This document shows positions 1 through 64,000 of a DNA stretch of 64,000 bases, piece by piece; within the stretch, counting starts at the first letter, position 1, and each line of letters opens with the position of its first letter. The position numbers were made by a program, and so were the translations under genes. Where the stretch lies: positions 224,001 to 288,000 of the forward strand of contig JAHQJS010000006.1 in NCBI GenBank assembly GCA_019057385.1, in the 5' to 3' direction. This DNA comes from Candidatus Borrarchaeum weybense. Its GTDB lineage: Archaea > Asgardarchaeota > Sifarchaeia > Borrarchaeales > Borrarchaeaceae. The notes below the pieces were generated by a model that saw only the letters and a list, made by a program, of their open reading frames with translations, was not told where the DNA came from and searched no databases.

Positions 1-1493
1 TTAAAGATGAACTGGTTACTAATGATGGAGCAACAATCATGGAGAAGGTAAACCTTAAGCACCCCATTGCCAAATTAATGACGTATGTAGCAAAAACACA
101 GGATCTAGAAACTGGGGACGGTACAACCACGGCAGTTATATTAATAGGAGAATTGCTCAAACAGGCGGAATCTTTGCTGGAACAAAAAATTCATCCAACA
201 AAAATTGCAGACGGATATACTTTGGCGTTAGCAAAAGCGCTAGAACTTCTCAAAACAAATTCAATAAAAATTGATCCAGATGATGACGAGCTCTTGGAAA
301 AAATAGCGGTAACTTCAATTAATAGCAAGAACGTTGTAATTGATCTTCTCGCAAGAATTGCAGCAAAAGCAGTGAAAGGTGTGATGACCCACAGAAATGG
401 TAAACCATACATTGATACTGAATATATTGAGATTGAAAAAAAATCTGGCAAGAGTTTAAGGGAATCCGAGTTAATAAAGGGTCTTATAATTAATAGAGGC
501 GCAGAACGAGACGACATGCCAAAAAAGATGGAACATCTAAGGATCGCGGTGATTAACCAGGAATTTGATGTACCCAAGTCAAAAACTGATGCAAAGATAA
601 GAATCAACTCTCCCGAACAGATGGCGACATTTCTGAATCAAGAGTACCGATTAATTAAGGGAATGGTAGATAAGCTAGTGGAAGCAGGTGCAAACGTTTT
701 ATTAACCCAGAAAGAGATCGACCCAGTAGCTGCTGATTTAATGGCGCGAGCTGGTATGGTGGGACTAAAAAACTTGCGTCGGAGATATATGCCTAAAATT
801 GCAAAGGCTGTAGGGGCTACAATCGTCAATACTGTAAACGAAATTACCCCAGAAGACTTAGGGGCTGCCGATCTACTCGAAATAAAAGTTATAGAAGATA
901 GATATGTGACCTTCATAACAGGTTGCAAAGATTCAAAAACCATGACAATTCTTTTGCGAGGCTCTGGGAAACATATGATGGAAGAGGCAGAACGGTCCCT
1001 TCGGGATGCTATGTATGTTGTTAAAGACGTTATAGAAGATGAATTTGTTGCAGTCGGCGGAGGTGCGATTGAAGAGTCCATTGCAAGTGGACTACGCGAT
1101 TACGCCCGGTCGATAGGAGGACGCGAACAATTTGCTGTGGAGGCTTTCGCAAAAGCCCTAGAAATAGTGCCAAAAACCCTCGCCGAGAACGGTGGCTATG
1201 ACGCCATATCACTTTTAGCACAATTGCGGGCAAAACATCACGAAGAAAATGGTAAATACTATGGTATGAACCCTTTTACTGGCAAAATTGAAAATATGTA
1301 TGAGAATGGTGTATTAGAGCCCGTGCGCGTAAAATTGCAGGCTATCTCCTCCGCAACAGAAGCTGCAGTAACAGTGCTACGCATCGATGAAATATTAGCA
1401 GCAAGACGCTTCGAAGATTATGCAAAAGACCTAGCCCAAACCGGTGAATTGTCTGAAGAGCATGACACATTTGAGTCAGTGCCATCATTGTAG
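1..1493 (+). CDS. ths: Thermosome (group II chaperonin) subunit, 5'-truncated by the window edge
   Basis: Frame is open from position 3 (KDELVTNDGATIM). Motifs TNDGATI, GDGTTTAV, GGGAIE and ALEIVPKTLAENGG. Confidence 0.93.
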   Translation, partial: KDELVTNDGATIMEKVNLKHPIAKLMTYVAKTQDLETGDGTTTAVILIGELLKQAESLLEQKIHPTKIADGYTLALAKALELLKTNSIKIDPDDDELLEKIAVTSINSKNVVIDLLARIAAKAVKGVMTHRNGKPYIDTEYIEIEKKSGKSLRESELIKGLIINRGAERDDMPKKMEHLRIAVINQEFDVPKSKTDAKIRINSPEQMATFLNQEYRLIKGMVDKLVEAGANVLLTQKEIDPVAADLMARAGMVGLKNLRRRYMPKIAKAVGATIVNTVNEITPEDLGAADLLEIKVIEDRYVTFITGCKDSKTMTILLRGSGKHMMEEAERSLRDAMYVVKDVIEDEFVAVGGGAIEESIASGLRDYARSIGGREQFAVEAFAKALEIVPKTLAENGGYDAISLLAQLRAKHHEENGKYYGMNPFTGKIENMYENGVLEPVRVKLQAISSATEAAVTVLRIDEILAARRFEDYAKDLAQTGELSEEHDTFESVPSL

Positions 1494-1533
1494 TAGTTAC
1501 CGAGAAGAATAACCGTGCTGTTTTTAATGATCC

Positions 1534-2121
1534 TTACTCAATTTTTACTAGAACATCACCAGAACTGACTTTTTCTCCCTTGGTGACCTTTAGTTCTTTT
1601 ATAGTACCAGATTTTGGAGCACGAATTTCATTTTCCATTTTCATTGCTTCTATAATCAGTAGAACATCCCCTTGACTTACAGAATCGCCAGGATTAATCT
1701 TTATTGACACGACTGTGCCAACCAACGGAGCTTTTACTATACCCTCTGCAGCACCTTCTACACCATCATTAGAATTCATTAAATGTGTCGTGTCGGAATC
1801 GATATAATTGATATGAGCGGAAGAAATTTGATCTTTTGCTATAATTGGGACGGCATTCACAGTATGGGGTTTTCCGTCAAGTAAAATCGAAAATGATGAA
1901 CGATGAACATCTGATTGTTCCAACTCAACAAGATGTGCTTTATTGTCAATTACAACAGAAAAAATTGAACATTCAGTATCCAAATTCTCCAATTCTAAAT
2001 TCTTTTTGATTTTGCTTCCGCTTTCTGTTTCTATAACAACGGAGATTAAACCACCATCTGTTTCTTCAAGTTCAATAAGATAAGTTTTTTCATGTACTTG
2101 AAGCTTATATTTTTTGTTCAC
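1534..2121 (-). CDS. Biotin carboxyl carrier protein of acyl-CoA carboxylase
   Basis: EAMKMENEI biotinylation motif in a C-terminal biotinyl domain; directly downstream of the carboxyltransferase. Confidence 0.93.
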   Translation of the reverse strand: MNKKYKLQVHEKTYLIELEETDGGLISVVIETESGSKIKKNLELENLDTECSIFSVVIDNKAHLVELEQSDVHRSSFSILLDGKPHTVNAVPIIAKDQISSAHINYIDSDTTHLMNSNDGVEGAAEGIVKAPLVGTVVSIKINPGDSVSQGDVLLIIEAMKMENEIRAPKSGTIKELKVTKGEKVSSGDVLVKIE

Positions 2122-2153
2122 GGTGTATCAGTCCCTTCTAAAAACATTAAAGT

Positions 2154-3701
2154 TTACAACGGTATGTTTCCATGTTTTTTAGGTGGTAAAGTTTCTCTTT
2201 TCCCACTTAGCATCTCTAGCGCCTTTATAAGAACTGGTCTCGTATTCTTGGGTTCAATGACAGCATCTATAAAACCTTTTGCAGCAGCGATATATGGGTG
2301 GGCAAAGGTTTTTCTAAATTCTTCAATCTTTTGTTGTCTCATTGCTTCTTGATCTTTTGCCGCTTTTATTTCTTTCCTGAAGATAATATTTGCCGCTCCT
2401 TCAGCTCCCATAACTGCGATTTCGCTCATGGGCCATGCAAAAACTTGATCTGCTTTCAAGTGTTTTGATCCCATAACCACATATGCGCCACCATATCCCT
2501 TTCGAGTGATTACTGTAATCAATGGAACGGTAGCTTCCGCATATGCGTAAAGGATTTTCGCACCATGGCGAATAATGCCTCCCCATTCCTGCGCGGTACC
2601 CGGTAAAAAGCCCGGAACATCCATGAATGTCACAACTGGGACGTTAAATGCATCACAAAAACGAACAAATCGTGCTATTTTATCTGAGGCATTAATGTCG
2701 AGCGTTCCTGCAAGATAATTCGGTTGATTAGCTACTACACCAATGGAACGTCCATTCAGCCTAGCAAAACCCACAACTGCATTCTGTGCAAAGAATGGGT
2801 GTACCTCAAAAAAATCACCAAGATCAACCACCTTTCGAATGATTTCTTTGATGTCATACGGTTTCGTGGGAACATCAGGAATAATAGTATCCAATTCTTC
2901 GTCGATTCTATTGGGGTCATCACCAGTATCAATTATAGGTGGATCCTCTAAGTTATTTGAAGGAAGATAACTCAATAACTTCCTAATCATTTCCATGCAT
3001 TCTTTCTCATCTTTTGAAATGAATTGTGCGACACCGCTGCGCGAGTTATGAACCATAGCGCCACCTAACTCTTGATGAGTTACTTCTTCTCCCGTTACAG
3101 CTTTAATGACATCTGGTCCGGTAATAAACATATTACTAGTCTGATCAACCATAAATGTGAAATCGGTCACGACGGGTGAGTAAACTGCACCGCCGGCACA
3201 AGGACCTAAGATTGCAGAAATCTGTGGAATAACTCCCGAAGCGATGACATTCCTCCAAAAGATATCACCGTAGCCTCCTAAACTTGATACACCCTCCTGA
3301 ATCCTAGCTCCTCCACAATCATTGAGACCAATGACAGGTGCTCCAACCTCAAGCGCATGATCCATGATTTTGCAGACTTTAAGAGCAAACATTTCTCCTA
3401 GTGCCCCACCCCAGGAAGTGAAGTCTTGGGAAAAGATGAAAATCAAACGTCCATCAATCGTTCCATAACCCGTAACTACACCATCACCAAGTATTTTCCT
3501 TTTTTCCATCCCAAAATCTGTGCTACGGTGGGTAACTAACATATCCGTTTCGACAAATGAATTAGGATCTAAGAGTAATTCTATCCTCTCACGAGCCGTC
3601 AATTTACCTTGTTTATGTTGTCTTTCAATTCGTTCTTTTCCGCCTAATAGTTTTGCAGCTTCTATTTTTTCCGATAATTCCTTGAATCTGTCGTTAGACA
3701 T
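2154..3701 (-). CDS. pccB: Propionyl-CoA carboxylase / methylmalonyl-CoA carboxyltransferase beta subunit
   Basis: [36 protein letters not shown] and KKHGNIPL. Start placed at MSNDRF (3701) after a GGAGG SD; the ORF track starts at 3731. Confidence 0.93.
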
Positions 3702-3896
3702 TAAGCATCCTCCATTGAACTCTAAGTCCATGTATTTCGGGCATTCTTAAGTTGTAACGCAGTATCCTTATATATTAATTGTTGAAAAAACTGAGCAATG
3801 GACTTCATAGTTGTTTAAACTAAAAACACAGAACAAGAAGAGGATAAAAGATTTACACTATAGAGGGTAAACTGTTAATTATCTAGATTAACGTCC

Positions 3897-4226
3897 TTAG
3901 ATCCATCTTCTTCGCTTTTTCTTTGAGATATAAGTCAATAATGCGCCCATTCCCAACCCAACTATTGCTCCTAATACAGGCGCTTCAGTAGTAGAGATCC
4001 ATATACCTTCTAATCTTTCTTCACATTTTGGACATTTAGTATAATAGGATTTTATATCGAATCCATGCATTTCAGTATTGCACTTTGGGCATTTTTTATG
4101 ATCTTTAAGTTCCCCCACACCGCTCTCCATTAATAAACTCTTAGCCTCTTGAAGAATTTCATATTCTTCATTCGAAACTCTTAGAGTTTTTTCACGCATA
4201 GAAACCCCCCAATTATTCGCGCGCAT
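3897..4226 (-). CDS. Small hypothetical protein: RHH-like N-terminus, CPKC...CPKC zinc ribbon, C-terminal TM helix and basic tail
   Basis: Two CPKC motifs; hydrophobic APVLGAIVGLGMGALLTYI followed by KKKRRR. Confidence 0.65.
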   Translation of the reverse strand: MRANNWGVSMREKTLRVSNEEYEILQEAKSLLMESGVGELKDHKKCPKCNTEMHGFDIKSYYTKCPKCEERLEGIWISTTEAPVLGAIVGLGMGALLTYISKKKRRRWI

Positions 4227-4360
4227 ATTAGTAGACTATTGTATACGGCAGTGTACCTATATATAATTATGGCACCTTTGAAATTATTATTAAAATGGAG
4301 GGCTCTCTGAGTCAGAAATTTTCGCCCATTTTTACTGAGATCACGAAAGCCTATAATTTT

Positions 4361-5170
4361 TCATTTTTGTCTACGAATCGAAACATCGCCAGAAAAAATT
4401 TTTTCGAAAGAGCCATTATCAAGTTTAAGAATTAATGCACCACTAGCTTGATCTACATCTATCGCTTTTCCGTCAATTATTCTATTATCCATATAGACAC
4501 GTACATCTTCATTTAAAATACAGGATAATTCTTTCCACTCTTCTAGAATAGGAGAAAATCCCTTTTCTAGAAAAACTAAATACGATCTTTCAAATTCATT
4601 TAATAAACACGTGATGAATTCATTGCGATTAACAGATTCTTTTAATTCACTCTTAAGAGTTGTTGCAGTTTTCTGAATTTCAGCGGGTAATTTGTCTTTG
4701 TTAAAATTTGCATTTATTCCAATCCCTACAACAACGTAATGAAGTACATCCGTTTCGGATTCCATTTCAGTTAAGATACCACAGATCTTTCTATTGCTAA
4801 CTAAAACGTCGTTAGGCCACTTAATTTTTGCATCTAAACCTAAATTTCGAATGGCAGTAGCAACTGCTATTGCACCAATGAATGTTAGTTTTGGCGCTTC
4901 TTGAGGAGCCAGTCTTGGTCGCAATATTAAAGAAAGCCATATGCCTCCTGGAGGGGATTGCCAAACCCTCCCAAGACGTCCTCTGCCACTGGTTTGAGTT
5001 TCAGCTAGAACTAATAATCCTTCTAAAGCACCTTTTCTCGCTAATTCTTTAGCAATATCATTGGTTGATCCGGTTTCATCGAAATAGCGTATTTCCCTGC
5101 CAATAAATTCTGTACGAAGTCTATCCTTTATGATGTCTGGTGACAAAAAGTCATTCGTCAATGAAATCAC
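4361..5170 (-). CDS. birA: Biotin--protein ligase
   Basis: STND, QTSGRGRLGR, IKWPND, KICGIL and GIGIN motifs. Confidence 0.95.
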   Translation of the reverse strand: MISLTNDFLSPDIIKDRLRTEFIGREIRYFDETGSTNDIAKELARKGALEGLLVLAETQTSGRGRLGRVWQSPPGGIWLSLILRPRLAPQEAPKLTFIGAIAVATAIRNLGLDAKIKWPNDVLVSNRKICGILTEMESETDVLHYVVVGIGINANFNKDKLPAEIQKTATTLKSELKESVNRNEFITCLLNEFERSYLVFLEKGFSPILEEWKELSCILNEDVRVYMDNRIIDGKAIDVDQASGALILKLDNGSFEKIFSGDVSIRRQK

Positions 5171-5182
5171 TAGTCGTATTTG

Positions 5183-5605
5183 CTACTGATCTTCAACTTC
5201 TTTTTCGCAGAGTTCTATAAGCACGCCCTTCATCGCCTTCGGATGTATAAACGCTATTTTGGAATTATGAGCGCCTTTCCTTGGTGTTTCGTCAACCAAT
5301 CTTATTCCTTTCTCCTTTAATTCATTCAAGCGTGCTTGAATATCCGGCACTCTTATGGATATATGGTGAATACCTTCGCCTTTTTTTTCGATAAATTTAG
5401 CTACAGGTCCCTCATTTCCTATAGCTTCTAATAATTCAAGATTTACCGAGCCACAGGGAATAAACGCTGTTGTAACCTTTTGTTCTTCAACCGCCTCAAT
5501 TGACTCGACTTTCAACCCTAAAGCCTCATAGACTTTAATTGCATCCTTTAGATTTTTTACTGCGATTCCAATATGTTCAAGCTCACAACTATTTTGTTCT
5601 TTCAT
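5183..5605 (-). CDS. mce: Methylmalonyl-CoA epimerase
   Basis: HIGIAV, LELLE, GEGIHHI and AFIHPK...GVLIELCE (VOC fold); mutase context. Confidence 0.93.
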   Translation of the reverse strand: MKEQNSCELEHIGIAVKNLKDAIKVYEALGLKVESIEAVEEQKVTTAFIPCGSVNLELLEAIGNEGPVAKFIEKKGEGIHHISIRVPDIQARLNELKEKGIRLVDETPRKGAHNSKIAFIHPKAMKGVLIELCEKEVEDQ

Positions 5606-5634
5606 GAAAGCACCTTTTGATAAATCAGAATTTG

Positions 5635-6180
5635 CTAATACTCAATTCCTTTCCGCGCCTTAACCCCCACCGCTAGGGGATGTTTAATATTAAGCATTTC
5701 TGTAACAAGATCGGCAACTTTGACGATTTCTGGAGGAGCACCTCTCCCGGTCAAGATTAATTCTACATTTGGGGGCTTTCCTTCAATTAGTTTAAGCACT
5801 GACCCAACATCTGCTAGTTTTAGATCAATAGCCTCATTGATCTCATCTAGAATCACAATGTCAAATTTTTCACTAAGCAGAATCTTTCGAACACGCTGAA
5901 GGGCTTTTTTAATCGTCTGCATGTCAGACTCTTTCGGTTGCTCACCATTCTGAAAAAATCTTGAAGGCCCAAACTGCTCTATTACAAAATTTTCTAATTT
6001 GTTTGCCACATTGAATTCTCCCACAGAGGATTTCTTTAAAAAACATCCCATATATACCCTTAAGCCATGACCAATAGCACGTAGGGCCTGGCCAAGTGCT
6101 GAAGTTGTTTTTCCGCGCCCATGTCCAGTATAAACCTGAACTAATCCTTTTGTTAATCCTTTTCTTGAAATAGCTAACAT
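5635..6180 (-). CDS. cobO: Cob(I)yrinic acid a,c-diamide adenosyltransferase (CobO/BtuR type)
   Basis: VQVYTGHGRGKTTSALG, ILDEIN, LILTGR, ADLVTEM and ARKGIEY. Confidence 0.92.
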   Translation of the reverse strand: MLAISRKGLTKGLVQVYTGHGRGKTTSALGQALRAIGHGLRVYMGCFLKKSSVGEFNVANKLENFVIEQFGPSRFFQNGEQPKESDMQTIKKALQRVRKILLSEKFDIVILDEINEAIDLKLADVGSVLKLIEGKPPNVELILTGRGAPPEIVKVADLVTEMLNIKHPLAVGVKARKGIEY

Positions 6181-6197
6181 CTCCCCTATATATTGTG

Positions 6198-7889
6198 TTA
6201 AATAATTTCAGTGGCTGTGTATTCCCCAAATACGTCTCTCAATGTATCACAAATCTCACCCAGAGTTGCATATGCCTTTACAGCATCTATTATGCAGGTC
6301 ATAAGGTTTTCATCACTTCTGGCGATTCTTTTAATCTCATTTAGGCTGTCTTGTACTTTTAAATTGTCCCTTTCTTTCTTTATTTTTGCTAATCTTTGAT
6401 GCTGTATTTTTTCAACCTCTGGATCAACACGAAGAATTTCTATTTCAGGTTCTTCTCCGATTATAAATTCGTTCACACCCACAGTAATCCGTTTTTTAGA
6501 CTCAATCTCTTTCTGATACCGATAAGCACTATCGTGAATTTCTTTCTGAATAAATCCGCGTTCAACGGCTACCACAGCACCGCCCATCTCGTCAATTTTT
6601 TCGATATATTCCATTGCACGTCTTTCAATCTCATTTGTCATCGTTTCCATGTAATATGACCCTGCAAGGGGATCTATAGTTAAAGCCACTCCGCTCTCAT
6701 GAGCAATTATTTGTTGCGTTTTCAACGCAATCTGTGCAGCTTTTTCTGAGGGTAATGCTAGTGCTTCATCCATTGAATTTGTGTGGAGTGATTGAGTACC
6801 ACCACAGGCAGCAGCCAATGCTTGTATGGTTACTCTAACTATATTATTTTCTGGTTGTTGGGCTGTTAGACTGCATCCCGCTGTTTGAGTATGGAATCTC
6901 ATTTGCCAGGATCTTGGATTTTTAGCCCCAAAACGGTCTCGCATGATTCGTGCCCACAGACGCCTTGCCGCCCTAAACTTAGCGATTTCCTCAAAAAAAT
7001 CATTATGAGAACACCAGAAAAAACTAAGACGCCTAGCGAATGTATCGAGTTCTAAGCCTTTTTTGATGGCAGCTTCAACATATGCTATAGCGTTCGCTAA
7101 AGTAAACGCCACTTCTTGGATTGCTGTACATCCCGCCTCCCGCATATGATACCCTGAGATTGAGATGGTATTCCATTTGGGCATTTTATTCCATTTTGAG
7201 CAGTATTCAAAAACATCAGTGATCAACCGCATGCTTGGTCGAGGTGGGAAAATATACGTACCTCGAGCAGAGTATTCCTTCAAAATATCATTTTGTATTG
7301 TACCCGCTAACTTATCTTGGGATATGCCTTGCACTTCAGCTACTGCAATATACATAGCGAGCAAAACAGATGCTGGTGCATTAATCGTCATAGAAGTGCT
7401 TACTTTTTCAAGTGGAATTCCCTCAAAAAGAGTTTCCATGTCTTTTAGAGTATCGATCGCCACTCCAACCTTGCCTACTTCCCCTAGAGCAAGAGGGTGA
7501 TCAGAATCATACCCTATTTGTGTTGGTAAATCAAATGCAACCGATAATCCTGTCTGTCCTTGCTCAAGCAATAACTTAAATCGTTTGTTGGTTTCTTCGG
7601 CTGTGCCAAAACCGCTGTACTGGCGGAAGGTCCAGAGCCGTCCGCGGTACATCGTTGGCTGGATGCCTCGCGTGTAGGGGTATTCACCTGGGAAACCAAT
7701 ATCTACGACATAATCAGAACCTAGCAAATCAAGAGGCGTATATAAGCGGTTAACCTGTGAACTTGAGGTAGTAACAAACTCTTCCGCACGCTCAGGGTAC
7801 TTATCAAGTAAAGGGTTCAAAGTTTTGTTTTCCCATTCTTTCTTTCGAGCCTTTATCTCATTTATTTTTTCTTGTCCAGATTGCGTCAA
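6198..7889 (-). CDS. Methylmalonyl-CoA mutase, substrate-binding (large) subunit
   Basis: [37 protein letters not shown] and [10 protein letters not shown]. Confidence 0.95.
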
Positions 7890-7891
7890 TT

Positions 7892-8311
7892 TTATCCCTC
7901 TTGAAATTTCACTTTTAATACTTTTGTTAAATGCTCAATAATGACTTTTGTAGGAGTTCCAGGCCCAAATATGTTAGAAATGCCTATCTTGTTCAATTCA
8001 GGAATATCCTCCTTTGGAATAATTCCTCCAGCAAAAACGAGCAGTTGATCTGCCAGACCTTCTTTCTTTAGTAATTCCATTATTCTTGGAAATAACTGCA
8101 TATGTGCTCCAGAAAGGATACTGAGTCCAACTGCTTGTACATCTTCATGTAGGGCAGCTTGAACAATTTGTTCAGGTGTTTGACGGATGCCTGTGTAGAT
8201 GACCTCCATACCTGCATCTCTCAGTGCTCGAGCAATAATTTTTGCACCGCGGTCGTGGCCATCTAACCCTGGTTTTGCCACAAGAATTCTAAATCTAAAT
8301 GATGCTGACAT
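7892..8311 (-). CDS. Methylmalonyl-CoA mutase, cobalamin-binding (small) subunit
   Basis: [11 protein letters not shown] (DxHxxG), GLSILSGAH and GGIIP. Confidence 0.95.
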
Positions 8312-8549
8312 AAAATCAACCCCGTAAGAGTTTTAATTCCCCATTTTTGCCATGATTCTATCTTTCGACAGAGAAATAATAAATTCCCTATTGTAGAGGT
8401 TATTTATAACTCCCTACGCACAAGATCCCAACAACTTAAATACAATTAAATGCTAGTTCAATAGATTTTGATAAAATCTGCTTCGAACGTGTCGTCTTTC
8501 TGCATATGAGGCTTATGGCTAATCATTACAGACAAAAAACTTTGAATAG

Positions 8550-10163
8550 GTGAAGAAAGGAATGAAAAGACCCTTTGAAAGGATTTTAATTGCAAACCGT
8601 GGAGAAATTGCAGTCCGAGTTATGAGGGCATGCAAAGAACTTGGCATTGAGAGCATAGCAATTTGTTCAGAAGTAGATAGACATGCTCTACACGCCCAAT
8701 ATGCTGATAAGACTAAATGCATTGGAGGTAACGATCTTACTGATAGTTACTTGAACATGGAGAAAATTATCACAGCAGCATTAGAAATGAAGTGCGAGGC
8801 AATTCATCCAGGTTATGGATTTCTAGCAGAAAATGATGCTTTTGCGGCTTTATGTGAAAAAAACGGAATAAAGTTCATCGGACCCAGTAGTAAGGCTATT
8901 GGGAAATTTGGTAATAAAAACGAAGCACGAAAAATGTTGAAGCATGGAGGAGTGCCAATTGTACCCGGAACCAAGGATAAACTTCGAGATTTCGATGAGG
9001 CTAAACGTGTTGCAGAATATATTGGATATCCTGTTATGATAAAGGCCTCAGCAGGCGGAGGAGGAAGGGGTATAAAAATTGCCAATAATGAAAAAGAACT
9101 TGCCGATGCTTTTCATGCTGCACAAGTGGAATCGAAATCTGCGTTTGGTGATGATGAACTTTTTATGGAGAAATACTTGAGAGGTATACGTCATATCGAA
9201 TTTCAAATACTTGCGGATGAGCATGAAAATATAATCCATTTGATGGAAAGGGATTGCTCAGTTCAAAGGAGACATCAAAAATTATTAGAAGAAGCACCTT
9301 CACCTGCCATGACTGAGGAACTAAGAAAACAAGCAGGCGAAACTGCAATCCGCGCAGCAGAAGTAGCAGGGTATACGAATGCAGGAACTGTAGAATTTCT
9401 ATTTGCTGGTGAAGACTTTTATTTTCTGGAAATGAATACTCGCATTCAAGTAGAGCATCCTATTACTGAGGCAATTACAGGAATTGATTTAGTAAAGGAA
9501 CAAATCCATATAGCCGCTGGAGAACCATTAAGATACTCTCAAGCAGACATCAAGATACATGGACATGCTATTGAATGTAGAATCAATGCAGAAGATCCTT
9601 ATGCAAATTTTATCCCGTGTCCTGGGCAAGTCACATACTATTATGCTCCAGGAGGAAATGGTGTTCGAGTAGACAGTGCTATGCGGAGTGGCTATACAAT
9701 TCCACCGTTTTATGACTCACTAATCGCTAAACTAATCGTTTGGGGTGAAAATAGGCAAGAAGCAACAATACGTATGAAACGTGCTTTAGACGAATATGTA
9801 ATAGACGGGGTAACAACTACAATTCCTTTTCATCAAGAATTACTGAACCACGATCGTTTCTTGAGCGGAGATATTTCAACTGATTTTGTTGAAAATGAAT
9901 TTATTTTTAACGGTCGGCCATATAAAGACCAATACGAAGAAGTTGCGATTATCTCTGCAGTTCTATCTAAATATTTACATGAGAATCAGGTATCAAGGTA
10001 TCCTCTCAATGAGAAGTACTTGCCATCTTCATGGAAATTAATGGGTCGTGTAACAGAGTTTCCAGATAGAAATTCACTGCAAAAAAGGCGATTGGTCGGA
10101 AAGGCACAATCTATCTGGAGATTAATGAGAAATTATCGTACTTATGCACGTTTTAGAACTTAA
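8550..10163 (+). CDS. accC: Biotin carboxylase subunit of acyl-CoA carboxylase, with C-terminal extension
   Basis: ILIANRGEIAVR, HPGYGFLAEN, GGGGRG, EMNTRIQVEH and YDSLIAKL. Confidence 0.95.
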   Translation: MKKGMKRPFERILIANRGEIAVRVMRACKELGIESIAICSEVDRHALHAQYADKTKCIGGNDLTDSYLNMEKIITAALEMKCEAIHPGYGFLAENDAFAALCEKNGIKFIGPSSKAIGKFGNKNEARKMLKHGGVPIVPGTKDKLRDFDEAKRVAEYIGYPVMIKASAGGGGRGIKIANNEKELADAFHAAQVESKSAFGDDELFMEKYLRGIRHIEFQILADEHENIIHLMERDCSVQRRHQKLLEEAPSPAMTEELRKQAGETAIRAAEVAGYTNAGTVEFLFAGEDFYFLEMNTRIQVEHPITEAITGIDLVKEQIHIAAGEPLRYSQADIKIHGHAIECRINAEDPYANFIPCPGQVTYYYAPGGNGVRVDSAMRSGYTIPPFYDSLIAKLIVWGENRQEATIRMKRALDEYVIDGVTTTIPFHQELLNHDRFLSGDISTDFVENEFIFNGRPYKDQYEEVAIISAVLSKYLHENQVSRYPLNEKYLPSSWKLMGRVTEFPDRNSLQKRRLVGKAQSIWRLMRNYRTYARFRT

Positions 10164-10284
10164 ACTGTCCTCAACTATCATAAGACTTCCTAAATTACGC
10201 ATTGATCAAAAGAAAAGAACCTTTTACAAAGAAAGCTTCCGATTTCAGTCGCGGAGAGAGTCAATGGAATCTCAGAAGCCAACG

Positions 10285-11742
10285 TTATATCATATGAGAT
10301 AAAAATCTAATTAACCACTCCCAGAAGCGAAACCACCACAATGGTATTGAGATTATTTCTTCCGTTAAAGCATCCTCTGGTTCTTGGTCCTCTGGTTCAT
10401 CATTAGTCCCTCCGTTATTTTCTCCATCACTGCCACCATTATTTTCTCCATCACTGCCACCATTATCATTCCCAATATCGTATTCTATATCATCTCCAAC
10501 CGTTGTACCATTTTTATACAGCCATAAATAATCAAAAGTGCTTCCTGAGGAGTCTTTCGCATCAAGGTAAAGAAAATCATCGGTAACATTCATCAAAACA
10601 AAATGGTATGTTTTGTTTCCATGTGCGGTGTATGCTTGTGGATCAACGTCGTATAAAGGTGCGTCCCATGCACCTGTTGTTACGTAAACTGTTCCGTTAA
10701 TTGAAACTATTTCATTATTTCTTAACAATTTTGTTCGATGATAGTGATGAGTGTGCCCCTGAAATACCATACTAACATTATATTGATCAAACAAGGGAAC
10801 CCAATAGCTTTGCAGGTCAGTTCTGTTTCCATGCTTTCCTGAATAATAGACATTATGATGGAAAAAGACCATTGTCCACATAGACTGAGGAGTGTTTTCC
10901 AACTCAGTTTTTAACCAATCTTTTTGAGTGGTTTGAATTTGTGACGAAGACGCATCGCTATTCAAAACGAGCATTCTAACATTACCCCAATCATAATAAT
11001 ACCACTGTTCATTATTTGGCAAGGCAAATTGTTCATAATATTTTGTGCTATTGTTTTCATGGTTTCCCAGTGCTGGAATAATTGGAATGGTGTGACCGTT
11101 AGTTCCGTTCCAATTGTTATTAACATCATCAAACCAAATATCCCATTCAGCTTGATTGTCCCCATCGGTAACCATATCTCCCAAATGAACTACAAAAGAT
11201 GGACTAAACTGCGCCATAGCCTGCGAAATAAGTGTCATATTTCCCCCTAACGCTCTACTGTCAGCTCCCACTACGAAAGCAAAATTAGTTTCGGAAGTAG
11301 GGGCTGTTTTGAACAGTCTCTCTTCACTCCAGTCGCCAACGTCTCCACCACAACGAAAATAGTATACCGTGTCGGGATCAAGGTTATTTATCGAAGCCAT
11401 GTGAATATGACCACTGGCTCCGTCGTATGTGAAATCAACACCCGTTTTAGAGTAAAAGTAATCACTTAGAGGGTCTATTGAAGAACTATGTGAAACCATA
11501 TCATAGACCACATCATTTTCTGAAGATTCGGAATTTGTTTGCCAAGTTATTGTTACCGAAGAGGCAAAACTATTTTCGGATGTTATACGAATTTTTTGAG
11601 GTGGATCGGATCCTTGTGCTTTAGTTAGTCCAATCGAACCGATGTTTAAACAAAATAAGAACATTAAAAAAATCGAAATGAAAAGATATCTCTTTGATCT
11701 CATAATAATCTCCAATTGAATATAAGAGGTGCAATAAGACAC
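10285..11742 (-). CDS. Secreted purple-acid-phosphatase-like metallophosphoesterase (FN3 + calcineurin-like domain)
   Basis: Signal peptide; GADS, HLGDMV, ALGNHE and FQGHTHHY metal motifs; acidic Gly-rich linker and Trp-rich C-terminus. Confidence 0.85.
   Translation of the reverse strand: MSYCTSYIQLEIIMRSKRYLFISIFLMFLFCLNIGSIGLTKAQGSDPPQKIRITSENSFASSVTITWQTNSESSENDVVYDMVSHSSSIDPLSDYFYSKTGVDFTYDGASGHIHMASINNLDPDTVYYFRCGGDVGDWSEERLFKTAPTSETNFAFVVGADSRALGGNMTLISQAMAQFSPSFVVHLGDMVTDGDNQAEWDIWFDDVNNNWNGTNGHTIPIIPALGNHENNSTKYYEQFALPNNEQWYYYDWGNVRMLVLNSDASSSQIQTTQKDWLKTELENTPQSMWTMVFFHHNVYYSGKHGNRTDLQSYWVPLFDQYNVSMVFQGHTHHYHRTKLLRNNEIVSINGTVYVTTGAWDAPLYDVDPQAYTAHGNKTYHFVLMNVTDDFLYLDAKDSSGSTFDYLWLYKNGTTVGDDIEYDIGNDNGGSDGENNGGSDGENNGGTNDEPEDQEPEDALTEEIISIPLWWFRFWEWLIRFLSHMI
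10415..10466. repeat. 24-bp coding tandem repeat (2 copies, GGSDGENN)
   Basis: ttattttctccatcactgccacca occurs twice in tandem. Confidence 0.9.
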
Positions 11743-11846
11743 ACTACAGCTAATTATTTTTAGGTTTCTTTTGTTGAATTTTTAAATCATCTAGATCTAA
11801 GATTCACATTCCTTTAAAGGACAAACAAAAAAGAAGGTTATTAGAA

Positions 11847-12230
11847 ATGAATGGCATATCGCTTATTCTAGAGTTTAAAGAGAACCTCAATAAAAAGGAA
11901 CTAGTAGGAACAAAATGTAGAGCATGTGGTAGCACAAGTGTATATCCTAATTTTCATTGCCGTAAATGCGGAAATACAAGTTTTGAAAAAGTCAAATTTT
12001 CAGGAAAAGGAACGCTTATCACATATACTATACTTCACGCTGTTCCTTCGGGATTCAAAGAGAATTCACCGCTTGTTATTGGTTTAGTAGAATTAGAGGA
12101 GGGGGGAAGAATCTCCGCACAATTAGATGTTTCTGAGGATGAACTCTCGGTTGGCAAAAAACTAGAAGCAATCTTTCAAGAGAGAGATGGAAGAATTTTA
12201 CTAAGATTTAAACTACTTGGAGGCATCTGA
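11847..12230 (+). CDS. DUF35 family Zn-ribbon/OB-fold protein (thiolase partner)
   Basis: CRACG...CRKCG and GKGTLITYT; overlaps the thiolase start. Confidence 0.88.
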   Translation: MNGISLILEFKENLNKKELVGTKCRACGSTSVYPNFHCRKCGNTSFEKVKFSGKGTLITYTILHAVPSGFKENSPLVIGLVELEEGGRISAQLDVSEDELSVGKKLEAIFQERDGRILLRFKLLGGI

Positions 12231-13398
12231 CGTGAAAGGAGAGTCTATAGTCGTCACCGGGGTTGGACAAACAAAATATGGTAAATTAAATGGACAATCA
12301 CTTTCATCGCTCATGTATGAAGCCGCATCAAATACTTTATTAGATGCATGTGTTACGCGATCACAAATTGATGCATTAGTTATTTCTAACTTAGCTTCCA
12401 ATCGGTTTAATAATCAGCAAAATTTAACGGCACTTTGCACAGACGTAATTGGGCTTTCTGGAATCCCTGCATTTAGATCAGGAGCCTCCAGTGCATCTGG
12501 TGCTGCAGCAATTCAACAAGCAGTAATGATGGTCAAGTCAGGAATATTCGAAAATGTACTTGTTATTGGAGTAGAATTAATGAATCAAGTGCCAACCGAT
12601 GTATCTACATCCATTCTTGCAAATTCAACTCATCCTTGGGAGCAAGAACAGGGTATAACTATTCCTGCCTTAGCAGCAATGCTTACTAGATTGAATATGC
12701 TTCACAATGGTTTGACAAGAGAACAATTGGCTTTAGTCGCTGTAAAGAACCATAAAAATGCTTTACTTAATCCACTCGCTCATTTTCACCACAAAACGAT
12801 ATCCTTTGAAGATGTAATGAACAGTTCAATTATTGCAGATCCTTTAAGATTGTTTGACTTCTCGCCAAGGAGTGATGGAGCAGCAGCAGTAATTATCAGC
12901 TCAGAAAAATGTGTCAAAAAATCTTGTGAACAACCAATTTACATTAAAGGGATTGGTGCTGCTACAGACATCTTTGCATATATGAACCGAGAAAATTTAA
13001 TGAGTTTAGACGCTACTCGCCTTGCAGCAGACCGTGCGTTCAAAATGTCAGAAAAAACACAAAAGCAGATCGATATACTTGAAGTTCATGATGCGTTTAC
13101 ACCATTAGAACTTGTTAACCTAGAAGATATGGGATTCTTTAAACGAGGATCCGCAGGAAAGGCACTTGAAGACGGCGTAACTGAAAGAAATGGTCAATTA
13201 CCAGTAAACGTATCAGGAGGGCTAAAAGCTAAGGGCCACCCTGTTGGAGCTACAGGTATAGGTCAGGTACTTGAACTCACTTTGCAACTGAGAAATGAAG
13301 CAGGTAAGCGTCAGGTAACTGGAGTCGATACAGGACTTGCTCATGCTATTGGCGGCTTCGGAAATAATGTTTTTGTAACAATTTTAAGTAGATCTTAG
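12217..13398 (+). CDS. SCP2-type thiolase family protein (nucleophile Cys apparently replaced by Ser)
   Basis: KNHKNALLNPLAH, SDGAAA, EVHDAF and NVSGGLKAKGHPVGATG; GASSASG in place of ACASG. Confidence 0.88.
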   Translation: MEASDVKGESIVVTGVGQTKYGKLNGQSLSSLMYEAASNTLLDACVTRSQIDALVISNLASNRFNNQQNLTALCTDVIGLSGIPAFRSGASSASGAAAIQQAVMMVKSGIFENVLVIGVELMNQVPTDVSTSILANSTHPWEQEQGITIPALAAMLTRLNMLHNGLTREQLALVAVKNHKNALLNPLAHFHHKTISFEDVMNSSIIADPLRLFDFSPRSDGAAAVIISSEKCVKKSCEQPIYIKGIGAATDIFAYMNRENLMSLDATRLAADRAFKMSEKTQKQIDILEVHDAFTPLELVNLEDMGFFKRGSAGKALEDGVTERNGQLPVNVSGGLKAKGHPVGATGIGQVLELTLQLRNEAGKRQVTGVDTGLAHAIGGFGNNVFVTILSRS

Positions 13399-13420
13399 TT
13401 TCTCATAACTTAGTCAATGA

Positions 13421-14212
13421 CTACTTGCTCTTGTTAGCCAATGAAATGACCATTAAGTCTTCTCCGATGATTACTTCTCCAGTGTAAGATTCTTTGATAC
13501 TTTTAACAATTTGTTCTTCCTTTCCTTCACAGGCGGGGTACATATGTGTAATAACAAGAGTTTTTACTCCCGCCTCTTCAACTTCTATTCCAAGTGGTTT
13601 TGGCTTTGTATGATCTTTTTTCTCATAATTGTAGTCATCCGGAAATGAAACTTCATGGATTAAAAGATCTGCATTTTTGGCGAAAGTCGATAAGCCTTTC
13701 ACAGGGCTGAATGTATCTCCACAAATTACTACTTTATTTTCTTCGGTTTCTACTTTATATGCAAAGCTTGAGACTCCATGTGTCAAGGGAAAACACGATA
13801 TGCTCCAACGATCGTTCTTTACGACTGGTCCTGGTTTAACGTCTGTAACACTGAGAGGGATAACCCCTTCTAAATATGGGTATGCTTTTGAAAAAAACAG
13901 TTCGCACATTTGCTTAGTACCATGCGGTCCGTATACATTTAAGGTGTTTTGTCTGCCCTGCAGCCAATTAGCTTTCACTAAAATTCCAAGATCAGAAGTA
14001 TGGTCAAGATGAAGATGTGTAATTAAGATATTATCAATTTTTGAAAAATCAACGTCTGCTTTCGCAATTTGCCTAAGGATTCCGTTTCCACAATCAAATA
14101 AGAATAAGGTGCCGTCGTCAAGATTGACTAACACTCCAGGTGCATTACGATCTTTTGAAGGGATAGTTACTCCCGTTCCCAACAAAATTACTTTACTAAT
14201 TCTGTGTCCCAT
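13421..14212 (-). CDS. MBL-fold metallo-hydrolase (RNase Z/AtsA-like)
   Basis: LLGTG, FDCG, THLHLDH, GDT, LIHE, DHT and ITHMY. Confidence 0.85.
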   Translation of the reverse strand: MGHRISKVILLGTGVTIPSKDRNAPGVLVNLDDGTLFLFDCGNGILRQIAKADVDFSKIDNILITHLHLDHTSDLGILVKANWLQGRQNTLNVYGPHGTKQMCELFFSKAYPYLEGVIPLSVTDVKPGPVVKNDRWSISCFPLTHGVSSFAYKVETEENKVVICGDTFSPVKGLSTFAKNADLLIHEVSFPDDYNYEKKDHTKPKPLGIEVEEAGVKTLVITHMYPACEGKEEQIVKSIKESYTGEVIIGEDLMVISLANKSK

Positions 14213-14358
14213 CCAAACATCCTCCTTTTCTGCTTATTATAGAACTATAAGAATCATAGATGGTCGTGATCATAAATCTCAAAAATACCTTAGAGTTAGT
14301 TTATACTTGTAACTCTCATTTAAACATCGTGTTTATTATTTTGTGAGATGAGGCTTGA

Positions 14359-15465
14359 TTGAAAGGACTTATTCCAGCTGCAGGATTAGGTAGACGAATG
14401 TTCCCTCTTACATTGACACGCCCAAAAACGCTTCTTTCTATTCTCGGAAAGCCAATACTTCATTACGTCTTGCAGGTTTTTAACAGAATAGGTATCAAAG
14501 AAATAGGTATTATCGTAAATGCTACTCATCGAAAATCAATCGAGTCATATGTTTCCAGTCACTACGAACATATGATAAACTTCATTGAACAAAACAAGGC
14601 CTTAGGTTTAGCTAATGCAATCTTAACTGCAAGGGATTTTATAAACAATGAATCTTGCCTTATAATTAATGGGGATGCAATTTTAGAAGGAAATTGGCAA
14701 GATTTAATAAACTCTCATCACCGTATGAGCGCTAAAACAACTTTAGGTCTTTGTAAGATACCTCGACCAGAGCGGTTTGGAGTAGTGCAATTGAAGGGGA
14801 ATCGTGTAATAAAAGTGATTGAAAAACCAGAAATACCTTTTAGCCCTTTAGCATCCGCAAGTACTTATTTGATAGAGCCTATTGTTCTAAACTTTATAGA
14901 GCGAATCCAAACTGGGAAAAGGGGTGAGTATGATTTCGCCGATGCGATACAGTTACTGATCAGAGAGAATGAATCTGTCATAGGCTACGAATTGGATAAC
15001 TGGATTGATTTAGGTCGCCCATGGGACTATTTAGATGCTAATTTATACTTTCTTCAGAGAGTATCTCAAGATGTAGACGACTCAGTAATGATCGGGACAG
15101 GCACAGAAATTCAAAACTCATTTATCGATAGAGCTTGTGAAATTGCTGAAAATTGTAGAATTCTCCATAGTTCTGTTGATAAGAATGTCACTATTGGTAG
15201 AAGTTCTGTTATAGAACGAAGTGTAGTATTAGCGTCTACAACAATTGGTGAAAATGTTATTATCAAGAACAGTGTAATTGGTGAAAATTGCATTATTGGA
15301 AATTCTGTGAGATTTTTAGATAAAAAAAACGATAATCAAGAGATTCATACAAGTTTTGAGGGGAAATTAGTAAATACACATCGAACTTGTCTTGGATCCA
15401 TTCTTGCAGACAATGTTACTATTAATGAAAACCAAGTGATTCCTCCTGGCTCAATTTTTGGTTAA
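14359..15465 (+). CDS. Sugar-1-phosphate nucleotidyltransferase with hexapeptide-repeat C-terminus
   Basis: IPAAGLGRRMFPLTLTRPK, EKP, RGEY and WIDLGRPWDYL; left-handed beta-helix repeats. Confidence 0.88.
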   Translation: MKGLIPAAGLGRRMFPLTLTRPKTLLSILGKPILHYVLQVFNRIGIKEIGIIVNATHRKSIESYVSSHYEHMINFIEQNKALGLANAILTARDFINNESCLIINGDAILEGNWQDLINSHHRMSAKTTLGLCKIPRPERFGVVQLKGNRVIKVIEKPEIPFSPLASASTYLIEPIVLNFIERIQTGKRGEYDFADAIQLLIRENESVIGYELDNWIDLGRPWDYLDANLYFLQRVSQDVDDSVMIGTGTEIQNSFIDRACEIAENCRILHSSVDKNVTIGRSSVIERSVVLASTTIGENVIIKNSVIGENCIIGNSVRFLDKKNDNQEIHTSFEGKLVNTHRTCLGSILADNVTINENQVIPPGSIFG

Positions 15466-15487
15466 GTTAAAAATCATACCTAGGATT

Positions 15488-16891
15488 CTACTTTATCGAT
15501 TCTTTGAATTTCTTGTAGACATATAGTGCCTTTAGTGCTCTAACGCTTTCAGATAGGGTTAGAAAAACAGGAATCCTATGATCTTCAAATCTATCTCGCC
15601 ACTTGCTGATTATTCTTGGATCTCCGAAAAGCCAGACAACCATAGGTTTTCTATTATTTACCTGCATGTTGATTATCATGTCGATATCTATTTGCTCCAA
15701 CTCTTTCAAAGCCATTAGTATGAACAGAATACAGTCAACTGATTTATCATCAATAACAGATTGTAACACTAGACCATGAACTTCATTTAATCCATGTTTT
15801 GCCACTGATATGGCTGGCCAAATATCTATCGGGTTCGCAGGTGGCATCCATTCCGGAAAAACTTCTGATAATTTACTTACGGTCGTGGGTGAAAGACTTA
15901 CTACATTTAGTCCTTGTTGGGCGCATTGATCTGCCGATAACACACCACCACCGCCGGAAGCTGTGAAAATAGCAACTCTATTTCCATTAGGTAACTCAAG
16001 CCAATCTAATGCTTTAGAAAAACCAATCAAATCTTCCAGAGTTTCAGCCTGAAGAATTCCTATTTGTTTAAACGCTGCTTCTACGACTTCACCCCGTCCT
16101 GCAATTGAAGCCGTATGTGAGAGTGCTGCTTTAGCTCCTGCGTCAGATCTTCCTCCTTTAAGAATAATTATGGGTTTCTTTTTTGTGACATCTTTTGCGA
16201 CTTGGATTAGTCTACGTCCATCTGCAATCCCTTCAAGATAAAGAGCAATAACTTGAGTATCAGGATCTTCCGCATAATATTCTATAAGATCTACTTCGTC
16301 TACATCAGCTTTGTTTCCAAAACAAGCAACTTTTGAAATCCCCAAATTCTGTGATATGAATTCGGGAATGAGGGTACCAGCGAACATACCTGTTTGTGCT
16401 ACTACAGAAACTCCACCCTTCGTGATTTCCGAAACCTCAACAAATGTAGTTATGAGATTATTGTTGGCATTAATTATACCAGTGCAGTTAGGTCCTATAA
16501 TTCGAATTCCTGCAGATTTGGCAATTCTTACGACTTCTTCTTGAAGCGCAATTCCTTCGGGTCCAACTTCAGCAAAACCAGCTGATTCTATAATAACAGC
16601 TTTGACATTTTTCTCGGCGGCATCTTTCATGATGGTAGGTAATGTCCTTGCAGGTGTTAAGACAACGACGAGATCTACTTTATCAGGTATTTCTTTCAAA
16701 CTAGGGTACGCTTTTAGATCAAGAACTTTGTCTGCACCCGGATTGATGGGATAAACTCGTTCAACGAACTTTGAATCCCATCTTTTTAAGTTTCCTACAA
16801 TTATTGAGCCACCTTTGCTAGGATCACGAGACGCACCAACGACTGCAACGCTTTGCGGTTCAAAAAAAGGTTTCAAACTTTCTGTAGTCAT
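15488..16891 (-). CDS. Acyl-CoA synthetase (NDP-forming), alpha subunit
   Basis: FEPQSVAVVGAS, SAGFAE, GPNCTG, GNKADV, SHTASIAG (phospho-His) and NPID. Confidence 0.9.
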   Translation of the reverse strand: MTTESLKPFFEPQSVAVVGASRDPSKGGSIIVGNLKRWDSKFVERVYPINPGADKVLDLKAYPSLKEIPDKVDLVVVLTPARTLPTIMKDAAEKNVKAVIIESAGFAEVGPEGIALQEEVVRIAKSAGIRIIGPNCTGIINANNNLITTFVEVSEITKGGVSVVAQTGMFAGTLIPEFISQNLGISKVACFGNKADVDEVDLIEYYAEDPDTQVIALYLEGIADGRRLIQVAKDVTKKKPIIILKGGRSDAGAKAALSHTASIAGRGEVVEAAFKQIGILQAETLEDLIGFSKALDWLELPNGNRVAIFTASGGGGVLSADQCAQQGLNVVSLSPTTVSKLSEVFPEWMPPANPIDIWPAISVAKHGLNEVHGLVLQSVIDDKSVDCILFILMALKELEQIDIDMIINMQVNNRKPMVVWLFGDPRIISKWRDRFEDHRIPVFLTLSESVRALKALYVYKKFKESIK

Positions 16892-17044
16892 TGAAAATCC
16901 CCGATAATTGTGCCTAGACTTTTTTCATATTTAAATCTCTCTTCTGATTTCAAATCAAGAGTCAAAGTTTAGTTATGAAGAAGCATTCTTTTAGAACATA
17001 CTTTATATGTTCTTCTCCAAAAGCATCTTCAACTTGAAGGCAAC

Positions 17045-17340
17045 TCATGTTTCTTTTATTAGGTTATATTCCTCTTCAGACATCCCGAAAGTCCAGGCAA
17101 TTGCCTCTTTACAAGTTTTGGCTGATAATGGAACTCGTAATATATAGAAATCTCCCGTTGATGGATCTTTCACCTTAACCAATTTTAAAGCTTCTTCGTA
17201 ATCGCCCCATTTTATTAAGAGTAATTCAGAGTCTCCATCCCGATGAACAACAGTTCCCTTCAATTCCATAACAAATCTTTCATAACTAAAGCGCATTAGT
17301 AGAATTCTTCTGATTTCAGCATTTCTACAGCGTATTATAA
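17045..17340 (-). pseudogene. DUF6745-like C-terminal fragment (5'-truncated remnant)
   Basis: KVKDPSTGDFYILRVP...CKEAIAWTFG. The in-frame upstream RCRNAEIRRILL extends past the Met at 17296, with no N-terminal part present. Confidence 0.6.
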
Positions 17341-17659
17341 CATTTTGAAGTTTGTATTCGACTTTAATAATAGCTGTTGCGAATCCATTTGAAAATAAAA
17401 AATAGTATAAAAAACAGTCTAATGTTTAGACATATTTGGTTCCATTTCTTAAAGGAAACGGAGAGGCGGGGAAGTTAGTTCGTTTTATTCCTTTAGGTTA
17501 TTTTCCTGTTTTCTAGATGTTTCCCTCTTTCTGGATGTAGTTAGGTCCGTATTCTCTTTTAGAGGAAGCAAACCAGTATATACTTGCACTAACTCGAAGA
17601 ACTATTGTTTTCAATGCTTATTACTTTCAGATCTTTATCACGTTTTTCTTGATTTCGCC

Positions 17660-17854
17660 TTAAGTACCTTCCATCTCACTTATCATCTCTTCATTTAACT
17701 TAACGGACTCCTTCAATGCTTTAACGCTTTCTTTCAGTAACTTGGCTTCATCCGGATTATTCTTTTTGGCTATAGCGAGCTGTTTTTTCATTTGAGCAAG
17801 TTCTGCATTCATTTGAGCAAGTTCTGCTCTCATTTGATCCATCCCACTCTGCAT
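17660..17854 (-). CDS. Small coiled-coil protein
   Basis: Heptad pattern with QM(R/N)AELA repeated; SD GGGGGTGA upstream. Confidence 0.55.
   Translation of the reverse strand: MQSGMDQMRAELAQMNAELAQMKKQLAIAKKNNPDEAKLLKESVKALKESVKLNEEMISEMEGT
17789..17837. repeat. 21-bp coding tandem repeat (one heptad), about 2.3 copies
   Basis: catttgagcaagttctgc occurs twice, 21 bp apart. Confidence 0.85.
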
Positions 17855-18198
17855 ATCATATTCACCCCCTTATCAGGTTTTATCTAGACTCTACCTGTTG
17901 TATCGAAAACTAGCGTTGAGTAATAGTTTCTTAGATTTAATAGTATTGTTTGATCTACTGAATTAAAAAACATTTGGTTGTATGCAAATATTCACTTTTT
18001 CTTCGTGTATAGTACTATATACTCCCAATCCAATGAAAACCAATTAAATTCTCTATCTTCCTTTTTTAACTTGTGATCTGTAAATTAAAACAGGTGTTGA
18101 GGAACTTTTTTTCAACTTGTTTAGTATTTTTACATGTTCACTCAACTTGATCTTTTTCTAATTGAATTTGGTGTAACTTCTCATCAATTCTTACTCGA

Positions 18199-19935
18199 TT
18201 AAGCAGTTTTGATTTTAGCCACTTCTTCAAGCCCCAATTCTTTGGTATATTGCTCGCGCATTATGTATTTTTGGACTTTCCCCGTCACGGTCATAGGAAA
18301 TAAGTCAACGAACTTGATGTATTTGGGTATTTTGAAGTAAGCGATTTCGCCCTTACAGAACTCACGAATTTCTTCTGCTGTGGCGGACTTCCCTTCCTTT
18401 AATTGTATCCAAGCGGCTACTTCTTCCCCAAATTTCTCACTAGGAACTCCTATAACTTGGACATCTTTGATGGCAGGATGGCGGTACAGAAATTCTTCTA
18501 ATTCGCGTGGATAAATGTTTTCACCCCCACGAATAATCATATCGGTCAATCTACCTGTGATATTGCAGTAGCCTTGCTCATTCATTGCTGCAATGTCACC
18601 TGTGTGAATCCAGCCTATCTCATCTATGGCGTTATTAGTAGCTTCTGGGCTTTTATAATAGCCATGACGCATCACAAGATAACCTCTGGTGCAAAGTTCA
18701 CCTGGAGTTCCCACAGGAACTATCTTGCCTGTTTCTGAGTTAATGATTTTTACTTCAACATGAGGCAAAGGTTTGCCAACTGTTTCTGTCCTTAATTCTA
18801 ATGAATCATAGGGTGTAGTCTGGGTAATGACTGGGGAAGTTTCTGTTTGTCCATACGCTATCGTGATTTCATTGGCGTTCATTAAATTGTTTACTTTCTT
18901 CATAACTTCAACAGGACAAGGCGATCCAGCCATAATTCCTGTTCGTAAAGTAGAGAAATCATATTTGCTGAAGTCTGGATATGAAAGTAAAGCGATCCAC
19001 ATAGTCGGAACACCATGACAAGCTGTCGCCTTCTCTTCTTGGATGCAATCTAAGACTTCTATGGGATTAAATGACTCCCCAGGGATGAGCATTGTTGCGC
19101 CGTGACTGACACATACGAGATTGCCTAGAACCATGCCGAAACAGTGGTAAAAAGGTACAGGGATACAAAGTCTATCCTGATCAGTGAATTTCATTGCTCT
19201 GGCGATAAAATAACCGTTATTGAGAATATTGTGATGCGAAAGTGTAACCCCCTTTGGAAATCCTGTCGTTCCACTCGTATATTGAATATTTATAGGATCA
19301 TCAAACTCTAAACTCTCTTCCCTATTTGCAAGTTCTTCATCAGAAATTTCATCGCCCATTGCCATTAACTCGTCCCATGTAAGCATTCCTGGTAGTTTTT
19401 CCTTTCCGATAAATATCGCAGTTTTTAAGAAGGGAAATTCTTTTGATTTAATGTCGCCAGGAGCATCAGTTTTTGCCTCTGGGCAGACCTCATAGAACAT
19501 TTCCACATATTTTGAAGTTTTAAATTCTCGAATAAGCAATAAGGTTTGTGTTTCAGATTGTTTCAATGCAAATCGAAGTTCACGAGGCCTATAGGCTGGA
19601 TTGATGTTCACGAGGATGGCACCAATCAATGCGGTAGCAAATTGTGTTATTACCCACTGGGAATTGTTTGTGGACCAGATCGCCACACGATCGCCCTTCT
19701 GAACGCCTAATTTCATAAAGCCCTTTGCTGCTTGGCGACAAACCTCGTAAAATTCTTTGTAAGTATATCTTAGGATTTCACCACTGGCGTCTCGTTCATG
19801 TCTGCATACGAGGGCATCATTATTTGGATATTTCCCAGTTATTTCGGCGAGAAATTCTCCAATAGTTTTTCCAATCAATCCAGTATCTGAACATTCAGAA
19901 TAATAACTCATGGTTAACTTCTCTTTTTCTAACAT
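18199..19935 (-). CDS. AMP-forming acyl-CoA synthetase (ACSF2/YngI-like)
   Basis: NIQYTSGTTGFPKG, YHCFG, AYGQTETSP, HTGD, IIRGGENIYP and TVTGKVQK. Confidence 0.92.
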   Translation of the reverse strand: MLEKEKLTMSYYSECSDTGLIGKTIGEFLAEITGKYPNNDALVCRHERDASGEILRYTYKEFYEVCRQAAKGFMKLGVQKGDRVAIWSTNNSQWVITQFATALIGAILVNINPAYRPRELRFALKQSETQTLLLIREFKTSKYVEMFYEVCPEAKTDAPGDIKSKEFPFLKTAIFIGKEKLPGMLTWDELMAMGDEISDEELANREESLEFDDPINIQYTSGTTGFPKGVTLSHHNILNNGYFIARAMKFTDQDRLCIPVPFYHCFGMVLGNLVCVSHGATMLIPGESFNPIEVLDCIQEEKATACHGVPTMWIALLSYPDFSKYDFSTLRTGIMAGSPCPVEVMKKVNNLMNANEITIAYGQTETSPVITQTTPYDSLELRTETVGKPLPHVEVKIINSETGKIVPVGTPGELCTRGYLVMRHGYYKSPEATNNAIDEIGWIHTGDIAAMNEQGYCNITGRLTDMIIRGGENIYPRELEEFLYRHPAIKDVQVIGVPSEKFGEEVAAWIQLKEGKSATAEEIREFCKGEIAYFKIPKYIKFVDLFPMTVTGKVQKYIMREQYTKELGLEEVAKIKTA

Positions 19936-20099
19936 TTCTTACACCCCAAAGTGATATGCGCTAAAATAATCGCTTTTAATAGGTGAAATTTAGTAATTTT
20001 GAACAATTTCTGATATTAGTACTTTATTTTTTTATGAGCAAAGTATATTGCCCACGATTATTCGAAAGAGTTATCTCTAATCTAACTGTACATTAACGA

Positions 20100-21293
20100 T
20101 TACACAATATTGAACGACTGTTCTAGATCTGAAATTATATCATTAGCATCTTCTATTCCCACAGCCAATCTTATCATGCCGTCAGTGATTCCAAGTTTCA
20201 ATCTTTCTTCTCTTTCAATGTAAAAGTGGCTAGATGTAGCGGGTTGTGTAACTAGACTTTCAACGCCTCCAAGACTAGGCGTTAACGCACAGAGTTTTAG
20301 GTTTTCCACAAACTTGATGGCTGTCTCTAAGTCGCCTTTAATTTCAAAAGTTACTACGGAACCAAAACCTCTCATCTGCTCTTTCGCCACGCTAAAATGC
20401 GGGTGACTAACAAGGCCTGGATAGTACACTTTCTCAACTTTTGGATGACTTTCAAGATATCTTGCAACTCTTGTCGCATTGTGATTGAGCCTTGCCATCC
20501 GTGGCACTAACGTTTTCATCCCTCGGATGAGCAACCATGCAGCATGAGGGTCCAAGACACCCCCAAGAAGTTTTCTAGTCGCTGTAAGGGAATTAATAAA
20601 TTCTTTTGATCCTGAGACTACACCCGCAATTATATCATTATGCCCTCCAAGATACTTTGTAGCACTATGAATAACTACGTCAATGCCCATTTTGTATGGT
20701 TGTTGATTGAATGGCGAAGCGAAGGTATTATCTACAATCGTAATTATACCCTTCTCCTTGCCGATCTCAGCGACCTTCTTTAAGTCTACAACCTTTACTG
20801 TGGGATTCGTAGGCGATTCGGTATAGATGGCTACCGTGTTCGACTTTATTGCTGACTCGATGCCTTCATAGTCAGTGGGGTCAACCATGCTTATCTCTAC
20901 GCCGAATTTTGTCAGGATATTGTTGAAGAACGAAAGAGATCCACCATAGAGTTCATTAGTAGAAACGATGTGGCTACCAGAAGAAGCAAGACTCAATATC
21001 ACGGTGGTTATGGCTGCCATACCTGAAGAGAAAACTGCAGCATCCTCAGCACCTTCAAGTTCAGCTACTTTCTTCTCTGCAACTCTCAAAGTAGGATTGC
21101 TAATTCTGCTGTAAATATGTCCTTCAATCTCTTTGCCGGACATCACAGCTATTAAATCTTGGGTACTGGAGAATGCAAATACACTTGTTTGATAAATTGG
21201 TGTAATTACAGATCCACTAGAAGGATCTCGTTTCTCACCTGCATGTACAGCTTTAGTAGACATGCCTTTTTCTTTTTCATTCATCTTTTTCAC
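20100..21293 (-). CDS. PLP-dependent trans-sulfuration enzyme (methionine gamma-lyase / cystathionine gamma-synthase family)
   Basis: PIYQTS, YSRISNPT, SSGMAA, DNTFASP, HSATKYLGGH (PLP Lys), SLGGVES and RLAVGIE. Confidence 0.92.
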   Translation of the reverse strand: MKKMNEKEKGMSTKAVHAGEKRDPSSGSVITPIYQTSVFAFSSTQDLIAVMSGKEIEGHIYSRISNPTLRVAEKKVAELEGAEDAAVFSSGMAAITTVILSLASSGSHIVSTNELYGGSLSFFNNILTKFGVEISMVDPTDYEGIESAIKSNTVAIYTESPTNPTVKVVDLKKVAEIGKEKGIITIVDNTFASPFNQQPYKMGIDVVIHSATKYLGGHNDIIAGVVSGSKEFINSLTATRKLLGGVLDPHAAWLLIRGMKTLVPRMARLNHNATRVARYLESHPKVEKVYYPGLVSHPHFSVAKEQMRGFGSVVTFEIKGDLETAIKFVENLKLCALTPSLGGVESLVTQPATSSHFYIEREERLKLGITDGMIRLAVGIEDANDIISDLEQSFNIV

Positions 21294-21318
21294 TTCTTTA
21301 GTTAACGAGTTTGTTCAG

Positions 21319-22239
21319 TTAAGAGGTATTTTTTGCGGACGTCCATTCGACGTGCGCCATTATATCATCCCATCGTTCGTCTATCAGTCTTTGATATTCA
21401 CCCATTTGCTCCTCTGTCATCTTAGCGAATCTTCTTTGTTCCTTTATGAATTCATTAACAGGACGCCTTCCCTTATCAAGGACCTTCTTTGAAGGGGTAC
21501 TAAGTTTGTAAACTCCGTCTTCTATTTCATAAAGAATATGGACGCCTGTTTCGACTGCTAGTCTTCCAATTTTGATCGTCTCGTTTGTTGGGAAGCCCCA
21601 ACCAGGAGGGCAAGGTGCGAAGATCTCAATATACCTAAATCCTTCCTTATCTTTGGATTTTGTGAATTTCTTGAAGAGATCATGTGGATAAGACGGTGAA
21701 CCTGTAGCTAAATATGGAATCTTGTGTGCCGCAACGATGGCTTGCATATCCTTTTCTGCGACAATTTTGCCTGTTTGAGTCGTTGTCGTATATGCACCAA
21801 AAGGAGTTGCACCACTTCGCTGGGTACCAGTATTCATATACGCTTGATTGTTGTAACAGACATAAATCATAGGATCTTTACGTTCTGCTGCACCTGAAAG
21901 TGTTTGCAGTCCAATATCAAAGGTTCCACCATCTCCTGCCCAACAAAGCACGTTAGTTTCCTTATCTCCTTTTATTTTCAATGCAGCAGCTATTCCTGTT
22001 GCTGTTGATGCAGTTGCAGTAAAGGCTACAAACATCATTGGGACTTTAACAGCAGTCTTTGGGTATAAACTGGTCATTGGTACGCTGCACGAAGCAGGCA
22101 TAATAATAATTACTTTGTTTCCTAATGCTTTCAGCGCAGTTCGTAAAGAAAGTGCGCTTGTGCAAGCTGGGCAACTTGCCAGTCCAGGGTATACGAGTTC
22201 GTTTTCTGAAAATATGGTTTGCTTTTCCATCTCAATCAC
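21319..22239 (-). CDS. porB: 2-oxoacid:ferredoxin oxidoreductase beta subunit (TPP-binding)
   Basis: SCPAC, GDGGTFDIG, NNQAYMNTG and PCPPGW. Confidence 0.9.
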   Translation of the reverse strand: MIEMEKQTIFSENELVYPGLASCPACTSALSLRTALKALGNKVIIIMPASCSVPMTSLYPKTAVKVPMMFVAFTATASTATGIAAALKIKGDKETNVLCWAGDGGTFDIGLQTLSGAAERKDPMIYVCYNNQAYMNTGTQRSGATPFGAYTTTTQTGKIVAEKDMQAIVAAHKIPYLATGSPSYPHDLFKKFTKSKDKEGFRYIEIFAPCPPGWGFPTNETIKIGRLAVETGVHILYEIEDGVYKLSTPSKKVLDKGRRPVNEFIKEQRRFAKMTEEQMGEYQRLIDERWDDIMAHVEWTSAKNTS

Positions 22240-23402
22240 CTATGAAGTCCGATCCACTTTTCGACAGTTTTTCCTTCAAGAAATCTGTCCATTGTCGTAT
22301 ATTGCTGTTCTATGCTTACATTGCGCCCACCGATCCCAGCTATCACTCCTTGAACACTTGGTCGTGAGCCACCATCGAAATTATATAGTGCAGCCTTCAA
22401 GTCAGTAAACATTGCACCGCCTTCCATCCCAAAGTTGATGTTCTTATCGAAAACTAAGAATTTATCAATTCCTGAATTTGCCAATTCTCTGAATTCTTCA
22501 GTTGGAAAAGGTCTATAAGCCCTAATTTTAACAGAACCGATATTTTTTCCATCCTCGCGCATTTTATCTACTGCTAATTCCGCTTGATCTGATAACATTC
22601 CAGCTGAAACAAAAACGGCTTCTGCATCTTCACATCGATAAGTATTGATAAGATCTCCATGAAACCTGCCAAAATGTTCTTTAAAACGTTTAGCCACTTT
22701 AGCAATTTTTGCTTTTGATCTTTGGACGGCTTCCGATACTTTGAATTTATACTCCATGAAACTTCGTTCTGGCAAAATTACGCTGTTGAATGTTGCTGGA
22801 TTATCTACGTCAAGATAAACATTAGGTCTATTAGTAAGAAATTCGTCAACTTTTGCTTGTTCTGGCACTTCGACTCGGGTGCTTTTATGACTCAAATTGA
22901 ATCCGTCTACACAAACCATGCATGGTATATGGATCGAACTATCCTCCGAGATCTCATACGCTTGAATCACGGTATCTAATACATCTTGTTGATTCGAGGC
23001 GAACATGATATTCCATCCAGTAAGTGCCATTGATACCGCATCTTGATGATCAGACCAAATTGACCAGGGCGGTCCAATCGCTCTGTTTACTAATACCATA
23101 ACAATTGGAACGCGCTGTCCGGCAGCCCAGTGTACCATTTCATCCATGTAAAGTAAGCCCTGACTGCTTGTAGCCGTAAAAGTTCTACTACCAGCCATAG
23201 CCGCCCCAATAAGTGCAGCAAGCGCTGTATGTTCTCCTTCTACTCTAATAAAATCTGCTTTGAGGCTACCATCCGCAATAAATCCAAAAATTGTCTCCAC
23301 AATCTCACTCTGTGGAGTTATTGGGTAAGCTGCTACAACTTCAACTTTAGAGAGCCTTACAGCTTCAGCAGCAGCCCTGTTCCCGCTAAGAATCTTTTTC
23401 AT
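22236..23402 (-). CDS. porA: 2-oxoacid:ferredoxin oxidoreductase alpha subunit
   Basis: SGNRAAA, AYPITPQS, TATSSQGL and DGFNLSH. Start at MKKILSGN (23402) overlaps the upstream stop (ATGA). Confidence 0.9.
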   Translation of the reverse strand: MKKILSGNRAAAEAVRLSKVEVVAAYPITPQSEIVETIFGFIADGSLKADFIRVEGEHTALAALIGAAMAGSRTFTATSSQGLLYMDEMVHWAAGQRVPIVMVLVNRAIGPPWSIWSDHQDAVSMALTGWNIMFASNQQDVLDTVIQAYEISEDSSIHIPCMVCVDGFNLSHKSTRVEVPEQAKVDEFLTNRPNVYLDVDNPATFNSVILPERSFMEYKFKVSEAVQRSKAKIAKVAKRFKEHFGRFHGDLINTYRCEDAEAVFVSAGMLSDQAELAVDKMREDGKNIGSVKIRAYRPFPTEEFRELANSGIDKFLVFDKNINFGMEGGAMFTDLKAALYNFDGGSRPSVQGVIAGIGGRNVSIEQQYTTMDRFLEGKTVEKWIGLHR

Positions 23403-24352
23403 CGTTTTACCTCCACCATCTCTATGGCATCTTGTTTGCATTCTTCCGCGCAGATACCACAGCCTTTGCAGTAACGTAGATCGATTTTAGGAACGCCTTC
23501 TTTTCCTTTTGTCCAAATAATACAGTTATCAGGACAGTAAATAAAACAGGTTCCACAATTATTACACAATTCTTCTTTAATTTTAGGCTGAATAAGGGCC
23601 CATAAGCCGGTAGGTCCACCTACACCCTCTGTTGGGAAACATAAGGCTATTTCGTTCAGTTCATCGACAGGAGTGCGTTCCATTTCTATAATCGTTGTAT
23701 CCATCCCTTTCTTAGAGGACTCTATTACCAGAGCCTTATTATAAGCGAAAATTGCCGCTTGTTTATTAATGTCACCTATTCTTCCTCCCCATTTACTTTC
23801 AATAATTTTTAAAAAAGTTTCAAGTGAAGCAAGACCGGTGATGTTAAACAAGGCTGCAATTGTTGGCACATTTGGACGTATTTCTTCAAAAGTCGTCGCC
23901 CTACCAAATGCTTCGTTAAAAACTTCACTAAAAATCCCTGAGGCATCAACTGTGGCGACGTTAAAATATCCTAGTTTCCCATTTTCTTTTACTAATTCCT
24001 CTGGGCTTTTCGGTGTATTAAACAGAACAATTCCATCTTCTCTTAATCCATTCAAAAGTTGCTCCTTTCCAACTGAAGCTGGATCGAAGACAACGAGTAC
24101 GTCCTTCTCCACTAACATTTCATAACTTTTAGTCTTTTTTGGGTCATTGTACAGCCCTACAAAACAAGAAATTGGTTTGCCACGACGTTCGGCACCAGGC
24201 GAGTATACTCCAGTAAGGTGCCAATTTGAATCAGACAATCCTTCTAAGAAAAGGGTTGAACCAGTCACTACTCCTTGTCCCCCGATTCCGTAGAAGTAAA
24301 ATTCATTATTTTCTTTTAATTTCTCTTTGAATGATTCAAACGTGCCTTCCAT
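23399..24352 (-). CDS. 2-oxoacid:ferredoxin oxidoreductase gamma-delta fusion
   Basis: YGIGGQGVVTG and GAERRG (gamma); CNNCGTCFIYCP and CKGCGICAEEC (2x[4Fe-4S], delta). Confidence 0.9.
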   Translation of the reverse strand: MEGTFESFKEKLKENNEFYFYGIGGQGVVTGSTLFLEGLSDSNWHLTGVYSPGAERRGKPISCFVGLYNDPKKTKSYEMLVEKDVLVVFDPASVGKEQLLNGLREDGIVLFNTPKSPEELVKENGKLGYFNVATVDASGIFSEVFNEAFGRATTFEEIRPNVPTIAALFNITGLASLETFLKIIESKWGGRIGDINKQAAIFAYNKALVIESSKKGMDTTIIEMERTPVDELNEIALCFPTEGVGGPTGLWALIQPKIKEELCNNCGTCFIYCPDNCIIWTKGKEGVPKIDLRYCKGCGICAEECKQDAIEMVEVKR

Positions 24353-24667
24353 TTTTTCATCACCGGTAACTGCGGTTTTCTAGTGTGCATATTTTATGTG
24401 ATCTTGGATTTTAGAACGGTAATACATTTTGAAAATATAAGTGTTAAGTACCTTATGAGCAAAAAAAGTTGATCATACTAATGCGATATTCGCGAATGAG
24501 TTTTAGGCAATGAGTTTCTTCTCATTCTATGCAATGAGTTTCTTCTTGCCTCAGATGAAATTCAAATAAAGAGTAAGAACAAATATACCAAAAACAAGCT
24601 TGGATTAAAGAAACATTCATTAACAGATAATCTAAGGGTATATTGCTGGATTTGAATGGTGCGGTAA

Positions 24668-26578
24668 ATGACACGGAGTTTAGCGAAACTCAGTACTTCA
24701 GAAACAAAAACTGTTGCTGAGCAAGCATTTAAAAATGTGGTGGGACGAAAAAAAGAGATACTATTGATATTAAGCTCATTATTAGCTGGAAAACCCATAC
24801 TCCTCGAAGGTCCTCCAGGAGTTAGTAAAACTACAATTTTACGAACTCTAAGTGATATCTTAGATGTACCATTTTACTTTGTTGAAGGTAATGAAGATCT
24901 TACAGCCTCAAAATTAATTGGCTATTTTGATCCTGCTATGGTATTGCAAACTGGGTATATTCCAGAAAATTTCAGAAAAGGTGCTCTTGCTCAAGCTATG
25001 AGAAATGGAGGGATACTTTACATAGAAGAATTAAATCGTGCCCCTCCTGATGCTCTTAATAGTCTAGTCGTAGCCCTTTCAGAAAGACAAATTCATGTCC
25101 CCCGATATGGCAGAATTAGCGCAGAAGAAGATTTTCGCATTGTAGCAGCTATGAATCCTTATGATGACATTGGGGTTCAAAGAATTAGCCGTGCAATTCT
25201 CGATCGTTTTACTAAGCTTCGTTTGGATTATCAGTCAAAGGATGAAGAATTAGAAATTGTGCGAGTAAATACAGGCAGTGATAATGAGTTATTAATTGAA
25301 CTAGGAGTAGAAATCGGTATACAGACCCGAATACATCCTGATCTACGTTTAGGAGCAAGTGTGAGGGGAGCAATAGATTTCGTTTTATTGTGTACAGAAA
25401 AACTGACACTAAAGGATCATCATCTCACTACCGAAGACATTATTGATTGTGCATGTCTGACATTTTCGTCCAAAATATGGCTTTCGGCGACTTCGGAAAA
25501 AACTGAGGAAGAAATCATTCGCGAAATTGTTCAAGGGATTTTAAAGAATAAAGAAGATGAATTAAAGGAAGAATTTGAAAAAGAAGAAAAAAAGGAATCA
25601 CCATCTGAGCCTTCTTCTTCCACATCAGAAACTGATACATGGATTCCAGAAGGAGACGCGATTCAACAAGAGATTGAAGCAGCTATCCAAAATGCAGATA
25701 CAAAAGCATTACTGCAATTCCTTCTTTCAAAGAGATCCTTAAAACGAAAGGTAGGCGATGATCTTTCTGAGATAACAAACCAGTCGTTTAATGAAATCTT
25801 CAACAGACCAGAGGCTCCAGAACTTTATAGTCTGTTAAGAAAAACTCTTAATCGGGAACGTGAGTTGCTAGCGCGAAAATTATCAACACGTATAATCCTT
25901 TCACGTGCACAAATGGTTGCTCCGTATGGACAGAGAAATGGTAAATTTCATCCATCAAGGTTTGACGGGGAATGCCAAATTGATTTACATCGTACAATTG
26001 AAAAATTTGTAGAGAATCGCCCGTCTTTCACGCAGGATGAAATTCTTGTCCGTAAAAGAAAACGAGTCAAACGCACTTACGTCCTCCTCCTTGACGCGTC
26101 AGAATCAATGTACGAACGAAAAATAGGTTTAGCTGCATTGGCAGCCTCAGTTCTGGCCTATAGTCTATTCCGTAAGGACGATTATTACTCAATCATTGCG
26201 TTTCATTCGAAACCGTTTTTAGTTAAGCCTATAAACCAAAATCTGGCCGTGGAACAAGTTGTTAACGATGTGCTGACTATTGAAGCAGGTTATCTAACGA
26301 ATATAGCTTCAGCATTGCAAATGGGCATAGATGAGACAGCTAAAGTAAAATACACGCAGCGTGAAGCATTTCTATTGACAGATGCTGTTTGGACTGAGGG
26401 GAGGGATCCCCGTCCGATTGCTCATGCTGGACTATTTGATAGGATCAATGTTCTTCTCGCAACGGATGGAGACCCTGAATTCGCTGACGAGTTAGCTTAT
26501 AACGGAAATGTTTATCCCATCGAAACTTGGAAGGACATTGTTAAAGCAATAAATAAAGCTCTAACGCCCAACTGTTAA
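24668..26578 (+). CDS. MoxR/CoxD-type AAA+ ATPase fused to a VWA (CoxE-like) domain
   Basis: LLEGPPGVSKT, YIEELNR, AMNP and LDRF; MIDAS motif DASESM, LTNIASAL and LLTD. Confidence 0.85.
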   Translation: MTRSLAKLSTSETKTVAEQAFKNVVGRKKEILLILSSLLAGKPILLEGPPGVSKTTILRTLSDILDVPFYFVEGNEDLTASKLIGYFDPAMVLQTGYIPENFRKGALAQAMRNGGILYIEELNRAPPDALNSLVVALSERQIHVPRYGRISAEEDFRIVAAMNPYDDIGVQRISRAILDRFTKLRLDYQSKDEELEIVRVNTGSDNELLIELGVEIGIQTRIHPDLRLGASVRGAIDFVLLCTEKLTLKDHHLTTEDIIDCACLTFSSKIWLSATSEKTEEEIIREIVQGILKNKEDELKEEFEKEEKKESPSEPSSSTSETDTWIPEGDAIQQEIEAAIQNADTKALLQFLLSKRSLKRKVGDDLSEITNQSFNEIFNRPEAPELYSLLRKTLNRERELLARKLSTRIILSRAQMVAPYGQRNGKFHPSRFDGECQIDLHRTIEKFVENRPSFTQDEILVRKRKRVKRTYVLLLDASESMYERKIGLAALAASVLAYSLFRKDDYYSIIAFHSKPFLVKPINQNLAVEQVVNDVLTIEAGYLTNIASALQMGIDETAKVKYTQREAFLLTDAVWTEGRDPRPIAHAGLFDRINVLLATDGDPEFADELAYNGNVYPIETWKDIVKAINKALTPNC

Positions 26579-26654
26579 GAAACTCAACTTAATCTTTTGC
26601 TGATTGATTTTTAAGTTTAAAAAGAGCGCTAGAAAAAAAATGGTTAATTTAGAT

Positions 26655-27998
26655 CTATTTTTTCAAACCGATTCTTCTGTAGGTCACTCCTGCATTGAGA
26701 AATGTTTCAGCATCTACAGTTTTTCGTCCATCAATGACAATCGGTGTCTTCATAAGGGTCTTGACGTCATTTGGTTGTAATTCCGTAAATTCCTTCCAGT
26801 TTGTGACAATGATACATACATCAGTATCTCTCAAGGCTGCTTCTTTGCTCTCAGTGAATTGAACTTTTTCACCAAAAAGTTGTTTCATATTGTCCATTGC
26901 CTCTGGATCGTACGCCTTTATTGTTGCGTTATTCTTCAGAAGTTCATCGATTACAATAATAGAGGGTGCTTCACGGATATCATCAGTATCTGGTTTAAAG
27001 GCAAGACCAAGAATAGCAAATTGCTTTCCAGAGAGATCGTTACCGATTACGTCTTTACACATGGATATTAGGCGCAAAGGTTGTCTCTTATTTACTTCAA
27101 TCACAGAATTGAGTAATAAGGGATCATAATTTGCCTTTTTTGCTGCTGCAATGATAGCTTTGACATCTTTTGGAAAACAGCTGCCACCAAACCCAGCACC
27201 TGCTCTGAGAAAATAAGGGCTAATTCTGAAATCAAGTCCAATACCTTCTGCTACATCGTAGACGTCTTTGACACCAAGTGCCTCGCACATATTTGAAATA
27301 GTATTGATAAACGAGATTTTTGTAGCTAAAAAGGAATTCGCGCCATATTTAATCATTTCTGCGGTTCTAAGGTCAGTCTTAAGAATGGGGGTCTCTTTGG
27401 GAACCCAATCAAATAACTCACGAACTGTCTCATACGAGCGTTCATCAATTGCGCCAATAACTACTCGATCTGGTTTTAAGAAATCTTCAATAGCATTTCC
27501 CTCACGAAGAAATTCAGGACAAAAAGCAATACCAAAATCTTTTCCTGCCTCTTTTCCTGATTCAGCTTCCAGGATAGGCGTAATTACAGAATCTGTTGTA
27601 CCCGGCACAATTGTAGACTTTGCTGTGACAACAAAATATTCATCTTTTTTCTTTAGAGCCTTGCCAATATCTCGTGCGGCTGACTCAATCCACACAGTGT
27701 CCATTTCTCCGCTCTCTTTAGATGGTGTACCAACGCATATAAATGCTACATCTGAGTTTAATATAGCTTCTTCGGTGTTAATAGTTCCTTTAAGCATTTC
27801 AGTGCTTACCATTTCTTTTAAAAGTTCGTCTAGACCCTTTTCATAAATAGGTGGTTGAGCTGAATTGATCGCCTCAATTTTCTCAGGTATTATATCCACA
27901 CATTTAACAGAAAAGCCTTGTTTGGCGAAACAAACGCCACTTACCAAGCCTACGTATCCTGTACCGATCATTGTAATTTGTTTAGATCTATTTTTCAT
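26655..27998 (-). CDS. ugd: UDP-glucose/GDP-mannose dehydrogenase family protein
   Basis: GTGYVG, ICVGTP, PEFLREG, GFGGSCFPKD and GLAFKPDTDDIRE. Start chosen at MKNRSK; the ORF track starts at 28043. Confidence 0.93.
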   Translation of the reverse strand: MKNRSKQITMIGTGYVGLVSGVCFAKQGFSVKCVDIIPEKIEAINSAQPPIYEKGLDELLKEMVSTEMLKGTINTEEAILNSDVAFICVGTPSKESGEMDTVWIESAARDIGKALKKKDEYFVVTAKSTIVPGTTDSVITPILEAESGKEAGKDFGIAFCPEFLREGNAIEDFLKPDRVVIGAIDERSYETVRELFDWVPKETPILKTDLRTAEMIKYGANSFLATKISFINTISNMCEALGVKDVYDVAEGIGLDFRISPYFLRAGAGFGGSCFPKDVKAIIAAAKKANYDPLLLNSVIEVNKRQPLRLISMCKDVIGNDLSGKQFAILGLAFKPDTDDIREAPSIIVIDELLKNNATIKAYDPEAMDNMKQLFGEKVQFTESKEAALRDTDVCIIVTNWKEFTELQPNDVKTLMKTPIVIDGRKTVDAETFLNAGVTYRRIGLKK

Positions 27999-28099
27999 AG
28001 AATCCCCTAAATGCATGCTAATTGATAGATAAAAAGTTAACAACTTGAGTAGAGATTCACATTATCACTGAATTTTTCAATATTTCGCTTATTAAGTGA

Positions 28100-28972
28100 T
28101 TAATTCTCATTAAGTTTGTTCGAAACTAATTTTTCTAGAGCCTCGAAAATCTTCAAGAGTTCGTCCTCAAAAGTAGTTAGAAAACTGTCAAGTAATGTAA
28201 TACGAATTTGATTTTCTGTTTCATCCAAGGAATTTGTGCAGCGATTAAAGTAAAAGCCTTCTAATGTAGCCCTAGTTTTATTGAATAAACTTAGATTTTT
28301 TTCCGAAATACTGTCTGAAAGTTTCTCTAGTAGAGCAAAAAATGAATTATCATTGGACTCAAAATAATCAGATACGAAAAGATCTTCTAACTTTTTGAGT
28401 CTATTTAGATACTCAGTAATCCTTTCAGTATCATTATCCAATATGGAGCTAAAAAAAGAGAAGACAGATGAACTAAAGCCAAATGTTAGCAGTTCTGATT
28501 GAAGAGGTGTTATACCCACAATATCTTTAATTTGAGGATCAATTAAATTAGAGAAATAATCTTTATGATCTTTTAATATTGAATTTGCCATGTTTAGTGG
28601 CTTATGGCTCTCGATGAAGAATATTTTTGCTAAAGAGGGCTTCTGAAGTAAGATATGGATGAGACCTAAATTAAGAAGACAGGCATTCTTTGCAAGAAGT
28701 AATTTATACAGGTTTGAGATTTCTCCACTATCTAACATCTCATTGTCTGATGTTTCTTGCTCAATTATCCGCAAAGCTGATGTATAGTATTTTGCAGCGT
28801 TTTGTAAATCCTGCAAATCCTCCTGATAAGCTGCTGCAGCCCGAATATAGTTATCGACTGCTCCAGTCGGGTCATCGTTCTTGAGACAAAACTCTGCGGA
28901 ATTTAAAAAATGGGTGGGTTGATTAAACCCTTTTTCGCTCATAAGCACCACCGTTGTTATGTAGCAACGCAT
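28100..28972 (-). CDS. Alpha-helical TPR-like protein resembling alpha-SNAP/Sec17
   Basis: About 290 aa, with helical-repeat segments that align by eye to alpha-SNAP (see findings). Confidence 0.5.
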   Translation of the reverse strand: MRCYITTVVLMSEKGFNQPTHFLNSAEFCLKNDDPTGAVDNYIRAAAAYQEDLQDLQNAAKYYTSALRIIEQETSDNEMLDSGEISNLYKLLLAKNACLLNLGLIHILLQKPSLAKIFFIESHKPLNMANSILKDHKDYFSNLIDPQIKDIVGITPLQSELLTFGFSSSVFSFFSSILDNDTERITEYLNRLKKLEDLFVSDYFESNDNSFFALLEKLSDSISEKNLSLFNKTRATLEGFYFNRCTNSLDETENQIRITLLDSFLTTFEDELLKIFEALEKLVSNKLNEN

Positions 28973-28988
28973 AATGTTTTAGTGTAAC

Positions 28989-29516
28989 TTAGATAGGCAT
29001 AGAAGGCAAAAACTGATGCGCCAGTAATATAGTAAGTACAAAGAAAATTGCAACAATAATCCCTGATACCTTTAACCAATTTCTCTCATATTTTTCTGGT
29101 ATACCTCGAAGATCTCCAGGAGCTCCTCCTTTCAATCGTTGTTCAAACCATTTTGAAACGCGAGATCCAAAGGCTGATCCTGTAGGTGGAATTAAATCGA
29201 GGAAAAGATGCGAGCTATAACCGATGAAGAAAGCGGCTAAAAGAAACAAAACCCCGAACTCAAAACTCGTCAAAAAATAAAATACGAATAATACAGCAGG
29301 GATTAGAGGCGAATGAGTGATGGGAGATCGATGATACTTTATGCCAAAATCGAGATCCACATCGGGAGCATGAGAAGCCGCGATAACTACCAGATATCCA
29401 AGAACAGATCCGTTTATAGCTGCCAGTCGAATAACTCCACTACCAAAAAAGAAATATGCAAGAAAAAATACGGTAAACGCTATGCATGCCCAAAATTTGT
29501 GTTCAAATCTATTCAT
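28989..29516 (-). CDS. Membrane-bound metal-dependent hydrolase (YdjM/DUF457-like)
   Basis: PDVD, HRSPITHS and SHLFLD motifs; TM helices. Confidence 0.75.
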   Translation of the reverse strand: MNRFEHKFWACIAFTVFFLAYFFFGSGVIRLAAINGSVLGYLVVIAASHAPDVDLDFGIKYHRSPITHSPLIPAVLFVFYFLTSFEFGVLFLLAAFFIGYSSHLFLDLIPPTGSAFGSRVSKWFEQRLKGGAPGDLRGIPEKYERNWLKVSGIIVAIFFVLTILLAHQFLPSMPI

Positions 29517-30801
29517 AGAATCACCTCAAGAATATTCACTATGAAGTGGGGATAGGAATTGTGTTCTAAGCGAAATTCGGGTTAAGATCGTACAATCTTC
29601 TTTTTTAGCGTTTTGCGTTAGACGTTTTCCGGTTTTTAGACAATGCAGGCTTAAACGATTTTTTAGATTACCACCGATATAACACAACCCTAAGGTTTTA
29701 TGAGTTACGAGTGTTCCTTTTTTCAGCCCAAGTGATAGCGTACCACCATATCTTCTTTTTATGCCCCCTTTCGCGAATTGAAAACGATGTAACTGTCTCC
29801 TGTGAAATTGTAGCGGTGTTATATAGTAAATACTTATTGTGGTCGGAAATTTTGCTCTGGTTGTAGCGGCTGCCAGTACCCAGGCATCTACACAATGAGT
29901 TTCAAAGATAGGTTGTGATTTGCTCTTCTTTTTGTGCAATCCAAAGTGTTGTCTTAACTGCTGTGTCTCGTTCCCTTGTGCTAGTATCACATTTAATTTA
30001 AGTTTTTGTAACTCGCTATAGAAATACCACTTGCCCACTTCTAATGGGCTAAAATTAGTGTTCCATCTCTTATGATGTCTCTTTTTTGTAACTGCTTGAA
30101 TATCCTCTACCACCACGTTTTGGATAGGAATGATAGTGCAGAGTTGTTTGATGATCCTTAGTTTTACATCCCATCGTGCTCTGGTGGATGGTGGTAACCT
30201 ACGTTGATTTGCTATTCGGTTTTTCTTGTTTTTTCTACGGCGAGTATTCCTTTTTCGGCGTGCCTTCCGCGCATTTCGTCTTTGTTCGACCTTTCTTTTC
30301 ACCCAAGTTATCGCTTCTGACATGATATTGACTACCGTATCACCTGTACCAACGATTGAGAACCCTTCGTACTTCGTACCTGGATCTACTCCAATGGCGA
30401 GCGGTTGTGTGACGGGTATGTGTGGATCGAATTGTAAATGAAGATAAAAGATGCCTATTTTATTCCGTTTCTTGATGGCCTTTCCTTGAGCAATGAGTTT
30501 TCGAGCTTTTGCAGGTCGACACGGCATTAATGGAGTGCCATTTTTACTAACGACAGGTATTCTACCGATTGCGGTCTCCCTGTCAGAGTCATGTTTCCCT
30601 TCGCCAGGGTATATAGGACATAGTCTAGTACTATTGTTGCTAGACTTGGAATTAAGTGATTCTTCCGAAGCGGGCTGGACTAGGGAGGCATCCAACCATT
30701 CTTGTAGTCCTATACACGTAGTTCCCGAAGAACTGAGGCTAGTCAACTCTTGCGTTGGTATCACCATCCCATGCCCTGTCCTCTTGGACAGGGTAGCTGA
30801 C
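29517..30801 (-). mobile_element. IS200/IS605-family non-autonomous OMEGA element (omegaRNA + IsrB, no TnpA)
   Basis: One end begins GTCAGCTACCCTGTCC-AAGA-GGACAGGG (hairpin). The other end, CAATTCC...ATTCTTGAGGTGATTCT, abuts ATGAA (TAM-like). Confidence 0.85.
29526..30569 (-). CDS. isrB: IsrB (RRXRR/PLMP-domain RNA-guided RuvC nickase, no HNH)
   Basis: GTPLMPCRPAKAR, RuvC-I GVDPG, Arg-rich bridge helix, LPPS, RuvC-II VVEDI and RuvC-III HCVDA; no HNH; core about 347 aa. Start uncertain (ATC after GGGAGA; the frame is open to 30815). Confidence 0.85.
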   Translation of the reverse strand: MGRIPVVSKNGTPLMPCRPAKARKLIAQGKAIKKRNKIGIFYLHLQFDPHIPVTQPLAIGVDPGTKYEGFSIVGTGDTVVNIMSEAITWVKRKVEQRRNARKARRKRNTRRRKNKKNRIANQRRLPPSTRARWDVKLRIIKQLCTIIPIQNVVVEDIQAVTKKRHHKRWNTNFSPLEVGKWYFYSELQKLKLNVILAQGNETQQLRQHFGLHKKKSKSQPIFETHCVDAWVLAAATTRAKFPTTISIYYITPLQFHRRQLHRFQFAKGGIKRRYGGTLSLGLKKGTLVTHKTLGLCYIGGNLKNRLSLHCLKTGKRLTQNAKKEDCTILTRISLRTQFLSPLHSEYS

Positions 30802-30821
30802 AGAAACATCACCAAACAAAT
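30575..30821 (-). ncRNA. omegaRNA: about 20-nt 5' guide from the flank plus scaffold
   Basis: Scaffold motifs GTCAGC/GTTGAC pairing, TAGCCTCAGTTC-TTCG-GGAACTACGT, GGATGCCTCCCTAGTCC and GGCGAAGGG; guide about ATTTGTTTGGTGATGTTTCT. Confidence 0.8.
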
Positions 30822-31046
30822 TCATTTTTGAATTCATTTGTTGCTTAATTCGATTGATCTAATGCAGAAATTAAGTTATACCAAATATTTAACGTTTCTC
30901 ATAAACACATTGAATTGAAAAGTTCAGACCCCTCACACCTTTATAGTGGTATAAACCTTTAAAAGCAAAATTTGCTAGTCACAGTAACCACTCCAAAGAT
31001 TTAAGTAGTGATTCATGAAACTGGTTCTCTAGAAGTTTAATGAAAG

Positions 31047-31658
31047 GTGCAGAAAGTGAGACATAAGTGGGCACTCTTTTTCATAGTAATATTGTGTTTT
31101 ACGATTCCTATCACACCAATGCAAAAAATTGAACTGGTAGCTGGCCAAGAGGAGGAAGTACTAAGTGGAAAGGATTTTCTGAACGTAACGAAAACTGTAA
31201 AACCGAAAGAAACTTTTGTCGACTCCAATGTAACAGTTACAGTTGAAATCAAGAACCCTGAAGTCGTAAATGAAACAATCTTTGATCTGGCAATAACAGA
31301 AGCAGATCTTCCTTTCTGGAGCTTTACAGAAATAGATCCAGGTAATTTAAGTCTTGTCGATGGGATTGAACTTAGTGTTAAGGAGAATGTTTCTGCGTAT
31401 TATATCCTTCGCCCCGAGAAATCTGGAAATTATACATTACCTGGGGCAAAGATTACATTTATGGATGAGAACGATACTCGTTATGAGTTTTTCACCGATC
31501 CAGTAGTGCTTAATGTACTTCCCAAGCTAACTACAATAGAGTGGAGAGATATTCTATTGCTTTCTATCTTAGCAATTGGAATCCCAGGTGTTCCTTGGGC
31601 ACTGTTATTCTTCACAAAAAGGAAGACATTTAAAGTCAGAAAGAAAAGCAAAAGATAA
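31047..31658 (+). CDS. TRAP-beta (SSR2)-like / BatD-fold single-pass membrane protein
   Basis: Signal peptide, Ig-like domain (NVSAYYILRPEKSGNYTLPGAKITF), TM helix containing IGIP, then a KRK basic tail. Confidence 0.65.
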   Translation: MQKVRHKWALFFIVILCFTIPITPMQKIELVAGQEEEVLSGKDFLNVTKTVKPKETFVDSNVTVTVEIKNPEVVNETIFDLAITEADLPFWSFTEIDPGNLSLVDGIELSVKENVSAYYILRPEKSGNYTLPGAKITFMDENDTRYEFFTDPVVLNVLPKLTTIEWRDILLLSILAIGIPGVPWALLFFTKRKTFKVRKKSKR

Positions 31659-31770
31659 GATTTTTAGATGTACGGGATTAGACCTTATGAATTTCATAGA
31701 TTTTAATGTACCTTACTTACGGTAGGGATTTATTACTAATTTCTTATAAGCTAAAAAGGATTGATAAGTT

Positions 31771-32757
31771 ATGACACTGGATAACCTACTTAATAAAGAC
31801 CTCAAGTTCATTTTCTTTGGCGGCAAGGGTGGAGTAGGAAAGACGACATGCGCGGCAGCAGCAGCAGTTTGGTATGCAAAAAATACTAACTTGAAGGTTC
31901 TGATAATATCAACAGATCCAGCACATAGTCTAGCTGATTCTTTGGATCAACCGATTGGTGGCGAAATAAAGTCAATCGAAGGCGTAGAGAATCTTTATGG
32001 TCTTGAAATTGATCCAAAGACGGCAATAAAGGACTATAAAAGTCTTATGGGGATTTCACCTGAAGAGAGTTTATCAGACATGTCGCCGGTTCCGCTTGAT
32101 GAACTTGGGATGGGAGATATGTTGGATACGAGCCCACCTGGTATTGATGAAGCATTAGCGTTCGGTAAGGTCCTTGAGTTCATTGAAAAGAAAGATGAAC
32201 ACGATTATGATCTAATCATTTTTGATACAGCCCCTACAGGACATACGTTACGTCTTCTAAGCTTACCTGATGTGCTTGATTCATTCCTAGGAAAGATTAT
32301 AAAACTCAGACTCACCCTTGGGAAGTTTGTAGGCAAACTTAAGAGTCTCTTTGGTAAGGATACAACTGAGGATAGAACAATGGAAGCTTTAGAAAAACTT
32401 AAAGAGTCTGTTGGAAAAGCACAGGTGGATTTGAGTGATCCAGAAAAAACATCATTTTGCACGGTGATGATTCCAGAGGCAATGAGTATCTATGAAACTG
32501 AACGACTTATCACTACACTCTATGAATATGAGATACCAATAAGCAATGTACTTGTAAACATGGTGTACCCAGTTATACCTGACTGCGCTTTTTGCGCTGC
32601 AAGACGAAGTATGCAAGAAGGTAATCTGGAAACTATAAGAGAGTTTTACGCAGAAGAATTCGAAATTACAGAGATCCCACTTTTTGACACGGAGATAAGA
32701 GGTATAGAGCGCTTAGAAATGTTTAGTTCAAAGCTTTTCGGAAAGAATGAGGATTAA
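31771..32757 (+). CDS. Get3/TRC40-type ArsA-family ATPase
   Basis: GGKGGVGKTT, STDPAH, PGIDEA and DTAPTGHT; Met-rich insert; CAFC (CxxC) motif; single ATPase domain. Confidence 0.88.
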   Translation: MTLDNLLNKDLKFIFFGGKGGVGKTTCAAAAAVWYAKNTNLKVLIISTDPAHSLADSLDQPIGGEIKSIEGVENLYGLEIDPKTAIKDYKSLMGISPEESLSDMSPVPLDELGMGDMLDTSPPGIDEALAFGKVLEFIEKKDEHDYDLIIFDTAPTGHTLRLLSLPDVLDSFLGKIIKLRLTLGKFVGKLKSLFGKDTTEDRTMEALEKLKESVGKAQVDLSDPEKTSFCTVMIPEAMSIYETERLITTLYEYEIPISNVLVNMVYPVIPDCAFCAARRSMQEGNLETIREFYAEEFEITEIPLFDTEIRGIERLEMFSSKLFGKNED

Positions 32758-32809
32758 AGATATTTTTGTGAAGTAATAATTGCGCTTTGAGCGCATCTCA
32801 TCCTTTAGT

Positions 32810-35233
32810 TCATTTTTTTTGGTTTTTGGCATTTGAGATAAGAAGCTTAAATTTTGGAAGTATCAAGACCACAGAAAGATAGAATAGCACACCAACTAAA
32901 CAAAGAATTGAAATTGGATATCCAATAGGAACGTTCTCTTCAAATCTTAATGTTATTAGATGCTCGCCTTCTGGCAATTCTAGAGTAATAATACCAAATT
33001 TGTTTTCTTTGATATTAATCTCTGTGGAATCTAAGTCTGCCTTCCAATTAGGGAAGATCCCATACTTCACAAGAAGTATTCCACCATCTGAAGATTGAGC
33101 GTTAATAATTAAAGCTGTTGGGTTTATTGATACGAATTCTGCAGTACCTATACTATTCGGAAATAAAGTATCAGCGTCGTCAACGATTTCGACCATTGGC
33201 CTGAAATATGGATTTTGCAGGATACTTATATTGGAGTTCTCGTAGAACCTGATTTTTTGCCATCCATTAAGTAGCCATTCTGCATCATTTTTTTGCCTTA
33301 CAATCAAATACTTTAAACTTAAGTATCCAAGTTCTTTAGTCAATGATGGGTTCAAACTAACACTGTTTTCCAAAGATCTTGAGGCTGTCCACCACTGGGG
33401 TCCTTCTACCTCATAAAATTCAGTTTTTGTTATTGATTCGCCCCTGCCTCGCCCGTATAGATCACTGATGCGATAAAGACCAGTGTCGCTGGACTTAATC
33501 CACTGTAAAGCATTCAAATAATCCTCATCTTGGGGAAAGTACTCCCATTTATAGGCGCCTGTATATGGCCACATATCCACTAGAATTAAAAGGACGGTAA
33601 TTACAAGAATCCAGTGGCTTAAACGAAACTTGAAATTCCTTTTAATCTCAAACGCTTTTGCTTTCTCATAGAAAGTACTTACAACTATGCCTGTCAAATA
33701 AGCGATGGAAATTGAAGCGGGTAACAGAAATCGCCATGGCCACTTAAAGAACGAAATTAATGGAACATAATAATAAATAAAAACGCTAGGATAATCTGCT
33801 AGAATAAGAGAAATAACAAGAAGCGCCATAAAAAACTTTGTTTCATTATTTTTAGAGTTCTTATCCTTTGGCTTTATGAAAAACGCAAGTAAAGCAAGTC
33901 CCAAAGAGACTGTACCTATATAGAATGGCATTTCGCCCGCTATACCGATTTTCGACCCTCTCATCCGCCACCAAAGCTCTCTCGTGTAAAGCTGTGGTAG
34001 ACTGACAAAATGCGAAGCAGGATAACCTCCAGTCGATAAAGCGACTTCGTTACTCCATAGAATCGTGGACGTCTGTGTATACGCAGGTATAAGCCACCAT
34101 GCTGTTAATCCTAGCCCTACTCCAATGGGTACGAAATACATAGCAACCATCAAAAATGCTCTATTTACAGTAAGTTGATGGGAGATAAGTTCATCTAGAA
34201 GCGAATAGATTAAATACATAGTGATAATGTAGACAGAGATATACGCTGTCGGTAAATGCGTCAAGATCAATCCTGCGAGGAAAATACCTGAGAATATTGC
34301 TTTTACTAAACGCCTATTCGAATCTGTTTTAAGAGATTCTCTTGAAAGGACGAAAATAAGAGGCACATACATGTAACCCATTAATTCCGTAAAGGTACCT
34401 CTATAAAATGCTGTAGTAAGATGGAGTCCAATGAAAGTAAAGGATATCGCGGAGATACTTGCTACAATGCTATCCTTTGAAATTTTTTTGGTCATATAAT
34501 AAACAGAAAGAGCGCAAAGGATGAACGAAGTAACAATTGCACCCTTTAGAGCTTGAAAGGTGTTTAAAAACCATGAAAAAGGGAATGTAAAATAATAACC
34601 AAGAAAATGATAGAAGCGAAACAATGCCAGACCGCCAATTCCGTTCCAAGGATCGAAAGGGGAATATATTATGCCTTCTCTCCAGTATCGGAACATAACC
34701 CATACATTGCTTACATGATAGGTAAGGTCATGACTCTCTGGAAACCCTGGCTTTGTTAAAAAAGTATGAGTTGGAAGAATAGCTAAAACGACAAGAATAA
34801 CGATAATTATAACTTCTTTTCTTCTTCGCGAATTTTCCAAATAGGACTGAAATGGAAATAATGGAAATGTATACAATAACGAAACGAATATTGTTACAAC
34901 ACAAACGATACCCAAGAGAATATAACTTGGAGGGGTATATGGGGCGCCATAGGTTGTAAGAAGAAATATTGTTAAAAAGACAGCCATTAGAGTAGCGAAG
35001 AACAAGAAAGGACGCTCTAATAACTTCTCAGAGTTCCGATAAAGAAAAAACCCCATAAAAAGAGCAAGTACTCCTAAAACAAACGCCTGAAGTATATAGA
35101 TCGTTCCATCCAAAGGAGAAAAGGAAAATTTCATAAGCAAAGCGAGAAGTACGCCCATGACTAAAAATACAGGATAATAAATAAACTGCTTCATCAAATC
35201 AAATAAACGAGTTTTTTTTATATTTGACGTCAT
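32810..35233 (-). CDS. Polytopic GT-C-like membrane protein (PTPS-related/YfhO-like, probable glycosyltransferase)
   Basis: More than 12 TM helices; SHDLTYH, GIGGLALFRFY, THL, AWWLIP and WPWRF; C-terminal FPNWKA extracellular domain. Confidence 0.65.
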   Translation of the reverse strand: MTSNIKKTRLFDLMKQFIYYPVFLVMGVLLALLMKFSFSPLDGTIYILQAFVLGVLALFMGFFLYRNSEKLLERPFLFFATLMAVFLTIFLLTTYGAPYTPPSYILLGIVCVVTIFVSLLYTFPLFPFQSYLENSRRRKEVIIIVILVVLAILPTHTFLTKPGFPESHDLTYHVSNVWVMFRYWREGIIYSPFDPWNGIGGLALFRFYHFLGYYFTFPFSWFLNTFQALKGAIVTSFILCALSVYYMTKKISKDSIVASISAISFTFIGLHLTTAFYRGTFTELMGYMYVPLIFVLSRESLKTDSNRRLVKAIFSGIFLAGLILTHLPTAYISVYIITMYLIYSLLDELISHQLTVNRAFLMVAMYFVPIGVGLGLTAWWLIPAYTQTSTILWSNEVALSTGGYPASHFVSLPQLYTRELWWRMRGSKIGIAGEMPFYIGTVSLGLALLAFFIKPKDKNSKNNETKFFMALLVISLILADYPSVFIYYYVPLISFFKWPWRFLLPASISIAYLTGIVVSTFYEKAKAFEIKRNFKFRLSHWILVITVLLILVDMWPYTGAYKWEYFPQDEDYLNALQWIKSSDTGLYRISDLYGRGRGESITKTEFYEVEGPQWWTASRSLENSVSLNPSLTKELGYLSLKYLIVRQKNDAEWLLNGWQKIRFYENSNISILQNPYFRPMVEIVDDADTLFPNSIGTAEFVSINPTALIINAQSSDGGILLVKYGIFPNWKADLDSTEINIKENKFGIITLELPEGEHLITLRFEENVPIGYPISILCLVGVLFYLSVVLILPKFKLLISNAKNQKK

Positions 35234-35289
35234 CTTTTTGATGTTTCCCCTAAATTCTAAGGATATAGAACCGGTCTAAACCTGTCCAC

Positions 35290-35360
35290 TCATCAGCGTA
35301 ACTATAAGCGATCATCCTCAAAATTTGAGCTCACCCTTGCCAGTTAACTTCATCTGATTT
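35290..35360 (-). ncRNA. Double-guide C/D-box sRNA targeting 23S rRNA H69 and H71
   Basis: C box CAGATGA (35356-35350), 15-nt guide, D' GTGA (35334-35331), hairpin spacer, C' AGGATGA (35318-35312), 15-nt guide, D CTGA (35296-35293). Guides are antisense to GTAACTATAA and CCTTGCC.GTTAA. Confidence 0.8.
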
Positions 35361-35408
35361 TGGGGTTTGCAGATATTGCATTTATCTAAAATTCAGAAAT
35401 TACTGAAA

Positions 35409-35702
35409 TCAAACAATAGTAACTTTTCCACCAATGGATTCACCTGGCAAGCCATGTTCAAATCTTGCCCTAACCACACCATTTCTTCCATGGGGGCGTA
35501 AAATTTTTCCTTTTAGACGTTTACCTGCAGGAGAAAGCCAAACTACTGTTTTTCCTATCAATTGAGCAGCTTCTTTATCAGAATCGTATTTTTGAAATTT
35601 CAATAACATATGCTTATTGATTTGCCTATTGCCGCCTCTTCTGTATCCTGTGATGAGACCTTCAAGACCTTTGACAATGCTTTCCGTCATTCTGTTCACC
35701 AT
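35409..35702 (-). CDS. rpl35ae: 50S ribosomal protein L35Ae (eL33)
   Basis: GYRRG, LIGK.V.W, GKILRPHGRNGVVRARF and GLPG. Confidence 0.93.
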   Translation of the reverse strand: MVNRMTESIVKGLEGLITGYRRGGNRQINKHMLLKFQKYDSDKEAAQLIGKTVVWLSPAGKRLKGKILRPHGRNGVVRARFEHGLPGESIGGKVTIV

Positions 35703-35815
35703 TTTGTTGCCTTTCCATATATTTTATGATTTGTTTAAAAAGACTTCTATTAAGAACTACGAATTAAGAATTAAAGTCTTCAATCACTTAATAAGAAGGA
35801 AAAAAAAACAAGTAA

Positions 35816-36490
35816 CTAGCCGTTTATGAATTGTTCTGCGATCTTACGCCTCACACCATAAAAAATTTTCAAAATTTCTTTTTTTACAAGTCCAGCTAAA
35901 GGCTTATTCAGACGAGTGAAGAGCTCAATGCGAGACATTTTATGTTCATTTGCAATTTCATAAATAGATTTGTTTCCATTGCATGATTCAAGAAGTGCCC
36001 ATTCTTCTCGTGATAATTTTGCTAGTTTCTTGGTATTAACCTCTTGAGTGATCGGAATGCGACAAATCGGTCTGAAAGTTTCTCTTAATGTCTTCTCGAA
36101 ACACAACATCAAAAAATTTTCAATTTTTTCAAAATCCGAAATATCTCCAGACCAATCGTCAAGAACTTGACTGTACTTGATTGAAATTAACTTAGCTGCG
36201 GTAGAAATATCTTCTTCTAATAGAATTGGTGAAGTAAGCACATCCGAGAGAGCAACAACTATGAAATTATGATTTTCTCCCCACTCAAAGACAAATTTTG
36301 TATCACCAGAATCAATCTGTTCAAGTTGGCCATTACCTGAGGAAACCACTTCAGAAATGAGAGAACTAATCCCACTCAACGCCCCACTAACTAAATCTTG
36401 ATCTACACCGTTCATGTATTCTTTACATAAAGAACATGAGTAAATTGTCCTTCCGTCCTTATAGATTATGTAAATCGAATATAGTCCCAT
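35816..36490 (-). CDS. Longin-like domain plus winged-helix domain protein
   Basis: IYIIYKDGRTIY, DLVSGALSGISSLISEV and WSGDISDF (longin-type); C-terminal LESCNGNKSIYEIA wHTH. Confidence 0.65.
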   Translation of the reverse strand: MGLYSIYIIYKDGRTIYSCSLCKEYMNGVDQDLVSGALSGISSLISEVVSSGNGQLEQIDSGDTKFVFEWGENHNFIVVALSDVLTSPILLEEDISTAAKLISIKYSQVLDDWSGDISDFEKIENFLMLCFEKTLRETFRPICRIPITQEVNTKKLAKLSREEWALLESCNGNKSIYEIANEHKMSRIELFTRLNKPLAGLVKKEILKIFYGVRRKIAEQFING

Positions 36491-36499
36491 TATAAGACC

Positions 36500-37009
36500 T
36501 CAGCGCATTTTTTCAAGAATCCGAAGTTCATATTCACAAAATTCTTCATTTAATGCTCTACAGTGAGTTTCAACGCAATTAACGCGCCATCCCTGGGTAT
36601 CAATTAACTCTTCATAAACTAGAGAAAAAACCTCTTCAACGATACCTGCAACAAAATCACAGAGAACCCCTTCTCCCTTCTCAGAAGCTAGTGTATCACA
36701 AATGACGCACTGGAAATCGCGTATTTTAAATAGTCCCTTATTTCCAGATATCTTTGGAGAACTTTCAAAAATTTTTTTCCATAAAACTTTGATTAGATTC
36801 TTTATTGTACCATCTTTTAACGGTGCTTTGAGTTTCATGAGTTCCTTGGGAAACACACTGTATAAAATTTCCTCTCCGAAATTCTTTCCCCTTAATTTTA
36901 ATTCCCTGCGAACATCTATGAAAGATTCGTTATACCTATAGAGATGTTTAATAAATAAACCATACATGATAGGTAAAATACGCCGGTTCATCTCAGACAG
37001 AAGCTTCAC
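36500..37009 (-). CDS. V4R / TRAPP Bet3-like domain protein
   Basis: GKNFGE, LWKKIF, CVIC, CDFVAGIVE and ETHCRA...CEY. Confidence 0.7.
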   Translation of the reverse strand: MKLLSEMNRRILPIMYGLFIKHLYRYNESFIDVRRELKLRGKNFGEEILYSVFPKELMKLKAPLKDGTIKNLIKVLWKKIFESSPKISGNKGLFKIRDFQCVICDTLASEKGEGVLCDFVAGIVEEVFSLVYEELIDTQGWRVNCVETHCRALNEEFCEYELRILEKMR

Positions 37010-37544
37010 CTCTTGCTAGAATGAATTTGCAATAGGGTGTCCCATCTTTTGCCCAGCATTCCGATTCATGGCATGTAATGCCCGAAGAGGAAAAACGCCC
37101 TTTTGCTCCAATATCTTCAAGTGCGAATTCGATGATTGTTTCAATAAAGCCCGCGATAGCTTCAGAAAATGGAAAATGGACAGGTTCAGATATATTCCGA
37201 CATAATTCACTTGATTTGGAAATAATAACTAGCTGATTCGAATCCTTATCCCATTTACACTTATCAGGTTTTTTTAAAAAAACAATTTTCCATATTTCTT
37301 CAATATAGTGTTCTAATTTCTGTTCAATGAGGTTTGGATCTAAAATTTTTGAAAGAAGTGGATAAAAAACTTCGCCAAGTTGCCTGCCAAATTCATGCAG
37401 ATGGTTTGTGATTCGTTCAATATCATATTGAGTTCGCCATACTATGGAATTAACAATAGTTGTGTATAAGCCACCAACTAATGTTGTATTTATCTTATTT
37501 TTGAGATCTTTCTGAGCTCGGCTCTCAGTATGAATTTTAACCAT
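36993..37544 (-). CDS. V4R / TRAPP Bet3-like domain protein
   Basis: LHEFGRQLGE, IWKIVFLKKPD, AIAGFIE and ESECWA...CKF. Confidence 0.7.
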   Translation of the reverse strand: MVKIHTESRAQKDLKNKINTTLVGGLYTTIVNSIVWRTQYDIERITNHLHEFGRQLGEVFYPLLSKILDPNLIEQKLEHYIEEIWKIVFLKKPDKCKWDKDSNQLVIISKSSELCRNISEPVHFPFSEAIAGFIETIIEFALEDIGAKGRFSSSGITCHESECWAKDGTPYCKFILARGEASV

Positions 37545-37739
37545 ATATCATTTCAGCCCATTCGCTTTTTCAAAAATTTTTTGGCAATTAAACAATCGCA
37601 CACATGTTTATGAATTATCTGGTGAAAAAAACCGCAATTACAACTAATGAGTCATTTGGTACAAGAACGACCAAATTAACTTCACTTTTATGTGGTTGAG
37701 ATAAAAAGTGTAATATCCTCCAATTAAAGACAACAATCT

Positions 37740-38771
37740 TTAACATACCCTTGGTATTAATTCACCTACTGGCTTTTCTATAATTCTTTGCCCACCTACG
37801 TAGGTTTCCAATATCACATACCCTGGGTTGTCGACTTTAGCCTCACCAATGATTGCCGCATCTTCTCCATAGCGAGTTTTTTGTATATGTTCAAGAGTTT
37901 GTTCTGCTTTTTCAGACGCTACGCCAATAAGGGCAATACCTTCACAAGCTATGTCTAACGGATCTAATCCTAACATATCTGACGCCGCTAAGACTTCCGG
38001 CCGTCGAGGGATCTTTTCCTCCTCGATCCAGATGCTAACGTGTGATTTATGGGCAAAATCATTTAAAGCAGAAGAAATTCCTCCTCTTGTTGGATCCTTC
38101 ATGCATGTAACTCCCCCAATTGCAAGCGCACTTTGGATAACTTCATAGATAGGTGCACAATCGGATTTTAATTCTGTTTCAAACTCAATACCCTCTCGAA
38201 ATGACATTAATGCAATACCATGATCCCCGATTGTTCCAGTAGCTATTATCTTATCGCCAGGTTTTAAATTTGAATCCGTTATTACACTTCCTTTAGGCAC
38301 AATGCCAATTCCTGTTGTAGTAACTGTAATTTTGTCTATAGATCCTTTTGGCATGACTTTGGTATCTCCCGTGATTATCGCTACGTCGACTTCTCTCGCT
38401 GTTTCATCCATGGATTGTAGTATTTTTTTTAAATCAGAAACTGGAAATCCTTCTTCAATGATTAAAGCACTAGCTATTGCGATAGGTCTAGCTCCCATTA
38501 CAGCAACATCATTGATTGTGCCAGCTGTCGCTAATCTTCCAATATCTCCGCCTGGAAAAAATATTGGGTCTACTGTATGTCCGTCTGTGCTAACAACAAT
38601 TTCAATATCACAATCCTTCAAAGAAATCGTAGCTCCATCGTCCAAAGAATCTAATCCGATGCTTTCATTTGAAACAGTGCGTTTAGAAAAGGATTTTAAC
38701 ACGAGATCGGATAATAACTCATCCATAATGCTGCCACCAGCACCATGAGCTAACTTTATTACATTAGTCAT
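37740..38771 (-). CDS. hypE: Hydrogenase maturation carbamoyl dehydratase HypE
   Basis: AHGAGG, FFPGGDIG, GDTKV, GDHG, KDPTRGG and C-terminal PRVC. Confidence 0.95.
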   Translation of the reverse strand: MTNVIKLAHGAGGSIMDELLSDLVLKSFSKRTVSNESIGLDSLDDGATISLKDCDIEIVVSTDGHTVDPIFFPGGDIGRLATAGTINDVAVMGARPIAIASALIIEEGFPVSDLKKILQSMDETAREVDVAIITGDTKVMPKGSIDKITVTTTGIGIVPKGSVITDSNLKPGDKIIATGTIGDHGIALMSFREGIEFETELKSDCAPIYEVIQSALAIGGVTCMKDPTRGGISSALNDFAHKSHVSIWIEEEKIPRRPEVLAASDMLGLDPLDIACEGIALIGVASEKAEQTLEHIQKTRYGEDAAIIGEAKVDNPGYVILETYVGGQRIIEKPVGELIPRVC

Positions 38772-39070
38772 CTCTCTCGCCCCTTGAGTTGATCGGACCG
38801 GTGATGGATATTTGAATTCATATCTATGTCAATCTAAATTTTAACGATTTTTAAATCCATTTGTTTAGACATTGTGATCTTAAAGTAGAGCCTAAATTAT
38901 TTTCCTGTTAGCATGGATTTACCCAAGAGCTAAATTAAATTTAAAAGTAATATCTTTTTTTCTAAGAACTGTCTTATCTGCAGAATCGTTCATTTTAAGA
39001 CATCAAGAAAAAATTTAAAAAGCAATAAGACTCCTGAAAACTACAACTAAAAGAAACATTAGGTGTAATT

Positions 39071-39454
39071 ATGCCGATTCAACAAGGACGTTCAAAACGT
39101 AAAGCAACTGGTGCAAAGTTAAGATCGTTTAGAAAAAAGAAAAAGTATGAAATTGGAAGAGAACCTGTGGAAACAAAAGTGGGCGAGGAAAAGAAAAAGA
39201 AAGTACGAGTCCGCGGGGGAAACTTCAAAATTAAACTTCAAGCTGTACGTTATGTTAACGTAACCGATAGAGGAGTGACAAAGAAAGTTCGTGTACTTGG
39301 TGTTGAAGAAAATCCTGCTAATTTGGATTTCACACGCAGGCAAATTATTACAAAAGGAACCATAATACAGACAGATATTGGGTTGGCAAGAGTAACAAGT
39401 AGACCTGGTCAAGACGGAATAATTAATGCTGTCACGGTTGAAGTTGTAGATTAA
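39071..39454 (+). CDS. rps8e: 30S ribosomal protein S8e (eS8)
   Basis: RSKRKATG, RVRGGN.K, IITKG and VTSRPGQDG. Confidence 0.96.
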   Translation: MPIQQGRSKRKATGAKLRSFRKKKKYEIGREPVETKVGEEKKKKVRVRGGNFKIKLQAVRYVNVTDRGVTKKVRVLGVEENPANLDFTRRQIITKGTIIQTDIGLARVTSRPGQDGIINAVTVEVVD

Positions 39455-39567
39455 GTCGTGAAAATCGCTATTATTCAATTCTTAGAACATTATCGTCCTG
39501 TTTGGAATTATTTTGATTTCTTCTTTTTCAATAAATTTCCAAAATTATCCGTACACTGGGAAAGATC

Positions 39568-39942
39568 ATGATACCAAGAAGGAGCCTCTTAGGCCTTTCA
39601 AGTGTTGGTTTTGGTTTTATATTATTAGGTATAGGTCTCATTATCCTCGGAATGATACTTTCTAGTTCTGGAACAGGTCAATCAGGTCAGATACAGGGCG
39701 GAGGAATTATATTGATTGGTCCAGTTCCTATCATTTTTGGAACCAACACGGCTATGCTTCTGCCGTTAATTATCATAGCAATAATTTTTATGATCCTTAT
39801 GCTCGCACTTCCGTTTATTTTTCAAAAATTATGGATTCCAGAATTGCCTAAAGATCTGTATAAAACCTGTCCTGTTTGTGGTCAAATTATCCCTAAAAAT
39901 GCACGATTCTGTCATCAATGTGGTAATCAGGTGAAAGATTAA
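39568..39942 (+). CDS. DUF131 (TIGR00304) membrane protein with C-terminal zinc ribbon
   Basis: GGGIILIGPVPIIFG; CPVCG...FCHQCG. Confidence 0.8.
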   Translation: MIPRRSLLGLSSVGFGFILLGIGLIILGMILSSSGTGQSGQIQGGGIILIGPVPIIFGTNTAMLLPLIIIAIIFMILMLALPFIFQKLWIPELPKDLYKTCPVCGQIIPKNARFCHQCGNQVKD

Positions 39943-40009
39943 GGGCGAAAAATCAAAAAAAAGAGGGAAACTACATATAGCGACACAGCACATTATCTGA
40001 GGCCACAAA

Positions 40010-41800
40010 TTAAGACTCAGAATAAGATCTAACTTCAGGTTCAGGTTCAGGTTCAGGTTCAGGTTCAGGTTCATAATCAGGGAATAATAATTTAATGAAC
40101 GGAGTTAATTGAGTTATAGGCTTCTCTTGGCACTTACGTATTAAATCTTCGGCTTCTTCTTGATTAAGTTCGATTACCATGATATTATTCCCAGCAGACT
40201 CACGTACTTGCATATATTTATTGCCTTTAGTCCCAGATGGAGTTATAAGGCAACCTTTAGTAATAACCCCATTTTTAATGGCGTCATGTAACCGCCGTAT
40301 TGCATAATAAGCTGCAACACCACCGGGTTTATCAAATGACTTGACAGAAGGCACTTCTACACCTATGAGCATGTAAGGTCCTCGCTTAATAGTACCGCCT
40401 AGTTTTTGCTTCTTTTTATCTATAATAAATTCAAAATCTAGGTCCAAAGAGATCTCATTAAGTTTTCCTAAATTCCGCGCTATTGCTTGTACTGAGCATA
40501 ATGCACCGCCTACAATACTACCTGGATTGACATCAATTGCAAGAATTTCTGCAAGTTCAACGCTTGGAGTGACTTCTTTGCCAACTTCTTGAGTTACAGC
40601 CATAGTTGTTTCAGCTGTTGCTACTTCTACTTGCGCAGGTGGAATAACTCCTACTGCCTCTGGCAGTGTCAAATCAGGTTCTATATAAGAATCTGTTTTC
40701 TCATCGATTGCCTTTCGGATAAGCTTAATCGAGTCTCGTGGATTTCCTTTAGATCTGTGGTAAATCTTATCAAAGACAAATTCCGCTAATGGGAAGAATT
40801 TATCTTCAGGATCTGGTAAGTTATTAACGTCCCAGAAGTGGTTCATTGCTCGTACATAGAATTCCTTTATGTCCTCAACTTTAAAGGGATAAAGACGCAG
40901 GGTAGATTCCATCCTGGAACGCATAGCAGAGTCTGCCAATGACTCTATTTTGTCCCAAACTTCAAGAAGACATGATGCAATAATTACAACGTTCTGTAAC
41001 TCATTATAGAGACGTTTCATAGTTTCCCAGAGTCTTGTTTCAGAATCTTCACCAAACATTCTGAAGGGGATTTCAAGCTCGTCAAAATAAAGGATAATTG
41101 GTCTGTCCATATTTTCCACAAAAAGCTTGATCGCAGCTAAACATACATCATCGTCTTCGATAAGAGATTTTACTCCAATTTTATCCATTTCATCTTCTGA
41201 AATTGCCTCACCAAGAAGCCAAGCCTCAGCAATTTGTAATTCTTCTATTTGTCCTGTTTTTTTTCCCAGTCCAAACAGGATAATTGCTTTTAGTACATCT
41301 ACGTTTAGACCAGGATAAAACCGCATTGCAGTTCGCGCAACCTGCTCTGCAGAAACATAAGAGAAACCCCTTCTCATACTTTCAGTAGCACCAAAATCGG
41401 TGAGTATCTTCTCAGCGACTATCTTAAGGATTTCTATACCAACTTCGTCCATTAAAGCCGTGTAAACGTGTAAAAGGATACGTGTTGGAGAAGGGGGACT
41501 AGGAACGTAGACTGTAATATAATTCATGTCCTGCGGAGCAATATCCTTTGATTTCAGAACCCAGTAAAAATGTGTTTTGCCAGATCCAGCATTCCCTACA
41601 ATAGGCAGAAATCTTGCCGACTGATCTGACAACGTAAACCTTATTGCTCGCATGGCGCCTCTTTCAACTTCCATTCGAGGACCTGGAATGTCGACTACAT
41701 CCTCTATGTCTCCTCGGGAAACATAACGGTCAAAAGGTGTTGGAGTTGTTTTGATCACTTCAAAATACATTTCTTGCTCATCATCATCCATTATAATCAA
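40010..41800 (-). CDS. Uncharacterised P-loop AAA+/STAND-like ATPase with extra C-terminal domain and (EP)6 tail
   Basis: Walker A GNAGSGKT, Walker B ILYFDELE, MRSRM and GNPRD. Confidence 0.75.
   Translation of the reverse strand: MIIMDDDEQEMYFEVIKTTPTPFDRYVSRGDIEDVVDIPGPRMEVERGAMRAIRFTLSDQSARFLPIVGNAGSGKTHFYWVLKSKDIAPQDMNYITVYVPSPPSPTRILLHVYTALMDEVGIEILKIVAEKILTDFGATESMRRGFSYVSAEQVARTAMRFYPGLNVDVLKAIILFGLGKKTGQIEELQIAEAWLLGEAISEDEMDKIGVKSLIEDDDVCLAAIKLFVENMDRPIILYFDELEIPFRMFGEDSETRLWETMKRLYNELQNVVIIASCLLEVWDKIESLADSAMRSRMESTLRLYPFKVEDIKEFYVRAMNHFWDVNNLPDPEDKFFPLAEFVFDKIYHRSKGNPRDSIKLIRKAIDEKTDSYIEPDLTLPEAVGVIPPAQVEVATAETTMAVTQEVGKEVTPSVELAEILAIDVNPGSIVGGALCSVQAIARNLGKLNEISLDLDFEFIIDKKKQKLGGTIKRGPYMLIGVEVPSVKSFDKPGGVAAYYAIRRLHDAIKNGVITKGCLITPSGTKGNKYMQVRESAGNNIMVIELNQEEAEDLIRKCQEKPITQLTPFIKLLFPDYEPEPEPEPEPEPEVRSYSES
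40034..40073. repeat. (TTCAGG)6 microsatellite encoding EPEPEP
   Basis: Six perfect hexamer units plus TTCA. Confidence 0.95.
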
Positions 41801-42092
41801 AACCCATCCAGTTATCTTATTTCATAATTAGAGAAATCTTATCTGACTCAAAATGTGCTCAGTATATTCATAAAGGTTCCGTCTTTTCTCGCTCTTATTT
41901 TTGAGGACAGCTTGAAAAAAGATATATTAGTTAGACTTGAAAATGTCTTTGTAACATCCTTATATGGCACATCAAGGAATTTTCTTCTTGAAGTATAAAA
42001 AGTCCTCTAAGAGATAAGATCTTATGTAGTAGATTCCATAGATGTTATTGATCTTGAATAACAACTACACAGATCATATGAGAGATGCTCAA

Positions 42093-42971
42093 ATGCGTAT
42101 AGGTATTATAACAAACCTTGAAAAGAGTTTTGAAGTTCAGGAATTAGTTAATTCATTGCAGAACAGACAAATTACACCTTTGATCTTTTCGTTTGATCAA
42201 CTTGCTGCAAATATTGGCTTTGAGAGAGACACTATTCAACTGAAGGACATAAATCTCTTGGATGAATTGGATGCACTAATCGTTAGAGGACCTCCTATGG
42301 GTACGTTAGAACAAATAACTGCTAAATTGGATATTTTATACAAATTAGAAGGTCTAGGAATTACGATTATCAATTCCCCTAAAGCAATTGAAGTGTCTGG
42401 GGATAAATTTCTTTCAGGAATTCGACTTGCAGAAGTTGGTTTACCAGTACCTAAAAGTATAGTAACTGAGACTCTAGATGCCGCACTCGATGGCTTCTCA
42501 AATTTGGGGGAAGACGTAATTGTAAAACCAATTATTGGGAGTAGAGGGCGAGGAGTTGTAAGAATAACAGATCGGGAAATTGCTTGGCGTATATTTGATA
42601 CGTTAATTCGCTCTAATCAAGTCATTTTCATGCAAGAATACCTTCCTCATGGATTACAAGATATTAGAACTCTTGTTGTTGGCAATACGGTAACTGCTGC
42701 AATGTATCGGTTATCTAATAACTGGAAATCTAATATAAGTGAAGGTGCTATACCAAAACCTTGCAAGATTGATGAATCATTGGAACAACTGAGTATAGAT
42801 GCTTCTAAAACTCTTGGGTGTGAACTGGCTGGAATCGATTTAGTTGAAGTAAAAAACACAAGATATGTTATAGAGGTAAATCCAAGTCCTGGATGGAAGG
42901 GATTACAAAGCGTTACCGAACATTCGATTGCTGATGCGATCATTAACAAAATATTAACAAAGATAGCGTGA
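42093..42971 (+). CDS. RimK-family ATP-grasp glutamate ligase (MptN/CofF-like), paralog 1
   Basis: GTLEQI, INSPKAIE...DK, VKPIIGSRGRG, QEYL, DIR, WKSNI and EVNPSPGW. The ORF track starts at 42042. Confidence 0.85.
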   Translation: MRIGIITNLEKSFEVQELVNSLQNRQITPLIFSFDQLAANIGFERDTIQLKDINLLDELDALIVRGPPMGTLEQITAKLDILYKLEGLGITIINSPKAIEVSGDKFLSGIRLAEVGLPVPKSIVTETLDAALDGFSNLGEDVIVKPIIGSRGRGVVRITDREIAWRIFDTLIRSNQVIFMQEYLPHGLQDIRTLVVGNTVTAAMYRLSNNWKSNISEGAIPKPCKIDESLEQLSIDASKTLGCELAGIDLVEVKNTRYVIEVNPSPGWKGLQSVTEHSIADAIINKILTKIA

Positions 42972-43101
42972 TTTAACTCAATCCTTGAAATAAATTGGGA
43001 GCAAAGGAGGAATTGGTAACATCATTTCTTGATATTGCTAGATTTTTTCCTCTTAAAATAATATGAATCTTCTAATGGTTTGTTAAAACTGATTAGAGAG
43101 T

Positions 43102-44007
43102 GTGAATTTGAAGATAGGAGTTGCAATTTCGTCATCAGGACAGACACTTCGTTGGCATGAATTGCAGTTAAAACGTGCATTGGATAAGAAAAATATCTCT
43201 ACAGTTTTCTTCCCAATAAAAGATACAATAGCAAATTATAGTAGATCCACTTTAGGTGTTCATTATAACAACTCTAATTTAATTAATGAACTAAGCGGCG
43301 TCCTAGTTAGGGGGCCAGGAATCGGCGTTTTGGAACAAATCTATTTTCGAATGAATGTGGTTAGACTCTTTGAGCACTCAGGTACTTATGTCATTAATTC
43401 GGCAAAAGCAATTGAGCAAGCAAGTGACAAATTATTTACGTCTATGGCTTTAGACGGGGCAAATATTTCAGTACCTCCAACCATGGTGGCACAGAAAATC
43501 GATGACGCAATGAATTTCTTTAAAAGCTATAAAGATATAGTAATAAAGCCGTTGTTTGGTTCAATGGGCCAGGGGATTACTCGCATAACAGATGAGGACA
43601 CAGCATATTTAATATTTGAAACTTTAGAGCAATTTGATTTGATCATTTATCTCCAGAAATTTATTCCACATGGAAATCGAGATATTAGAGCCTTGGTGAT
43701 AGGAGATCAAGTTATTGCAGCTATGTATCGAGTTGCAGAAAACAATGGTTGGAAAACGAATGTAAGTCTAGGAGCTACTCCTGAAGTGTGTGAGCTGAAT
43801 GAGAAGTTAAAAAAAATCTGCGTTAGAGCTGCTCAAATAGCAGGTTGCGAAATCGCAGGAATTGATATAATGATCCCCGAAAATGAACAGGATACTGATT
43901 ACTATCTACTTGAAGTAAATGCATGTCCTGCATGGGAAGGTCTGCAGAAAACTACAACATTAAACATAGCTGAAGTTATTGTAGATTATATAGCAACCAG
44001 AGTATAA
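43102..44007 (+). CDS. RimK-family ATP-grasp glutamate ligase (MptN/CofF-like), paralog 2
   Basis: GVLEQIYFR, IKPLFGSMGQG, QKFI, RDIR, WKTNVSLG and EVNACPAW. Confidence 0.85.
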   Translation: MNLKIGVAISSSGQTLRWHELQLKRALDKKNISTVFFPIKDTIANYSRSTLGVHYNNSNLINELSGVLVRGPGIGVLEQIYFRMNVVRLFEHSGTYVINSAKAIEQASDKLFTSMALDGANISVPPTMVAQKIDDAMNFFKSYKDIVIKPLFGSMGQGITRITDEDTAYLIFETLEQFDLIIYLQKFIPHGNRDIRALVIGDQVIAAMYRVAENNGWKTNVSLGATPEVCELNEKLKKICVRAAQIAGCEIAGIDIMIPENEQDTDYYLLEVNACPAWEGLQKTTTLNIAEVIVDYIATRV

Positions 44008-44035
44008 CGAAGAGCACATTGAAGGACAAATCTCG

Positions 44036-44671
44036 ATGAATACCACAATAGCGATTTTATCCGGAGGAAAATCTCATAGACTTAAGTCAGTTGTCCCAGA
44101 CAAAGGTTTACTATTGCTGAACAACAAACCAATGATTTTATGGGTGATAGAGGTTATTCAAGAACTCTCTAATAACATTCTAGTCATCGTAAGTTCAGAA
44201 AGTCAAAAAGAAAAATATCTTGAAGTTATAGAAAATCTTGCAGAAATGGTGATAGACAAAAGAGAGTCTATTAGGAGTTCCTTGCTGGGTGCACACGCAG
44301 CATTCATGCATGCAAGTGGGAAATACACCATTTTATTACCTAACGATACGCCTTTATTAAATCGAGATGCCTTACTCCTATTAATAGAATTATGTGAAGA
44401 CTATGATGTGGTATTACCCCGATGGCCAAACGGATTTATCGAGCCCTTACATGCCATTTACAGGACAGAAATTGCAAGAAAAAGATCAACGGAACTGATA
44501 CAGAAAAACCAATATAAACTAGATGGTCTGCTACAAAATGCAAACGTTTTGTATATCAATACTGAGATTTTCAAACAATTTGACCCTCAACTTAATATGT
44601 TTTTCAACGTAAATACCCCAGGTGATCTGAAGAAACTAAAAGGTTTAGTCAAAAAGCCTCAAAGGAGATAA
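44036..44671 (+). CDS. mobA: MobA-like nucleotidyltransferase
   Basis: ILSGGKSHR, DKGL, DTP, EPLHAIY and FNVNTPGDL. Confidence 0.8.
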   Translation: MNTTIAILSGGKSHRLKSVVPDKGLLLLNNKPMILWVIEVIQELSNNILVIVSSESQKEKYLEVIENLAEMVIDKRESIRSSLLGAHAAFMHASGKYTILLPNDTPLLNRDALLLLIELCEDYDVVLPRWPNGFIEPLHAIYRTEIARKRSTELIQKNQYKLDGLLQNANVLYINTEIFKQFDPQLNMFFNVNTPGDLKKLKGLVKKPQRR

Positions 44672-44677
44672 GATGAA

Positions 44678-45445
44678 TTGGAACTCCCGAAAATTGAAAT
44701 TTTTCCAATCCCCGGTATACCTATCATACGAGAAGGGGATAATACTGGAGAAATAATATGCCAATGTATAAACAACACGCGGATTGCTTTACAAGAAGAG
44801 GATATAATAGTTATAGCCCATGCGATAGTTTCAAGAGCGGAAGGAAGATTGGTAGATTTAAGGACGGTCATACCTTCTGAGTTTGCACAAACGATTTCAG
44901 ATCAATGCGATAAAGACCCAAGACATGTAGAAGTGATTCTCAGTCAAGCAAAGTCAATCGTACGGATGAAAGATGGAATATTAATAGTTGAATCAAAAAC
45001 ACCAGCAGGATGGGTAATGGCAAACGCAGGAGTAGATCAATCTAATTCTCTTGGAGAAAACTTTGCTCTTCTTTTACCAGAGAATCCAGATCGTTCCGCA
45101 GAAACAATTAGAAAAAAAATACAAGAAGAATATGGGGTTGAAGTAGCAGTAATTATTACAGATACTTTTGGCAGAGCACTGCGTTCAGCTGCAGTTAATG
45201 TAGCTATTGGGACATCAGGGATTAAACCGATCCTAGACTTAAGAGGAGTGAAAGATCTCTTCGGCTATACATTGACTAGCACTTGCGTTGCGATCGCAGA
45301 TGAACTCGCTTCAGCTGCAGAGTTAATTAGTGGACAATCAAATGAGGGGTTTCCTGTTATTGTAATTCGTGGATACAAATATCAAAAGGGAACAGAATCC
45401 GCATTGTTGCTTGCTAGGCCAAGAGAAAACGCTCTCTTTTGGTGA
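44678..45445 (+). CDS. cofE: Coenzyme F420-0:L-glutamate ligase
   Basis: GIPIIREGD, IVSRAEGR, ANAGVDQSN, TDTFGR, ADELASAA and PVIVIRG. Confidence 0.92.
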   Translation: MELPKIEIFPIPGIPIIREGDNTGEIICQCINNTRIALQEEDIIVIAHAIVSRAEGRLVDLRTVIPSEFAQTISDQCDKDPRHVEVILSQAKSIVRMKDGILIVESKTPAGWVMANAGVDQSNSLGENFALLLPENPDRSAETIRKKIQEEYGVEVAVIITDTFGRALRSAAVNVAIGTSGIKPILDLRGVKDLFGYTLTSTCVAIADELASAAELISGQSNEGFPVIVIRGYKYQKGTESALLLARPRENALFW

Positions 45446-45515
45446 CTGCGAAATATGATAAAAAAGATTATAACTATCATCTAAAATTCAAAAATATCCG
45501 TAAAAGTTGATATAA

Positions 45516-47045
45516 ATGAAGGGTGACAACACCGAACTAAGAAAATGGCCTCCAGTTTCGGGTGATTGGGTACTAGGTAATCCAAACGCTCATATCGCTA
45601 TTATGACTTGCGGATCATATGAGTTGCCAAGTCATCTTGTAAACTCAAATAAAGATTATGTCGCAATTGCAGGTTTTTGTGAAGTTGAGAATGAGGGTAT
45701 AGCAAAAATATTACAAAATATATGCTCTAACGCATCTATTCGTGTACTAGTCGTCGCCGGCGAGAGAGTAAAAGGACATGAGCCCGGACAGAGTATTATT
45801 AGCCTCTATGAGAACGGCATTGATGATAATTTTACTATTATTGGAAGTAACGGTACCATACCCACGCTATTGCCCCGATATTTCAAAAATATAGATCCTT
45901 TCATATGGGTTTCACGCTTTCAACAGCAGATTGTGAATATTTTAGATTTGCGCAATGAAACAGATCTTAACAAAATTTCAGAAGAAATCGCTAAACTTGG
46001 AGAACAAGCATTTGAAACATTCCCCGATGAACCTCTCTTTCCTCCTGTGCAAAAGGTAAATTACGATTTTGGAACGTTGGCGAGTTCTGAATATGATATC
46101 ACTGAGATTGATGTAAAGAAAACTGAAAATATGCTTTTAGGAAATCCGCTCTTTTTTTCTAATACACAGCTACTGGTCTACGATATAGGTGGCACAAAGA
46201 TTGGAGGACAACGAGGAGAATACCCATGTGTCTTAGCTGGAACGATTTTTTATAAGGGTGATAAGACGGTGGAAAATTCCGATCGAGGATTATTTGACAA
46301 AAAACTAGCCGCTGATTACATTTATCAACAGGAACTAAAATCATTTGAATTTGAAATCCCATCAATGGTGCATGTCGTTGGTGAAACACCAATGGCTATT
46401 GAAAACTATCTATTGTTTGCTATAGAGCGTACAGACTCTCCGATTATAGTAGATTCCCCAGACGCTGCGACAAGGATTGCTGCAGTTCAGTTATCAAAAG
46501 ATATGGGGTTCGACAACCGAATAATTTACAATTCTATCTTTGTCCAAGATGAAGCGGAAATAAAGACGCTTACCGAAATTGGAGGCGTTGAATATGCAAT
46601 AATTTTACCATACGATCTCACTGTTGAAGAAAGGGTCGTAAAGACAAATGATCTCATTAATTTTGCAAAAGATGCTGTCAAGAAACCAATTTTGGATCCG
46701 GGTGTCCCTAAACTTGGTGAAGGGGGTTTTAGTGCACTCCATGCTGCATGGACCTTAAAAGATATTTACGGGTTCCCAATGGCTATTGGAATTCACAACT
46801 TACATTCAAGATTGCCAAAAAAGGAAAAAGGATTATCAGCAAAATCATTAGATTTTGGATTTAATTATGCGTTTCCATCAAATTTTGGGATAGATATTAA
46901 CATGTATGGACCGATAAAAAGGGCTGATAAAATCTTTCCAATGATTGCGGCTATTGAAACTATGATCGCTGATGAACTGATTAAAATCTACGATATATCA
47001 CCTAGACCTCCACATCCATATTATAAACTTGGTCTGGAAGGATGA
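45516..47045 (+). CDS. Soluble MtrA-MtrH fusion (corrinoid protein plus methyl-tetrahydropterin methyltransferase)
   Basis: MtrA part: WPPVSGD, ENEGIAK, SN..IR and VKGHEPGQS (Co-ligand His88). MtrH part: DIGGTKIGGQRGEYPCVLAGTIFY, IVDS, IYNSI, ILDPG, GIHN and MYGPI. No TM helix. Confidence 0.9.
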   Translation: MKGDNTELRKWPPVSGDWVLGNPNAHIAIMTCGSYELPSHLVNSNKDYVAIAGFCEVENEGIAKILQNICSNASIRVLVVAGERVKGHEPGQSIISLYENGIDDNFTIIGSNGTIPTLLPRYFKNIDPFIWVSRFQQQIVNILDLRNETDLNKISEEIAKLGEQAFETFPDEPLFPPVQKVNYDFGTLASSEYDITEIDVKKTENMLLGNPLFFSNTQLLVYDIGGTKIGGQRGEYPCVLAGTIFYKGDKTVENSDRGLFDKKLAADYIYQQELKSFEFEIPSMVHVVGETPMAIENYLLFAIERTDSPIIVDSPDAATRIAAVQLSKDMGFDNRIIYNSIFVQDEAEIKTLTEIGGVEYAIILPYDLTVEERVVKTNDLINFAKDAVKKPILDPGVPKLGEGGFSALHAAWTLKDIYGFPMAIGIHNLHSRLPKKEKGLSAKSLDFGFNYAFPSNFGIDINMYGPIKRADKIFPMIAAIETMIADELIKIYDISPRPPHPYYKLGLEG

Positions 47046-47048
47046 ATA

Positions 47049-48347
47049 GTGCTTAAATGTGCAGAAAACATTGAGGATCTCTATGGTCCGTATATCATTA
47101 GAGGAAGATCAATCGATTTAGTTTGGAGAACATATTTGTCAAAAATCATTGAACAAGGATTATCTGTAATCACAGAAGATAAACAACAGAAAACTAAGGA
47201 GACCTTATGTTGCATATCCCATTTGACTGACTGGAAAAGTGGGCGAATAGTTCCTAGAAATTATGTTGGATTATCACCAGAAATTATTAGAACACAATAC
47301 CTACCACAGTATCTAAGCGGCGAAAAGGGAGATCATACATACACCTACGGTTGGTGTGTAAGAAAAAGATTTGGATTTGACCAGACCAAACTGGCAGTCG
47401 AGCAATTAAAAACTTCAAGAACAGCATTCGCGCAACTTTGGAATCCTATAGAAGATCTAAAAAGTGCTAATCCACCTTGTGTTGACATAGCACTGTATTA
47501 CAATGATTTTTCAACAAAAATGCTCCACATGATTGCCTATATCCGTAGCAATGATATGGGACGTGCCCACTCTGATGATGTTGCAGGTCTCTACGAAACA
47601 TTTCTCCGTTATGACGGCGCCTTTAATTTATATGGAGCCCAGAAAGCTGCAGGTACATTAACAACCATTTCAGGTTCTGCTCATATATATGATACCTCAA
47701 TTCCTGAACTACAAGAAATTTTGGTTGGTTCTGTTACTTTAGCGAATGAAAATCAGCCTTTAAATACCAAAACTTTACCAGGGCCTATTTTGTTTCAATC
47801 AAGAACCTATCAAAGTTTCCTTTCAGAATTAGAAGTCAAATTCAAAAAATACTGCAGAGAAAATAATGGATCATTTGATCTCTTTTTTACTGTAAGATTT
47901 GATGATTTAGCTTCTTCTGATTTTGATTCGAGTCAAACATTAGAAAAATTAAATGACCAGATTAAAGATCCTTCGCTTGAAAGTACGATTCGAAATTATC
48001 AAGGAGTAACAGATACTGGGAATGCATCAAGTATTGATCAAATCGAGTTTATTGCAAAAAAACTTAGAAATGCACCGAGAAGTCGACGGATGGTTATTGC
48101 GCCTAATAATCCCTCCAAAAAAATCTATTCTTTGAATCCTATAATAGTTCAATTTCTTTATCGACTTGAAAAATTGTATACAATTGCATTATTCTCCAAT
48201 TACAGCCTTATAGATATTCCTAAGGCAGTAATTATGGTTAGAAATCTCCAAAATGAAGTCCTCAAAGGCACAGATATCGCTGCTGGACCTATAGTGTTTC
48301 TATTTATGCCTGGTACCCATAAAACCAAGCATTTCTCTCTTTCGTGA
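47049..48347 (+). CDS. Thymidylate-synthase-like protein with two tandem ThyA domains (one catalytic, one degenerate)
   Basis: N-domain: YTYG, DQ, WNP, PPC144, R166SND and AHIY. C-domain: DQIEFIAKKL...SRR and QF, without the Cys. Confidence 0.85.
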   Translation: MLKCAENIEDLYGPYIIRGRSIDLVWRTYLSKIIEQGLSVITEDKQQKTKETLCCISHLTDWKSGRIVPRNYVGLSPEIIRTQYLPQYLSGEKGDHTYTYGWCVRKRFGFDQTKLAVEQLKTSRTAFAQLWNPIEDLKSANPPCVDIALYYNDFSTKMLHMIAYIRSNDMGRAHSDDVAGLYETFLRYDGAFNLYGAQKAAGTLTTISGSAHIYDTSIPELQEILVGSVTLANENQPLNTKTLPGPILFQSRTYQSFLSELEVKFKKYCRENNGSFDLFFTVRFDDLASSDFDSSQTLEKLNDQIKDPSLESTIRNYQGVTDTGNASSIDQIEFIAKKLRNAPRSRRMVIAPNNPSKKIYSLNPIIVQFLYRLEKLYTIALFSNYSLIDIPKAVIMVRNLQNEVLKGTDIAAGPIVFLFMPGTHKTKHFSLS

Positions 48348-48397
48348 ATTATATGCATTCTGAAAAAGAATTTTTGATGAATGACATCTATTTGGTG

Positions 48398-49561
48398 TCA
48401 TCCTTTGAGAAACAAAATCTTAAGCTCATTTTCGTGGAATTTAGCCTTTTCGATCTCCTTGTCCCGAATAATTGTGGGGAGATATAAAACACGCTTGTAT
48501 TTGCCTACACGAATAACCAGTGTGTTACGATCGTGCTCGATTGATAATTCACCTTTTTCGCTGAAAGGCAGTTTTATAACCAGTTCATAGTTTCCATTGT
48601 CTTGTTGCACAAGTTGAAACGGTCTTTCTGTAGTTAGAGTTTCAGTCGGATCTTTATCATGATAGAGCGCATCTGCCACTTTTCCAAGAAGCGTGGTACC
48701 TATGATTTCTTCCTGGAACAGTGGAACTGGAAGAATTGGAAGTGGATCAAATGCTTCATCGATCTGATTCATATAATCGGCTTGCTGTTGTTTCCAGCGC
48801 ACAAAAAATGGATCACTAACCTCCTCTGGAAGTAATCTATTGACTACAACTCCGTCAACGAGAAAACCAAACAAGTTCATAAAGGTTAATGTGCGCATCG
48901 ATTCTAGTAATACCATTTTTTCTGGATTAACCACCAACTTAACCGTTGTGACCGATGGATCTACAAGCAGTTCTCGAACTTCCATTGCTTCTTCAATCAA
49001 AGAATCTGTAACTTTTTGCACATCTGCACCAGGTAATGAGACTGGTAAAAGCATCCGAAGTGGCTTTAATTCCTCAAGTATTATTTTTTCGAGCTCCACC
49101 AGATTTCGACCAAGTGAACCGATGACCTCTGGAAAACTCATTAAACGAAGTGTATGTCCTGTAGGCGCCGTATCCAATACTATAACATCGTACTCGTTTA
49201 TGTACTGACGGATAGTTAAAAGACTAAATAACTCATCCATTCCAGGAATTACTACCATCTCACTCGCTAAAGCTTGGTCAAACCCTCTCGCAGTAAATAA
49301 TTGTGTAAGATACTTGAGTACAATCTCCCATTTTTCCTCCATCAGGCGCTGGGAATCAATTTCCAGACCATATAAATTCTCGCTTATCTTTTTCGGGGAG
49401 TGACCACCTAAATTAATACCTATTGCGTCACTTAAACTATGAGCTGGATCTGTGCTGAGCATTAAAGTTTTTTTTCCATTCTCTGCACACCGTAAACCTG
49501 TAGCTGCCGACACAGTTGTCTTTCCGGTGCCACCTTTTCCTGTAAACACTAAAATTCGCAT
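48398..49561 (-). CDS. ArsA-family ATPase with C-terminal HSP20-like domain (Get3d-type)
   Basis: TGKGGTGKTT, STDPAHSL, PGMDEL, DTAPTG and NPEKMV; C-terminal LVIRVGKYKRVLYLP...LKILF. Confidence 0.88.
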   Translation of the reverse strand: MRILVFTGKGGTGKTTVSAATGLRCAENGKKTLMLSTDPAHSLSDAIGINLGGHSPKKISENLYGLEIDSQRLMEEKWEIVLKYLTQLFTARGFDQALASEMVVIPGMDELFSLLTIRQYINEYDVIVLDTAPTGHTLRLMSFPEVIGSLGRNLVELEKIILEELKPLRMLLPVSLPGADVQKVTDSLIEEAMEVRELLVDPSVTTVKLVVNPEKMVLLESMRTLTFMNLFGFLVDGVVVNRLLPEEVSDPFFVRWKQQQADYMNQIDEAFDPLPILPVPLFQEEIIGTTLLGKVADALYHDKDPTETLTTERPFQLVQQDNGNYELVIKLPFSEKGELSIEHDRNTLVIRVGKYKRVLYLPTIIRDKEIEKAKFHENELKILFLKG

Positions 49562-49669
49562 TTAATAACTTCCTCTTTCATCGCAAGTAGTTCAACTCAA
49601 CTATCCATTGAATCATAAAAAATTACTGAAAATTGAATAAAAACGAGTCAAATTGTGACGATTAGTGTT

Positions 49670-50281
49670 TTATTCAACACTTATCTCAAAAGATTTCGAA
49701 TTGTCGCCAGAATTCTTTTTTGGGTTACTTAGAGTATTGTTGACAGCCTCTAACTCACTTTCTAGAATTTTTTTATACTGCATGAGCACCTCTACAAGCT
49801 GATCTGGCTTTACAATTTGAATTAACCATTCTCTTAATTGTTTACCTCTATCTTCCATAAGCTGTATAACATCTTTTAGTCTGTTTTCTACATATGTTTG
49901 GTAAGGGCTAAAATATTCGTCGATAAAACTAACAAATTTGCCTAGTAGGTCGATTTCTTGATCAAAACGTTCTGCAATAATCTTTAGAACACCTTTTCCC
50001 TTGTCCGTTAATTGATACATCTTTTTTGTGCCACCCTCTCCACTTTCAGTGATATTCTGAATTAACTTATCATTTTCTAATCTGGAGAGTGTAGGATATA
50101 TTGTGCCGCTTTTTGGCTCCCATGCGCCACCAAACTTCCCTTTTAGATCTTGTATAATATCTGAACCTGCCATCGGCTTTTCTTGTAGCAGCACTAATAT
50201 TAAAAATTCAACTGGGCTCACTTTTCGTTCAAGTACATTTCTGAAAAGCCCTCTACCTAATCCTCGACCAAGCCAAAACAT
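49670..50281 (-). CDS. PadR-family transcriptional regulator
   Basis: LILVLL...PM.G, WEPKSGTIYPTLSRLE and KKMYQLTDKG. Confidence 0.9.
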   Translation of the reverse strand: MFWLGRGLGRGLFRNVLERKVSPVEFLILVLLQEKPMAGSDIIQDLKGKFGGAWEPKSGTIYPTLSRLENDKLIQNITESGEGGTKKMYQLTDKGKGVLKIIAERFDQEIDLLGKFVSFIDEYFSPYQTYVENRLKDVIQLMEDRGKQLREWLIQIVKPDQLVEVLMQYKKILESELEAVNNTLSNPKKNSGDNSKSFEISVE

Positions 50282-51009
50282 GTTACTCTTCCTCTTTTTA
50301 ATAAATGTAGAGTTATCAAAATCAACGGGTTAAATTACCTTAAAAAGACTTTTGGTTATAAAAAATACTCTTTCAGTATTTATAAATACCATGTCGAAAA
50401 AATAAAAGAAAATCAAAAGAAAGAAAGACTTACAACATTTCCTTTGCCAGAACATGAAAAGAATCTATAAAATCAATGAAGAAAAGAATTTGAATGTTCA
50501 GGCAAATCGCACCACAGAGTATTCCTTTTTATTATTGACGCATCCTTCTATTTGTCGAAGAGTCTAATTTCGAAAAATATACGTTTTCAAAAAGAATCAA
50601 ATCCAAGTTCTGCCCCCGCCAAGATACCCGCGTTACACAGAGGGGAGGGGGAGGGAGCTCCAGAGCCTAAAAGAAAAGTAGTATTCAATTCGGCTCTGAA
50701 GCGTTATTTGTCAAATAGTCGTTATGCTTTTTAAAAATTTCGATCAATGTATATTGAGGTTTCTAGTTCAGAAAAAATTAAAGTGGATTTTGTAATATTC
50801 TGGTTAACGAATATTACTTTACGACATAAAGATAGGATTTCTTGCTTGCTTACGGGAACTGGTCACTTCTTCGTTGATCCAGCTTGATATTTCGCGGTTT
50901 CAAAATATGACAGTTGTATAAATTACAATTTGTAATCTAACAGAACAGCTAATCAAGTTTTGAATTCTTAATTCTCTTGCCCCGCTGACACGACGTATGC
51001 GACAAACGA

Positions 51010-51639
51010 TCACTTTTTATGATGTTTCCCAAAAAAATTGATAGAAATGTCTTGAATGATCTCCTGTGATTTTTGTATAGACTGAGTTGTATCAATAACT
51101 GAGTATTCTTCTTCTTTCGCCCTTTCAAGGAAATTATCACGTACTTTGCTAAGAAACTCTCTATTTTCAAATGATTCTAGTTTTTCTCTTCTATTTAGGC
51201 GCGCCATAGCATCCTTTGGACTTATATCAAGGATAAAAGTAATGTCGGGCCAAACTATGCCTTTGTTAATAGCCTTGATCCACTCTCTTGTTAATTCTTG
51301 CGCGGATTGATATGCTAATGAAGATTCAATATATCGAGTTGTAATTACGATTTGTCCTTGTTTAAGGGCGGGCTCTATAACTTCCTTCACATGTTGTATT
51401 CTATCTGCAGCAAATAATAGTGCAAACATCTCAGGCTGCTTAATTTCGAACTTGTCTTGCAATGCTTCTTTTATTAAGCGGCCAACGGCACCCTTAGTAG
51501 GTTCTCTAGTAAGAATTACACTAAATCCTTGTTCAACCAAAAACTCATATAGAAGTCTACTATGAGTAGACGTTCCAGAACCGTCGATTCCTTCAAATGC
51601 GATCAGAAAACCTCTCTGATTTGATTGTGGGTTCGTCAT
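51010..51639 (-). CDS. tmk: Thymidylate (dTMP) kinase
   Basis: IAFEGIDGSGTST, TREP, LLFAADR, RYIESSLAYQ and PD. Confidence 0.92.
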   Translation of the reverse strand: MTNPQSNQRGFLIAFEGIDGSGTSTHSRLLYEFLVEQGFSVILTREPTKGAVGRLIKEALQDKFEIKQPEMFALLFAADRIQHVKEVIEPALKQGQIVITTRYIESSLAYQSAQELTREWIKAINKGIVWPDITFILDISPKDAMARLNRREKLESFENREFLSKVRDNFLERAKEEEYSVIDTTQSIQKSQEIIQDISINFFGKHHKK

Positions 51640-51679
51640 GTGTTCACCTATAAAAGAAATTATAAGATTTCAGAGAATA

Positions 51680-51935
51680 TGGTGCTCCGGCCGGGATTTT
51701 CAGGGTAGACAGACGTCAAGTCCCATTCGAACCCGGGTTTTGGGCGTGCTGTAATCAATGATATTTGATGAATACACGGTTCCCCCGATTGATCGGTTGA
51801 TCGAATGTCCAGGGGTTTCTCCCAATTCTGCACAGAGTACAAAGAAGAGTCGAGAGCCCCAGATGCTTTCGACTTAGAATTTGTTTATTTAGAACCGTTT
51901 ATGCCTTCTAAATGGCCGGACTACACCACCGGAGC
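51680..51935 (-). tRNA. tRNA-Glu(CTC) with encoded CCA, interrupted by multiple BHB introns
   Basis: Exons 51935-51913, 51867-51851, 51816-51809, 51738-51726 and 51696-51680 splice to a 78-nt cloverleaf GCTCCGGTGGTGTAGTCCGGCCAAGCATCTGGGGCTCTCGACCCCTGGACCCGGGTTCGAATCCCGGCCGGAGCACCA. Confidence 0.9.
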
Positions 51936-52059
51936 ATATTTTATTTATTACTCATTTCTTGCCTAAGCAGTATAGTGCTAATTTACTCTTTCAGATGCTT
52001 TAAATAACTTATGTTTCCCAGAGAGTTGAGTGATTTCTCAAATATTATGCTTCCCTAAT

Positions 52060-52356
52060 CTACAAGTAAGCTGGTAGATAAAAAAGAACAAAGCTAATGA
52101 TCATTAGGATAATAGCAAGTACTATTGCAATTATGAGGAATTTCTTATCGGATCCAAAAATTATGGGAATTGGGCCAATAAGGACTACGCCTCCTCCGCC
52201 AACTTTAGTTTTCGTTTTCTTTCGCCTTTCTTCGTCGTCTTTTTCAGGTTCTTCTCTCTTTTCCTTGATAATGTTCCAAAAAACCTCAAGAAATATGAAG
52301 ATGCTGCCGATAATGATTAAAATTATTCCAAGAGGTATTAAAAAGTTCCACTGCAT
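52060..52356 (-). CDS. DUF131 (TIGR00304) membrane protein
   Basis: GGGGVVLIGPIPIIFGSD between two TM helices. Confidence 0.85.
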   Translation of the reverse strand: MQWNFLIPLGIILIIIGSIFIFLEVFWNIIKEKREEPEKDDEERRKKTKTKVGGGGVVLIGPIPIIFGSDKKFLIIAIVLAIILMIISFVLFYLPAYL

Positions 52357-52387
52357 AATTTCACCAAAGTATCAAGAAATCTCAATC

Positions 52388-52687
52388 TCATAATTCGTGA
52401 TTGCCACCATGTATTATAGGCAAAATTGTTATGATATCATTATTTGAAAGTTTAGTATGTTCATCTTCAAAAAGTGAAATGTCTGCATCGTTCAGTAATA
52501 TGAATAATGAGGGGTAAAGCTCTGAAAGAGACTGATTGAACTTTTCTTTGAATTGTTGGTCAAAATCATTTGAGAGTGAATCCAAAAGATCTTGTATTGT
52601 AGAATCATCTGGCAAATTTATCTGAAATGGGTTTCCCATGATCTCTTTTAGTGAACCCATTACCCTAATCCGTACATTGATTCCCAT
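52388..52687 (-). CDS. MoaD/ThiS/SAMP/Urm1-type ubiquitin-like protein with a C-terminal extension after GG
   Basis: ILLND.D...HTKL...D.ITILPIIHGG followed by NHEL*. Confidence 0.85.
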   Translation of the reverse strand: MGINVRIRVMGSLKEIMGNPFQINLPDDSTIQDLLDSLSNDFDQQFKEKFNQSLSELYPSLFILLNDADISLFEDEHTKLSNNDIITILPIIHGGNHEL

Positions 52688-52964
52688 GGTTTCTCACTCT
52701 CATTGTCTATGAATTTAGTCTTAGAATTAAAACTTTTCGTCAGAAAAGCATTCTTTTAACATTTGCATGAGAGGCTCTTCACCTTATTTTCACCTTATTC
52801 TGGTTTCAAAGACACGTTCTTTTTAAAATGTTTAAGAAAAGTAAGTATATTCTCAAAAGAACGGAATATATCCCATAATTTTTTAAAAGGAGTCCATCAA
52901 AGTATATTTCAAATTTTAATTTTGTCGAATTAAGTTATGATTTCAAACAATGTGAGGGAAAATT

Positions 52965-53189
52965 ATGGCCGCAACCGATTTACCCTTGGCTCCTTTAGAA
53001 AGGTTAGTGCGTAGAGCAAAAGCAGATAGAGTAAGCATGACTGCTGCAGAAGCTTTGCGAGACGTTTTGAATGAAATTGGTCTTGAAATCAGTTCTCGTG
53101 CTGTAGAGCTTGCAACTCATGCAGGAAGAAAGACGGTTACAGGTGAGGACATTCGATTGGCATATAATCAATGGAAGAAACGCTGGTAA
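52965..53189 (+). CDS. Archaeal histone (HMf-like)
   Basis: LPLAPLERLVR, RVS..A and HAGRKTVTGEDI. Confidence 0.93.
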   Translation: MAATDLPLAPLERLVRRAKADRVSMTAAEALRDVLNEIGLEISSRAVELATHAGRKTVTGEDIRLAYNQWKKRW

Positions 53190-53400
53190 ACCTGTAGAGT
53201 TAGTATGCCCATCAGAATCTCTTATCTTTTTTTCAATGTAGTGATCAAATTATTACTCAAAGATAATTTCGAAAAAGACTGTTGCTTTTTGGCTGGAATA
53301 ATTTGGAGGGCGAAATCCCTTTATATTATACTCTATTGAAAGGAATTAAATTCAATAAATTAACTTCTTGACTAACTACTTCGAAAACAAAGTGAGTTGA

Positions 53401-55371
53401 ATGCAAGTAGACATATATCAGCCCGTTACAGTTTTTTCCCTCTTTACATTTTCCTTGCTTTTTTACGTAGTGATGATCGCTATGGGAGGACTTGTTTTAT
53501 GGTTTTTTTCTCATTTTGAAAGCCGTATTCAGCGCTTTGATCTGATTGAAAAAATGGTACTTTGTGTAGCTATAAGTTCGACGTTTATACCTCTGATGGT
53601 CTTTGTTTTAACGCCTTTCTCTGGGTTCAATTATCTCACAACAATTTGCATTATGCTTTTTATTCTCGCAATAGCAGGATTCATTGCTTTAAAAAACAAA
53701 CACAAACTGAAGGAGTATATAGTTGAACTTAGGTCAATTCCTCCAATAATCGTAATTACTCTCGCAGTTTCGTTTGGTATTCGATTGTTTCCAACTCTAG
53801 GATTATATGTTTACCCCGGCAACGATGCAAAATTTCATACGCTTTACGCCTATTTAATTATCAGAAATCGAGGATACCCAGTCACATTCGCTCCATTTTA
53901 TCCAGTGGCAGTAACTTATAATTTAGGACTACATGCAGTAGCAGTCTTCTTTTTCTACCTTTTACCTTTTCCAATTGAACAAATCCTCATGTTACTTACA
54001 AATACCTACAATTTCTTATTTCCTATTTCTATGTACTCCTTAGGAAGCAAACTTTTTGATGATAAAAGAATTGCCGCAAATATGTGTTTCTTAAGCGGTG
54101 TGGTTACTCATGTCCCCATGATTTTTTTTAATTGGGGTGGAAATAGTTACATCTTCGGATTTTTCTTGATTCCTCTGTTTATTTCGGTTGCTGTACAAAT
54201 GATAAAAGAAAATAAATTCTCTCTAGTATTATCTATACTTTTAGTAATACTTACAGTTGGTCTCATTTACGCACATTATCTGCCATTCTTTATAGCGATC
54301 TGTGGGTTGGTTTCAGTAAATTTTTCACATTTTTTTAAAAGAAATGTTAAATCATTTCTGAACGCTCTTCTTTCTGTCTTTTTTGGCTTATTGATATCAT
54401 TTCCTCGAATATTGCTAAGTATTTCTGCTACTGAGGGCAGAGAAAGTTTTTTTATTGAAACAATGATTAAATGGTGGGCAAAGACACAAATTTTTGATCT
54501 CAGGTATTTTACATCACTTTCTGGGCTTGAAAAGGTCTTTGTAAGGTTGGTTATAAAAGATTTCGGTGGGAGTATTCCGCTTATAGCATTTATAGGATTA
54601 CTCTTCTTCTTATCAAGATTCAACAGAACCAATTCAAAAAATAATTCCATAATCAGTATATTCGTATGGAGTGCCATATTATTTCTTATTACAGCAAATG
54701 GACCGATAGGTCTTTATTTCTTAGAATTTCCATACTGGTACATATTTGATCCAACGTATATCAGACCTGGTTTAACTTTGCCTCTAGTATCAATGGCTGG
54801 ATTTGGATTCACTAATCTATCAAACTGGGCTGGTTCAATTGGAGATCTTAAATATTTCAAAAAACTTACTCCAACGCAAATATTTCAAAAGGTTTTTTTT
54901 GTATTTATTTTAATTGCCGTTACTATTGAGTCCCTTTTGCTTTTTAATTACATGGTGGGGAATTACGAGGACTCAGCAGTAACAACGGCAGACTATCAAG
55001 CCTTTATATGGATTCAAAACAATACCGATGAAAACGCAACATTTTTTGTTACATCAGCAGATGCTGGAGAATGGATTGTAGCTATCGCGCATCGAAGGAC
55101 TTATTCAATGGCTAAAAGTAACGGGGACAATTTGGTTTCTGAAGAATATGTAACAAAAGTTAATCAATTGAAGCAGCGATTAAAGGAAAACCCTGAGTCT
55201 GAAGAGACATTTTCACTTCTCAAATACTTCAGTATTGATTATATCTACATCGGAAAGAAAGCAATCTATGATTTCCAGCGATTAGATCCTAATTTATTCT
55301 TAGGCAGCAGAAATTATGAGCCAGTTTATTCTGATGGAGATATTTGGATTTTTAAAATCATTTATGGGTAA
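53401..55371 (+). CDS. Polytopic GT-C-like membrane protein (DUF6541-like)
   Basis: Many TM helices; GNDAKFH, YNLGLH, WGG, AFIWIQNNT, DAGEWI and YIYIG. Confidence 0.6.
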   Translation: MQVDIYQPVTVFSLFTFSLLFYVVMIAMGGLVLWFFSHFESRIQRFDLIEKMVLCVAISSTFIPLMVFVLTPFSGFNYLTTICIMLFILAIAGFIALKNKHKLKEYIVELRSIPPIIVITLAVSFGIRLFPTLGLYVYPGNDAKFHTLYAYLIIRNRGYPVTFAPFYPVAVTYNLGLHAVAVFFFYLLPFPIEQILMLLTNTYNFLFPISMYSLGSKLFDDKRIAANMCFLSGVVTHVPMIFFNWGGNSYIFGFFLIPLFISVAVQMIKENKFSLVLSILLVILTVGLIYAHYLPFFIAICGLVSVNFSHFFKRNVKSFLNALLSVFFGLLISFPRILLSISATEGRESFFIETMIKWWAKTQIFDLRYFTSLSGLEKVFVRLVIKDFGGSIPLIAFIGLLFFLSRFNRTNSKNNSIISIFVWSAILFLITANGPIGLYFLEFPYWYIFDPTYIRPGLTLPLVSMAGFGFTNLSNWAGSIGDLKYFKKLTPTQIFQKVFFVFILIAVTIESLLLFNYMVGNYEDSAVTTADYQAFIWIQNNTDENATFFVTSADAGEWIVAIAHRRTYSMAKSNGDNLVSEEYVTKVNQLKQRLKENPESEETFSLLKYFSIDYIYIGKKAIYDFQRLDPNLFLGSRNYEPVYSDGDIWIFKIIYG

Positions 55372-55411
55372 AACCATATGAAATATTGATTGACGAAAAT
55401 ATCTCATAATA

Positions 55412-56149
55412 ATGATTCTTATGAATAAATTACATTCTAAAGAAAAATCCAAAATAAGAGTAGAAATCTGGGATTTGATGGAAAAACGTGGAATTGCCAG
55501 GTTTCCAAGACCTGTTTTTAATAGGATCCCCAATTTTGTTGGTTCTGAGGATGCTGCACAACGTCTTGTAGAAATAAAGGAATACAAAAATGCGCAAACA
55601 ATATTTTGTAATCCTGATTCCCCTCAAAGACCTGTTAGAGAACACATCTTAAGAGATGGGAAAATTCTGATAATGGCACCACCCCGATTAAAGGAAAAAG
55701 GGTTTTTAGTTTTAAGTAAAAAGACAGTTCGCACCGACAAGATCAGAAGGGCGTCTACAATAAAGGGTGCATTTCAATTTGGGAGTATTGTAAAGCCAAA
55801 TAAAATCGAAAAAATAGATCTAAAGATAGCGGGATCTGTAGCTGTTGATATAAAAGGTGGCCGTGTCGGAAAAGGCGGTGGGTATTCAGATTTAGAGTTT
55901 GGCATTTTGACAGCATATGATTTGATTGACAAAACTACGCGGGTGTTGACTACAGTCCATGAAGTGCAACTAGTTGAAAATATACCTATGACTGAGCATG
56001 ATGTTTCACTAGACATTGTTATAACACCAAATAGCGTTATTTATACAAACACTACCTATCAGAAACCTCAAGGAATATTGTGGGAGTTACTATCAGATTT
56101 AAGAATTAGTTCAATTCCAATGTTAGAAGAATTAAAAAGTCGATTATAA
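55412..56149 (+). CDS. 5-formyltetrahydrofolate cyclo-ligase family protein (MTHFSD-like)
   Basis: RIPNFVG, NPDSPQRPVRE, GSVAV, RVGKGGGYSDLE, TTVH..Q and HD. Confidence 0.88.
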   Translation: MILMNKLHSKEKSKIRVEIWDLMEKRGIARFPRPVFNRIPNFVGSEDAAQRLVEIKEYKNAQTIFCNPDSPQRPVREHILRDGKILIMAPPRLKEKGFLVLSKKTVRTDKIRRASTIKGAFQFGSIVKPNKIEKIDLKIAGSVAVDIKGGRVGKGGGYSDLEFGILTAYDLIDKTTRVLTTVHEVQLVENIPMTEHDVSLDIVITPNSVIYTNTTYQKPQGILWELLSDLRISSIPMLEELKSRL

Positions 56150-56163
56150 CTGAGGTCTTCGTC

Positions 56164-58347
56164 TTGAGTGCAAAATTAGTTCCAGAGCTTCTTAAAATAA
56201 TGAAAACCAAAAAACAAATTCGGAATATTGGAATTATTGCACATATCGATCACGGAAAAACAACACTTGCAGATTCATTTCTGGCGAATTCAGGCTTATT
56301 ATCTCCGTCAATAGTTGGCAAAGCCCGTGCGCTGGATTATCTAGATGAAGAACAATTGAGAGGAATCACGATTAAGAGTGCAACAATATCCTTACTCCAT
56401 TCTAAAGATGAAAAAGAATTTGTTATCAATTTGGTAGACACGCCGGGACATGTAGACTTTTCTGGAAAAGTGAATCGTGCTCTTAGGGCTATTGATGGAG
56501 CAATTGTGGTTGTTGATGCAGTTGAAGAGGTAATGGTACAAACAGAGACCGTGACAAGACAGGCGCTACAGGAACGTGTAAAGCCTGTTTTGTTTATCAA
56601 CAAAGTTGATCGGCTGATTAATGAAATAAAATTAACTCCCGAAGAAATACAGGAGAAATTAAAGCGTATTGTCCAAGAGTTCAACACCTTAATTGAATTA
56701 TATGCGGAAGAAGAGTACAAGGACAACTGGAAGGTAAATGTTGCTAGTGGAACAGTAGTTTTTGGCTCTGCTCTCCATCGTTGGGCTCTTTCAAGTGCTA
56801 TTACTATGAAAAAAGGAGTAAAGTTCGCTCAAATTTTAGAAGGATACAAAGAAAACAAAATAGAGGAGTTAGCTGAAACGATACCTGTTCAAGAGGCAGT
56901 CTTAGATATGGTGATTGATCATTTACCGAATCCAAAGCAAGCACAATCTTATAGAATCCCACGTATATGGCAAGGTGATTTAACTAGCAACGCAGGCATA
57001 TCAATGCTTAACTGTGATGAGAACGGACCTTTAGTGATTTGTGTTCATAAAATTATACAAGATCCTCATGCAGGAAGAATCGCTACGGGAAGAATTTTTT
57101 CCGGTACAGTTCATGTAGGCGATCGTGTACATCCAATTTTGGCAAACGAAAACAATCGAATAACACAAGTAAGTATGTTTATGGGAGCGCAAAGAAAAAT
57201 TGTAGAAGAACTAAGGGCGGGTAACATTGTTGCACTTGCAGGAGTAGGGAATGTAAGAACTGGTGAAACAATTACAAATCAAGATTATATTGATCAGATT
57301 ACACCTTTTGAAGGCATCTCTTATGTTTCTGAACCTGTTATGACCGTAGCAATAGAACCCACACTGACTAGACAACTCCCGGACTTAGCAGAGATCATTG
57401 AAAGACTGGCGATTCAGGATCCTAATTTGGTTAGTACTGTTAATCAAGAAACAGGCGAGGTGCTTCTTTCAGGGATTGGAGAACTTCACCTTGAAATTGC
57501 TGTAAAAGATATCGAAAAAGAAGGCGTTAAGGTGATTACTTCAAAACCTCTCATAGTATATCGCGAAACAATATCCCAAAGCACTCCTGTCTTAGCAAAT
57601 AGTGATGAAAATGGATTCAATAGCATTCAATTGGTCGCAGAGCCCTTAGACGAAAAAAGTATTAGTTTAATAGCAGATAAGGAGATAACAGAAAAAACAG
57701 ATCAAAGAAGAATAATTAAAACCCTTATTGAGAAAGCCAAATGGCCTAAAAATGAGGCACGCTCAATACTCTATTTGGACAATTTTGCAAACATTTTAGT
57801 TAACGAAACCTCAAGAGTTCCTTTTTTTTCGGAAGCTAAGGATATTATCATTGCAAGTTTTAAACAAGCTATGCAAGCAGGCCCCTTAGCACAAGAGCAT
57901 ATACGGGGCGTCAAAGTAACGATTAAAGAGTTAGAACTTAGTTTAACCGCTGAACATCGTAGCCCTTCAAATATTGTCCCAATGATGACATATGCAATTT
58001 TTAATGTAATTTTAAAGGGTAATCCTGTCTTATTGGAGCCGCTTTACAAAATTCAGGTAAGAATTCCATCTGAATTCATCGGAAAGGTTACAAGTGTGCT
58101 GAACAGAAGAAGAGGTAAAATATCTGATAGTTCTCAAAAGGGTCATATTGTAACAATCACTGGCACAATTCCAGTAGCAACAACATTAAACCTAACAACT
58201 GAATTACGTGCTGAAACTTCCGGATATGCGTTTTTTCAAACAGTTTTCTTGAATCAGTGGAGTCCCTTAAGCCCGAAAGTTTCACAGGAAGTTATTCACG
58301 AGATACGTTCACGTAGAGGATTACGAGGTTTGCCCAATATTGATTAA
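56164..58347 (+). CDS. Elongation factor 2 family GTPase, probably the divergent aEF-2 paralog
   Basis: AHIDHGKTT, RGITI, DTPGHVDF, NKVD, GSAL, GELHLEI and LLEP; HRS in place of HRG; no rps7/rps12 neighbours. Confidence 0.88.
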   Translation: MSAKLVPELLKIMKTKKQIRNIGIIAHIDHGKTTLADSFLANSGLLSPSIVGKARALDYLDEEQLRGITIKSATISLLHSKDEKEFVINLVDTPGHVDFSGKVNRALRAIDGAIVVVDAVEEVMVQTETVTRQALQERVKPVLFINKVDRLINEIKLTPEEIQEKLKRIVQEFNTLIELYAEEEYKDNWKVNVASGTVVFGSALHRWALSSAITMKKGVKFAQILEGYKENKIEELAETIPVQEAVLDMVIDHLPNPKQAQSYRIPRIWQGDLTSNAGISMLNCDENGPLVICVHKIIQDPHAGRIATGRIFSGTVHVGDRVHPILANENNRITQVSMFMGAQRKIVEELRAGNIVALAGVGNVRTGETITNQDYIDQITPFEGISYVSEPVMTVAIEPTLTRQLPDLAEIIERLAIQDPNLVSTVNQETGEVLLSGIGELHLEIAVKDIEKEGVKVITSKPLIVYRETISQSTPVLANSDENGFNSIQLVAEPLDEKSISLIADKEITEKTDQRRIIKTLIEKAKWPKNEARSILYLDNFANILVNETSRVPFFSEAKDIIIASFKQAMQAGPLAQEHIRGVKVTIKELELSLTAEHRSPSNIVPMMTYAIFNVILKGNPVLLEPLYKIQVRIPSEFIGKVTSVLNRRRGKISDSSQKGHIVTITGTIPVATTLNLTTELRAETSGYAFFQTVFLNQWSPLSPKVSQEVIHEIRSRRGLRGLPNID

Positions 58348-58399
58348 AAACAACTATTGACTTTTGGATTGAAATAATTCCGTAGGATCTAATTTTACC

Positions 58400-60127
58400 T
58401 CATTTATGAGCGAACCACACTACCAATTCAGATCCAATTTGATCCACACGTCCAAATCCTACTCTTTCAAATTGGATGATATCGCCTATTTTAAGGGTTC
58501 TTGTAGCAGGCTCACTAAATCCATTTCTTACGGATCCGTCTGACATCAACAATCTTGTTTTCACTAAATCTCTAGAGATAGGTAGCCAATGAATTATTTT
58601 CTTTTTCTTTTTCAATACAATTTCAACTTCCCGACTGTGAAAGACTGCTTGAAGACTATCAACTTTTTCGACTACGATGTTAAATAAATCCTTTAACCTG
58701 ACTAGTTCTTGTTCAATAAATCGTTGTGCATCAGTCTTAGCAACATAAAGATTTGCTTTATTTTTCACTACAAATACTTTGAGTTCTCTGTTTCCTCTTT
58801 CTGGAAATTCGGGATGCAGAGGTATCTGAGCTATTTTAGTTAATTGAGGTACTTTTTCAATTACTAGTTCAACAGGATCTTCCACAAAGAAGTACCGATT
58901 CGCAATAGGATCAATTAATTTCCTATTGAAAGAGTCCAATGTCTCCATGCCGATACGAATGTCCGTTTTGCTCAGACCGCTTGCAATAGCTAACTCTTTA
59001 AAAGCTTCTGGCTGGAACCCTCGGCGAAGAAATGCTCGAATCGTTGGCAAACGTATGTCATCCCACCCCGAAATTTTCCCTTCTTTTAGCCACTGTCGGA
59101 TTTGCCGCTTGTGGATCTTTCCCCAAGGATCTGGCAGGTAGACCATACCGAACTGCGTTGATTCTGGTGGTGTCCAACCGAATGATGCATAGATTTCAGC
59201 TTGAATGCTCGCATTATGCTGGTGCTCTTTAGCTCTGAAAACATGGCTTATGTTGGAATAGTGATCTTCAATAGTACACGCATAATTATATAGTGGATAA
59301 ACTCTATACTTAGTGCTAGTCCGTGGGTGTGGTGTATCAATTATTCTCAGAAGGGGTGGGTCGCGCAAAACAGGATTTTTGTGATCCATAAGTGTTTTTA
59401 ATCGAACAACAGCGTCTCCCTCAGCGAAGAAGCCGTCAAGCATTTTCGTCCATCTTTCGAGATTTTCACCTCTACTCAGCGATCTATGAGGACAATTTCG
59501 CCTTTCCATTTTGTACTTTTTAAACTCCTCTTGCGTACACGTATCTACATACGCCTTTCCATCTTTAATTAAGTCTGCTGCTTTTTCGAGATAAAGATCA
59601 AAATGATCAGATTCATATACAATCTCGTCCCATTGAATTTCAACTGCTTTTAAATCCTCTAAGATCCAGTTATAGAATTTTTGATCAACACGCTTGGGGT
59701 CAGTATCTTCAAATCGCAAAACAAACTTACCATCGTACATCTTAGCATAAAGATAACTAAGTGAAAGCGCTCTTAATAGATGGCTAATATGTAATGCACC
59801 ACTTGGTGCTGGAGCAAATCGTGTAGCTATTTGCTCATATTTATCAACATTAGGTAATGGCGGAAGTTTACCTTCCTCTTTTTTTTCTTCTTTAACTTCA
59901 AGGAGTTCTGGAAAGTCTCTCTCTACTTCTCTTATTTGATCGTCTAGTGAAAGATTGTTTATATCTGTAATTACGAACATGAAGACGTCCTCGATCTCCT
60001 TATGTTCTTTTGTCAATTCTGGGTGTTCTGAGAATAGAGTTGACATCGCGGGTCTGAGTTGTGCATGTCCCTCATGTTTTATTGCATTAAGGAGAATATA
60101 TTTTCTAGCTAGTTTCTGATAGTCCAT
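58400..60127 (-). CDS. gltX: Glutamate--tRNA ligase (archaeal type)
   Basis: TRFAPAPSGALHISH, LRFEDTDP, SHVFRAKEH, GWDDIRLPT and QFERVGFGRVD. Confidence 0.93.
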   Translation of the reverse strand: MDYQKLARKYILLNAIKHEGHAQLRPAMSTLFSEHPELTKEHKEIEDVFMFVITDINNLSLDDQIREVERDFPELLEVKEEKKEEGKLPPLPNVDKYEQIATRFAPAPSGALHISHLLRALSLSYLYAKMYDGKFVLRFEDTDPKRVDQKFYNWILEDLKAVEIQWDEIVYESDHFDLYLEKAADLIKDGKAYVDTCTQEEFKKYKMERRNCPHRSLSRGENLERWTKMLDGFFAEGDAVVRLKTLMDHKNPVLRDPPLLRIIDTPHPRTSTKYRVYPLYNYACTIEDHYSNISHVFRAKEHQHNASIQAEIYASFGWTPPESTQFGMVYLPDPWGKIHKRQIRQWLKEGKISGWDDIRLPTIRAFLRRGFQPEAFKELAIASGLSKTDIRIGMETLDSFNRKLIDPIANRYFFVEDPVELVIEKVPQLTKIAQIPLHPEFPERGNRELKVFVVKNKANLYVAKTDAQRFIEQELVRLKDLFNIVVEKVDSLQAVFHSREVEIVLKKKKKIIHWLPISRDLVKTRLLMSDGSVRNGFSEPATRTLKIGDIIQFERVGFGRVDQIGSELVVWFAHK

Positions 60128-60370
60128 TATAATTCCTTCTAAAACTTGTTTATTTTTAGCGTAGTCTAATTGCAGTTTCTTGGGTGGCTACCAGTTGACG
60201 TTTTTGTTAACAAATGTATCGTTTTGTCGACATATATTTTATAGTGGAGACTGATGAGTTGAGTTCACAGCATACTGCTAACAGCAACGCTGCCTTTTTA
60301 TAACCGCTTCCTAGAGTAAATATGCCAGTAACTGAATGGCCTCACACACCATTCCCATCATCCTAGGGGA

Positions 60371-60734
60371 ATGTTCACAACCATGACCTCTCTGACGCAA
60401 GCCTATCCACTGAAACTCCTACAGGATACCATCTTACGCCACCAACTTGACTTGTTACTTGATTTGGCTAGCGATGTGGGGCAAAAGGGGAGAAGGTCAG
60501 CGATCCAAGAGCTCGTCAAATTATAAAAAGCGGTAGGTTCTTTTACTGTGGCGCGTGTAGTTATTTGGCAGACCGCTATTATATTGCCTCTCTTAACATC
60601 TATCGTGTGTATCAAGAACTGCAGAAAAAAACCTATAGTTTAAAACACTCAAGGCCTGTTCCCTATATGGCGCCAGGTAATCCGCTCAACCGTCCTAGCG
60701 GGGACTCCACTTCATTGATCGTGGGTGGATAGAC
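60371..60734 (+). mobile_element. tnpB: Internally deleted TnpB remnant with right end/omegaRNA (left end unresolved)
   Basis: N-terminal MTSLTQAYPLKL (60383) is joined out of frame to RCGAKG...FFYCGACSYLADRYYIASLNI (60472-60732: Zn ribbon plus RuvC-III with D>Y). It ends GGACTCCACTTCATTGATCGTGGGTGGATAGAC. Confidence 0.75.
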
Positions 60735-60843
60735 ATTCTATAAGAGATGTCTATTATGAAAGGAACGGTCGGTCTTATATTCTAATGAATATAAAAGCCA
60801 ACCTTATTAATTTGTACATAATCTAAGTCGTTAACTGTTGTAT

Positions 60844-61158
60844 ATGAGCTACCTCGTGCGAAAGCATTGAGGCTTCCTGCTTCTACGACAGACTCGATCC
60901 CCTGGCGGGTTACGGAGGTCTTATCTCCACAGGCTTAACATCCCTACGCTCCGTAGGTACTACTACGATGTTAATGCAATCAGAGTATGCACCTTGTCTC
61001 AAATGTGCGTATTATCCCTCCAATTGCCTTTGATATCTTCGTAACACCACCTATATAATATTAGGGAGCCCCCTCTATAAGTGATGAAAGTGAACCCATA
61101 CTCACTATCGCAATTCATCACCACGCTGAAGCGGTGGTGCATTCTTGCTTAGCGACTC
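60844..61158 (-). mobile_element. IS605-type MITE-like element keeping both ends and the TnpB omegaRNA
   Basis: Left end CAAGAATGCACCACCGCTTCAGCGTGGTGATGAATTGCG follows TTTAC. 3' part GTACCTACGGAGCGTAGGGA...GCCTGTGGAG...GAAGCAGGAAGCCTC...GAGGTAGCTCA. Only a few TnpB codons remain (IRTFETR, INI). Confidence 0.78.
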
Positions 61159-61204
61159 GTAAAATTCTTAGATATCTAAAGAAGTAAGAGAAACAAAAAG
61201 AGGT

Positions 61205-61852
61205 TTGAAAATGTTTTGGTATTGGGAACTTGTTATTGGTATCTTAACAATAGCCTTAATGACTTTTATAGAGATCAAGAGTCAAAAGATTGACAATGGA
61301 AAAAACATAAAGTGGATCAAAGAGCGTTTCACTTGGATCTTAACATTGTTACTATTCGGATTGGCTATTTGTTTTACTGCAACAATCCTTTTAACAGAAA
61401 CGTATGCAAACAGCGGTAAAAATGTTCCTGTCCCTGTTATTCTACAGTTGCTTCAATTTTCATCATGGGATGCTGTTCATTCATTTCTGACCGATAATTT
61501 TCTTGGCCTTTTTTGTATATTTGTAATCCCAATGTTATTTTTTAGAGAAGTTGGCTTATGGAAAAGTATACAGATTGCTCTTTTAACTACCTCAATAGCA
61601 TATTTTATACCCGTGATTACTGAACACTATTGGTTTTTTATTCATGATTTGATGGGTTTTAGAGAATTTGGGGACTTGTATGAAAATGGTGCTCCTGCTT
61701 GGTTTTCAAATCGGATAATAGCTGGAATTTCGATAATCATAGCATTTTTCATATCACGAGCTCAACTTCCCGAGCAAGAAAGGTTGTTCAATTTCCATTT
61801 TTTTAAAAGAAAATTGGACTATTTGAAGTCAGTCTACAAAAATCTAAAATAA
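61205..61852 (+). CDS. Hypothetical membrane protein
   Basis: About five TM helices, GAGG SD, first gene of the ABC operon. Confidence 0.65.
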   Translation: MKMFWYWELVIGILTIALMTFIEIKSQKIDNGKNIKWIKERFTWILTLLLFGLAICFTATILLTETYANSGKNVPVPVILQLLQFSSWDAVHSFLTDNFLGLFCIFVIPMLFFREVGLWKSIQIALLTTSIAYFIPVITEHYWFFIHDLMGFREFGDLYENGAPAWFSNRIIAGISIIIAFFISRAQLPEQERLFNFHFFKRKLDYLKSVYKNLK

Positions 61853-61878
61853 CATGATTCTTCATATGCATCTAGAGA

Positions 61879-62604
61879 TTGAAAATGATAGAAACGCAGA
61901 ACCTCACTAAAAAGTTTGGAGATCAAACGGCGGTAAAGGAAATAAATTTATCCGTTCCTGAGGCATCAATTTATGGGTTCTTAGGTCAGAATGGAGCTGG
62001 CAAAACCACAACGATACGCATGCTTACAGGACTGATAAGACCCACAAGTGGTTTTGGTGCGATTTCGGGATTTGATATTGTAAAAGAATCTCTGTCAATC
62101 AGACGCATAACTGGAGTATTGCCCGAGGAGTTCAAGTTTTATCCTTCTCTTTCTGTTTTTCGGGCTCTTATGTATATAGGACGGTTGGATGGAATCAAAG
62201 AAAATTTGGAAGATAGTGTTTTGGAGGTAATAAAACTAACAGATTTATCAAAGTACAAACTCTCAAAAGTAGGTACTCTTTCAAGGGGACTAAATAGGCG
62301 ATTTGGTTTGGCACAATCCTTACTAAAAAGTCCTAAAGTCCTAATATTAGACGAGGCGACTTCAGGTCTTGACCCAATCGCCAGAAGAGAGACTCACACA
62401 TTATTAAAAACGTTAAATAAGGAAAAGGGCGTAACGGTCTTTTTTAGCACTCATATTTTGAGTGACGTTATTGAGTTGTGCGATAGATTCGGTGTATTAC
62501 GAGACGGAATTCTTGTAATAGAAGAAAACATGGATAATCTCGCAACAAAAGAAGAAACTAAACTTGAAGAAATGTTGCTAGATTATATGGGCGGATCTAG
62601 CTGA
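61879..62604 (+). CDS. ABC transporter ATP-binding protein
   Basis: GQNGAGKTT, LSRG, ILDEATSGLD and STH. Confidence 0.93.
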   Translation: MKMIETQNLTKKFGDQTAVKEINLSVPEASIYGFLGQNGAGKTTTIRMLTGLIRPTSGFGAISGFDIVKESLSIRRITGVLPEEFKFYPSLSVFRALMYIGRLDGIKENLEDSVLEVIKLTDLSKYKLSKVGTLSRGLNRRFGLAQSLLKSPKVLILDEATSGLDPIARRETHTLLKTLNKEKGVTVFFSTHILSDVIELCDRFGVLRDGILVIEENMDNLATKEETKLEEMLLDYMGGSS

Positions 62605-62607
62605 ATA

Positions 62608-63351
62608 ATGCATGAATTGAAAATAAGGAGTATGAAACGCACTATGACGACATTTACAGTCATACGCACAGAATTTCAATTATACGCACAGAAAATCAGG
62701 TTTTTCCTTATTATTAGCTTCGTTGTGGCAATAACATCACTTGCTGGCATTATAGTAGAAATTGATGATCCCTTAAGACTTTTTATGCCTCAAGCCCTTG
62801 CTTATTATCTAGGTATTTTCATCGGACTGAGTGTGATTTCAGAAGATTATGAAAATAAAACATTGACGGCACTCGTTTTGAGAGCAATTCCTCGTCGCAC
62901 CATAATTATTGGAAAGTCAGTATCATTAGTTTTAATCTATACTATGATAACTATAATTTCTCTTATAGTTGCAGACATCATTTTTTTAGCTCTTAGCGGA
63001 AACCATTACAACGTAGTCCTACTTTTCAGGGCATTTGCTTCGAGTGTTCTTACTGCATTCATCATGATTTCTTTGACAGTTCTTGTTTCAAGTTATTTTC
63101 TCAAAATGGTTCCAACGGCAGTTGCATCCTTTGTGATCTTTCTCCTATTAATCTTGCTCTCTATTGGCGCCACATTTGCGCCAATTGTAGCATATTCTAG
63201 TCCCTTCTTCTATGTTACTGATTTAGGGACACCAATCCCGATGACCCCCCAAGAAATAATCATTTCAATTATTGGAGCATTGATCTATGCTGTAATCTTC
63301 TTAGGACTCGCAATACTATTTTTCGAAAAAAGAGAATTAGAAAATCTTTGA
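62608..63351 (+). CDS. ABC-2 type transporter permease
   Basis: Six TM helices; ISEDYENKTL...R..II.GK and FEKREL. Confidence 0.88.
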   Translation: MHELKIRSMKRTMTTFTVIRTEFQLYAQKIRFFLIISFVVAITSLAGIIVEIDDPLRLFMPQALAYYLGIFIGLSVISEDYENKTLTALVLRAIPRRTIIIGKSVSLVLIYTMITIISLIVADIIFLALSGNHYNVVLLFRAFASSVLTAFIMISLTVLVSSYFLKMVPTAVASFVIFLLLILLSIGATFAPIVAYSSPFFYVTDLGTPIPMTPQEIIISIIGALIYAVIFLGLAILFFEKRELENL

Positions 63352-63455
63352 AATTAATCCTTTCTCCCAAAAAAAACCCTATTTTGGCTCTTCAAACAAA
63401 CTTCGGGCAATTATCTTTAAAATATCTATTTTCTTAATGTTAAGAGGCGATCTTA

Positions 63456-64000
63456 TTGTATGATGTAGCAATCATCGGTGGAGGAATCGCAGGACTCACT
63501 GCAGCAACCCTTCTAAGTAAAAAGGGCTTTAATGTAGTCGTTCTTGAAAAGAGTACTAACTTAGGTGCTCATAATAAACTTCAAATGCAAGGTTTTCCAG
63601 CATTTGAAATTCCTACCCTTCCTATTCGTGTACCTTTGAAATATAAAGTTAAGAAAGCCCTTTTATGGACTCCAAGTCAGTCCGTAATTCCTTTTCACTT
63701 CGAAAAACCAATTTTATATTTACATTATCGAGGAGCAGAGCATTCAGTTGATACATTCCTGTATAAATTAGCTCTTAAGGCAGGTGCTAGCATAATAACA
63801 GCTTCAGAGGTTCGAAAACTAGGCTTTGGCAAAACAATAAATGAAATTACGACTTCTGGTGGTGCGAAGTATAAAGCTCGTTGTATACTCGCTGCAGATG
63901 GGGCTAGTAGTCGCACAAGAAGAATACTTAGAGTCGATGTGCTTGAGCCAAAGGGGATCGGTTATGGGGCGGTGATGGAAAACATCGATATAGAGCCAAT
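63456..64000 (+). CDS. FAD-dependent oxidoreductase (geranylgeranyl reductase-like), 3'-truncated by the window edge
   Basis: TTG start after GAGGCGA; YDVAIIGGGIAGLTAA...VLEK, DTFLYKLA and AADGASS. Absent from the ORF track because no stop falls in the window. Confidence 0.82.
   Translation, partial: MYDVAIIGGGIAGLTAATLLSKKGFNVVVLEKSTNLGAHNKLQMQGFPAFEIPTLPIRVPLKYKVKKALLWTPSQSVIPFHFEKPILYLHYRGAEHSVDTFLYKLALKAGASIITASEVRKLGFGKTINEITTSGGAKYKARCILAADGASSRTRRILRVDVLEPKGIGYGAVMENIDIEP

Follow-up and report, generated by a model that had tools for sequence, protein, structure and literature searches.

Cas9 and Cas12 descend from the OMEGA elements (IscB, IsrB and TnpB), which use guide RNAs against their own loss. 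IStrons are group I intron–TnpB elements that splice out of host transcripts and are self-limiting mobile elements, while some insertion sequences carry outward-facing promoters that express neighbouring host genes. The IscB of the Geobacillus stearothermophilus element ISGst has the wild-type TAM TTCAT (Meers et al. 2023, bioRxiv 10.1101/2023.03.14.532601), and the TAMs of IsrB are NTGA (Hirano et al. 2022, PMC9581776). The architecture in which the guide is supplied by the flanking DNA is borrowed here from the published work on IsrB (PMC9581776) and from the IscB preprint (10.1101/2023.03.14.532601).

The locus described here lies in a window of 64,000 nucleotides, the whole stretch of DNA that was analysed, from Candidatus Borrarchaeum weybense. 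Judged on its sequence, the segment 29517-30801 is an OMEGA element of a Borrarchaeota (Asgard) archaeon, with an omegaRNA and the gene of an IsrB putative nickase. The favoured reading, held at a probability of roughly 0.65, is that this is a start-codon IsrB element with a Shine–Dalgarno (SD) sequence encoded in its end, which is transcribed by the host and imposes a low cost on the host gene. The literature searched on HEARO, IsrB and IscB together with a start codon or an SD/RBS does not describe this arrangement, and the original HEARO paper may note ATGA insertion sites. The question bears on how OMEGA elements are expressed and tolerated in gene-dense genomes.

Anatomy of the element

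The element and its parts are as follows:

29517..30801, minus strand: whole non-autonomous IS200/IS605-type IsrB-omegaRNA element, 1,285 bp, with its RE at 30801 and its LE at 29517
30802..30817, minus strand: probable omegaRNA guide, the 16 nt of host 5′UTR (or as many as about 20) next to the scaffold
30588..30801, minus strand: omegaRNA scaffold (HEARO, RF02033), an Rfam covariance-model match
29526..30566, minus strand: core ORF of IsrB, running from a conserved ATC that precedes RIPVV as far as the stop TGA at 29528-29526
29517..29560, minus strand: left-end terminus from the alignment of copies, with the LE hairpin region at about 29549-29537, then a CTTG linker, then GAGGTGAT

The boundaries were set by the start of the HEARO model, an alignment of four paralogous copies and the empty alleles of three relatives. 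Positions 1-211 of the Rfam model match 30801..30588, directly upstream of the nuclease ORF, at 83.2 bits (E 1.1e-16), and so cover the full model. This is barely over the gathering score of 83, and paralogues in the genome reach 135 bits. As model position 1 falls at 30801, the 5′ boundary is fixed independently of the earlier reader of this DNA. The same position places the guide, and in the empty alleles these bases stand directly 5′ of the start codon. They include the native SD, GGTGAT (30813-30808), which agrees with the proposal in an earlier note that the guide-encoding flank is the host 5′UTR/RBS. The guide has one off-target match of 15/16 at C5:17010-17025, followed by TTAAGA and lacking an ATGA TAM; by a rough estimate, this count is about that expected by chance. 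Read as its reverse complement, the transposon RE hairpin is the first stem-loop of the scaffold, and the TnpB elements of the genome have an RE hairpin similar to that of the IsrB element.

The IsrB protein matches the RRXRR family (Pfam PF14239, E 2.6e-34), contains the PLMP motif and is colinear with the IsrB of Desulfovirgula thermocuniculi (DtIsrB, PDB 8DMB; E 8.4e-49), the N-terminal region being included in the alignment. The catalytic residues D/E/H/D of the split RuvC domain are kept, with GVDPG, VVEDI and THCVDA aligned to the DtIsrB motifs. No HNH domain was found in the Pfam scan, nor any insertion in the colinear DtIsrB alignment. A canonical start codon is absent at the expected place, and the frame is open upstream to 30815. 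With a dN/dS of 0.15 against the copy in the related genome G001, the isrB gene is judged to remain under purifying selection.

The CTTG linker of the left end is conserved across the aligned copies. The G001 orthologue and the paralogues have an intact LE hairpin; here it is replaced by a patch with just a 4-bp stem, and because of this degeneracy the 29517-30801 copy may no longer be mobilisable. A single gene for a Y1 transposase (PF01797) is present in the genome and adjoins tnpB. The element carrying it resembles the IsrB element in its RE hairpin, but its TAM is of the TTTAA type, and a TnpA whose TAM matches was not found in the genome.

Insertion site and host gene

The features of the host side are as follows:

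29512..29516, minus strand: TAM ATGAA, made up of the start codon of the host gene and bases 1-2 of codon 2
28989..29516, minus strand: host gene for a YdjM-family membrane protein of 175 aa (Pfam; orthologues; dN/dS 0.14-0.21)
28972-28100: TPR gene, next after the YdjM-like host gene
28043-26655: UDP-glucose dehydrogenase (ugd) gene, after the TPR gene
30885..30892, minus strand: candidate archaeal TATA box TTAAATAT, whose end is 83 nt upstream of the site of insertion (by-eye flank alignment)

On the strand of the gene, the element sits exactly between the 5′UTR and the ATG of the YdjM-like gene. At the upstream junction (minus strand) the flank ends in ...GGTGATGTTTCT at 30802 and the element starts with GTCAGC at 30801; at the downstream junction the element ends in ...GAGGTGATTCT at 29517 and the flank resumes with ATGAAT at 29516. 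The earlier note had predicted that excision of 29517-30801 would rebuild a junction at ATGAAT, with a native SD (GGTGA) 7 nt before the rebuilt ATG. That junction is seen in three same-genus Borrarchaeota genomes (G002, G003 and G004), whose empty sites read ...TTTCT followed at once by ATGAAT, and the SD is confirmed at 30813-30809. In G004 the identical 40-nt flank is joined straight to ATGAATAGG, and G003 and G002 share this junction, with 1-3 substitutions. The insertion lies 3′ of the target TTCAT without duplication, and the empty alleles are seamless. The fourth relative, G001, is occupied at the same junction, an orthologous insertion.

Orthologues of the YdjM-like protein show 78-81% identity and can be aligned from residue 1. 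The N-terminus MNRFEHKFW is kept in all five genomes, and the host ATG is thus the true start codon. Together with the empty sites, this bears out the claim that the TAM is the host start codon. The TATA-like TTAAATAT is conserved in 4/5 genomes, and is a possible host promoter for the guide, the omegaRNA, isrB and the host gene.

Compared between the two occupied genomes, the host gene gives a dN/dS of 0.21, versus 0.12-0.24 elsewhere. The earlier note had the gene still in use downstream of the insertion, and these ratios indicate that it is not decaying and remains under purifying selection. They bear on the suggestion that the insertion shut down the YdjM-like gene together with the operon that follows it, leaving the intact ORF as a recent relic. 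The gene is indeed 1.3 kb away from the promoter, and folding predictions for this copy have the SD at the element end partly sequestered: the mutated patch can pair with the SD or the AUG, and the mean probability of the SD being unpaired is 0.25 here, 0.67 in the G001 copy and 0.32-0.50 in the empty alleles. Silencing is nevertheless highly improbable, as the two occupied genomes are separated by a dS of 0.86 in the host gene and 0.40 in the element, the ORF is intact in both, and their dN/dS resembles that of the empty-site lineages.

Element termini and residence at start codons

The element end carries GAGGTGAT at 29527-29520, within its last 11 bases and 3 nt before the boundary and the ATG. 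As claimed in the earlier note, it has the form of a new SD overlapping the isrB stop codon TGA (29528-29526), and over 8 nt it is perfectly complementary to the 16S tail, which in this genome reads ...GGATCACCTCCT. The duplex with the anti-SD has an energy of -16.3 kcal/mol, versus -8.9 for the native flank. SD sequences are in use in this genome, where a 5-mer or longer is found at 27% of 3,144 crude gene starts versus 6.6% of the background. They peak with GAGGT at -11 and GGTGA at -11 to -9; the terminus motif spans -11 to -4, the preferred register of the genome.

The genome contains 34 IsrB/omegaRNA elements, with TAMs deduced from their junctions; the TAM so deduced gives indirect support to the putative omegaRNA-guided, TAM-dependent nicking of the non-target strand by IsrB. 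The termini of these elements have a mean anti-SD energy of -9.2 kcal/mol and 62% have a 5-mer or longer (it is absent from the other 38%), compared with -5.6 kcal/mol and 27% for gene starts and -3.7 kcal/mol for random ATGA sites. The idea of a replacement SD therefore holds as a property of the family: SD sequences are used in the genome, the 8-nt match is in register and the termini exceed gene starts. The guides of the start-codon elements are also SD-rich (-6.6 kcal/mol), and other guides are not (-3.5).

It could be argued that the SD-like end is a transposition signal read by TnpA, a linker from the cleavage site to the LE hairpin, with incidental complementarity to 16S and with the host gene translated otherwise. 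Part of the motif, CTTGCGGAG, is a linker common to TnpB left ends and may serve transposition. A CTTG(C/A)GG linker beside the hairpin is common to IsrB, omegaRNA-only and TnpB-2 elements, and the motif also occurs in other Asgard lineages (G005 and G016) at sites that are not gene starts. Such an explanation is unlikely, since the left ends of the 13 TnpB elements, which have the same hairpin and linker and the opposite gene orientation, show an anti-SD affinity at the random level (mean -3.6 kcal/mol, 0% with a 5-mer). Moreover, the SD-like extension (GTGAT/GTAAT) lies in terminal bases that vary between families, yet three element families have converged on the 16S complement.

The TAM ATGA(A) recurs in 18/34 elements, with a TTCAT/ATGAA-type motif at most junctions; the TAM proposed in the earlier note thus stands, and equals the TTCAT TAM of the Geobacillus IscB. 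The same note had raised the frequency of copies at start codons. Exact start-codon positions, before an ORF of at least 100 aa, account for 9/34 elements here and 6/18 in the four relatives. Pfam matches are found in 7/9 of these ORFs, several beginning near residue 1. Besides the YdjM-like case, exact empty sites were found for two start-codon insertions, those at the FKBP and Rad50 genes; for the GT2 case, the upstream region of the relative is not homologous. The SD-like terminus and start-codon residence are accordingly properties of the whole IsrB/omegaRNA population of the genus rather than of one copy: between one quarter and one third of the elements are placed exactly at a host start codon, and empty alleles prove three cases. 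Beyond the genus, a scan of genome contigs with a single protein gave matches only in Borrarchaeota records, and RRXRR proteins occur in 13/201 sampled genomes of the phylum, with out-of-genus copies too few to define ends.

Pure survivorship offers another account of this residence, in which TnpA inserts beside any TTCAT/ATGA, insertions within genes are lost, and no feature of the element has evolved for the position. An insertion before the ATG keeps the ORF whole, and ATGA opens 1,436 of 3,395 crude genes (about 42%). Even so, 8/18 elements with an ATGA TAM (44%) are at start codons versus 12.1% of non-disruptive ATGA sites (P = 6.5e-4), under a survivor-only null restricted to such sites and built on a crude gene map. 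The loss of an SD is also not neutral unless it is replaced, and the termini are SD-rich. No difference in terminus SD strength was detected between start-codon and other sites (P 0.37), which favours survivorship in that there is no sign of locus-specific SD maintenance. The enrichment could itself arise by selection after insertion rather than from a property of the element. On balance, survivorship alone is rather unlikely.

The origin of the terminal bases has a further possible explanation: the SD of the 29517-30801 copy may be the host SD region, copied onto the element end at insertion or homing as a duplication-like scar. Flank and terminus agree at 8/12 of the last bases plus a flush TTCT (P about 0.003), and in paralogue B the last 10 nt of the element are identical to the 10 nt natively preceding the TAM, an empty site showing that flank to be native. 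For the copy studied here, this origin is very unlikely. The GGTGATTCT terminus is also found in paralogue D and in the G001 orthologue of D, and paralogue C has a terminus with GGTGAT, all with unrelated flanks; the native flank here has three bases absent from the terminus, which reads GAGG where the flank reads TTGG.

Overwriting of this kind does appear in some copies, in which up to 10 nt at the element end have given way to native pre-TAM bases. The 10-nt tract of paralogue B matches the reported position of the IsrB nick, 8-11 nt upstream of the TAM. As the length of the left end is preserved there, the tract is a replacement and not an addition, and a target-site duplication was ruled out. 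As a general rule, similarity between flank and terminus is borderline over the 34 elements (P 0.05), the signal residing in a tail of five. It is tentatively suggested, and is rather doubtful, that the Borrarchaeota IsrB/omegaRNA elements are adapted to start codons (an ATG+A target, an in-register RBS end and guides driven by host promoters) and that the overwritten termini are scars of nick-primed, RNA-guided homing. If so, essential genes (rad50, FKBP, glycosyltransferase) could carry the elements at their 5′ ends and not be silenced. The scars would also be evidence from nature for the copying of an element into empty alleles by a nickase-only OMEGA system, and would allow RNA-guided homing in uncultured organisms to be read from sequence alone.

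Proposed expression scheme and known systems

For the favoured reading, a start-codon element with an end-encoded SD, the following scheme is proposed. The host promoter would give a single RNA comprising the guide, the omegaRNA scaffold, isrB and the host gene, from which the omegaRNA would be excised and then load IsrB. Ribosomes would be brought to the host ATG by the SD in the element end, or would re-initiate past the isrB stop codon 9 nt upstream. The host gene would still be expressed, making the insertion cheap, and the RNP would nick the empty allele (5′UTR + ATGAA), favouring re-copying of the element there. The use of GAGGTGAT as an SD, read-through from the host promoter and nicking are inferred from the sequence, and the downstream TPR and ugd genes would likewise depend on the end-encoded SD and read-through. 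Runs of at least five T are absent from the sense strand of the 1,285-bp element; T-run avoidance was considered as evidence for read-through and dropped, as low T content in the base composition explains the scarcity (11 observed, 16 expected).

Should the end-encoded RBS work, the TAM would double as the start codon and the guide would be the host 5′UTR, and the element would gain host transcription at a small cost to the host. Repeated at many genes, the start-codon pattern may explain how elements persist in compact genomes without silencing genes, a simple rule that is testable across all prokaryotes. It also matters for annotation, as the genes behind such elements look promoter-less.

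The nearest protein relative compared, DtIsrB (8DMB; PMC9581776), shares the PLMP motif, the RuvC D/E/H/D residues, the lack of an HNH domain and an NTGA-type TAM. It differs in sequence (about 35-40% identity, by eye), and the Borrarchaeota IsrB is without a canonical start at the homologous position, its frame being open across the whole omegaRNA. IStrons resemble the present element in lowering their own cost to the interrupted gene and in using host transcription; here there is no splicing, the gene is left whole by the choice of site (the TAM being the start codon) and the element end would supply translation signals. Insertion sequences with outward-facing promoters also give an expression signal from their end to a host neighbour, whereas the signal here is a putative RBS whose spacing to a start codon is fixed, that start codon being also the target motif of the element.

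The closest parallel in arrangement is with the IscB and omegaRNA-only IS200/IS605 elements of ISGst (10.1101/2023.03.14.532601). The ISGst TAM, TTCAT, reads ATGAA on the nuclease strand, and the omegaRNA lies upstream of the nuclease gene, takes its guide from the flank and has the RE as its boundary. The ISGst elements mostly lack a nearby tnpA, share their ends with TnpB elements of the same genome, and show an orientation bias matching the upstream gene that implies host read-through. The present element instead encodes an IsrB, without HNH, in an archaeon, with no cognate TnpA identified. Start-codon residence and an SD-like left end do not appear in the ISGst text that was compared, and set the Borrarchaeota elements apart from it.

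Identity of the element and its insertion site

The mobile element upstream of the YdjM-like host gene and its guide in the flank lie as follows:

29517-30801, minus strand: IsrB-omegaRNA element, 1,285 bp
30801..30588, minus strand: HEARO/omegaRNA match (RF02033), full-length, 83.2 bits, E 1.1e-16
30802-30817 or slightly longer, minus strand: omegaRNA guide, which is the host 5′UTR including the native GGTGAT

The element opens with GTCAGC at 30801, the same point at which the RF02033 match begins; the score of this match (83.2) barely exceeds the gathering score of 83. The open frame after the omegaRNA carries a PLMP motif and the PF14239 (RRXRR) domain (E 2.6e-34). Among solved structures, it matches Desulfovirgula thermocuniculi IsrB best (8DMB, E 8.4e-49). 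As this alignment is colinear, keeps the RuvC Asp, Glu, His and Asp residues and contains no HNH insertion, the protein is identified as IsrB and the RNA as its omegaRNA. In this copy (30566-30815, minus strand) and its three paralogues, there is no ATG, GTG or TTG for approximately 35-70 codons upstream of PLMP. The frame runs through the whole omegaRNA without a stop (71-98 codons), against 2-10 stops in the other two frames. An in-frame ATG approximately 30 nt into the scaffold is kept in three copies of this family. The second IsrB family of the genome starts normally, at a TTG 13 codons ahead of PLMP.

The host is an archaeon by its 16S rRNA, and the closest public records carry the name Candidatus Borrarchaeota, which is an Asgard lineage. 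The 16S rRNA match (G000:C5:332567-335232, G000 being the genome under study) covers 2,666 nt although the model has 1,478 positions, which points to a probable insertion of ~1.2 kb in the gene, an intron or similar.

The upstream flank ends ...GGTGATGTTTCT at 30802 and the 3′ end of the element reads ...GAGGTGATTCT at 29517. The bases that follow, ATGAAT (29516 downwards), are codons 1-2 of a 175-aa YdjM-family membrane protein. An orthologue search with this protein (60 relatives) found YdjM-like orthologues in all four same-genus genomes (G001-G004), with 78-81% identity and alignments starting at residue 1. The site is empty in G004, where the 40 nt leading up to the ATG match the upstream flank exactly and are directly joined to ATGAATAGG. 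The junction recurs in G003 and G002 with one to three substitutions. G001 is occupied, and both junctions of its copy agree with those described above. The empty-site junction predicted in an earlier note is therefore seen in three genomes. Comparison with the empty alleles shows no target duplication, and such a seamless junction is expected of an IS200/IS605-type element.

The earlier observation is confirmed, and its interpretation is supported in structure. The TAM of this copy, ATGAA, is the host start codon, on which the junction sequence and the empty alleles agree. The guide is host 5′UTR with its ribosome-binding site, since the flank including the native GGTGAT directly precedes the ATG in the empty alleles. 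The wild-type TAM in Geobacillus is TTCAT, i.e., ATGAA on the nuclease strand (Meers et al. 2023, bioRxiv 10.1101/2023.03.14.532601), and IsrB orthologues have NTGA-type TAMs (Hirano et al. 2022, PMC9581776). It is proposed that the ribonucleoprotein would nick the empty allele. A 15/16 match to the guide at G000 C5:17010-17025 (minus strand) is followed by TTAAGA instead of ATGA and is probably due to chance. The G001 flank (L041/L105) is longer by 26 nt at a place approximately 130 nt upstream of the insertion; these extra bases resemble the start of a HEARO/right-end hairpin and may be left over from another element.

Start-codon residence and site history

There are 36 HEARO matches in the genome. 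Both ends are definable for 34 elements, which form the basis of the genome-wide counts:

This IsrB family: 4 copies, 67-77% mutual identity
Second IsrB family: 11 elements
OmegaRNA-only elements, ~400 bp: 19

Eighteen of them have an ATGA TAM; the others have ATAAA, GTGA(A) or one of a few single variants. The earlier note had asked how often copies sit at start codons: in 9 of the 34, the TAM supplies the ATG or GTG at which an ORF of at least 100 aa begins, and in the four relatives 6 of the 18 elements whose ends could be defined lie on start codons. Seven of the nine ORFs have Pfam matches, with the domain starting within the first residues in several. These matches are to YdjM, a glycosyltransferase, Rad50, an SF1 helicase, an HTH protein, HEPN, an FKBP isomerase and a zinc-ribbon protein. 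Seven further elements lie at most 30 nt upstream of the start of an ORF of at least 100 aa. On a crude gene map, gene starts account for 2.9% of ATGA sites overall and for 12.1% once sites within gene bodies are excluded, and 8 of the 18 ATGA-type elements are at starts (P = 6.5e-4 against a survivor-only null). Start-codon residence is a family-wide pattern.

Exact empty sites exist in relatives for the FKBP and Rad50 cases. In the latter (L063), an IsrB element of 1,532 bp (G000 C6:824205-825736) precedes rad50 (821643-824204). Judging from the relatives' sequence, two operon genes seem to overlap at this ATGA, the stop of one with the start of the next; the upstream ORF would consequently lose its stop and run into the element.

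The YdjM-like gene continues to be selected. Between G000 and G001 its dS is 0.86 and dN/dS 0.21 (0.12-0.24 in comparisons to the empty-site genomes), and the isrB of the two orthologous copies has a dS of 0.40 and dN/dS of 0.15; these low ratios place both genes under purifying selection. The element is less diverged than the host gene. By host gene, G001 is nearest to the empty-site genome G003 (dS 0.20; L040, L041), so the two occupied genomes are not each other's closest relatives. Either some lineages have lost the element seamlessly, or it has entered this site repeatedly.

A Shine–Dalgarno-like element end

The 16S rRNA 3′ end is ...GGATCACCTCCT. A Shine–Dalgarno (SD) 5-mer or longer lies at -20 to -3 in 27% of 3,144 gene starts from a crude gene map, against 6.6% further upstream, and there are sharp peaks of GAGGT at -11 and GGTGA at -11 to -9. 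This archaeon therefore uses SD sites. As the earlier note had it, the element ends in an SD-like motif overlapping the isrB stop codon: GAGGTGAT, at -11 to -4 from the ATG, is complementary to the 16S tail over 8 nt without a mismatch, in the preferred register (-16.3 kcal/mol). The GGTGAT of the native flank lies 3 nt further from the ATG (-8.9 kcal/mol). Transcription would read through from the host promoter, and the end-encoded SD would serve in translation of the host gene. The isrB stop overlaps the motif (in the G001 copy it is the TGA within GGTGA), so re-initiation after isrB is also conceivable as a route by which the host ATG could be reached.

The termini were compared with the 16S tail as follows:

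34 element termini: mean predicted duplex -9.2 kcal/mol, 5-mer or longer in 62%
Gene starts: mean -5.6 kcal/mol, 5-mer or longer in 27%
Random ATGA sites: mean -3.7 kcal/mol
13 TnpB element termini: -3.6 kcal/mol, 5-mer in none

These 13 TnpB elements have the same left-end hairpin and adjoining CTTGCG linker as the IsrB elements, with the nuclease gene opposite. This control argues that the SD-likeness of IsrB/omegaRNA termini is more than a transposase requirement. In the nine start-codon elements, the guides are rich in SD sequence (-6.6 kcal/mol), as expected of real 5′UTRs, unlike the other guides (-3.5). A stronger SD at start-codon termini than at other termini was not found among the 34 elements (P 0.37), which makes the motif a family trait and counts against locus-by-locus adaptation. 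That the SD of the YdjM copy is a copy of the host's own SD was rejected, as the same terminus occurs in paralogues at unrelated sites; it is element-borne.

The main ground for caution on SD function at this locus is a patch in the copy itself:

29537-29549, minus strand: clustered patch replacing the left-end hairpin

The hairpin is intact in G001 and the paralogues, whereas the patch forms a 4-bp stem only, so excision may no longer be possible for this copy. The patch includes a 1-nt deletion that shifts the isrB stop codon. It is complementary to the SD (7 bp) or to bases around the AUG (TTCATAG 29545-29539 with CTATGAA 29518-29512), and predicted folding leaves the SD 25% unpaired compared with 67% in G001.

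Flank identity, mobilisation and related systems

In 5 of the 34 elements, the last 5-10 nt are identical to the last nucleotides of the opposite, guide-side flank, flush with both boundaries. The same is seen in 3 of 7 TnpB elements of another family. The tract elements include:

G000:C8:111871-113149: paralogue B (L002), another copy of this IsrB family, tract 10/10
G000 C4:845762, C6:872756, C4:705319: other tract elements
C7:194594, C4:898896, C4:1153158: TnpB tract elements

The flank of paralogue B is native according to the empty site in G002, so it is the element end that was overwritten. Target duplication in paralogue B was rejected because its left-end length is unchanged. The nick made by IsrB falls 8-11 nt upstream of the TAM, and nick-primed copying that retained the resident strand between nick and TAM would leave exactly such a tract. 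One hypothesis is that the tracts may be scars of nick-primed or cut-primed homing.

The genome has one Y1 transposase gene, which adjoins tnpB in an element with a right-end hairpin similar to that of the IsrB elements and a TTTAA-type TAM; the IsrB elements are thus non-autonomous. An omegaRNA-only element is followed 37 nt on by a full IsrB element at G000 C4:705319-705994, and a similar near-tandem pair occurs in another Asgard genome (L128, G016).

The components, IsrB/omegaRNA IS200/IS605 elements, are known. What appears new is that residence on start codons is combined with a ribosome-binding site encoded by the element end; no published description of this was found in the literature covered, the original HEARO paper aside. 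The left-end hairpin is common to the TnpB elements with the reversed nuclease gene (13 loci, e.g., C4:113453 and C6:302592), IsrB and omegaRNA-only elements, and their right-end hairpins are related. The TAMs differ, being TTTAT for these TnpB elements and TTCAT/TTTAT for the IsrB and omegaRNA-only elements. This mixed network is like that described in Geobacillus.

Follow-up and report, generated by a model that had tools for sequence, protein, structure and literature searches.

The DNA analyzed here is a 64,000-nt window of the Candidatus Borrarchaeum weybense genome, corresponding to C6:224001-288000 of a 4.18-Mb, 8-contig assembly (G000). Within the window, positions 35702-35409 of the minus strand encode ribosomal protein L35Ae (rpl35Ae; Pfam Ribosomal_L35Ae, E 1.4e-18), with the stop codon at 35411-35409. 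About 50 nt 3′ of this stop codon, on the same strand and in intergenic DNA, lies a short element whose parts follow one another in the order C box, guide, D′ box, hairpin, C′ box, guide, D box. Both the layout and the coordinates had been given correctly in a sequence-only reading of this DNA. Because rpl35Ae lies on the minus strand, the candidate RNA is a minus-strand RNA as well. The database records closest to this rpl35Ae belong to MAGs named Candidatus Borrarchaeum yapensis, Candidatus Sifarchaeum marinoarchaea, and Promethearchaeota, which places the organism in the Sifarchaeia/Borrarchaeota group of Asgard archaea. We assign minus-strand positions 35357-35290 as a complete double-guide box C/D sRNA of ~70–74 nt, with a probability of about 0.9.

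The coordinates that follow all refer to the minus strand. The RNA opens with the 5′ half of a terminal stem, UCA (35357-35355), which pairs with its 3′ half, UGA (35292-35290), located directly 3′ of the D box. This 3-bp stem adjoins a 3-nt K-turn bulge, GAU (35354-35352), whose AU doubles as the start of the C box. The C box, AUGAAGU (35353-35347), is read in the canonical register RUGAnGn, as set by the family alignment, and is followed by the 12-nt D′ guide UAACUGGCAAGG (35346-35335) and the D′ box GUGA (35334-35331). At the column of the D′ box, xUGA or xxGA is kept throughout the family. A linker hairpin, CUCAA/UUGAG (35330-35316), is predicted by RNAfold and would close the C′/D′ K-turn. 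The C′ box, AUGAUCG (35315-35309), lies 12 nt from the D box, and its AUGA is invariant in 46 aligned homologues. The 12-nt D guide CUUAUAGUUACG (35308-35297) leads into the D box CUGA (35296-35293), which was read from the sequence and takes the forms CUGA, CCGA, CGGA, and UUGA across the family. The 3′ half of the C box (AGU) and the D′ box (GUGA) diverge from the consensus; the RUGA core of the C box is intact. Both spacers, C to D′ and C′ to D, measure 12 nt, and the published range for archaeal C/D guides is 10–12 nt (PMC7994747).

The AUGAnnn register with 12-nt spacers was adopted because the family alignment, the box pairings, and the stem positions all fit it. A register in which GAUGA is read as the 3′ part of the box, giving 15-nt spacers, was excluded by the family alignment, by the pairings of C-box position 6 with D-box position 1 and of C′ position 6 with D′ position 1, and by the positions of the stems. 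The folding energy of the sRNA alone is ordinary (z -0.57), which is expected for the C/D class and adds no support. At gathering thresholds, Rfam recognized no C/D family in the whole window, and a permissive scan of the locus returned SNORD28, GlsR7, and Afu_335, all of them sub-threshold. The sole Rfam family in the window is HEARO/omega-RNA at 30588-30801 (minus strand; 83.2 bits versus a cut-off of 83), a match that marks an IS200/IS605-type IscB/IsrB element.

Genomic context and RNA evidence

A TATA-like element, TTTAGATAAA, occupies positions 35390-35381 of the minus strand, 28 nt upstream of the C box, and is a candidate promoter of the sRNA. The four species of the genus share both this element and its spacing, and similar AT-rich stretches are found 27–38 nt upstream in other families. 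The gene rpl35Ae stands directly upstream on the same strand in four congeners (g1), in one genome of a second Sifarchaeia family (G005, f2), and in one genome of a distant family (G026, f13). In the other families examined, it is not directly upstream of the sRNA. Because the TATA-like element is conserved and the linkage to rpl35Ae is missing in most families, we favor, with some reservation, the reading that the sRNA is an independent gene that would be transcribed from its own promoter.

The sRNA could alternatively be cut from the 3′ UTR of the rpl35Ae mRNA, which would make it an archaeal counterpart of a ribosomal-protein-hosted snoRNA. Its position behind rpl35Ae on the same strand, the retention of this order in the six genomes named above, and one RNA contig that reaches 14 nt upstream of the mature 5′ region are all in keeping with such processing. 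However, this origin sits poorly with the genus-conserved element upstream of the C box and with the placement of the sRNA away from rpl35Ae in most Asgard families. Moreover, no RNA contig bridges to rpl35Ae, the longest diverging at 35372. We consider processing from the mRNA unlikely. On the same grounds, the analogy that the sequence-only reading had drawn to snoRNAs in ribosomal-protein host genes is weak, as the sRNA is intergenic and lies behind a TATA-like element. Conservation behind rpl35Ae, to which that reading had also looked, holds for the four congeners, G005, and G026, and does not extend to the other families examined.

Downstream of the sRNA, window positions 32810-35233 (minus strand) encode an 807-aa multi-pass membrane protein, and upstream of rpl35Ae, positions 35816-37009 (minus strand) encode proteins of 224 and 169 aa. 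None of the three has a Pfam match at E 0.001, and the order of their genes is conserved within the genus.

RNA evidence for the locus was drawn from metatranscriptomes. Four runs have sequence words in common with the locus. Contigs were obtained from three, each belonging to a different study; run X18 gave none, which weighs neither for nor against the RNA. The contigs cover 35251-35372, 35284-35354, and 35297-35357, without mismatches. They are Logan contigs at a depth of 2–3, which place the element in RNA libraries but reveal neither strand, ends, nor abundance, and in which DNA carry-over is possible. None covers rpl35Ae or the downstream gene, although gaps in such contigs do not imply absence. 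One contig is permuted, running from 35320 to 35354, through three extra letters, and then from 35284 to 35349, as would be obtained from a circle of ~74 nt. The permuted junction is known from this single contig, and its extra letters match the 5′ flank of the congeners, unlike that of G000, so the contig probably derives from a close relative. Archaea are known to make circular C/D sRNAs (PMC7994747; also PMC3326292 and PMC9014305). The Asgard sRNA is probably at least partly circularized, and its transcript probably extends to ~35284, given that the permuted contig joins 35284 to 35354.

Guide pairing with the genome's own 23S rRNA

The LSU rRNA gene of this genome lies at C5:335393-340196, on the same contig as the SSU rRNA gene (C5:332567-335232). 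When aligned with the genome's own LSU rRNA, the D guide forms 10 of 10 Watson-Crick pairs with GUAACUAUAA in the H69 loop, without interruption, through guide positions 2–11. The earlier proposal that this guide is antisense to GTAACTATAA in the H69 loop is therefore exact. The nucleotide opposite position N+5 is the second A of GUAAC, at LSU 3408. The D′ guide pairs with CCUUGCCGGAUAA through nine contiguous base pairs, followed by an A·A mismatch at position 10 and three further pairs. The nine-pair run spans positions 1–9, which include N+5, and contains six G-C pairs and one G·U pair, at position 8. Its N+5 nucleotide is the G of CCUUG in a strand of H71, at LSU 3440. For the D′ guide, the site named in the sequence-only reading was right, but the duplex is weaker than had been claimed. 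The quoted target CCTTGCCAGTTAA is the perfect complement of the guide, and the genome's own LSU rRNA reads CCTTGCCGGATAA, which places the mismatch before the last three pairs. This is the weakest D′ duplex in the family; relatives have 10–13 clean pairs. Complementarity that covers the fifth position amounts to 10 nt for the D guide and 9 nt for the D′ guide, as compared to a guide-length threshold of at least 9–10 nt. The two predicted targets are spaced 32 nt apart in the genome's own LSU rRNA, with the D′ site downstream.

The significance of these matches was assessed with 20000 shuffles of both guides against rRNA. A D-type match appeared anywhere in rRNA in 320 of the 20000 shuffles and a D′-type match in 3988, whereas both matches fell within 100 nt of each other in only 2. 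The D′ match by itself is not unusual, because 20% of shuffles do as well. A search for tRNA targets, which covered the 17 tRNAs found, gave no convincing duplex and only G·U-rich matches.

Two further observations concern the targets more broadly. The same genome has, at C4:457845 (minus strand), outside the window, a 13-nt sequence perfectly complementary to the D′ guide (CCTTGCCAGTTAA) and thus a better partner for the guide than the rRNA site; chance alone would give ~0.4 such matches in the genome. In addition, the rRNA genes (C5:332567-340196) exceed the archaeal models in length, at 4804 versus 2987 nt for the LSU and 2666 versus 1478 nt for the SSU, an excess that implies large insertions, either introns or expansion segments.

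On an E. coli 23S record, the two target nucleotides fall at 1911 and 1943. This record is 2 nt short upstream of H69, and the numbering was therefore anchored on U 1911, 1915, 1917, and 1939, which are known to be modified. With this anchoring, the equivalents are A1913 and G1945, the two nucleotides that had been predicted from the rule of five nucleotides upstream of the D box. The 32-nt spacing found here equals the difference between 2288 and 2256 in yeast numbering; the match assumes that there is no indel between the yeast sites, in agreement with the yeast sequence. In yeast, snR63 guides Am2256 and snR75 guides Gm2288 (PMC5199042), and because yeast psi2258 equals E. coli 1915 (PMC2794176), Am2256 equals A1913. 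The correspondence to these two yeast marks, also part of the earlier proposal, is upheld by both sources together with the spacing.

The genome encodes the proteins that such a guide would need. Fibrillarin (306 bits) is present next to a gene with a Nop domain, Nop5 (225 bits), and there are two L7Ae-family genes (100 and 59 bits). In the proposed mechanism, L7Ae would bind both the C/D K-turn and the C′/D′ K-turn of the sRNA, and Nop5 and fibrillarin would complete the RNP. The two 12-nt guides would then anneal to neighboring segments of the nascent 23S rRNA, and fibrillarin would 2′-O-methylate the nucleotide that faces guide position five, counted upstream from each D-type box. The predicted methylations are at LSU 3408 (A1913; yeast Am2256) and LSU 3440 (G1945; yeast Gm2288), and both these and the assembly of the RNP are deduced from sequence.

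A crude pattern scan of the genome was also carried out. It returned 55 C/D-like candidates, as compared to 14 in the reversed genome, and 12 candidates with a strong rRNA match, as compared to 1. The scan is too unspecific to give the size of the repertoire. Further C/D-like candidates outside the window are found at C5(-) 221662, C7(-) 269398, C6(-) 761840, and C8(+) 79343, where minus-strand values count from the end of the reverse-complemented contig. Several of the scan candidates look like further unannotated C/D sRNAs.

Conservation and covariation in Asgard archaea

A BLAST search of 40 relatives detected the sRNA in every one of the four congeners and in two further families. With a sequence model made from 8 homologues, matches were obtained in 57 of 151 genomes sampled across the Asgard phylum. 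Of the 48 model matches that were aligned, 46 contain both guide motifs, and these 46 represent at least 14 GTDB families. The model had no match in four families that are each represented by several genomes; these are sampled and partly incomplete MAGs, and absence of the sRNA is not implied.

Covariation between guides and targets was examined in ten genomes that have both the sRNA and the LSU region. At the variable position of the H69 loop, an A in the rRNA is matched by a U in the guide in four genomes (G000, G026, G016, and G101), and a G is matched by a C in two (G005 and G012) and by a wobbling U in one (G040). The D′ guide follows its target in the same manner. In G026 and G016, guide GUCCGACAAG pairs with LSU CUUGUCGGAC; in G101, guide ACCUGACAAG pairs with LSU CUUGUCAGGU; and in G012 the D′ guide forms 13 of 13 pairs with LSU CCUUGCCGGAUAA. 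The D′ pairing of G005, all D′ pairings of G101, and the choice between the two LSU copies of G101 were made by hand. The G101 MAG contains two different LSU fragments for this region (L073 and L074), one of which alone fits its guides. The other looks like the LSU rRNA of a different organism, and the bin is thus probably contaminated.

One family, f8, keeps a mismatch. The H69 loop is UAACUCUGA in three of its LSU sequences (L066, L067, and L069), and each of its five sRNAs (L050-L054) has an A opposite the C in question, giving a conserved C·A mismatch at guide position 8, although other positions are compensated.

The box elements covary as well. All spacers in the 18 distinct box sets are 12 nt long, apart from a few of 13 nt. 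A pair between C-box position 6 and D-box position 1 is present in 15 of the 18 sets (12 G-C and 3 A-U), and one between C′ position 6 and D′ position 1 in 16 sets, as U-A, C-G, A-U, or G·U. Two lineages have a perfect AUGAUGA at the C-box columns. Terminal stems are found in nearly all lineages and are built from unrelated sequences, such as CCCG/CGGG, GGACUC/GAGUC, and AUGAGCGU/ACGCUCAU. The linker hairpin likewise occurs in most lineages with unrelated sequences, and a few lineages have a short loop instead. These box-pair and stem patterns fix the register of the boxes and are what would be expected of a K-turn-forming guide RNA under selection.

The LSU rRNA of two Asgard genomes carries insertions exactly between the two target sites. 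In G016 (L072, ~1571-1670), 49 nt are inserted after CUCUUAA, and in G063 (L075/L071) an insertion of ~820 nt is present at or near the same place. If these insertions are introns, both guide duplexes would flank the splice site.

The comparison with relatives bears directly on the role of the D′ guide. In G000, the D guide alone might direct methylation, with the weakened D′ guide acting as a tether or folding chaperone for H69–H71 or being inactive. The G·U and A·A positions in a duplex that is clean in relatives, and the ease with which shuffled guides reach its quality, lend themselves to this interpretation, and chaperone roles have been proposed for dual guides (PMC4644070). However, the contiguous run of pairs is rich in G-C and includes N+5. 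The D′ guide is also identical in two congeners, the other two differing by two changes at its unpaired 5′ end, and guides across the family remain directed at the same D′ site through compensatory changes. A guide that works through its D half only is thus improbable, and we retain the reading in which both guides would direct methylation. That the box motifs and the rRNA complementarity arose by chance in an AT-rich spacer containing no functional RNA is effectively refuted by conservation and covariation: ATGA and CTGA are frequent at 37% GC, and the crude scan finds its 14 candidates even in a reversed genome, but the joint guide match is already rare among shuffles, guides, boxes, and stems covary across the families, and RNA contigs from three studies are confined to the sRNA element.

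Relation to known guide RNAs

Archaeal helices 68, 69, and 71 are methylation hotspots, with dense predictions around E. coli A1912 (PMC4644070). Among the guides reported there is IHOsR91 of Ignicoccus hospitalis, which was detected by RNA-seq (Dennis et al. 2015, BMC Genomics 16:632, PMC4644070, Additional files 1 and 3); the supplements carry its label, I91, in the H69 as well as the H71 alignment block (PMC4644070). We recomputed both of its duplexes. The D guide (AUCAGAGUUACG) forms 10 pairs, with the second A of GUAAC at N+5, and the D′ guide (...CUCGGCAAGC) forms 11 pairs, with the G of CCUUG at N+5. IHOsR91 is therefore a double guide with the same order of guides as the Asgard sRNA and the same two aligned targets, 32 nt apart. 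It also has a hairpin-like linker and spacers of 12–13 nt, and its guide and box sequences closely resemble those of the Asgard sRNA. The two RNAs differ in that IHOsR91 comes from a hyperthermophilic crenarchaeon and the Asgard sRNA from a sediment archaeon. In addition, the C box of IHOsR91 is the canonical AUGAUGA, and its guides fit its own rRNA variants, UAACUCUGA and CCGGGUAA. Compared by guides and boxes, common descent of the two RNAs is plausible.

Other archaeal guides share one target each. Sac-sR113 of Sulfolobus acidocaldarius has the same N+5 target at the A1913 equivalent, and TtesR130 of Thermoproteus tenax has the same N+5 target at the G1945 equivalent; in both cases the second guide points elsewhere. 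Both of these targets lie in the known H68–H71 methylation hotspot. The Asgard sRNA is thus an already described archaeal double-guide type at a known hotspot, and its new aspect is the Asgard-wide member. The claim in the sequence-only reading that one archaeal sRNA covers two sites guided separately in yeast stands as a prediction, but the arrangement is not new, as IHOsR91 has the same guides. A literature search found no described Asgard C/D sRNAs, within a coverage that is incomplete and does not prove that there are none.

The predicted targets of the Asgard sRNA are the same two rRNA nucleotides that are modified under the guidance of SNORD46/snR63/GlsR7 and snR75 in eukaryotes (PMC5199042, PMC2794176, PMC6461891, PMC11427974), and published reports assign the H69 target to GlsR7 of Giardia, snR63, and SNORD46 alike (PMC6461891, PMC11427974). 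Eukaryotes use two separate snoRNAs for these sites, whereas the Asgard sRNA is one double guide. The Rfam model of GlsR7 gives a local match to the sRNA over the C′ box, guide, and D box, at 11.1 bits versus a gathering threshold of 75 (E 6.6), and the SNORD46 and snR63 models give no match up to E = 10. The eukaryotic RNAs are also longer and nucleolar, and many are intronic. The target varies so little that similarity between guides cannot separate descent from convergence. Tentatively, the H69/H71 double guide of Asgard and TACK archaea might descend from a single ancestral guide RNA that predates eukaryotes, with SNORD46/snR63/GlsR7 and snR75 as its separated halves, a scenario to which we give a low probability. 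If it is true, the ancestral double guide would be one of the few guide RNAs that can be traced from archaeon to eukaryote.

H69 makes up the central intersubunit bridge of the ribosome and contacts the A-site tRNA, and the adjacent strand of H71 is also at the subunit interface. The H69 site is methylated in humans too. In this setting, our result is confirmatory and holds no surprise. The alignment of 46 sequences, together with the working model, provides a validated seed for the annotation of Asgard C/D sRNAs. In the mesophilic Asgard archaea of sediments, a single guide RNA has been retained for the two positions, with guides that change in step with the rRNA. These data support the view that the two marks are old and under selection, rather than thermophile-specific.

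What the first reader, a model, noticed from the sequence alone, without database searches (positions are those of the whole stretch)
45516..48347. Candidate cobamide-dependent pyrimidine C5-methylation system: soluble MtrA-MtrH fusion coupled to a ThyA-fold enzyme
Seen: one ORF fuses a corrinoid-binding MtrA domain (His88 in VKGHEPGQS, no membrane anchor) to MtrH. It ends 3 nt before a ThyA-like gene and closes an operon of pterin/F420 glutamyl ligases; tmk lies about 2.7 kb away; no mtrBCDEFG or mcr is in the window. Known: MtrH moves CH3 from methyl-H4MPT to the MtrA cobamide. ThyA activates pyrimidine C5 by Cys attack at C6, and C5 methyltransferases use the same activation with a CH3+ donor. 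Inference: methyl-H4MPT/THF -> MtrH -> methyl-Co(III) on MtrA -> C5 of the bound nucleotide. This would be a B12-dependent route to 5-methylpyrimidine nucleotides, distinct from ThyA and ThyX, with no dihydropterin to re-reduce. Alternative: the module methylates a cofactor precursor. I cannot verify whether this pairing has been described.
Basis: partly seen in the sequence, partly recalled or inferred. Interest (0 to 1): 0.92.

Follow-up and report, generated by a model that had tools for sequence, protein, structure and literature searches.

The report
B12 methyl-carrier gene paired with thymidylate synthase
In this Asgard archaeon and four related families, the only recognisable thymine-making enzyme is an odd single-chain thymidylate-synthase relative that always follows, and is predicted to bind, a soluble vitamin-B12-type methyl-carrier protein, which points to an untested B12-dependent way of making a DNA base.

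Summary
Window 45516-47045 encodes a soluble MtrA-MtrH fusion that keeps the cobamide-ligand histidine (H88). Three bases later, 47049-48347 encodes a ThyA-like protein.

In 201 genomes of the phylum, 18 carry this ThyA-like gene. All 18 have the mtrAH fusion directly upstream on the same strand, while the flanking genes differ. None of the 18 has ThyX. The own genome also lacks another ThyA, thymidine kinase, DHFR and MtrE.

The ThyA-like protein is a tandem of two ThyA folds. Domain 1 has the catalytic Cys144. Domain 2 keeps only the Arg-Arg phosphate clamp. An invariant Asp replaces the uracil-selecting Asn177.

Co-folding supports a complex (score 0.89, best control 0.00) through the MtrH domain, not the MtrA domain.

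My best reading (about 0.5) is a corrinoid relay: methyl-pterin, to MtrH, to methyl-cobamide on MtrA, to C5 of a Cys-activated deoxypyrimidine, ending as dTMP. Whether the acceptor is dUMP or dCMP is open. Nothing biochemical is shown.

The glutamyl-ligase neighbours and tmk are lineage-specific. The papers I could search describe the fusion but leave its methyl acceptor uncertain. This scan has noted the same module before in other genomes.

The parts
45516..47045 (+). mtrAH fusion gene (509 aa): a soluble corrinoid-protein domain fused to a methyl-pterin:corrinoid methyltransferase domain.
   Evidence: Pfam MtrA E 1e-33 and MtrH E 5.5e-55. PDB matches to MtrH 8Z9U (E 6e-36), MtgA 6SJ8 (E 3e-33) and MtrA 5L8X (E 9e-27). 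No transmembrane segment.
45540..46040 (+). MtrA domain (residues 9-175). The cobamide-ligand His88 codon is at 45777-45779.
   Evidence: Aligns with the Gly-His of 5L8X and 5LAA. G87, H88, P90, G91 and Q92 are invariant in 17 orthologues from five families.
46041..46172 (+). Linker of about 44 residues between the MtrA and MtrH domains. I infer that it is a flexible tether.
   Evidence: It lies between the two Pfam matches and is poorly conserved in alignment A3. Flexibility is an inference.
46173..46973 (+). MtrH domain (residues 220-486). It is predicted to dock the ThyA-like protein.
   Evidence: Pfam MtrH. Confident interface residues are 223-356 and 497-499.
47036..47048 (+). Junction between the two genes: GGAAGGA, the TGA stop, a 3-nt spacer, then the GTG start. 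The layout is compatible with coupled translation.
   Evidence: Sequence read. Orthologous pairs have gaps from -14 to +50 nt, and four loci show a 4-bp overlap.
47049..47753 (+). ThyA-like domain 1 (residues 1-235), the catalytic domain. It carries C144 (47478-47480), R166-S167-x-D169, Y100, H212, Y214, and D177 (47577-47579) at the Asn177 position.
   Evidence: Alignment to solved thymidylate synthases. Invariant columns. VIA-align Z 21.6 to dCMP hydroxylase 9IQU, 20.5 to MilA and about 18.8 to ThyA.
47754..48347 (+). ThyA-like domain 2 (residues 236-432). It has a degenerate ThyA fold without the Cys and keeps an invariant S345-R346-R347 (R-R codons at 48084-48089).
   Evidence: NCBIfam thymidylate synthase match at 323-365 (E 6.8e-8). 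Folded alone: pLDDT 85.7. The top seven PDB matches are all ThyA superfamily, Z 12.6-15.3, and the next match is 5.8.
42042..45445 (+). Context only: two MptN/CofF-like ATP-grasp ligases, a MobA/CofC-like nucleotidyltransferase and CofE. They are upstream on the same strand, but the adjacency is lineage-specific.
   Evidence: These genes are not present next to the pair in L008-L011.
51010..51639 (-). Context only: thymidylate kinase, on the opposite strand. It is not a conserved neighbour.
   Evidence: Pfam Thymidylate_kin E 1.3e-51. Absent from L008-L011.

Best explanation
The two genes encode one soluble enzyme complex that makes the thymine methyl group by a corrinoid relay.

Step 1 is known chemistry for the family and is inferred here. 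The MtrH domain takes the methyl group of methyl-tetrahydromethanopterin (or methyl-THF) and puts it on Co(I) of the cobamide held His-on by the tethered MtrA domain.

Step 2 is inferred. The single-chain ThyA-like protein is anchored on the MtrH barrel. It binds a 2'-deoxypyrimidine 5'-monophosphate in its one composite active site. Domain 1 supplies Cys144, Arg166, Ser167, Asp169, Asp177, His212 and Tyr214. Domain 2 supplies the Arg346-Arg347 phosphate clamp.

Step 3 is inferred. Cys144 adds to C6. The resulting C5 nucleophile takes CH3+ from methyl-Co(III), giving Co(I). Loss of the C5 proton and of Cys then yields the 5-methyl nucleotide. No dihydropterin is formed.

The end product is dTMP, because these genomes have no other thymidylate synthase. 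Whether the acceptor is dUMP (direct) or dCMP (followed by, or coupled to, deamination) is open. The invariant Asp177 favours dCMP. The absence of a ComEB-type deaminase in four of the five families argues against a separate deamination step.
For: (1) Strict linkage. In 201 genomes of the phylum, 18 have the tandem ThyA-like gene (families f1, f2, f8, f13, f18). All 18 have an MtrA-bearing ORF of about 500-530 aa directly upstream on the same strand. All 19 fetched loci show the pair, with gaps from -14 to +50 nt. The flanking genes differ between lineages. Conversely, 18 of the 19 long MtrA-bearing ORFs of that size sit next to the tandem gene.

(2) Sole candidate. ThyX was found in 0 of those 18 genomes against 98 of 201 overall. 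The own genome (100% complete by marker genes) has one ThyA-family hit, no ThyX and no thymidine kinase.

(3) No other home for MtrAH. MtrE was found over its cut-off in 0 of 201 genomes, and this is the only MtrA in the genome.

(4) Cobamide competence. The G-H-x-P-G-Q motif is invariant and aligns with the His ligand region of 5L8X and 5LAA.

(5) Predicted complex. Score 0.89, best of 3 controls 0.00. That mark was reached by 58 of 80 solved complexes and 2 of 110 mismatched pairs; these counts hold only roughly because my own alignments were used. The runs agree in at least 91% of contacts, and the partner's pLDDT is at least 88. The invariant G245-P246 in the ThyA-like inter-domain linker lies in the interface.

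(6) Supplies. The own genome has Mch, a MetF-like reductase, CobS and a RACo-type corrinoid activase.

(7) Independent domain fusions. More than 100 sequence clusters of proteins join an MtrA-like N-domain to this type of ThyA. One also carries a dCMP deaminase domain, and several sit beside tmk.

(8) The fold accepts other co-substrates. The best structural match is a flavin-dependent dCMP hydroxylase (9IQU and 9IQC, Z 21.6 and 21.2).
Against: - No biochemical or expression data exist.
- The confident interface involves the MtrH domain only, so the MtrA domain is not placed near Cys144.
- Residues used in methylene-folate chemistry are kept: Asp169, and a Glu that is probably the Glu58 equivalent. 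The canonical mechanism is therefore not excluded.
- In the related fusion family, all but a handful of the N-domains lack the His ligand, and none of seven inspected loci has an MtrH neighbour. An MtrA-fold partner of ThyA can evidently work without cobamide-mediated methyl transfer.
- Asp177 predicts a cytosine substrate, but a ComEB-type dCMP deaminase was not found in families f2, f8, f13 and f18 (0 of 15 genomes). A route from 5-methyl-dCMP to dTMP is therefore unexplained there.
- Attack of a ThyA-type C5 carbanion on methyl-cobamide has no precedent that I know of.
Confidence: 0.5

Rival explanations
1. Conventional thymidylate synthase. The tandem ThyA-like protein makes dTMP from dUMP and methylene-H4MPT by the ordinary ThyA mechanism. 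The MtrAH protein is bound or co-located for another reason, such as sharing the pterin pool, regulating C1 flux, or acting as a scaffold.
For: The ThyA catalytic set is kept: Cys144, Arg166, Ser167, Asp169, His212, Tyr214 and Tyr100. Related short archaeal ThyA proteins and the fusion forms work without an adjacent MtrH. The gene is annotated as thymidylate synthase in public records. Published work treats Asgard ThyA as ordinary archaeal ThyA (PMC9931769).
Against: This reading does not explain the 18 of 18 adjacency across five families with changing flanks. It does not explain why the MtrAH fusion is restricted to genomes with this gene, the invariant cobamide-ligand motif, or the predicted complex. 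It also does not explain the clade-specific Asn177 to Asp change: 39 tandem sequences have Asp, while 130 fusion forms and 31 short forms have Asn. In Lactobacillus casei thymidylate synthase, from my own knowledge, that change abolishes the preference for dUMP.
Confidence: 0.25
2. Cytosine-nucleotide modifying enzyme that is not a thymidylate synthase. The ThyA-like protein methylates or hydroxymethylates dCMP or CMP for modified DNA, RNA or a metabolite. Thymidylate would come from an unrecognised enzyme or from salvage.
For: The invariant Asp at the Asn177 position. The three best structural matches are enzymes that act on cytosine nucleotides: phage dCMP hydroxylase 9IQU and 9IQC (Z 21.6 and 21.2) and CMP hydroxymethylase MilA (Z 20.5), against about 18.8 for ThyA.
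Against: It would leave 18 genomes, three of them closed or nearly closed, with no ThyA, ThyX or (in the own genome) thymidine kinase. The gene sits among housekeeping information-processing genes in other lineages.
Confidence: 0.08
3. The published reading. The MtrAH fusion is a soluble methyl-H4MPT:coenzyme M (or other thiol) methyltransferase used in non-methanogenic methylotrophy, and its position next to thyA is incidental.
For: This is proposed for Sifarchaeia and Jordarchaeia (PMC9723677) and for Atabeyarchaeia and Freyarchaeia (PMC11291895). The genome holds four further stand-alone MtrH paralogues, two of them next to a RACo activase, so it does run methyl-corrinoid metabolism.
Against: The authors themselves call the acceptor uncertain. 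MtrE, thought to hold the coenzyme M site in Mtr (my own knowledge), is not found in the phylum. The fusion occurs only together with the tandem ThyA-like gene, among housekeeping genes rather than methyltransferase clusters, and is predicted to bind it.
Confidence: 0.05

Closest known systems
Corrinoid-dependent three-component methyltransferase systems: MtrH plus MtrA of the methanogen Mtr complex, MtgA plus its corrinoid protein, and the modules of methionine synthase MetH
   Same: A pterin-binding TIM-barrel methyltransferase (the MtrH domain, E 6e-36 to 8Z9U and 3e-33 to MtgA 6SJ8) is combined with a His-on corrinoid carrier domain (E 1e-27 to 5L8X). The two are tethered on one chain, as in MetH.
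   Different: The presumed second methyltransferase is a ThyA-fold enzyme and the acceptor would be a ring carbon of a nucleotide, not a thiol or a pterin nitrogen. There is no membrane anchor and no MtrB-G.
Homodimeric thymidylate synthase ThyA (PF00303), especially the short archaeal type (NCBIfam TIGR03283)
   Same: The fold is shared (Z about 18.8). So are the catalytic Cys in a Pro-Cys motif, the R-S-x-D motif, the H-x-Y motif, and an Arg-Arg clamp contributed by a second ThyA fold.
   Different: It is one chain with two specialised domains and one active site. Asp replaces Asn177, and Arg172 and an acidic residue at 176 lie in the stretch that lines the folate site in E. coli ThyA. It scores below the equivalog cut-off (113.8 against 174.55 bits) and is obligately paired with MtrAH.
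Cytosine-specific ThyA-fold enzymes: T4 dCMP hydroxymethylase, CMP hydroxymethylase MilA, and phage HY126 dCMP hydroxylase AfhB
   Same: These are the best structural matches (9IQU Z 21.6, MilA Z 20.5). An acidic residue sits at the Asn177 position; that these enzymes have Asp there is my own knowledge for T4 dCMP hydroxymethylase (Asp179). AfhB shows that the fold can use a non-folate co-substrate.
   Different: None of them is known to work with a corrinoid protein. They are homodimers, and their products are hydroxymethyl or hydroxy nucleotides, not precursors of the cell's thymidylate.
Uncharacterised fusion proteins with an MtrA-like domain, ThyA and DUF4346 (PF14251). I saw them in a Woesearchaeota genome, in Nostocales cyanobacteria, in some Asgard genomes, and on unnamed metagenome contigs
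   Same: They have the same ThyA subfamily and an MtrA-fold partner, and they sit in a nucleotide-metabolism context: tmk, dCTP deaminase genes, and in one case a fused dCMP deaminase domain.
   Different: They are fused rather than adjacent, they have no MtrH, and the His ligand is usually deleted. Asn177 is kept in 130 of 130. They have a C-terminal DUF4346 instead of a second ThyA domain, and one coexists with ThyX.
TsrM and SAM-dependent pyrimidine C5 methyltransferases (a chemical analogy from my own knowledge, not tested here)
   Same: TsrM transfers a methyl group from methylcobalamin to a carbon nucleophile by a polar mechanism. The C5 methyltransferases use Cys addition at C6 to make C5 attack a CH3+ donor.
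   Different: The folds are unrelated, and neither uses methyl-pterin as the ultimate donor for a free nucleotide.

Membership tests
Thymidylate synthase ThyA superfamily (PF00303) | ThyA alpha/beta fold | tested here: met
   Domain 1: Foldseek E 3e-12 to 4e-12 and VIA-align Z 18-21.6. Domain 2 folded alone: Z 12.6-15.3 to seven ThyA-superfamily chains, next match 5.8.
Thymidylate synthase ThyA superfamily (PF00303) | Catalytic Cys in a Pro-Cys motif, plus R-S-x-D and H-x-Y | tested here: met
   C144, R166, S167, D169, H212 and Y214 are aligned to solved thymidylate synthases and are invariant in the clade. They are present in domain 1 only.
Thymidylate synthase ThyA superfamily (PF00303) | Asn177 (E. 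coli numbering), which selects uracil | tested here: not met
   Asp177 is invariant in 39 tandem sequences. Asn is found in 130 fusion forms and 31 short forms.
Thymidylate synthase ThyA superfamily (PF00303) | Homodimer with an Arg-Arg pair donated by the partner subunit | tested here: not met
   Domain 1 has S-R-T in place of the Arg-Arg pair. The invariant S345-R346-R347 lies in domain 2 of the same chain. This makes a pseudo-heterodimer; that the two Arg reach the active site is inferred.
Thymidylate synthase ThyA superfamily (PF00303) | Uses 5,10-methylene-pterin as both C1 donor and reductant | not testable with these tools
   This needs an enzyme assay. DHFR family PF00186 was not found in the own genome, but that is common in archaea.
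Archaeal short ThyA (NCBIfam TIGR03283, equivalog) | Score over the curated cut-off | tested here: not met
   113.8 bits against a cut-off of 174.55.
MtrA corrinoid protein (PF04208) | Domain match and the His lower ligand of the cobamide | tested here: met
   E 1e-33. H88 aligns with the Gly-His of 5L8X and 5LAA and is invariant. Cobamide binding itself is not shown.
MtrA corrinoid protein (PF04208) | C-terminal membrane anchor and membership of the MtrA-H complex | tested here: not met
   No hydrophobic segment. MtrE was found over its cut-off in 0 of 201 genomes of the phylum. The score is below the NCBIfam mtrA equivalog cut-off (119 against 249).
MtrH / MtgA methyl-pterin:corrinoid methyltransferase (PF02007) | Domain match over the whole TIM barrel | tested here: met
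   E 5.5e-55, profile positions 4-289 of 299. The score is below the equivalog cut-offs for mtrH (179 against 271) and MtgA (141 against 550). Pterin specificity is unknown.
Three-component corrinoid methyltransferase system | A second methyltransferase of a known type (MtaA/MtbA-like, MtrE, or the MetH homocysteine domain) that unloads the corrinoid | tested here: not met
   The conserved partner gene is a ThyA-fold protein in 19 of 19 loci, and there is no MtrE. I did not search the genome for MtaA/MtbA-type genes.
Three-component corrinoid methyltransferase system | A reductive activase for the corrinoid | tested here: met
   A RACo-type protein (Fer2, RACo linker, middle and C-terminal domains) is encoded at G000 contig 7 near 858-859.4 kb, next to stand-alone MtrH paralogues. 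A link to this particular module is not shown.
MtrA-like / ThyA / DUF4346 fusion family | Single chain with an N-terminal MtrA-like domain, ThyA with Asn177, and a C-terminal PF14251 domain | tested here: not met
   Here the genes are separate, there is no PF14251 match, the residue is Asp177, and a second ThyA domain is present instead. In the tree the Asgard tandem clade is separate, with SH-aLRT 99.

The most novel reading that the evidence does not exclude
The module is a third class of thymidylate synthesis that starts from dCMP. Asp177 activates cytosine, and Cys144 adds at C6. C5 takes the methyl group from methyl-cobamide. The 5,6-dihydrocytosine intermediate is prone to hydrolysis and is deaminated on the enzyme, so that dCMP goes to dTMP in one active site. 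This would replace both dCMP deaminase and a folate-oxidising thymidylate synthase, and would explain why four of the five module-bearing families lack a ComEB-type deaminase.
Probability: 0.12. Interest if true: 0.95.

Novelty: new variant of a known kind. Interest (0 to 1): 0.85.

Why it matters
Only two ways of making thymidylate de novo are known, ThyA and ThyX, and both use methylene-folate. A route that uses a preformed methyl group delivered by a cobamide would be a third.

It would tie DNA synthesis in several Asgard lineages to vitamin B12 and to the methyl branch of the Wood-Ljungdahl pathway.

It would give an acceptor for the MtrAH fusion, whose function published work leaves open, and would revise the metabolic models that use it for methylotrophy.

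It would show the ThyA fold acting as the unloading enzyme of a corrinoid system.

The single-chain pseudo-dimer with one active site is also a clean natural example of subunit specialisation.

The proposal can be tested directly with two recombinant proteins.

Tried and rejected
- Expression: no RNA holder was listed for window 45400-48400. Twenty metagenome runs hold part or all of the DNA. I did not lay reads.
- Literature: searches for DUF4346 and for MJ0757 returned no papers. A search for 'dCMP hydroxylase' found one unrelated preprint. No paper combines MtrA, MtrH, fusion and thymidylate synthase.
- A word-based homologue search with domain 1 alone added almost nothing.
- Two-step route, dCMP to 5-methyl-dCMP to dTMP by a ComEB-type deaminase: the own family has that deaminase, but families f2, f8, f13 and f18 do not with this query (0 of 15). 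I do not adopt this as the general route.
- I looked for an MtrH gene beside MtrA-like/ThyA fusion proteins, including three that keep the His ligand. None was found in seven loci.
- A sister tandem protein, P0082, has no MtrAH neighbour.
I therefore could not measure distances between the Arg-Arg pair and Cys144, or between the cobamide site and Cys144.
- The careful tree search did not finish in the time allowed, so I used the quick tree.
- I rejected a catabolic 'thymine demethylase' reading on chemical grounds: the C-CH3 bond is unactivated.


Full report
**What is in the window**

ORF 45516-47045 (+) encodes 509 residues. Pfam finds MtrA at residues 9-175 (E 1e-33) and MtrH at 220-486 (E 5.5e-55). 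The best solved relatives are MtrH 8Z9U, the methyl-THF enzyme MtgA 6SJ8, and MtrA 5L8X and 5LAA. H88 aligns with the Gly-His of the solved MtrA chains. No 19-residue window approaches membrane hydrophobicity.

The stop codon is followed after 3 nt by a GTG start at 47049, and a purine-rich GGAAGGA lies just upstream of it. ORF 47049-48347 encodes 432 residues. It matches Pfam Thymidylat_synt and the NCBIfam archaeal thymidylate synthase model, the latter below its cut-off.

Upstream on the same strand are two MptN/CofF-like ATP-grasp ligases, a MobA/CofC-like transferase and CofE. tmk lies 2.66 kb downstream on the other strand. The observation therefore stands.

**The ThyA-like protein is a single-chain pseudo-dimer**

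Domain 1 (residues 1-235) aligns with solved thymidylate synthases. C144 falls on the catalytic Cys, R166-S167-x-D169 on the R-S-x-D motif, and H212 and Y214 on the H-x-Y motif. All of these are invariant in the clade.

Domain 1 lacks the Arg-Arg pair that a ThyA subunit normally donates to its partner's active site. An invariant S345-R346-R347 sits in domain 2 instead. Domain 2 has no Cys and no R-S-x-D.

The whole protein folds with pLDDT 85.8 and pTM 0.90. Domain 2 folded alone (pLDDT 85.7) matches seven ThyA-superfamily chains at Z 12.6-15.3, and the next match is at 5.8. One composite active site is the natural reading, but that is an inference, because I could not read the model coordinates.

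**A cytosine-type specificity residue**

The position of E. coli Asn177 is Asp177 here. I tabulated 209 relatives. All 39 tandem Asgard sequences have Asp. All 130 MtrA-like/ThyA fusion proteins and 31 short archaeal ThyA proteins have Asn.

The tandem Asp group is one clade, with SH-aLRT 99 on a long stem in a quick tree.

The best structural matches of domain 1 are a phage dCMP hydroxylase (9IQU and 9IQC, Z 21.6 and 21.2) and the CMP hydroxymethylase MilA (Z 20.5). They rank ahead of ThyA at about 18.8. From established work on L. casei thymidylate synthase N229D and T4 dCMP hydroxymethylase Asp179 (my own knowledge), Asp at this position favours cytosine.

**The pairing is conserved and exclusive**

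Four distant homologues (Atabeyarchaeia-1, a Freyarchaeia-type contig, a 'Lokiarchaeia'-labelled MAG and Njordarchaeia) all have an MtrA+MtrH fusion gene immediately upstream. In those loci the pair sits among ribosomal, exosome and tRNA-synthetase genes rather than cofactor genes.

In a fixed sample of 201 genomes of the phylum, 18 have the tandem gene, spread over five families. All 18 have an MtrA-bearing ORF of about 500-530 residues directly upstream on the same strand. The two genomes of those families that lack one gene lack both, and they are 69% and 83% complete.

In 19 fetched loci the gap between the genes runs from -14 to +50 nt, with 4-bp overlaps in one family. Of the long MtrA-bearing ORFs of that size in the sample, only one (G025) is not next to a tandem ThyA-like gene.

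ThyX is found in 98 of 201 genomes but in none of the 18. The Pfam ThyA model finds only the tandem gene in 16 of the 18. Two draft genomes have an extra short hit.

The own genome is 100% complete by markers with 7% contamination. It has no ThyX, no thymidine kinase and no DHFR-family gene. MtrE is not found over its cut-off in any of the 201 genomes, so there is no membrane Mtr complex for the fusion to join.

**Predicted complex**

I co-folded the two proteins with paired 17-row alignments. The scores were 0.89, 0.86 and 0.89, and the best of 3 controls was 0.00. That mark was reached by 58 of 80 solved complexes and 2 of 110 mismatched pairs; the counts hold only roughly because my own alignments were used. 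The runs agree in at least 91% of contacts, and the partner's pLDDT is at least 88. The model supports binding but does not show it.

The confident interface uses MtrH-domain residues 223-356 and 497-499. On the ThyA-like protein it uses residues 15-32, 58-61, the inter-domain linker 225-250, and 264 and 268. The invariant G245-P246 of the linker is in the interface.

The MtrH segments involved all precede the barrel's beta-strands, for example just before the strands that hold D313-S314 and Y338-N339-S340. I therefore infer that the ThyA-like protein sits on the face of the barrel opposite the pterin site. That would leave the pterin site free for the tethered MtrA domain.

The MtrA domain itself is not placed, so the key geometric question remains open: can the cobamide reach Cys144?

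**What the genome supplies**

The own genome encodes Mch, a MetF-like methylene-pterin reductase, a Mer-like protein below its cut-off, CobS, and a RACo-type corrinoid activase beside stand-alone MtrH paralogues. It also has a ComEB-like dCMP deaminase and a Dcd/dUTPase-family protein.

The ComEB-like deaminase is found in 147 of 201 genomes. It is found in none of the 15 sampled genomes of the other four families that carry the module. A separate deamination of 5-methyl-dCMP is therefore not a general solution. The acceptor could be dUMP despite Asp177, or deamination could happen on the enzyme or at the triphosphate level. I leave this open.

**Related fusion proteins cut both ways**

The nearest relatives outside the clade are more than 100 clusters of proteins of about 450-560 residues. 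Each has an N-terminal MtrA-like domain, this type of ThyA, and a C-terminal DUF4346. I saw them in a Woesearchaeota genome, in Nostocales cyanobacteria, on unnamed metagenome contigs, and in two Asgard genomes of the sample. One carries a dCMP deaminase domain and is followed by tmk. Another lies next to ThyX and tmk.

This is independent evidence that an MtrA fold and this ThyA type work together in thymidylate metabolism. However, most of these N-domains have a two-residue deletion where the His ligand should be. None of the seven loci I inspected has an MtrH neighbour.

One fusion protein that keeps the His ligand lies between CdhD, RACo and a CooC-like gene on one side and cofE on the other. 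That echoes the cofE neighbour in this window. An MtrA-fold partner of ThyA therefore does not by itself prove cobamide chemistry. The case here rests on the retained His motif, the fused MtrH and the exclusivity.

**Comparison with the literature**

The MtrAH fusion of Asgard archaea is already described. Sun et al. 2021 proposed a methyl-H4MPT:coenzyme M transferase (PMC9723677). Valentin-Alvarado et al. 2024 call it a novel fusion whose methyl acceptor 'remains uncertain' (PMC11291895). Filee et al. 2023 surveyed Asgard ThyA and ThyX without mentioning Mtr, a tandem form or the Asp residue (PMC9931769). No searchable paper links MtrA or MtrH with thymidylate synthase.

Earlier notes of this scan describe the same module in at least nine other genomes. 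They are unchecked AI notes. I tested the same points independently here and reached the same broad reading.

**Verdict**

The most likely explanation (about 0.5) is a soluble corrinoid relay that methylates C5 of a Cys-activated deoxypyrimidine to make the cell's thymidylate.

The main rival (about 0.25) is an ordinary methylene-pterin thymidylate synthase that merely associates with MtrAH.

Every catalytic step is inferred. The decisive experiments are simple and are listed under next steps.

Noticed in passing
L013:6001-10484 (Woesearchaeota contig JACPIM010000020): An MtrA-like/ThyA/DUF4346 fusion gene is followed by a 214-aa protein with no family match, an unusually long ThyX-family protein (540 aa), thymidylate kinase, glutaredoxin and a HAD hydrolase. 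The fusion form therefore coexists with ThyX in one nucleotide-metabolism cluster.
   Followed up: partly
L067:689-10156 and L068 (metagenome contigs): A 426-aa MtrA/ThyA fusion that keeps the Gly-His cobamide motif lies between CdhD, a RACo corrinoid activase and a CooC-like ATPase on one side, and cofE, CitG and a luciferase-like oxidoreductase on the other. The cofE adjacency recurs in this window.
   Followed up: partly
L015:5395-7972 (contig CAYOFM010000031): A 648-aa protein joins an MtrA-like domain, ThyA, DUF4346 and a dCMP deaminase domain. It is followed by a thymidylate/deoxynucleoside kinase and DeoC, next to secE-nusG-rplK.
   Followed up: no
L014:6001-10849 (Anabaena sp. PCC 7108): Nostocales cyanobacteria carry a form of about 500 aa of the same ThyA/DUF4346 family. 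Its N-domain is only weakly MtrA-like. The gene lies next to recA and near two dCTP-deaminase-family genes.
   Followed up: no
G000 contig 7, about 858-864 kb (L003, L004, L006), and contig 6, 451365-452207 (L005): The genome has four stand-alone MtrH paralogues. They score higher against the Pfam MtrH model than the fusion does (260-312 bits against 188.5 in the same genome search). Two sit directly beside a RACo-type corrinoid activase.
   Followed up: partly
Family f7 genomes of the phylum sample (for example G148 contig 36, G102 contig 1): A short ThyA of 210-220 aa and a canonical stand-alone MtrA of about 232 aa lie roughly 20 kb apart on the same contig in many genomes. This is conserved synteny without adjacency.
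   Followed up: no
Family f10 genomes of the phylum sample (for example G158 contig 109, 31242-31622): 38 of 41 genomes carry a ThyA-family ORF of about 335-350 aa whose Pfam match covers only the C-terminal half. The N-terminal part of about 130 residues is unexplained. The protein query P0002 does not detect this ORF.
   Followed up: no
L071:5001-6251 (P0082) and P0096: A second, very divergent lineage of tandem ThyA-like proteins (about 415 aa) has no recorded Pfam hit. It sits upstream of ribosomal protein S19 and L22 genes and has no MtrAH neighbour.
   Followed up: partly
G025 contig 140, 2335-2673: This is the only long (542-aa) MtrA-bearing ORF of that size in the phylum sample that is not next to a tandem ThyA-like gene. 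That genome has ThyX. I did not examine the rest of the ORF.
   Followed up: no
window 48398-49561 (-) and 49670-50281 (-): Directly downstream and convergent with the pair are an ArsA/Get3-type ATPase with a C-terminal HSP20-like domain and a PadR-family regulator.
   Followed up: no

Follow-up and report, generated by a model that had tools for sequence, protein, structure and literature searches.

A thymidylate synthase-fold enzyme of Asgard archaea with aspartate at the uracil-selecting position may make thymine in an undescribed way

The single thymidylate synthase (TS)-fold gene of the Asgard archaeon Candidatus Borrarchaeum weybense, judged from its sequence, appears to encode the organism's only thymidylate-forming enzyme, and its substrate is most likely still dUMP, which would be converted to dTMP (probability about 0.5). 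Methylation of dCMP followed by deamination is a clearly less probable alternative, and the remainder is divided among other readings. Thymidylate synthesis is essential and, to our knowledge, just two enzyme solutions for it exist, ThyA and ThyX. Five Asgard families, closed genomes of Atabeyarchaeia and Freyarchaeia included, appear to depend on a TS-fold enzyme that departs from the textbook in two respects, as it carries Asp in place of the uracil-selecting Asn and replaces the homodimer with a fused, single-site pseudo-dimer, and that is genetically locked to a corrinoid methyltransferase. The database annotation 'thymidylate synthase' hides these features, and a literature search found no published description of an Asp-type fused Asgard TS; the terms dCMP and methanopterin are absent from a survey of Asgard thymidylate metabolism (PMC9931769).

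The gene lies in a 64,000-nucleotide stretch (the window) of contig JAHQJS010000006.1 (positions 224,001 to 288,000), across which GC content is even. The gene and its main active-site codons, in window coordinates, are as follows:

47049..48347, + strand, gene of the 432-aa TS-fold protein in the open reading frame list, with a GTG start 3 nt past the stop of the upstream gene
47478..47480, + strand, codon of Cys144, which follows two Pro residues and matches E. coli Cys146, the catalytic nucleophile; invariant in alignments
47544..47555, + strand, Arg166-Ser167-Asn168-Asp169, corresponding to the phosphate-binding Arg and Ser and the pterin-contacting Asp of TS
47577..47579, + strand, GAT codon of Asp177, at the position of E. 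coli ThyA Asn177 and T4 gp42 Asp179
47682..47690, + strand, His212-Ile-Tyr214, corresponding to E. coli His207 and Tyr209, which contact the deoxyribose 3'-OH

In profile searches, the protein matched Pfam PF00303 at 49.8 bits (cut-off 24.3) and the methanogen-type ThyA equivalog TIGR03283 at 113.8 bits, below the cut-off of 174.55. A structure model, proposed as a check in the first-pass annotation of this DNA, was obtained with AF2 for all 432 residues at a pTM of 0.88, and its top fold matches (Foldseek, VIA-align; Z 17-20) were chains of TS, MilA and T4 dCH, all consistent with a TS-family fold. Bases 47544-47591, cgt agc aat gat atg gga cgt gcc cac tct gat gat gtt gca ggt ctc, translate as RSNDMGRAHSDDVAGL. 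With solved TS chains (VZV 4xsc and T. cruzi 2h2q), HMMER gave pairwise alignments that have no gaps from the RS.D motif to residue 177 and in which the second Asp of SDD falls over the Asn of the TS motif; a family profile alignment likewise places query D177, E. coli N177 and T4 gp42 D179 in the same column. The first-pass annotation had placed Asp at the ThyA Asn177 position, and these gap-free alignments bear this out. The residue numbers R166, S167, N168, D169 and D177 coincide with E. coli ThyA numbering by chance. Glu51 is kept across the archaeal family and is a candidate counterpart of the TS general acid/base Glu58; the profile alignment to E. coli ThyA spans residues 94-216 only.

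The architecture of the protein does not match that of a TS homodimer with two active sites, as one chain holds two TS folds with catalytic residues in the N-half only:

47049..47753, + strand, N-half (residues 1-235), the catalytic TS domain, matching TIGR03283 positions 1-199 of 201
47415..47423, + strand, Ser123-Arg124-Thr125 at the position of ThyA Ser-Arg126-Arg127, the Arg pair being lost from the N-half
47766..48344, + strand, C-half (residues 240-432), a degenerate second TS fold
48081..48089, + strand, Ser345-Arg346-Arg347 of the C-half, invariant and aligned to the SRR motif, corresponding to ThyA Ser-Arg126'-Arg127', which reaches into the partner site

The N-half, for which model residues 11-233 gave VIA-align Z values of 17-20, retains C144, R166, S167, D169, H212 and Y214. 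At the Ser123-Arg124-Thr125 site, other members of the clade have K-N-V or K-S-V, while the Asn-type relatives described below mostly have S/T-R-R. The C-half carries Pro-Ile-Ile in place of the catalytic Cys and lacks equivalents of Arg166, Asp169, Asn177, His and Tyr, with only Ser-Arg-Arg kept. Its TS ancestry is indicated by a ThyA profile match at residues 323-365 (E 6.8e-8) and, when it was modelled by itself (pTM 0.81), by listed fold matches that were TS chains or a TS-scaffold design (4f2v), with a best E of 8e-9. According to the alignment, the dNMP-binding set is complete across the chain, with Arg166, Ser167, His212 and Tyr214 in the N-half and the Arg-Arg pair in the C-half only. 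The pTM of 0.88 for the full chain suggests that the two halves pack like a TS dimer. The single chain would then mimic a TS homodimer with one active site, in which the N-half may provide the Cys144 nucleophile, Arg166/Ser167, Asp169, His212/Tyr214 and the base-contacting residue 177, and the catalytically dead C-half may lend Arg346/Arg347, the pair that a TS subunit normally takes from its partner. The first-pass annotation was silent both on this fused architecture and on the constant MtrA-MtrH partner of the gene.

Asp177 is a property of a whole lineage. It is invariant in 13/13 aligned Asgard homologues, which are 37-88% identical to the query, and the D class, 43 sequences in total, has Asp in this column throughout; Asn occupies it in all 155 relatives that have the catalytic Cys and lack Asp there, namely methanogen-type ThyA and the MtrA-like/ThyA/DUF4346 fusions. 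The catalytic Cys is invariant in both groups. When column 177 was excluded from the tree, the Asp sequences with a double domain, 40 in number, formed one monophyletic Asgard clade (support 99, stem length 0.81). Asp169 is conserved at 98% in the Asp-type clade, and further clade-specific changes occur at 102, 103, 171, 176, 178, 179 and 185; in the pocket these comprise Trp102, loss of Arg103 (Cys/Ala103), small residues at 171 and 179 and an acidic residue at 176. Neutral drift from Asn to Asp was rejected as an explanation, since GAT and AAT differ by a single transition and yet Asp is found in all 40 clade members and Asn in the 155 others, which points to selection. The first-pass annotation had also regarded a chromosomal, non-viral gene of this type as unusual, and the wider survey agrees: the gene is chromosomal, vertically inherited and the sole TS-family gene in five Asgard carrier families, forms one clade and has housekeeping neighbours. 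Together with the even GC content, these features led us to reject an origin from a provirus or mobile element. Three other Asp177 proteins of the family that keep Arg-Arg (P0076, P0152 and P0194) had no relatives in the viral-contig or genome-contig collections; one 8.3-kb metagenome contig (L022) carries ORFans and a helicase and has a mobile-element-like look. Methanogen ThyA was beyond the reach of a word-based homologue search in which only the N-half served as query.

The enzyme has to be considered against the thymidylate pathway around it. A search of the genome for deaminases and for another thyA or thyX, as the first-pass annotation had suggested, found a ComEB-type dCMP deaminase (contig 5, 310092-310553) and no further TS-family gene, the PF00303 matches being confined to the gene described here; ThyX was found neither in this genome nor in the carrier families f1, f2, f8, f13 and f18, and thymidine kinase was not found in this genome. 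As the sole TS-family gene in a genome in which ThyX was not found, the TS-fold enzyme must therefore sit in the dTMP pathway. The step after thymidylate formation is encoded nearby:

51010..51639, - strand, dTMP kinase gene, 2.7 kb downstream (PF02223, 175 bits; TIGR00041, 180.9 against a cut-off of 83)

Of the carriers, five were tested for dTMP kinase, and every one has it. In this genome the ComEB-type dCMP deaminase is an unremarkable orthologue that shares 55-63% identity with its counterparts from genomes that have Asn-type ThyA; among carriers it occurs in this genus only and was not found in f2, f8, f13 and f18. Overall, no dCMP deaminase turned up in 14 of the 18 carriers, three closed genomes among these, and the PF00383 protein of one carrier (G038) is TadA-like. 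If dCMP were used, the Asp type should go together with a dCMP deaminase, and these counts run in the reverse direction. Carriers in which ComEB was not detected have dCTP deaminases (142-227 bits) and also keep a dUTPase-like gene. As a marker of the Asp lineage, dCTP deaminase proved not to be specific, since ThyX-bearing families have the same dUMP supply (f16, 5/5; f19, 7/7) and the enzyme is a general alternative to ComEB. The dCTP deaminases, the ordinary ComEB and the dTMP kinase of the carriers indicate that the enzyme fills the slot of a dUMP-consuming TS.

The second constant feature of the locus is the gene directly upstream:

45516..47045, + strand, soluble MtrA-MtrH fusion of 509 aa (Pfam, NCBIfam), residues 9-175 MtrA-like and residues 220-486 MtrH-like
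45687..45689, + strand, codon of Glu58 in the MtrA domain, corresponding to MtrA Glu54 (alignment to 5l8x and 5laa)
45777..45779, + strand, codon of His88 in the MtrA domain, corresponding to MtrA His84 (alignment to 5l8x and 5laa)

MtrH is a methyltransferase that binds methyl-H4MPT. Against PDB chains, the fusion scored 127.9 bits with MtrH and 97-100 bits with MtrA. In all 18 carrier genomes the TS-fold gene lies directly downstream of the fusion gene, full-length MtrA-MtrH orthologues occur in exactly these 18 Asp-type genomes and always adjacent, and the fusion is the only neighbour conserved in the 7/7 loci compared. Neither the length of the fusion nor its alignment indicates a membrane-anchor region, and the GAIPF..EN motif of the MtrA domain is kept only in part. 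In MtrA, His84 is the lower axial cobalt ligand and is hydrogen-bonded by Glu54 (PMC4915002). The full Mtr complex has been reported absent from Atabeyarchaeia and Freyarchaeia, and the describers of the Asgard MtrAH fusion left open the fate of its methyl group and the acceptor (PMC11291895). The TS-fold enzyme is a concrete candidate for this acceptor partner, and the two proteins may act as a two-gene unit.

A bolder possibility, which we hold tentatively, is that MtrA-MtrH and the TS-fold pseudo-dimer constitute a cobamide-dependent pyrimidine C5-methyltransferase. In such a system, MtrH would pass the methyl group of methyl-H4MPT to the cob(I)amide of MtrA, and the nucleotide activated by Cys144 (dUMP, or dCMP protonated by Asp177) would receive it from methyl-Co(III). 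The conservation of Asp169 suggests that pterin is probably still bound by the TS domain, which weakens the methyl-cobamide idea. If the idea were true, it would represent a third route to thymine nucleotides, redox-neutral and without dihydropterin, in archaeal relatives of eukaryotes and, with dCMP as the substrate, the first cellular thymidylate pathway that methylates first and deaminates later.

Under the preferred reading, in which dUMP is the nucleotide methylated and dTMP the product, Asp177 would be protonated and act in a rebuilt pocket either as general acid or through a hydrogen bond; protonation is probable because a second acidic residue adjoins at 176. The rebuilding of the pocket (Trp102, the loss of Arg103, the small residues at 171 and 179 and the acidic 176) would be tied to altered one-carbon delivery and not to an altered acceptor, with the one-carbon unit delivered by MtrA-MtrH, possibly as methyl-cobamide derived from methyl-H4MPT. 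Among the changed loop positions, 171, 172 and 176 contact the cofactor in E. coli TS, and their change fits a changed donor. A natural TS that has Asp177 and is dUMP-specific is not known to us, and if this enzyme is one, the Asn/Asp specificity rule would be overturned. That rule is the main argument for a cytosine substrate, as already invoked in the first-pass annotation: T4 dCMP hydroxymethylase (gp42), MilA, BcmA and the phage 5hodCMP synthases combine Asp with cytosine, Asn goes with uracil, and the characterised TS-family enzymes with Asp here in the cited papers all take cytosine substrates (PMC8670742, PMC5175136, PMC13326640). Reciprocal mutant switches, including Asn-to-Asp mutants of TS that act as dCMP methylases, are cited in these same papers.

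On that basis, a possible but rather less probable alternative is that dCMP is the substrate, with Asp177 protonating N3 and binding the 4-amino group, and that the resulting 5-methyl-dCMP then loses its amino group to give a thymine nucleotide. In this genus the ComEB-type enzyme would carry out the deamination; in other carriers it would fall to an unrecognised deaminase or, at the triphosphate level, to dCTP deaminase. The invariance of Asp177, set against the universal Asn of relatives without it, speaks for dCMP, as does the pocket: the loss of Arg103 together with Asp177 and Asp/Glu176 should make it more negative, a better fit for protonated cytosine than for the enolate of uracil, and Trp102 is common to T4 gp42 (YGW). 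Cytosine-specific enzymes also lead the structural matches to the N-half, AfhB at Z 20.0 and MilA at Z 18.9 as against 17.9 for L. casei TS. dCMP deaminases accept 5-methyl-dCMP, and this genome encodes one. However, that orthologue is unspecialised and would also yield dead-end dUMP, the deaminase was not found in most carriers, and these carriers keep dCTP deaminase and a dUTPase-like gene, whose sole known purpose is the supply of dUMP, which would be left without a consumer; a route at the triphosphate level would, moreover, flood the dNTP pool with 5-methyl-dCTP. What the first-pass annotation had proposed, a dCMP or CMP substrate and methylation before deamination, therefore stands in part. 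The clade-specific Asp and the published rule keep dCMP in play, and the deaminase of this genome would allow the two-step order; CMP is disfavoured, as Ser167 and the C-half Arg346/Arg347 form a deoxyribo signature that leaves dCMP as the cytosine candidate, and the retained dUMP supply and dTMP kinase, with the deaminase lacking from the search results of 14/18 carriers, count against both proposals. If the enzyme is a dCMP methylase, it would represent a new cellular route to thymine.

Two further readings appear much weaker. That the product is a modified cytosine (5-methyl- or 5-hydroxymethyl-dCMP) destined for the cell's own DNA through pre-replicative modification, as in some phages, or that both dUMP and dCMP are used, is improbable. 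Asp177 would suit such an enzyme. So would Asn141, which lies at the Leu143 position; the clade has Asn, Asp or Glu at this site, and hydroxymethylases are likewise polar there. According to Liu and Santi, the Asn of canonical TS reportedly excludes dCMP and is not required for catalysis. However, a polar residue 141 is also found in the Asn-type archaeal relatives and is therefore not diagnostic; as markers of product or substrate, the Leu143 and His147 positions are uninformative, since these relatives have the same residue classes at both. With no other source of dTMP, a cell whose enzyme only modified cytosine would have no thymine. The conserved genes near the locus include no glycosyltransferase, dCTPase or other hypermodification gene, and the TS-fold gene is a vertically inherited chromosomal one in five families. 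The use of the product as a modified base, which the first-pass annotation had offered as an option, is accordingly improbable, as the sole TS-family gene of a genome in which ThyX was not found must serve the dTMP pathway. Less probable still, and very unlikely overall, is an enzyme acting on a non-nucleotide (a substrate from the metabolism of the H4MPT or F420 cofactors, either a pterin or another molecule resembling a pyrimidine) or an inactive relic. The gene follows MptN-like, MobA-like and CofE genes in the window, and its TIGR03283 score lies below the equivalog cut-off. Yet conservation of these cofactor-gene neighbours does not extend to other genomes, the dNMP-binding set (Arg166, Ser167, the partner Arg-Arg and His212/Tyr214) and the catalytic Cys are intact, the gene is the only TS candidate in thymine-containing genomes with dTMP kinase, and purifying selection is strong across homologues 37-50% identical to the query.

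Among characterised systems, the best-scoring curated family for the N-half is methanogen-type ThyA (TIGR03283; Methanopyrus ThyA, 209 aa). Both share a short TS core that ends soon past His-x-Tyr, as well as the Cys, Arg-Ser-Asn-Asp and His/Tyr motifs, and at the Leu143 position both are polar; the methanogen-type enzymes, however, are of a single-domain (~200 aa) homodimer type with Arg-Arg, Asn177 and Arg103, whereas the Asgard protein is a fused double domain with Asp177, Cys/Ala103 and a constant pairing with MtrA-MtrH. T4 gp42 and the TS mutants N177D and N229D (dCMP methylases) have Asp in the same column. T4 gp42 further shares the RSND motif and the Tyr-Gly-Trp before the catalytic Tyr region, and the fold search matched T4 dCH chains as well; it differs as a viral homodimer with Arg-Arg that makes hydroxymethyl-dCMP for DNA hypermodification and has a separate TS beside it, in contrast to the cellular Asgard gene, which is the only TS-family gene, whose product is a fused pseudo-dimer and whose surroundings lack hypermodification genes.

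The MilA/BcmA CMP hydroxymethylases (PDB 5jnh) also carry the Asp (MilA Asp186) and superpose with Z 18.9 and an rmsd of 1.9 over 200 residues. They serve an antibiotic pathway and differ in the ribo-CMP signature, in which MilA Ala176 occupies the Ser167 position and Lys133' the Arg127' position (PMC5175136); a MilA-like ribo-CMP substrate was rejected, the Asgard protein having the deoxyribo signature of Ser167 and Arg346/Arg347. The top structural neighbour of the N-half is AfhB and the 5hodCMP synthases (PDB 9iqu and 9iqc; Z 20.0, 198 residues, rmsd 2.3). AfhB, a phage flavin-dependent dCMP 5-hydroxylase, shares the short TS fold and Asp177 and is a precedent for a switched co-substrate in the TS fold. 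Enzymes of this kind are viral and aerobic and have Asn in place of Asp169 as their signature (PMC13326640), whereas the Asgard protein keeps Asp169, and a flavin-dependent 5-hydroxylase was rejected on this ground.

The nearest large relative group is that of the MtrA-like/ThyA/PterinBD-DUF4346 fusions of bacteria and archaea (~470-500 aa, one from a KSB1 bacterium; 30-35% identity), in which a TS core is likewise tied to an MtrA-type domain. These differ in having Asn177 and Arg-Arg and no MtrH, one is fused to a dCMP deaminase, and their MtrA-like domain is mostly without the cobalt-ligand His (a gap in 43/52). The fusion encoded by the partner gene is the Asgard 'MtrAH fusion' of Valentin-Alvarado et al. 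2024 (PMC11291895); a TS-fold enzyme as the partner of a corrinoid system is not previously described. With the Mtr and MtgA-type corrinoid systems, the partner shares the His84/Glu54 equivalents and an MtrH-type domain homologous to the solved MtrH and MtgA. In the Mtr system of methanogens, the acceptor is coenzyme M, reached via membrane subunits, whereas the conserved neighbour here is a TS-fold enzyme.

The thymidylate synthase (TS)-like gene encodes a protein of 432 aa, the relatives of which are termed Asp type or Asn type according to the residue in the column of E. coli ThyA Asn177.

47049-48347, + strand: TS-like gene, an ORF of 432 aa

Bases 47544-47591 give RSNDMGRAHSDDVAGL on translation. 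In a gap-free HMMER alignment to solved TS, the query segment 'yirsndmgrahsddvagl' is paired with 'yqrsgdmglgvpfniagy' of VZV TS, which places the second Asp of the query over the Asn of the TS motif, and a profile alignment with both references puts query D177, E. coli ThyA N177 and T4 gp42 D179 in a single column. The first-pass annotation was therefore correct in assigning Asp177, without gaps, to the Asn177 position, and the observation is stronger than was apparent there. The query and E. coli ThyA numbering agree by coincidence.

D177 is invariant in 13 Asgard homologues (37-88% identical to the query), as are C144, R166, S167, D169, H212 and Y214. HMMER, run exhaustively against 1.8 billion representatives, yielded 307 relatives; among the matches listed in which the catalytic Cys is kept, 43 carry Asp and 155 carry Asn. 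Two groups make up the Asn class: short ThyA of the methanogen type, for example from Methanopyrus and Hydrothermarchaeota, and a large set of fusions of the MtrA-like/ThyA/PterinBD-DUF4346 kind. In a tree computed with column 177 left out, 40 double-domain Asp sequences form one clade (support 99) on a long stem, and two further Asp lineages are isolated. Judged from these sequences, Asp177 is a selected, clade-specific feature, and the entire pocket has been rebuilt in the Asp class, beyond residue 177 itself.

Residues of the Asp and Asn classes by position
Position 102: Asp class Trp (as in T4 gp42); Asn class polar
Position 103: Asp class Cys/Ala; Asn class Arg (89%)
Position 171: Asp class Ala/Gly; Asn class Phe/Tyr
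Position 176: Asp class Asp/Glu; Asn class mixed
Position 178: Asp class Val; Asn class Ala
Position 179: Asp class Ala/Ser; Asn class Phe/Tyr
Position 185: Asp class Phe; Asn class Gln

Another Asp177 protein of the archaeal-type TS family, 92% identical to the relative P0194, is encoded on metagenome contig Ga0334882_1006982 (locus L022, 4013-4804, + strand). It keeps the Arg-Arg pair of the homodimer type, and its neighbours (same-strand ORFans without Pfam matches, a DEAD/ResIII helicase and an Imm5-like protein) look like those of a virus or mobile element. The E. coli Leu143 column (query Asn141) holds a polar residue throughout the archaeal-type TS family, methanogen ThyA with Asn177 included. 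At this position, which is taken to distinguish enzymes that methylate from those that hydroxymethylate, canonical TS has Leu143, which keeps water out; the polar residue raises the question of how the short archaeal enzymes ensure that a methyl and not a hydroxymethyl group is added.

The N-terminal half of the query (residues 1-235) covers the full length of TIGR03283 at a score below the cut-off, and its closest structural matches include AfhB (Z 20.0), MilA (Z 18.9) and L. casei TS (Z 17.9). In the C-terminal half, the ThyA profile match is confined to about residues 323-365; modelled by itself, this half adopts a confident fold (pTM 0.81), for which each of the Foldseek matches listed is either a TS chain or a design based on a TS scaffold. 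In TS dimers, the arginines of the SRR motif reach into the partner's active site. Ser345-Arg346-Arg347 of the C-half aligns to this motif, while by alignment the same half has Ile at the catalytic Cys position and lacks equivalents of Arg166, Asp169, His and Tyr. The N-half is missing the Arg pair (S-R-T in the query, K-N-V in others), which Asn-type relatives keep as S/T-R-R. Complementary residue loss of this kind is expected of a fused heterodimer with one active site, and the full-length model (pTM 0.88) suggests dimer-like packing of the two halves.

The Asgard archaeal genome under study (4.18 Mb, 8 contigs, completeness 100%, contamination 7%) contains no other PF00303 match, and searches for ThyX, thymidine kinase and DHFR found none. 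The check for deaminases and other thyA/thyX genes proposed at first pass returned one ComEB-type dCMP deaminase and no second TS; one archaeal dUTPase-like protein is also encoded. A dTMP kinase gene lies 2.7 kb downstream of the TS-like gene, with only two genes in between.

48398-49561, - strand: ArsA/Get3-like ATPase with an HSP20-like tail
49670-50281, - strand: PadR-family regulator
51010-51639, - strand: dTMP kinase (TIGR00041, 181 bits)

Of 201 Asgard genomes surveyed, 18 carry the double-domain Asp type; they belong to families f1, f2, f8, f13 and f18 and include three single-contig genomes (G012, G023 and G038); query homologues include ones named Njordarchaeota, Freyarchaeota and Jordarchaeia. 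ThyX was found in none of the 19 other genomes of these families, and the TS-like gene is again the sole PF00303 match in five of their genomes, three of them closed, which makes it the sole thymidylate-forming candidate in all these lineages.

Residue evidence and pathway evidence on the substrate disagree. Residue 177 dictates dUMP versus dCMP, and N177D turns TS to dCMP (PMC8670742); Asp is common to MilA, BcmA and T4 CH, with Asn in TS and dUMP hydroxymethylase (PMC5175136), and N177D also occurs in phage 5hodCMP synthases (PMC13326640). The signature in the MilA paper (Ala/Lys for ribo, Ser/Arg for deoxyribo; PMC5175136) predicts a deoxynucleotide substrate for the query. A flavin-enzyme type was rejected, as its signature Asp169-to-Asn change is missing from the query. 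The cytosine substrate put forward in the first-pass annotation is plausible from the Asp177 rule, the more acidic pocket and the T4-like Trp102, but the pathway context does not favour it. An enzyme making 5-methyl-dCMP should be accompanied by a dCMP deaminase, and the opposite pattern is seen: the deaminase is present in the query's genus (5/5, including the genome under study) but was not found in the other carrier families (f2 0/1, f8 0/5, f13 0/3, f18 0/6). A family-level search confirmed this absence, the single PF00383 protein of G038 being TadA-like.

Carriers lacking ComEB instead have dCTP deaminases well above the cut-off and dUTPase-like genes, and dTMP kinase is present in 5/5 genomes tested; the Asp-type enzyme therefore sits exactly in the slot of a dUMP-consuming TS. 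As dCTP deaminase also occurs in the ThyX families (f16 5/5, f19 7/7 genomes), it is an alternative to ComEB across the phylum whichever TS is present. Methylation of dCMP followed by deamination could proceed via an unrecognised deaminase, or a dCTP deaminase acting on 5-methyl-dCTP, but nothing would then consume the dUMP that the enzymes of these genomes produce; this route is considered less likely than use of dUMP. The substrate is dUMP with a probability of roughly 50%, dCMP followed by deamination comes next, and dual or other roles account for the remainder. Each of two closed genomes carries a pair of dCTP deaminase paralogues (about 225 and about 145 bits) and a weaker dUTPase-like match.

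G012, C1:498521-499072 and C1:1404251-1404781: dCTP deaminase paralogues
G023, C1:577937-578488 and C1:1215571-1216092: dCTP deaminase paralogues

The gene directly upstream encodes a soluble MtrA-MtrH fusion and ends 3 nt before the GTG start of the TS-like gene.

45516-47045, + strand: MtrA-MtrH fusion

Its MtrA domain scores 97-100 bits against solved MtrA, with the cobalt-ligand His (His88, MtrA His84) and its Glu partner both retained; the MtrA-like domain in fusions of Asn-type relatives is mostly without this His. The genomes with full-length orthologues (E < 1e-147) coincide with the 18 Asp-type genomes, and the orthologue always adjoins the TS-like gene, while the remaining genomes match the MtrH part alone (≤38% identity), and the fusion is the sole conserved neighbour (7/7 loci from four families). 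This conserved pairing suggests that MtrA-MtrH may deliver the one-carbon unit to the TS-fold enzyme, possibly as methyl-cobamide, a tentative proposal, since Asp169 is conserved and points to a TS domain that may still bind a pterin. If true, it would represent a new redox-neutral thymidylate chemistry. The paper on the Asgard 'MtrAH fusion' does not settle which methyl acceptor is used and makes no mention of thymidylate (PMC11291895), and no paper linking MtrH to thymidylate in the one-carbon-donor sense was found in the literature searched.

Head-to-tail upstream of the pair (43102-45445, + strand) lie genes for an MptN-like alpha-L-glutamate ligase (below cut-off), a MobA-like nucleotidyltransferase and CofE (F420 glutamyl ligase); the other six genomes examined do not share this cofactor-gene neighbourhood. 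At least three more stand-alone MtrH-like genes are present in the genome (C6:451326-452210, C7:859474-860385 and C7:860498-861415). In many f7 genomes, the distance between the short Asn-type ThyA gene and MtrH-like genes is a constant 17-20 kb, a conserved synteny (G127, C1:255033-255587 and 274023-274958; G102, C1:226747-227367 and 206818-207747). The fusions that join an MtrA-like domain and PterinBD-DUF4346 to an archaeal TS core of the Asn type (P0037-P0048, P0052 and many others) are a large, widespread family. At 50% identity it comprises >100 clusters, of which some are bacterial (e.g. KSB1), and one member (P0040) has an extra C-terminal dCMP deaminase; no mention of DUF4346 was found in the literature searched.

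The TS-family enzyme on which the f1, f2, f8, f13 and f18 lineages may depend is new in three respects, namely Asp177, the fused single-site pseudo-dimer and the obligatory corrinoid-protein partner, and no earlier description of this enzyme was found in the literature searched. Among known systems, T4 gp42 shares with the query's Asp class both the Trp at position 102 and the Asp in the 177 column.
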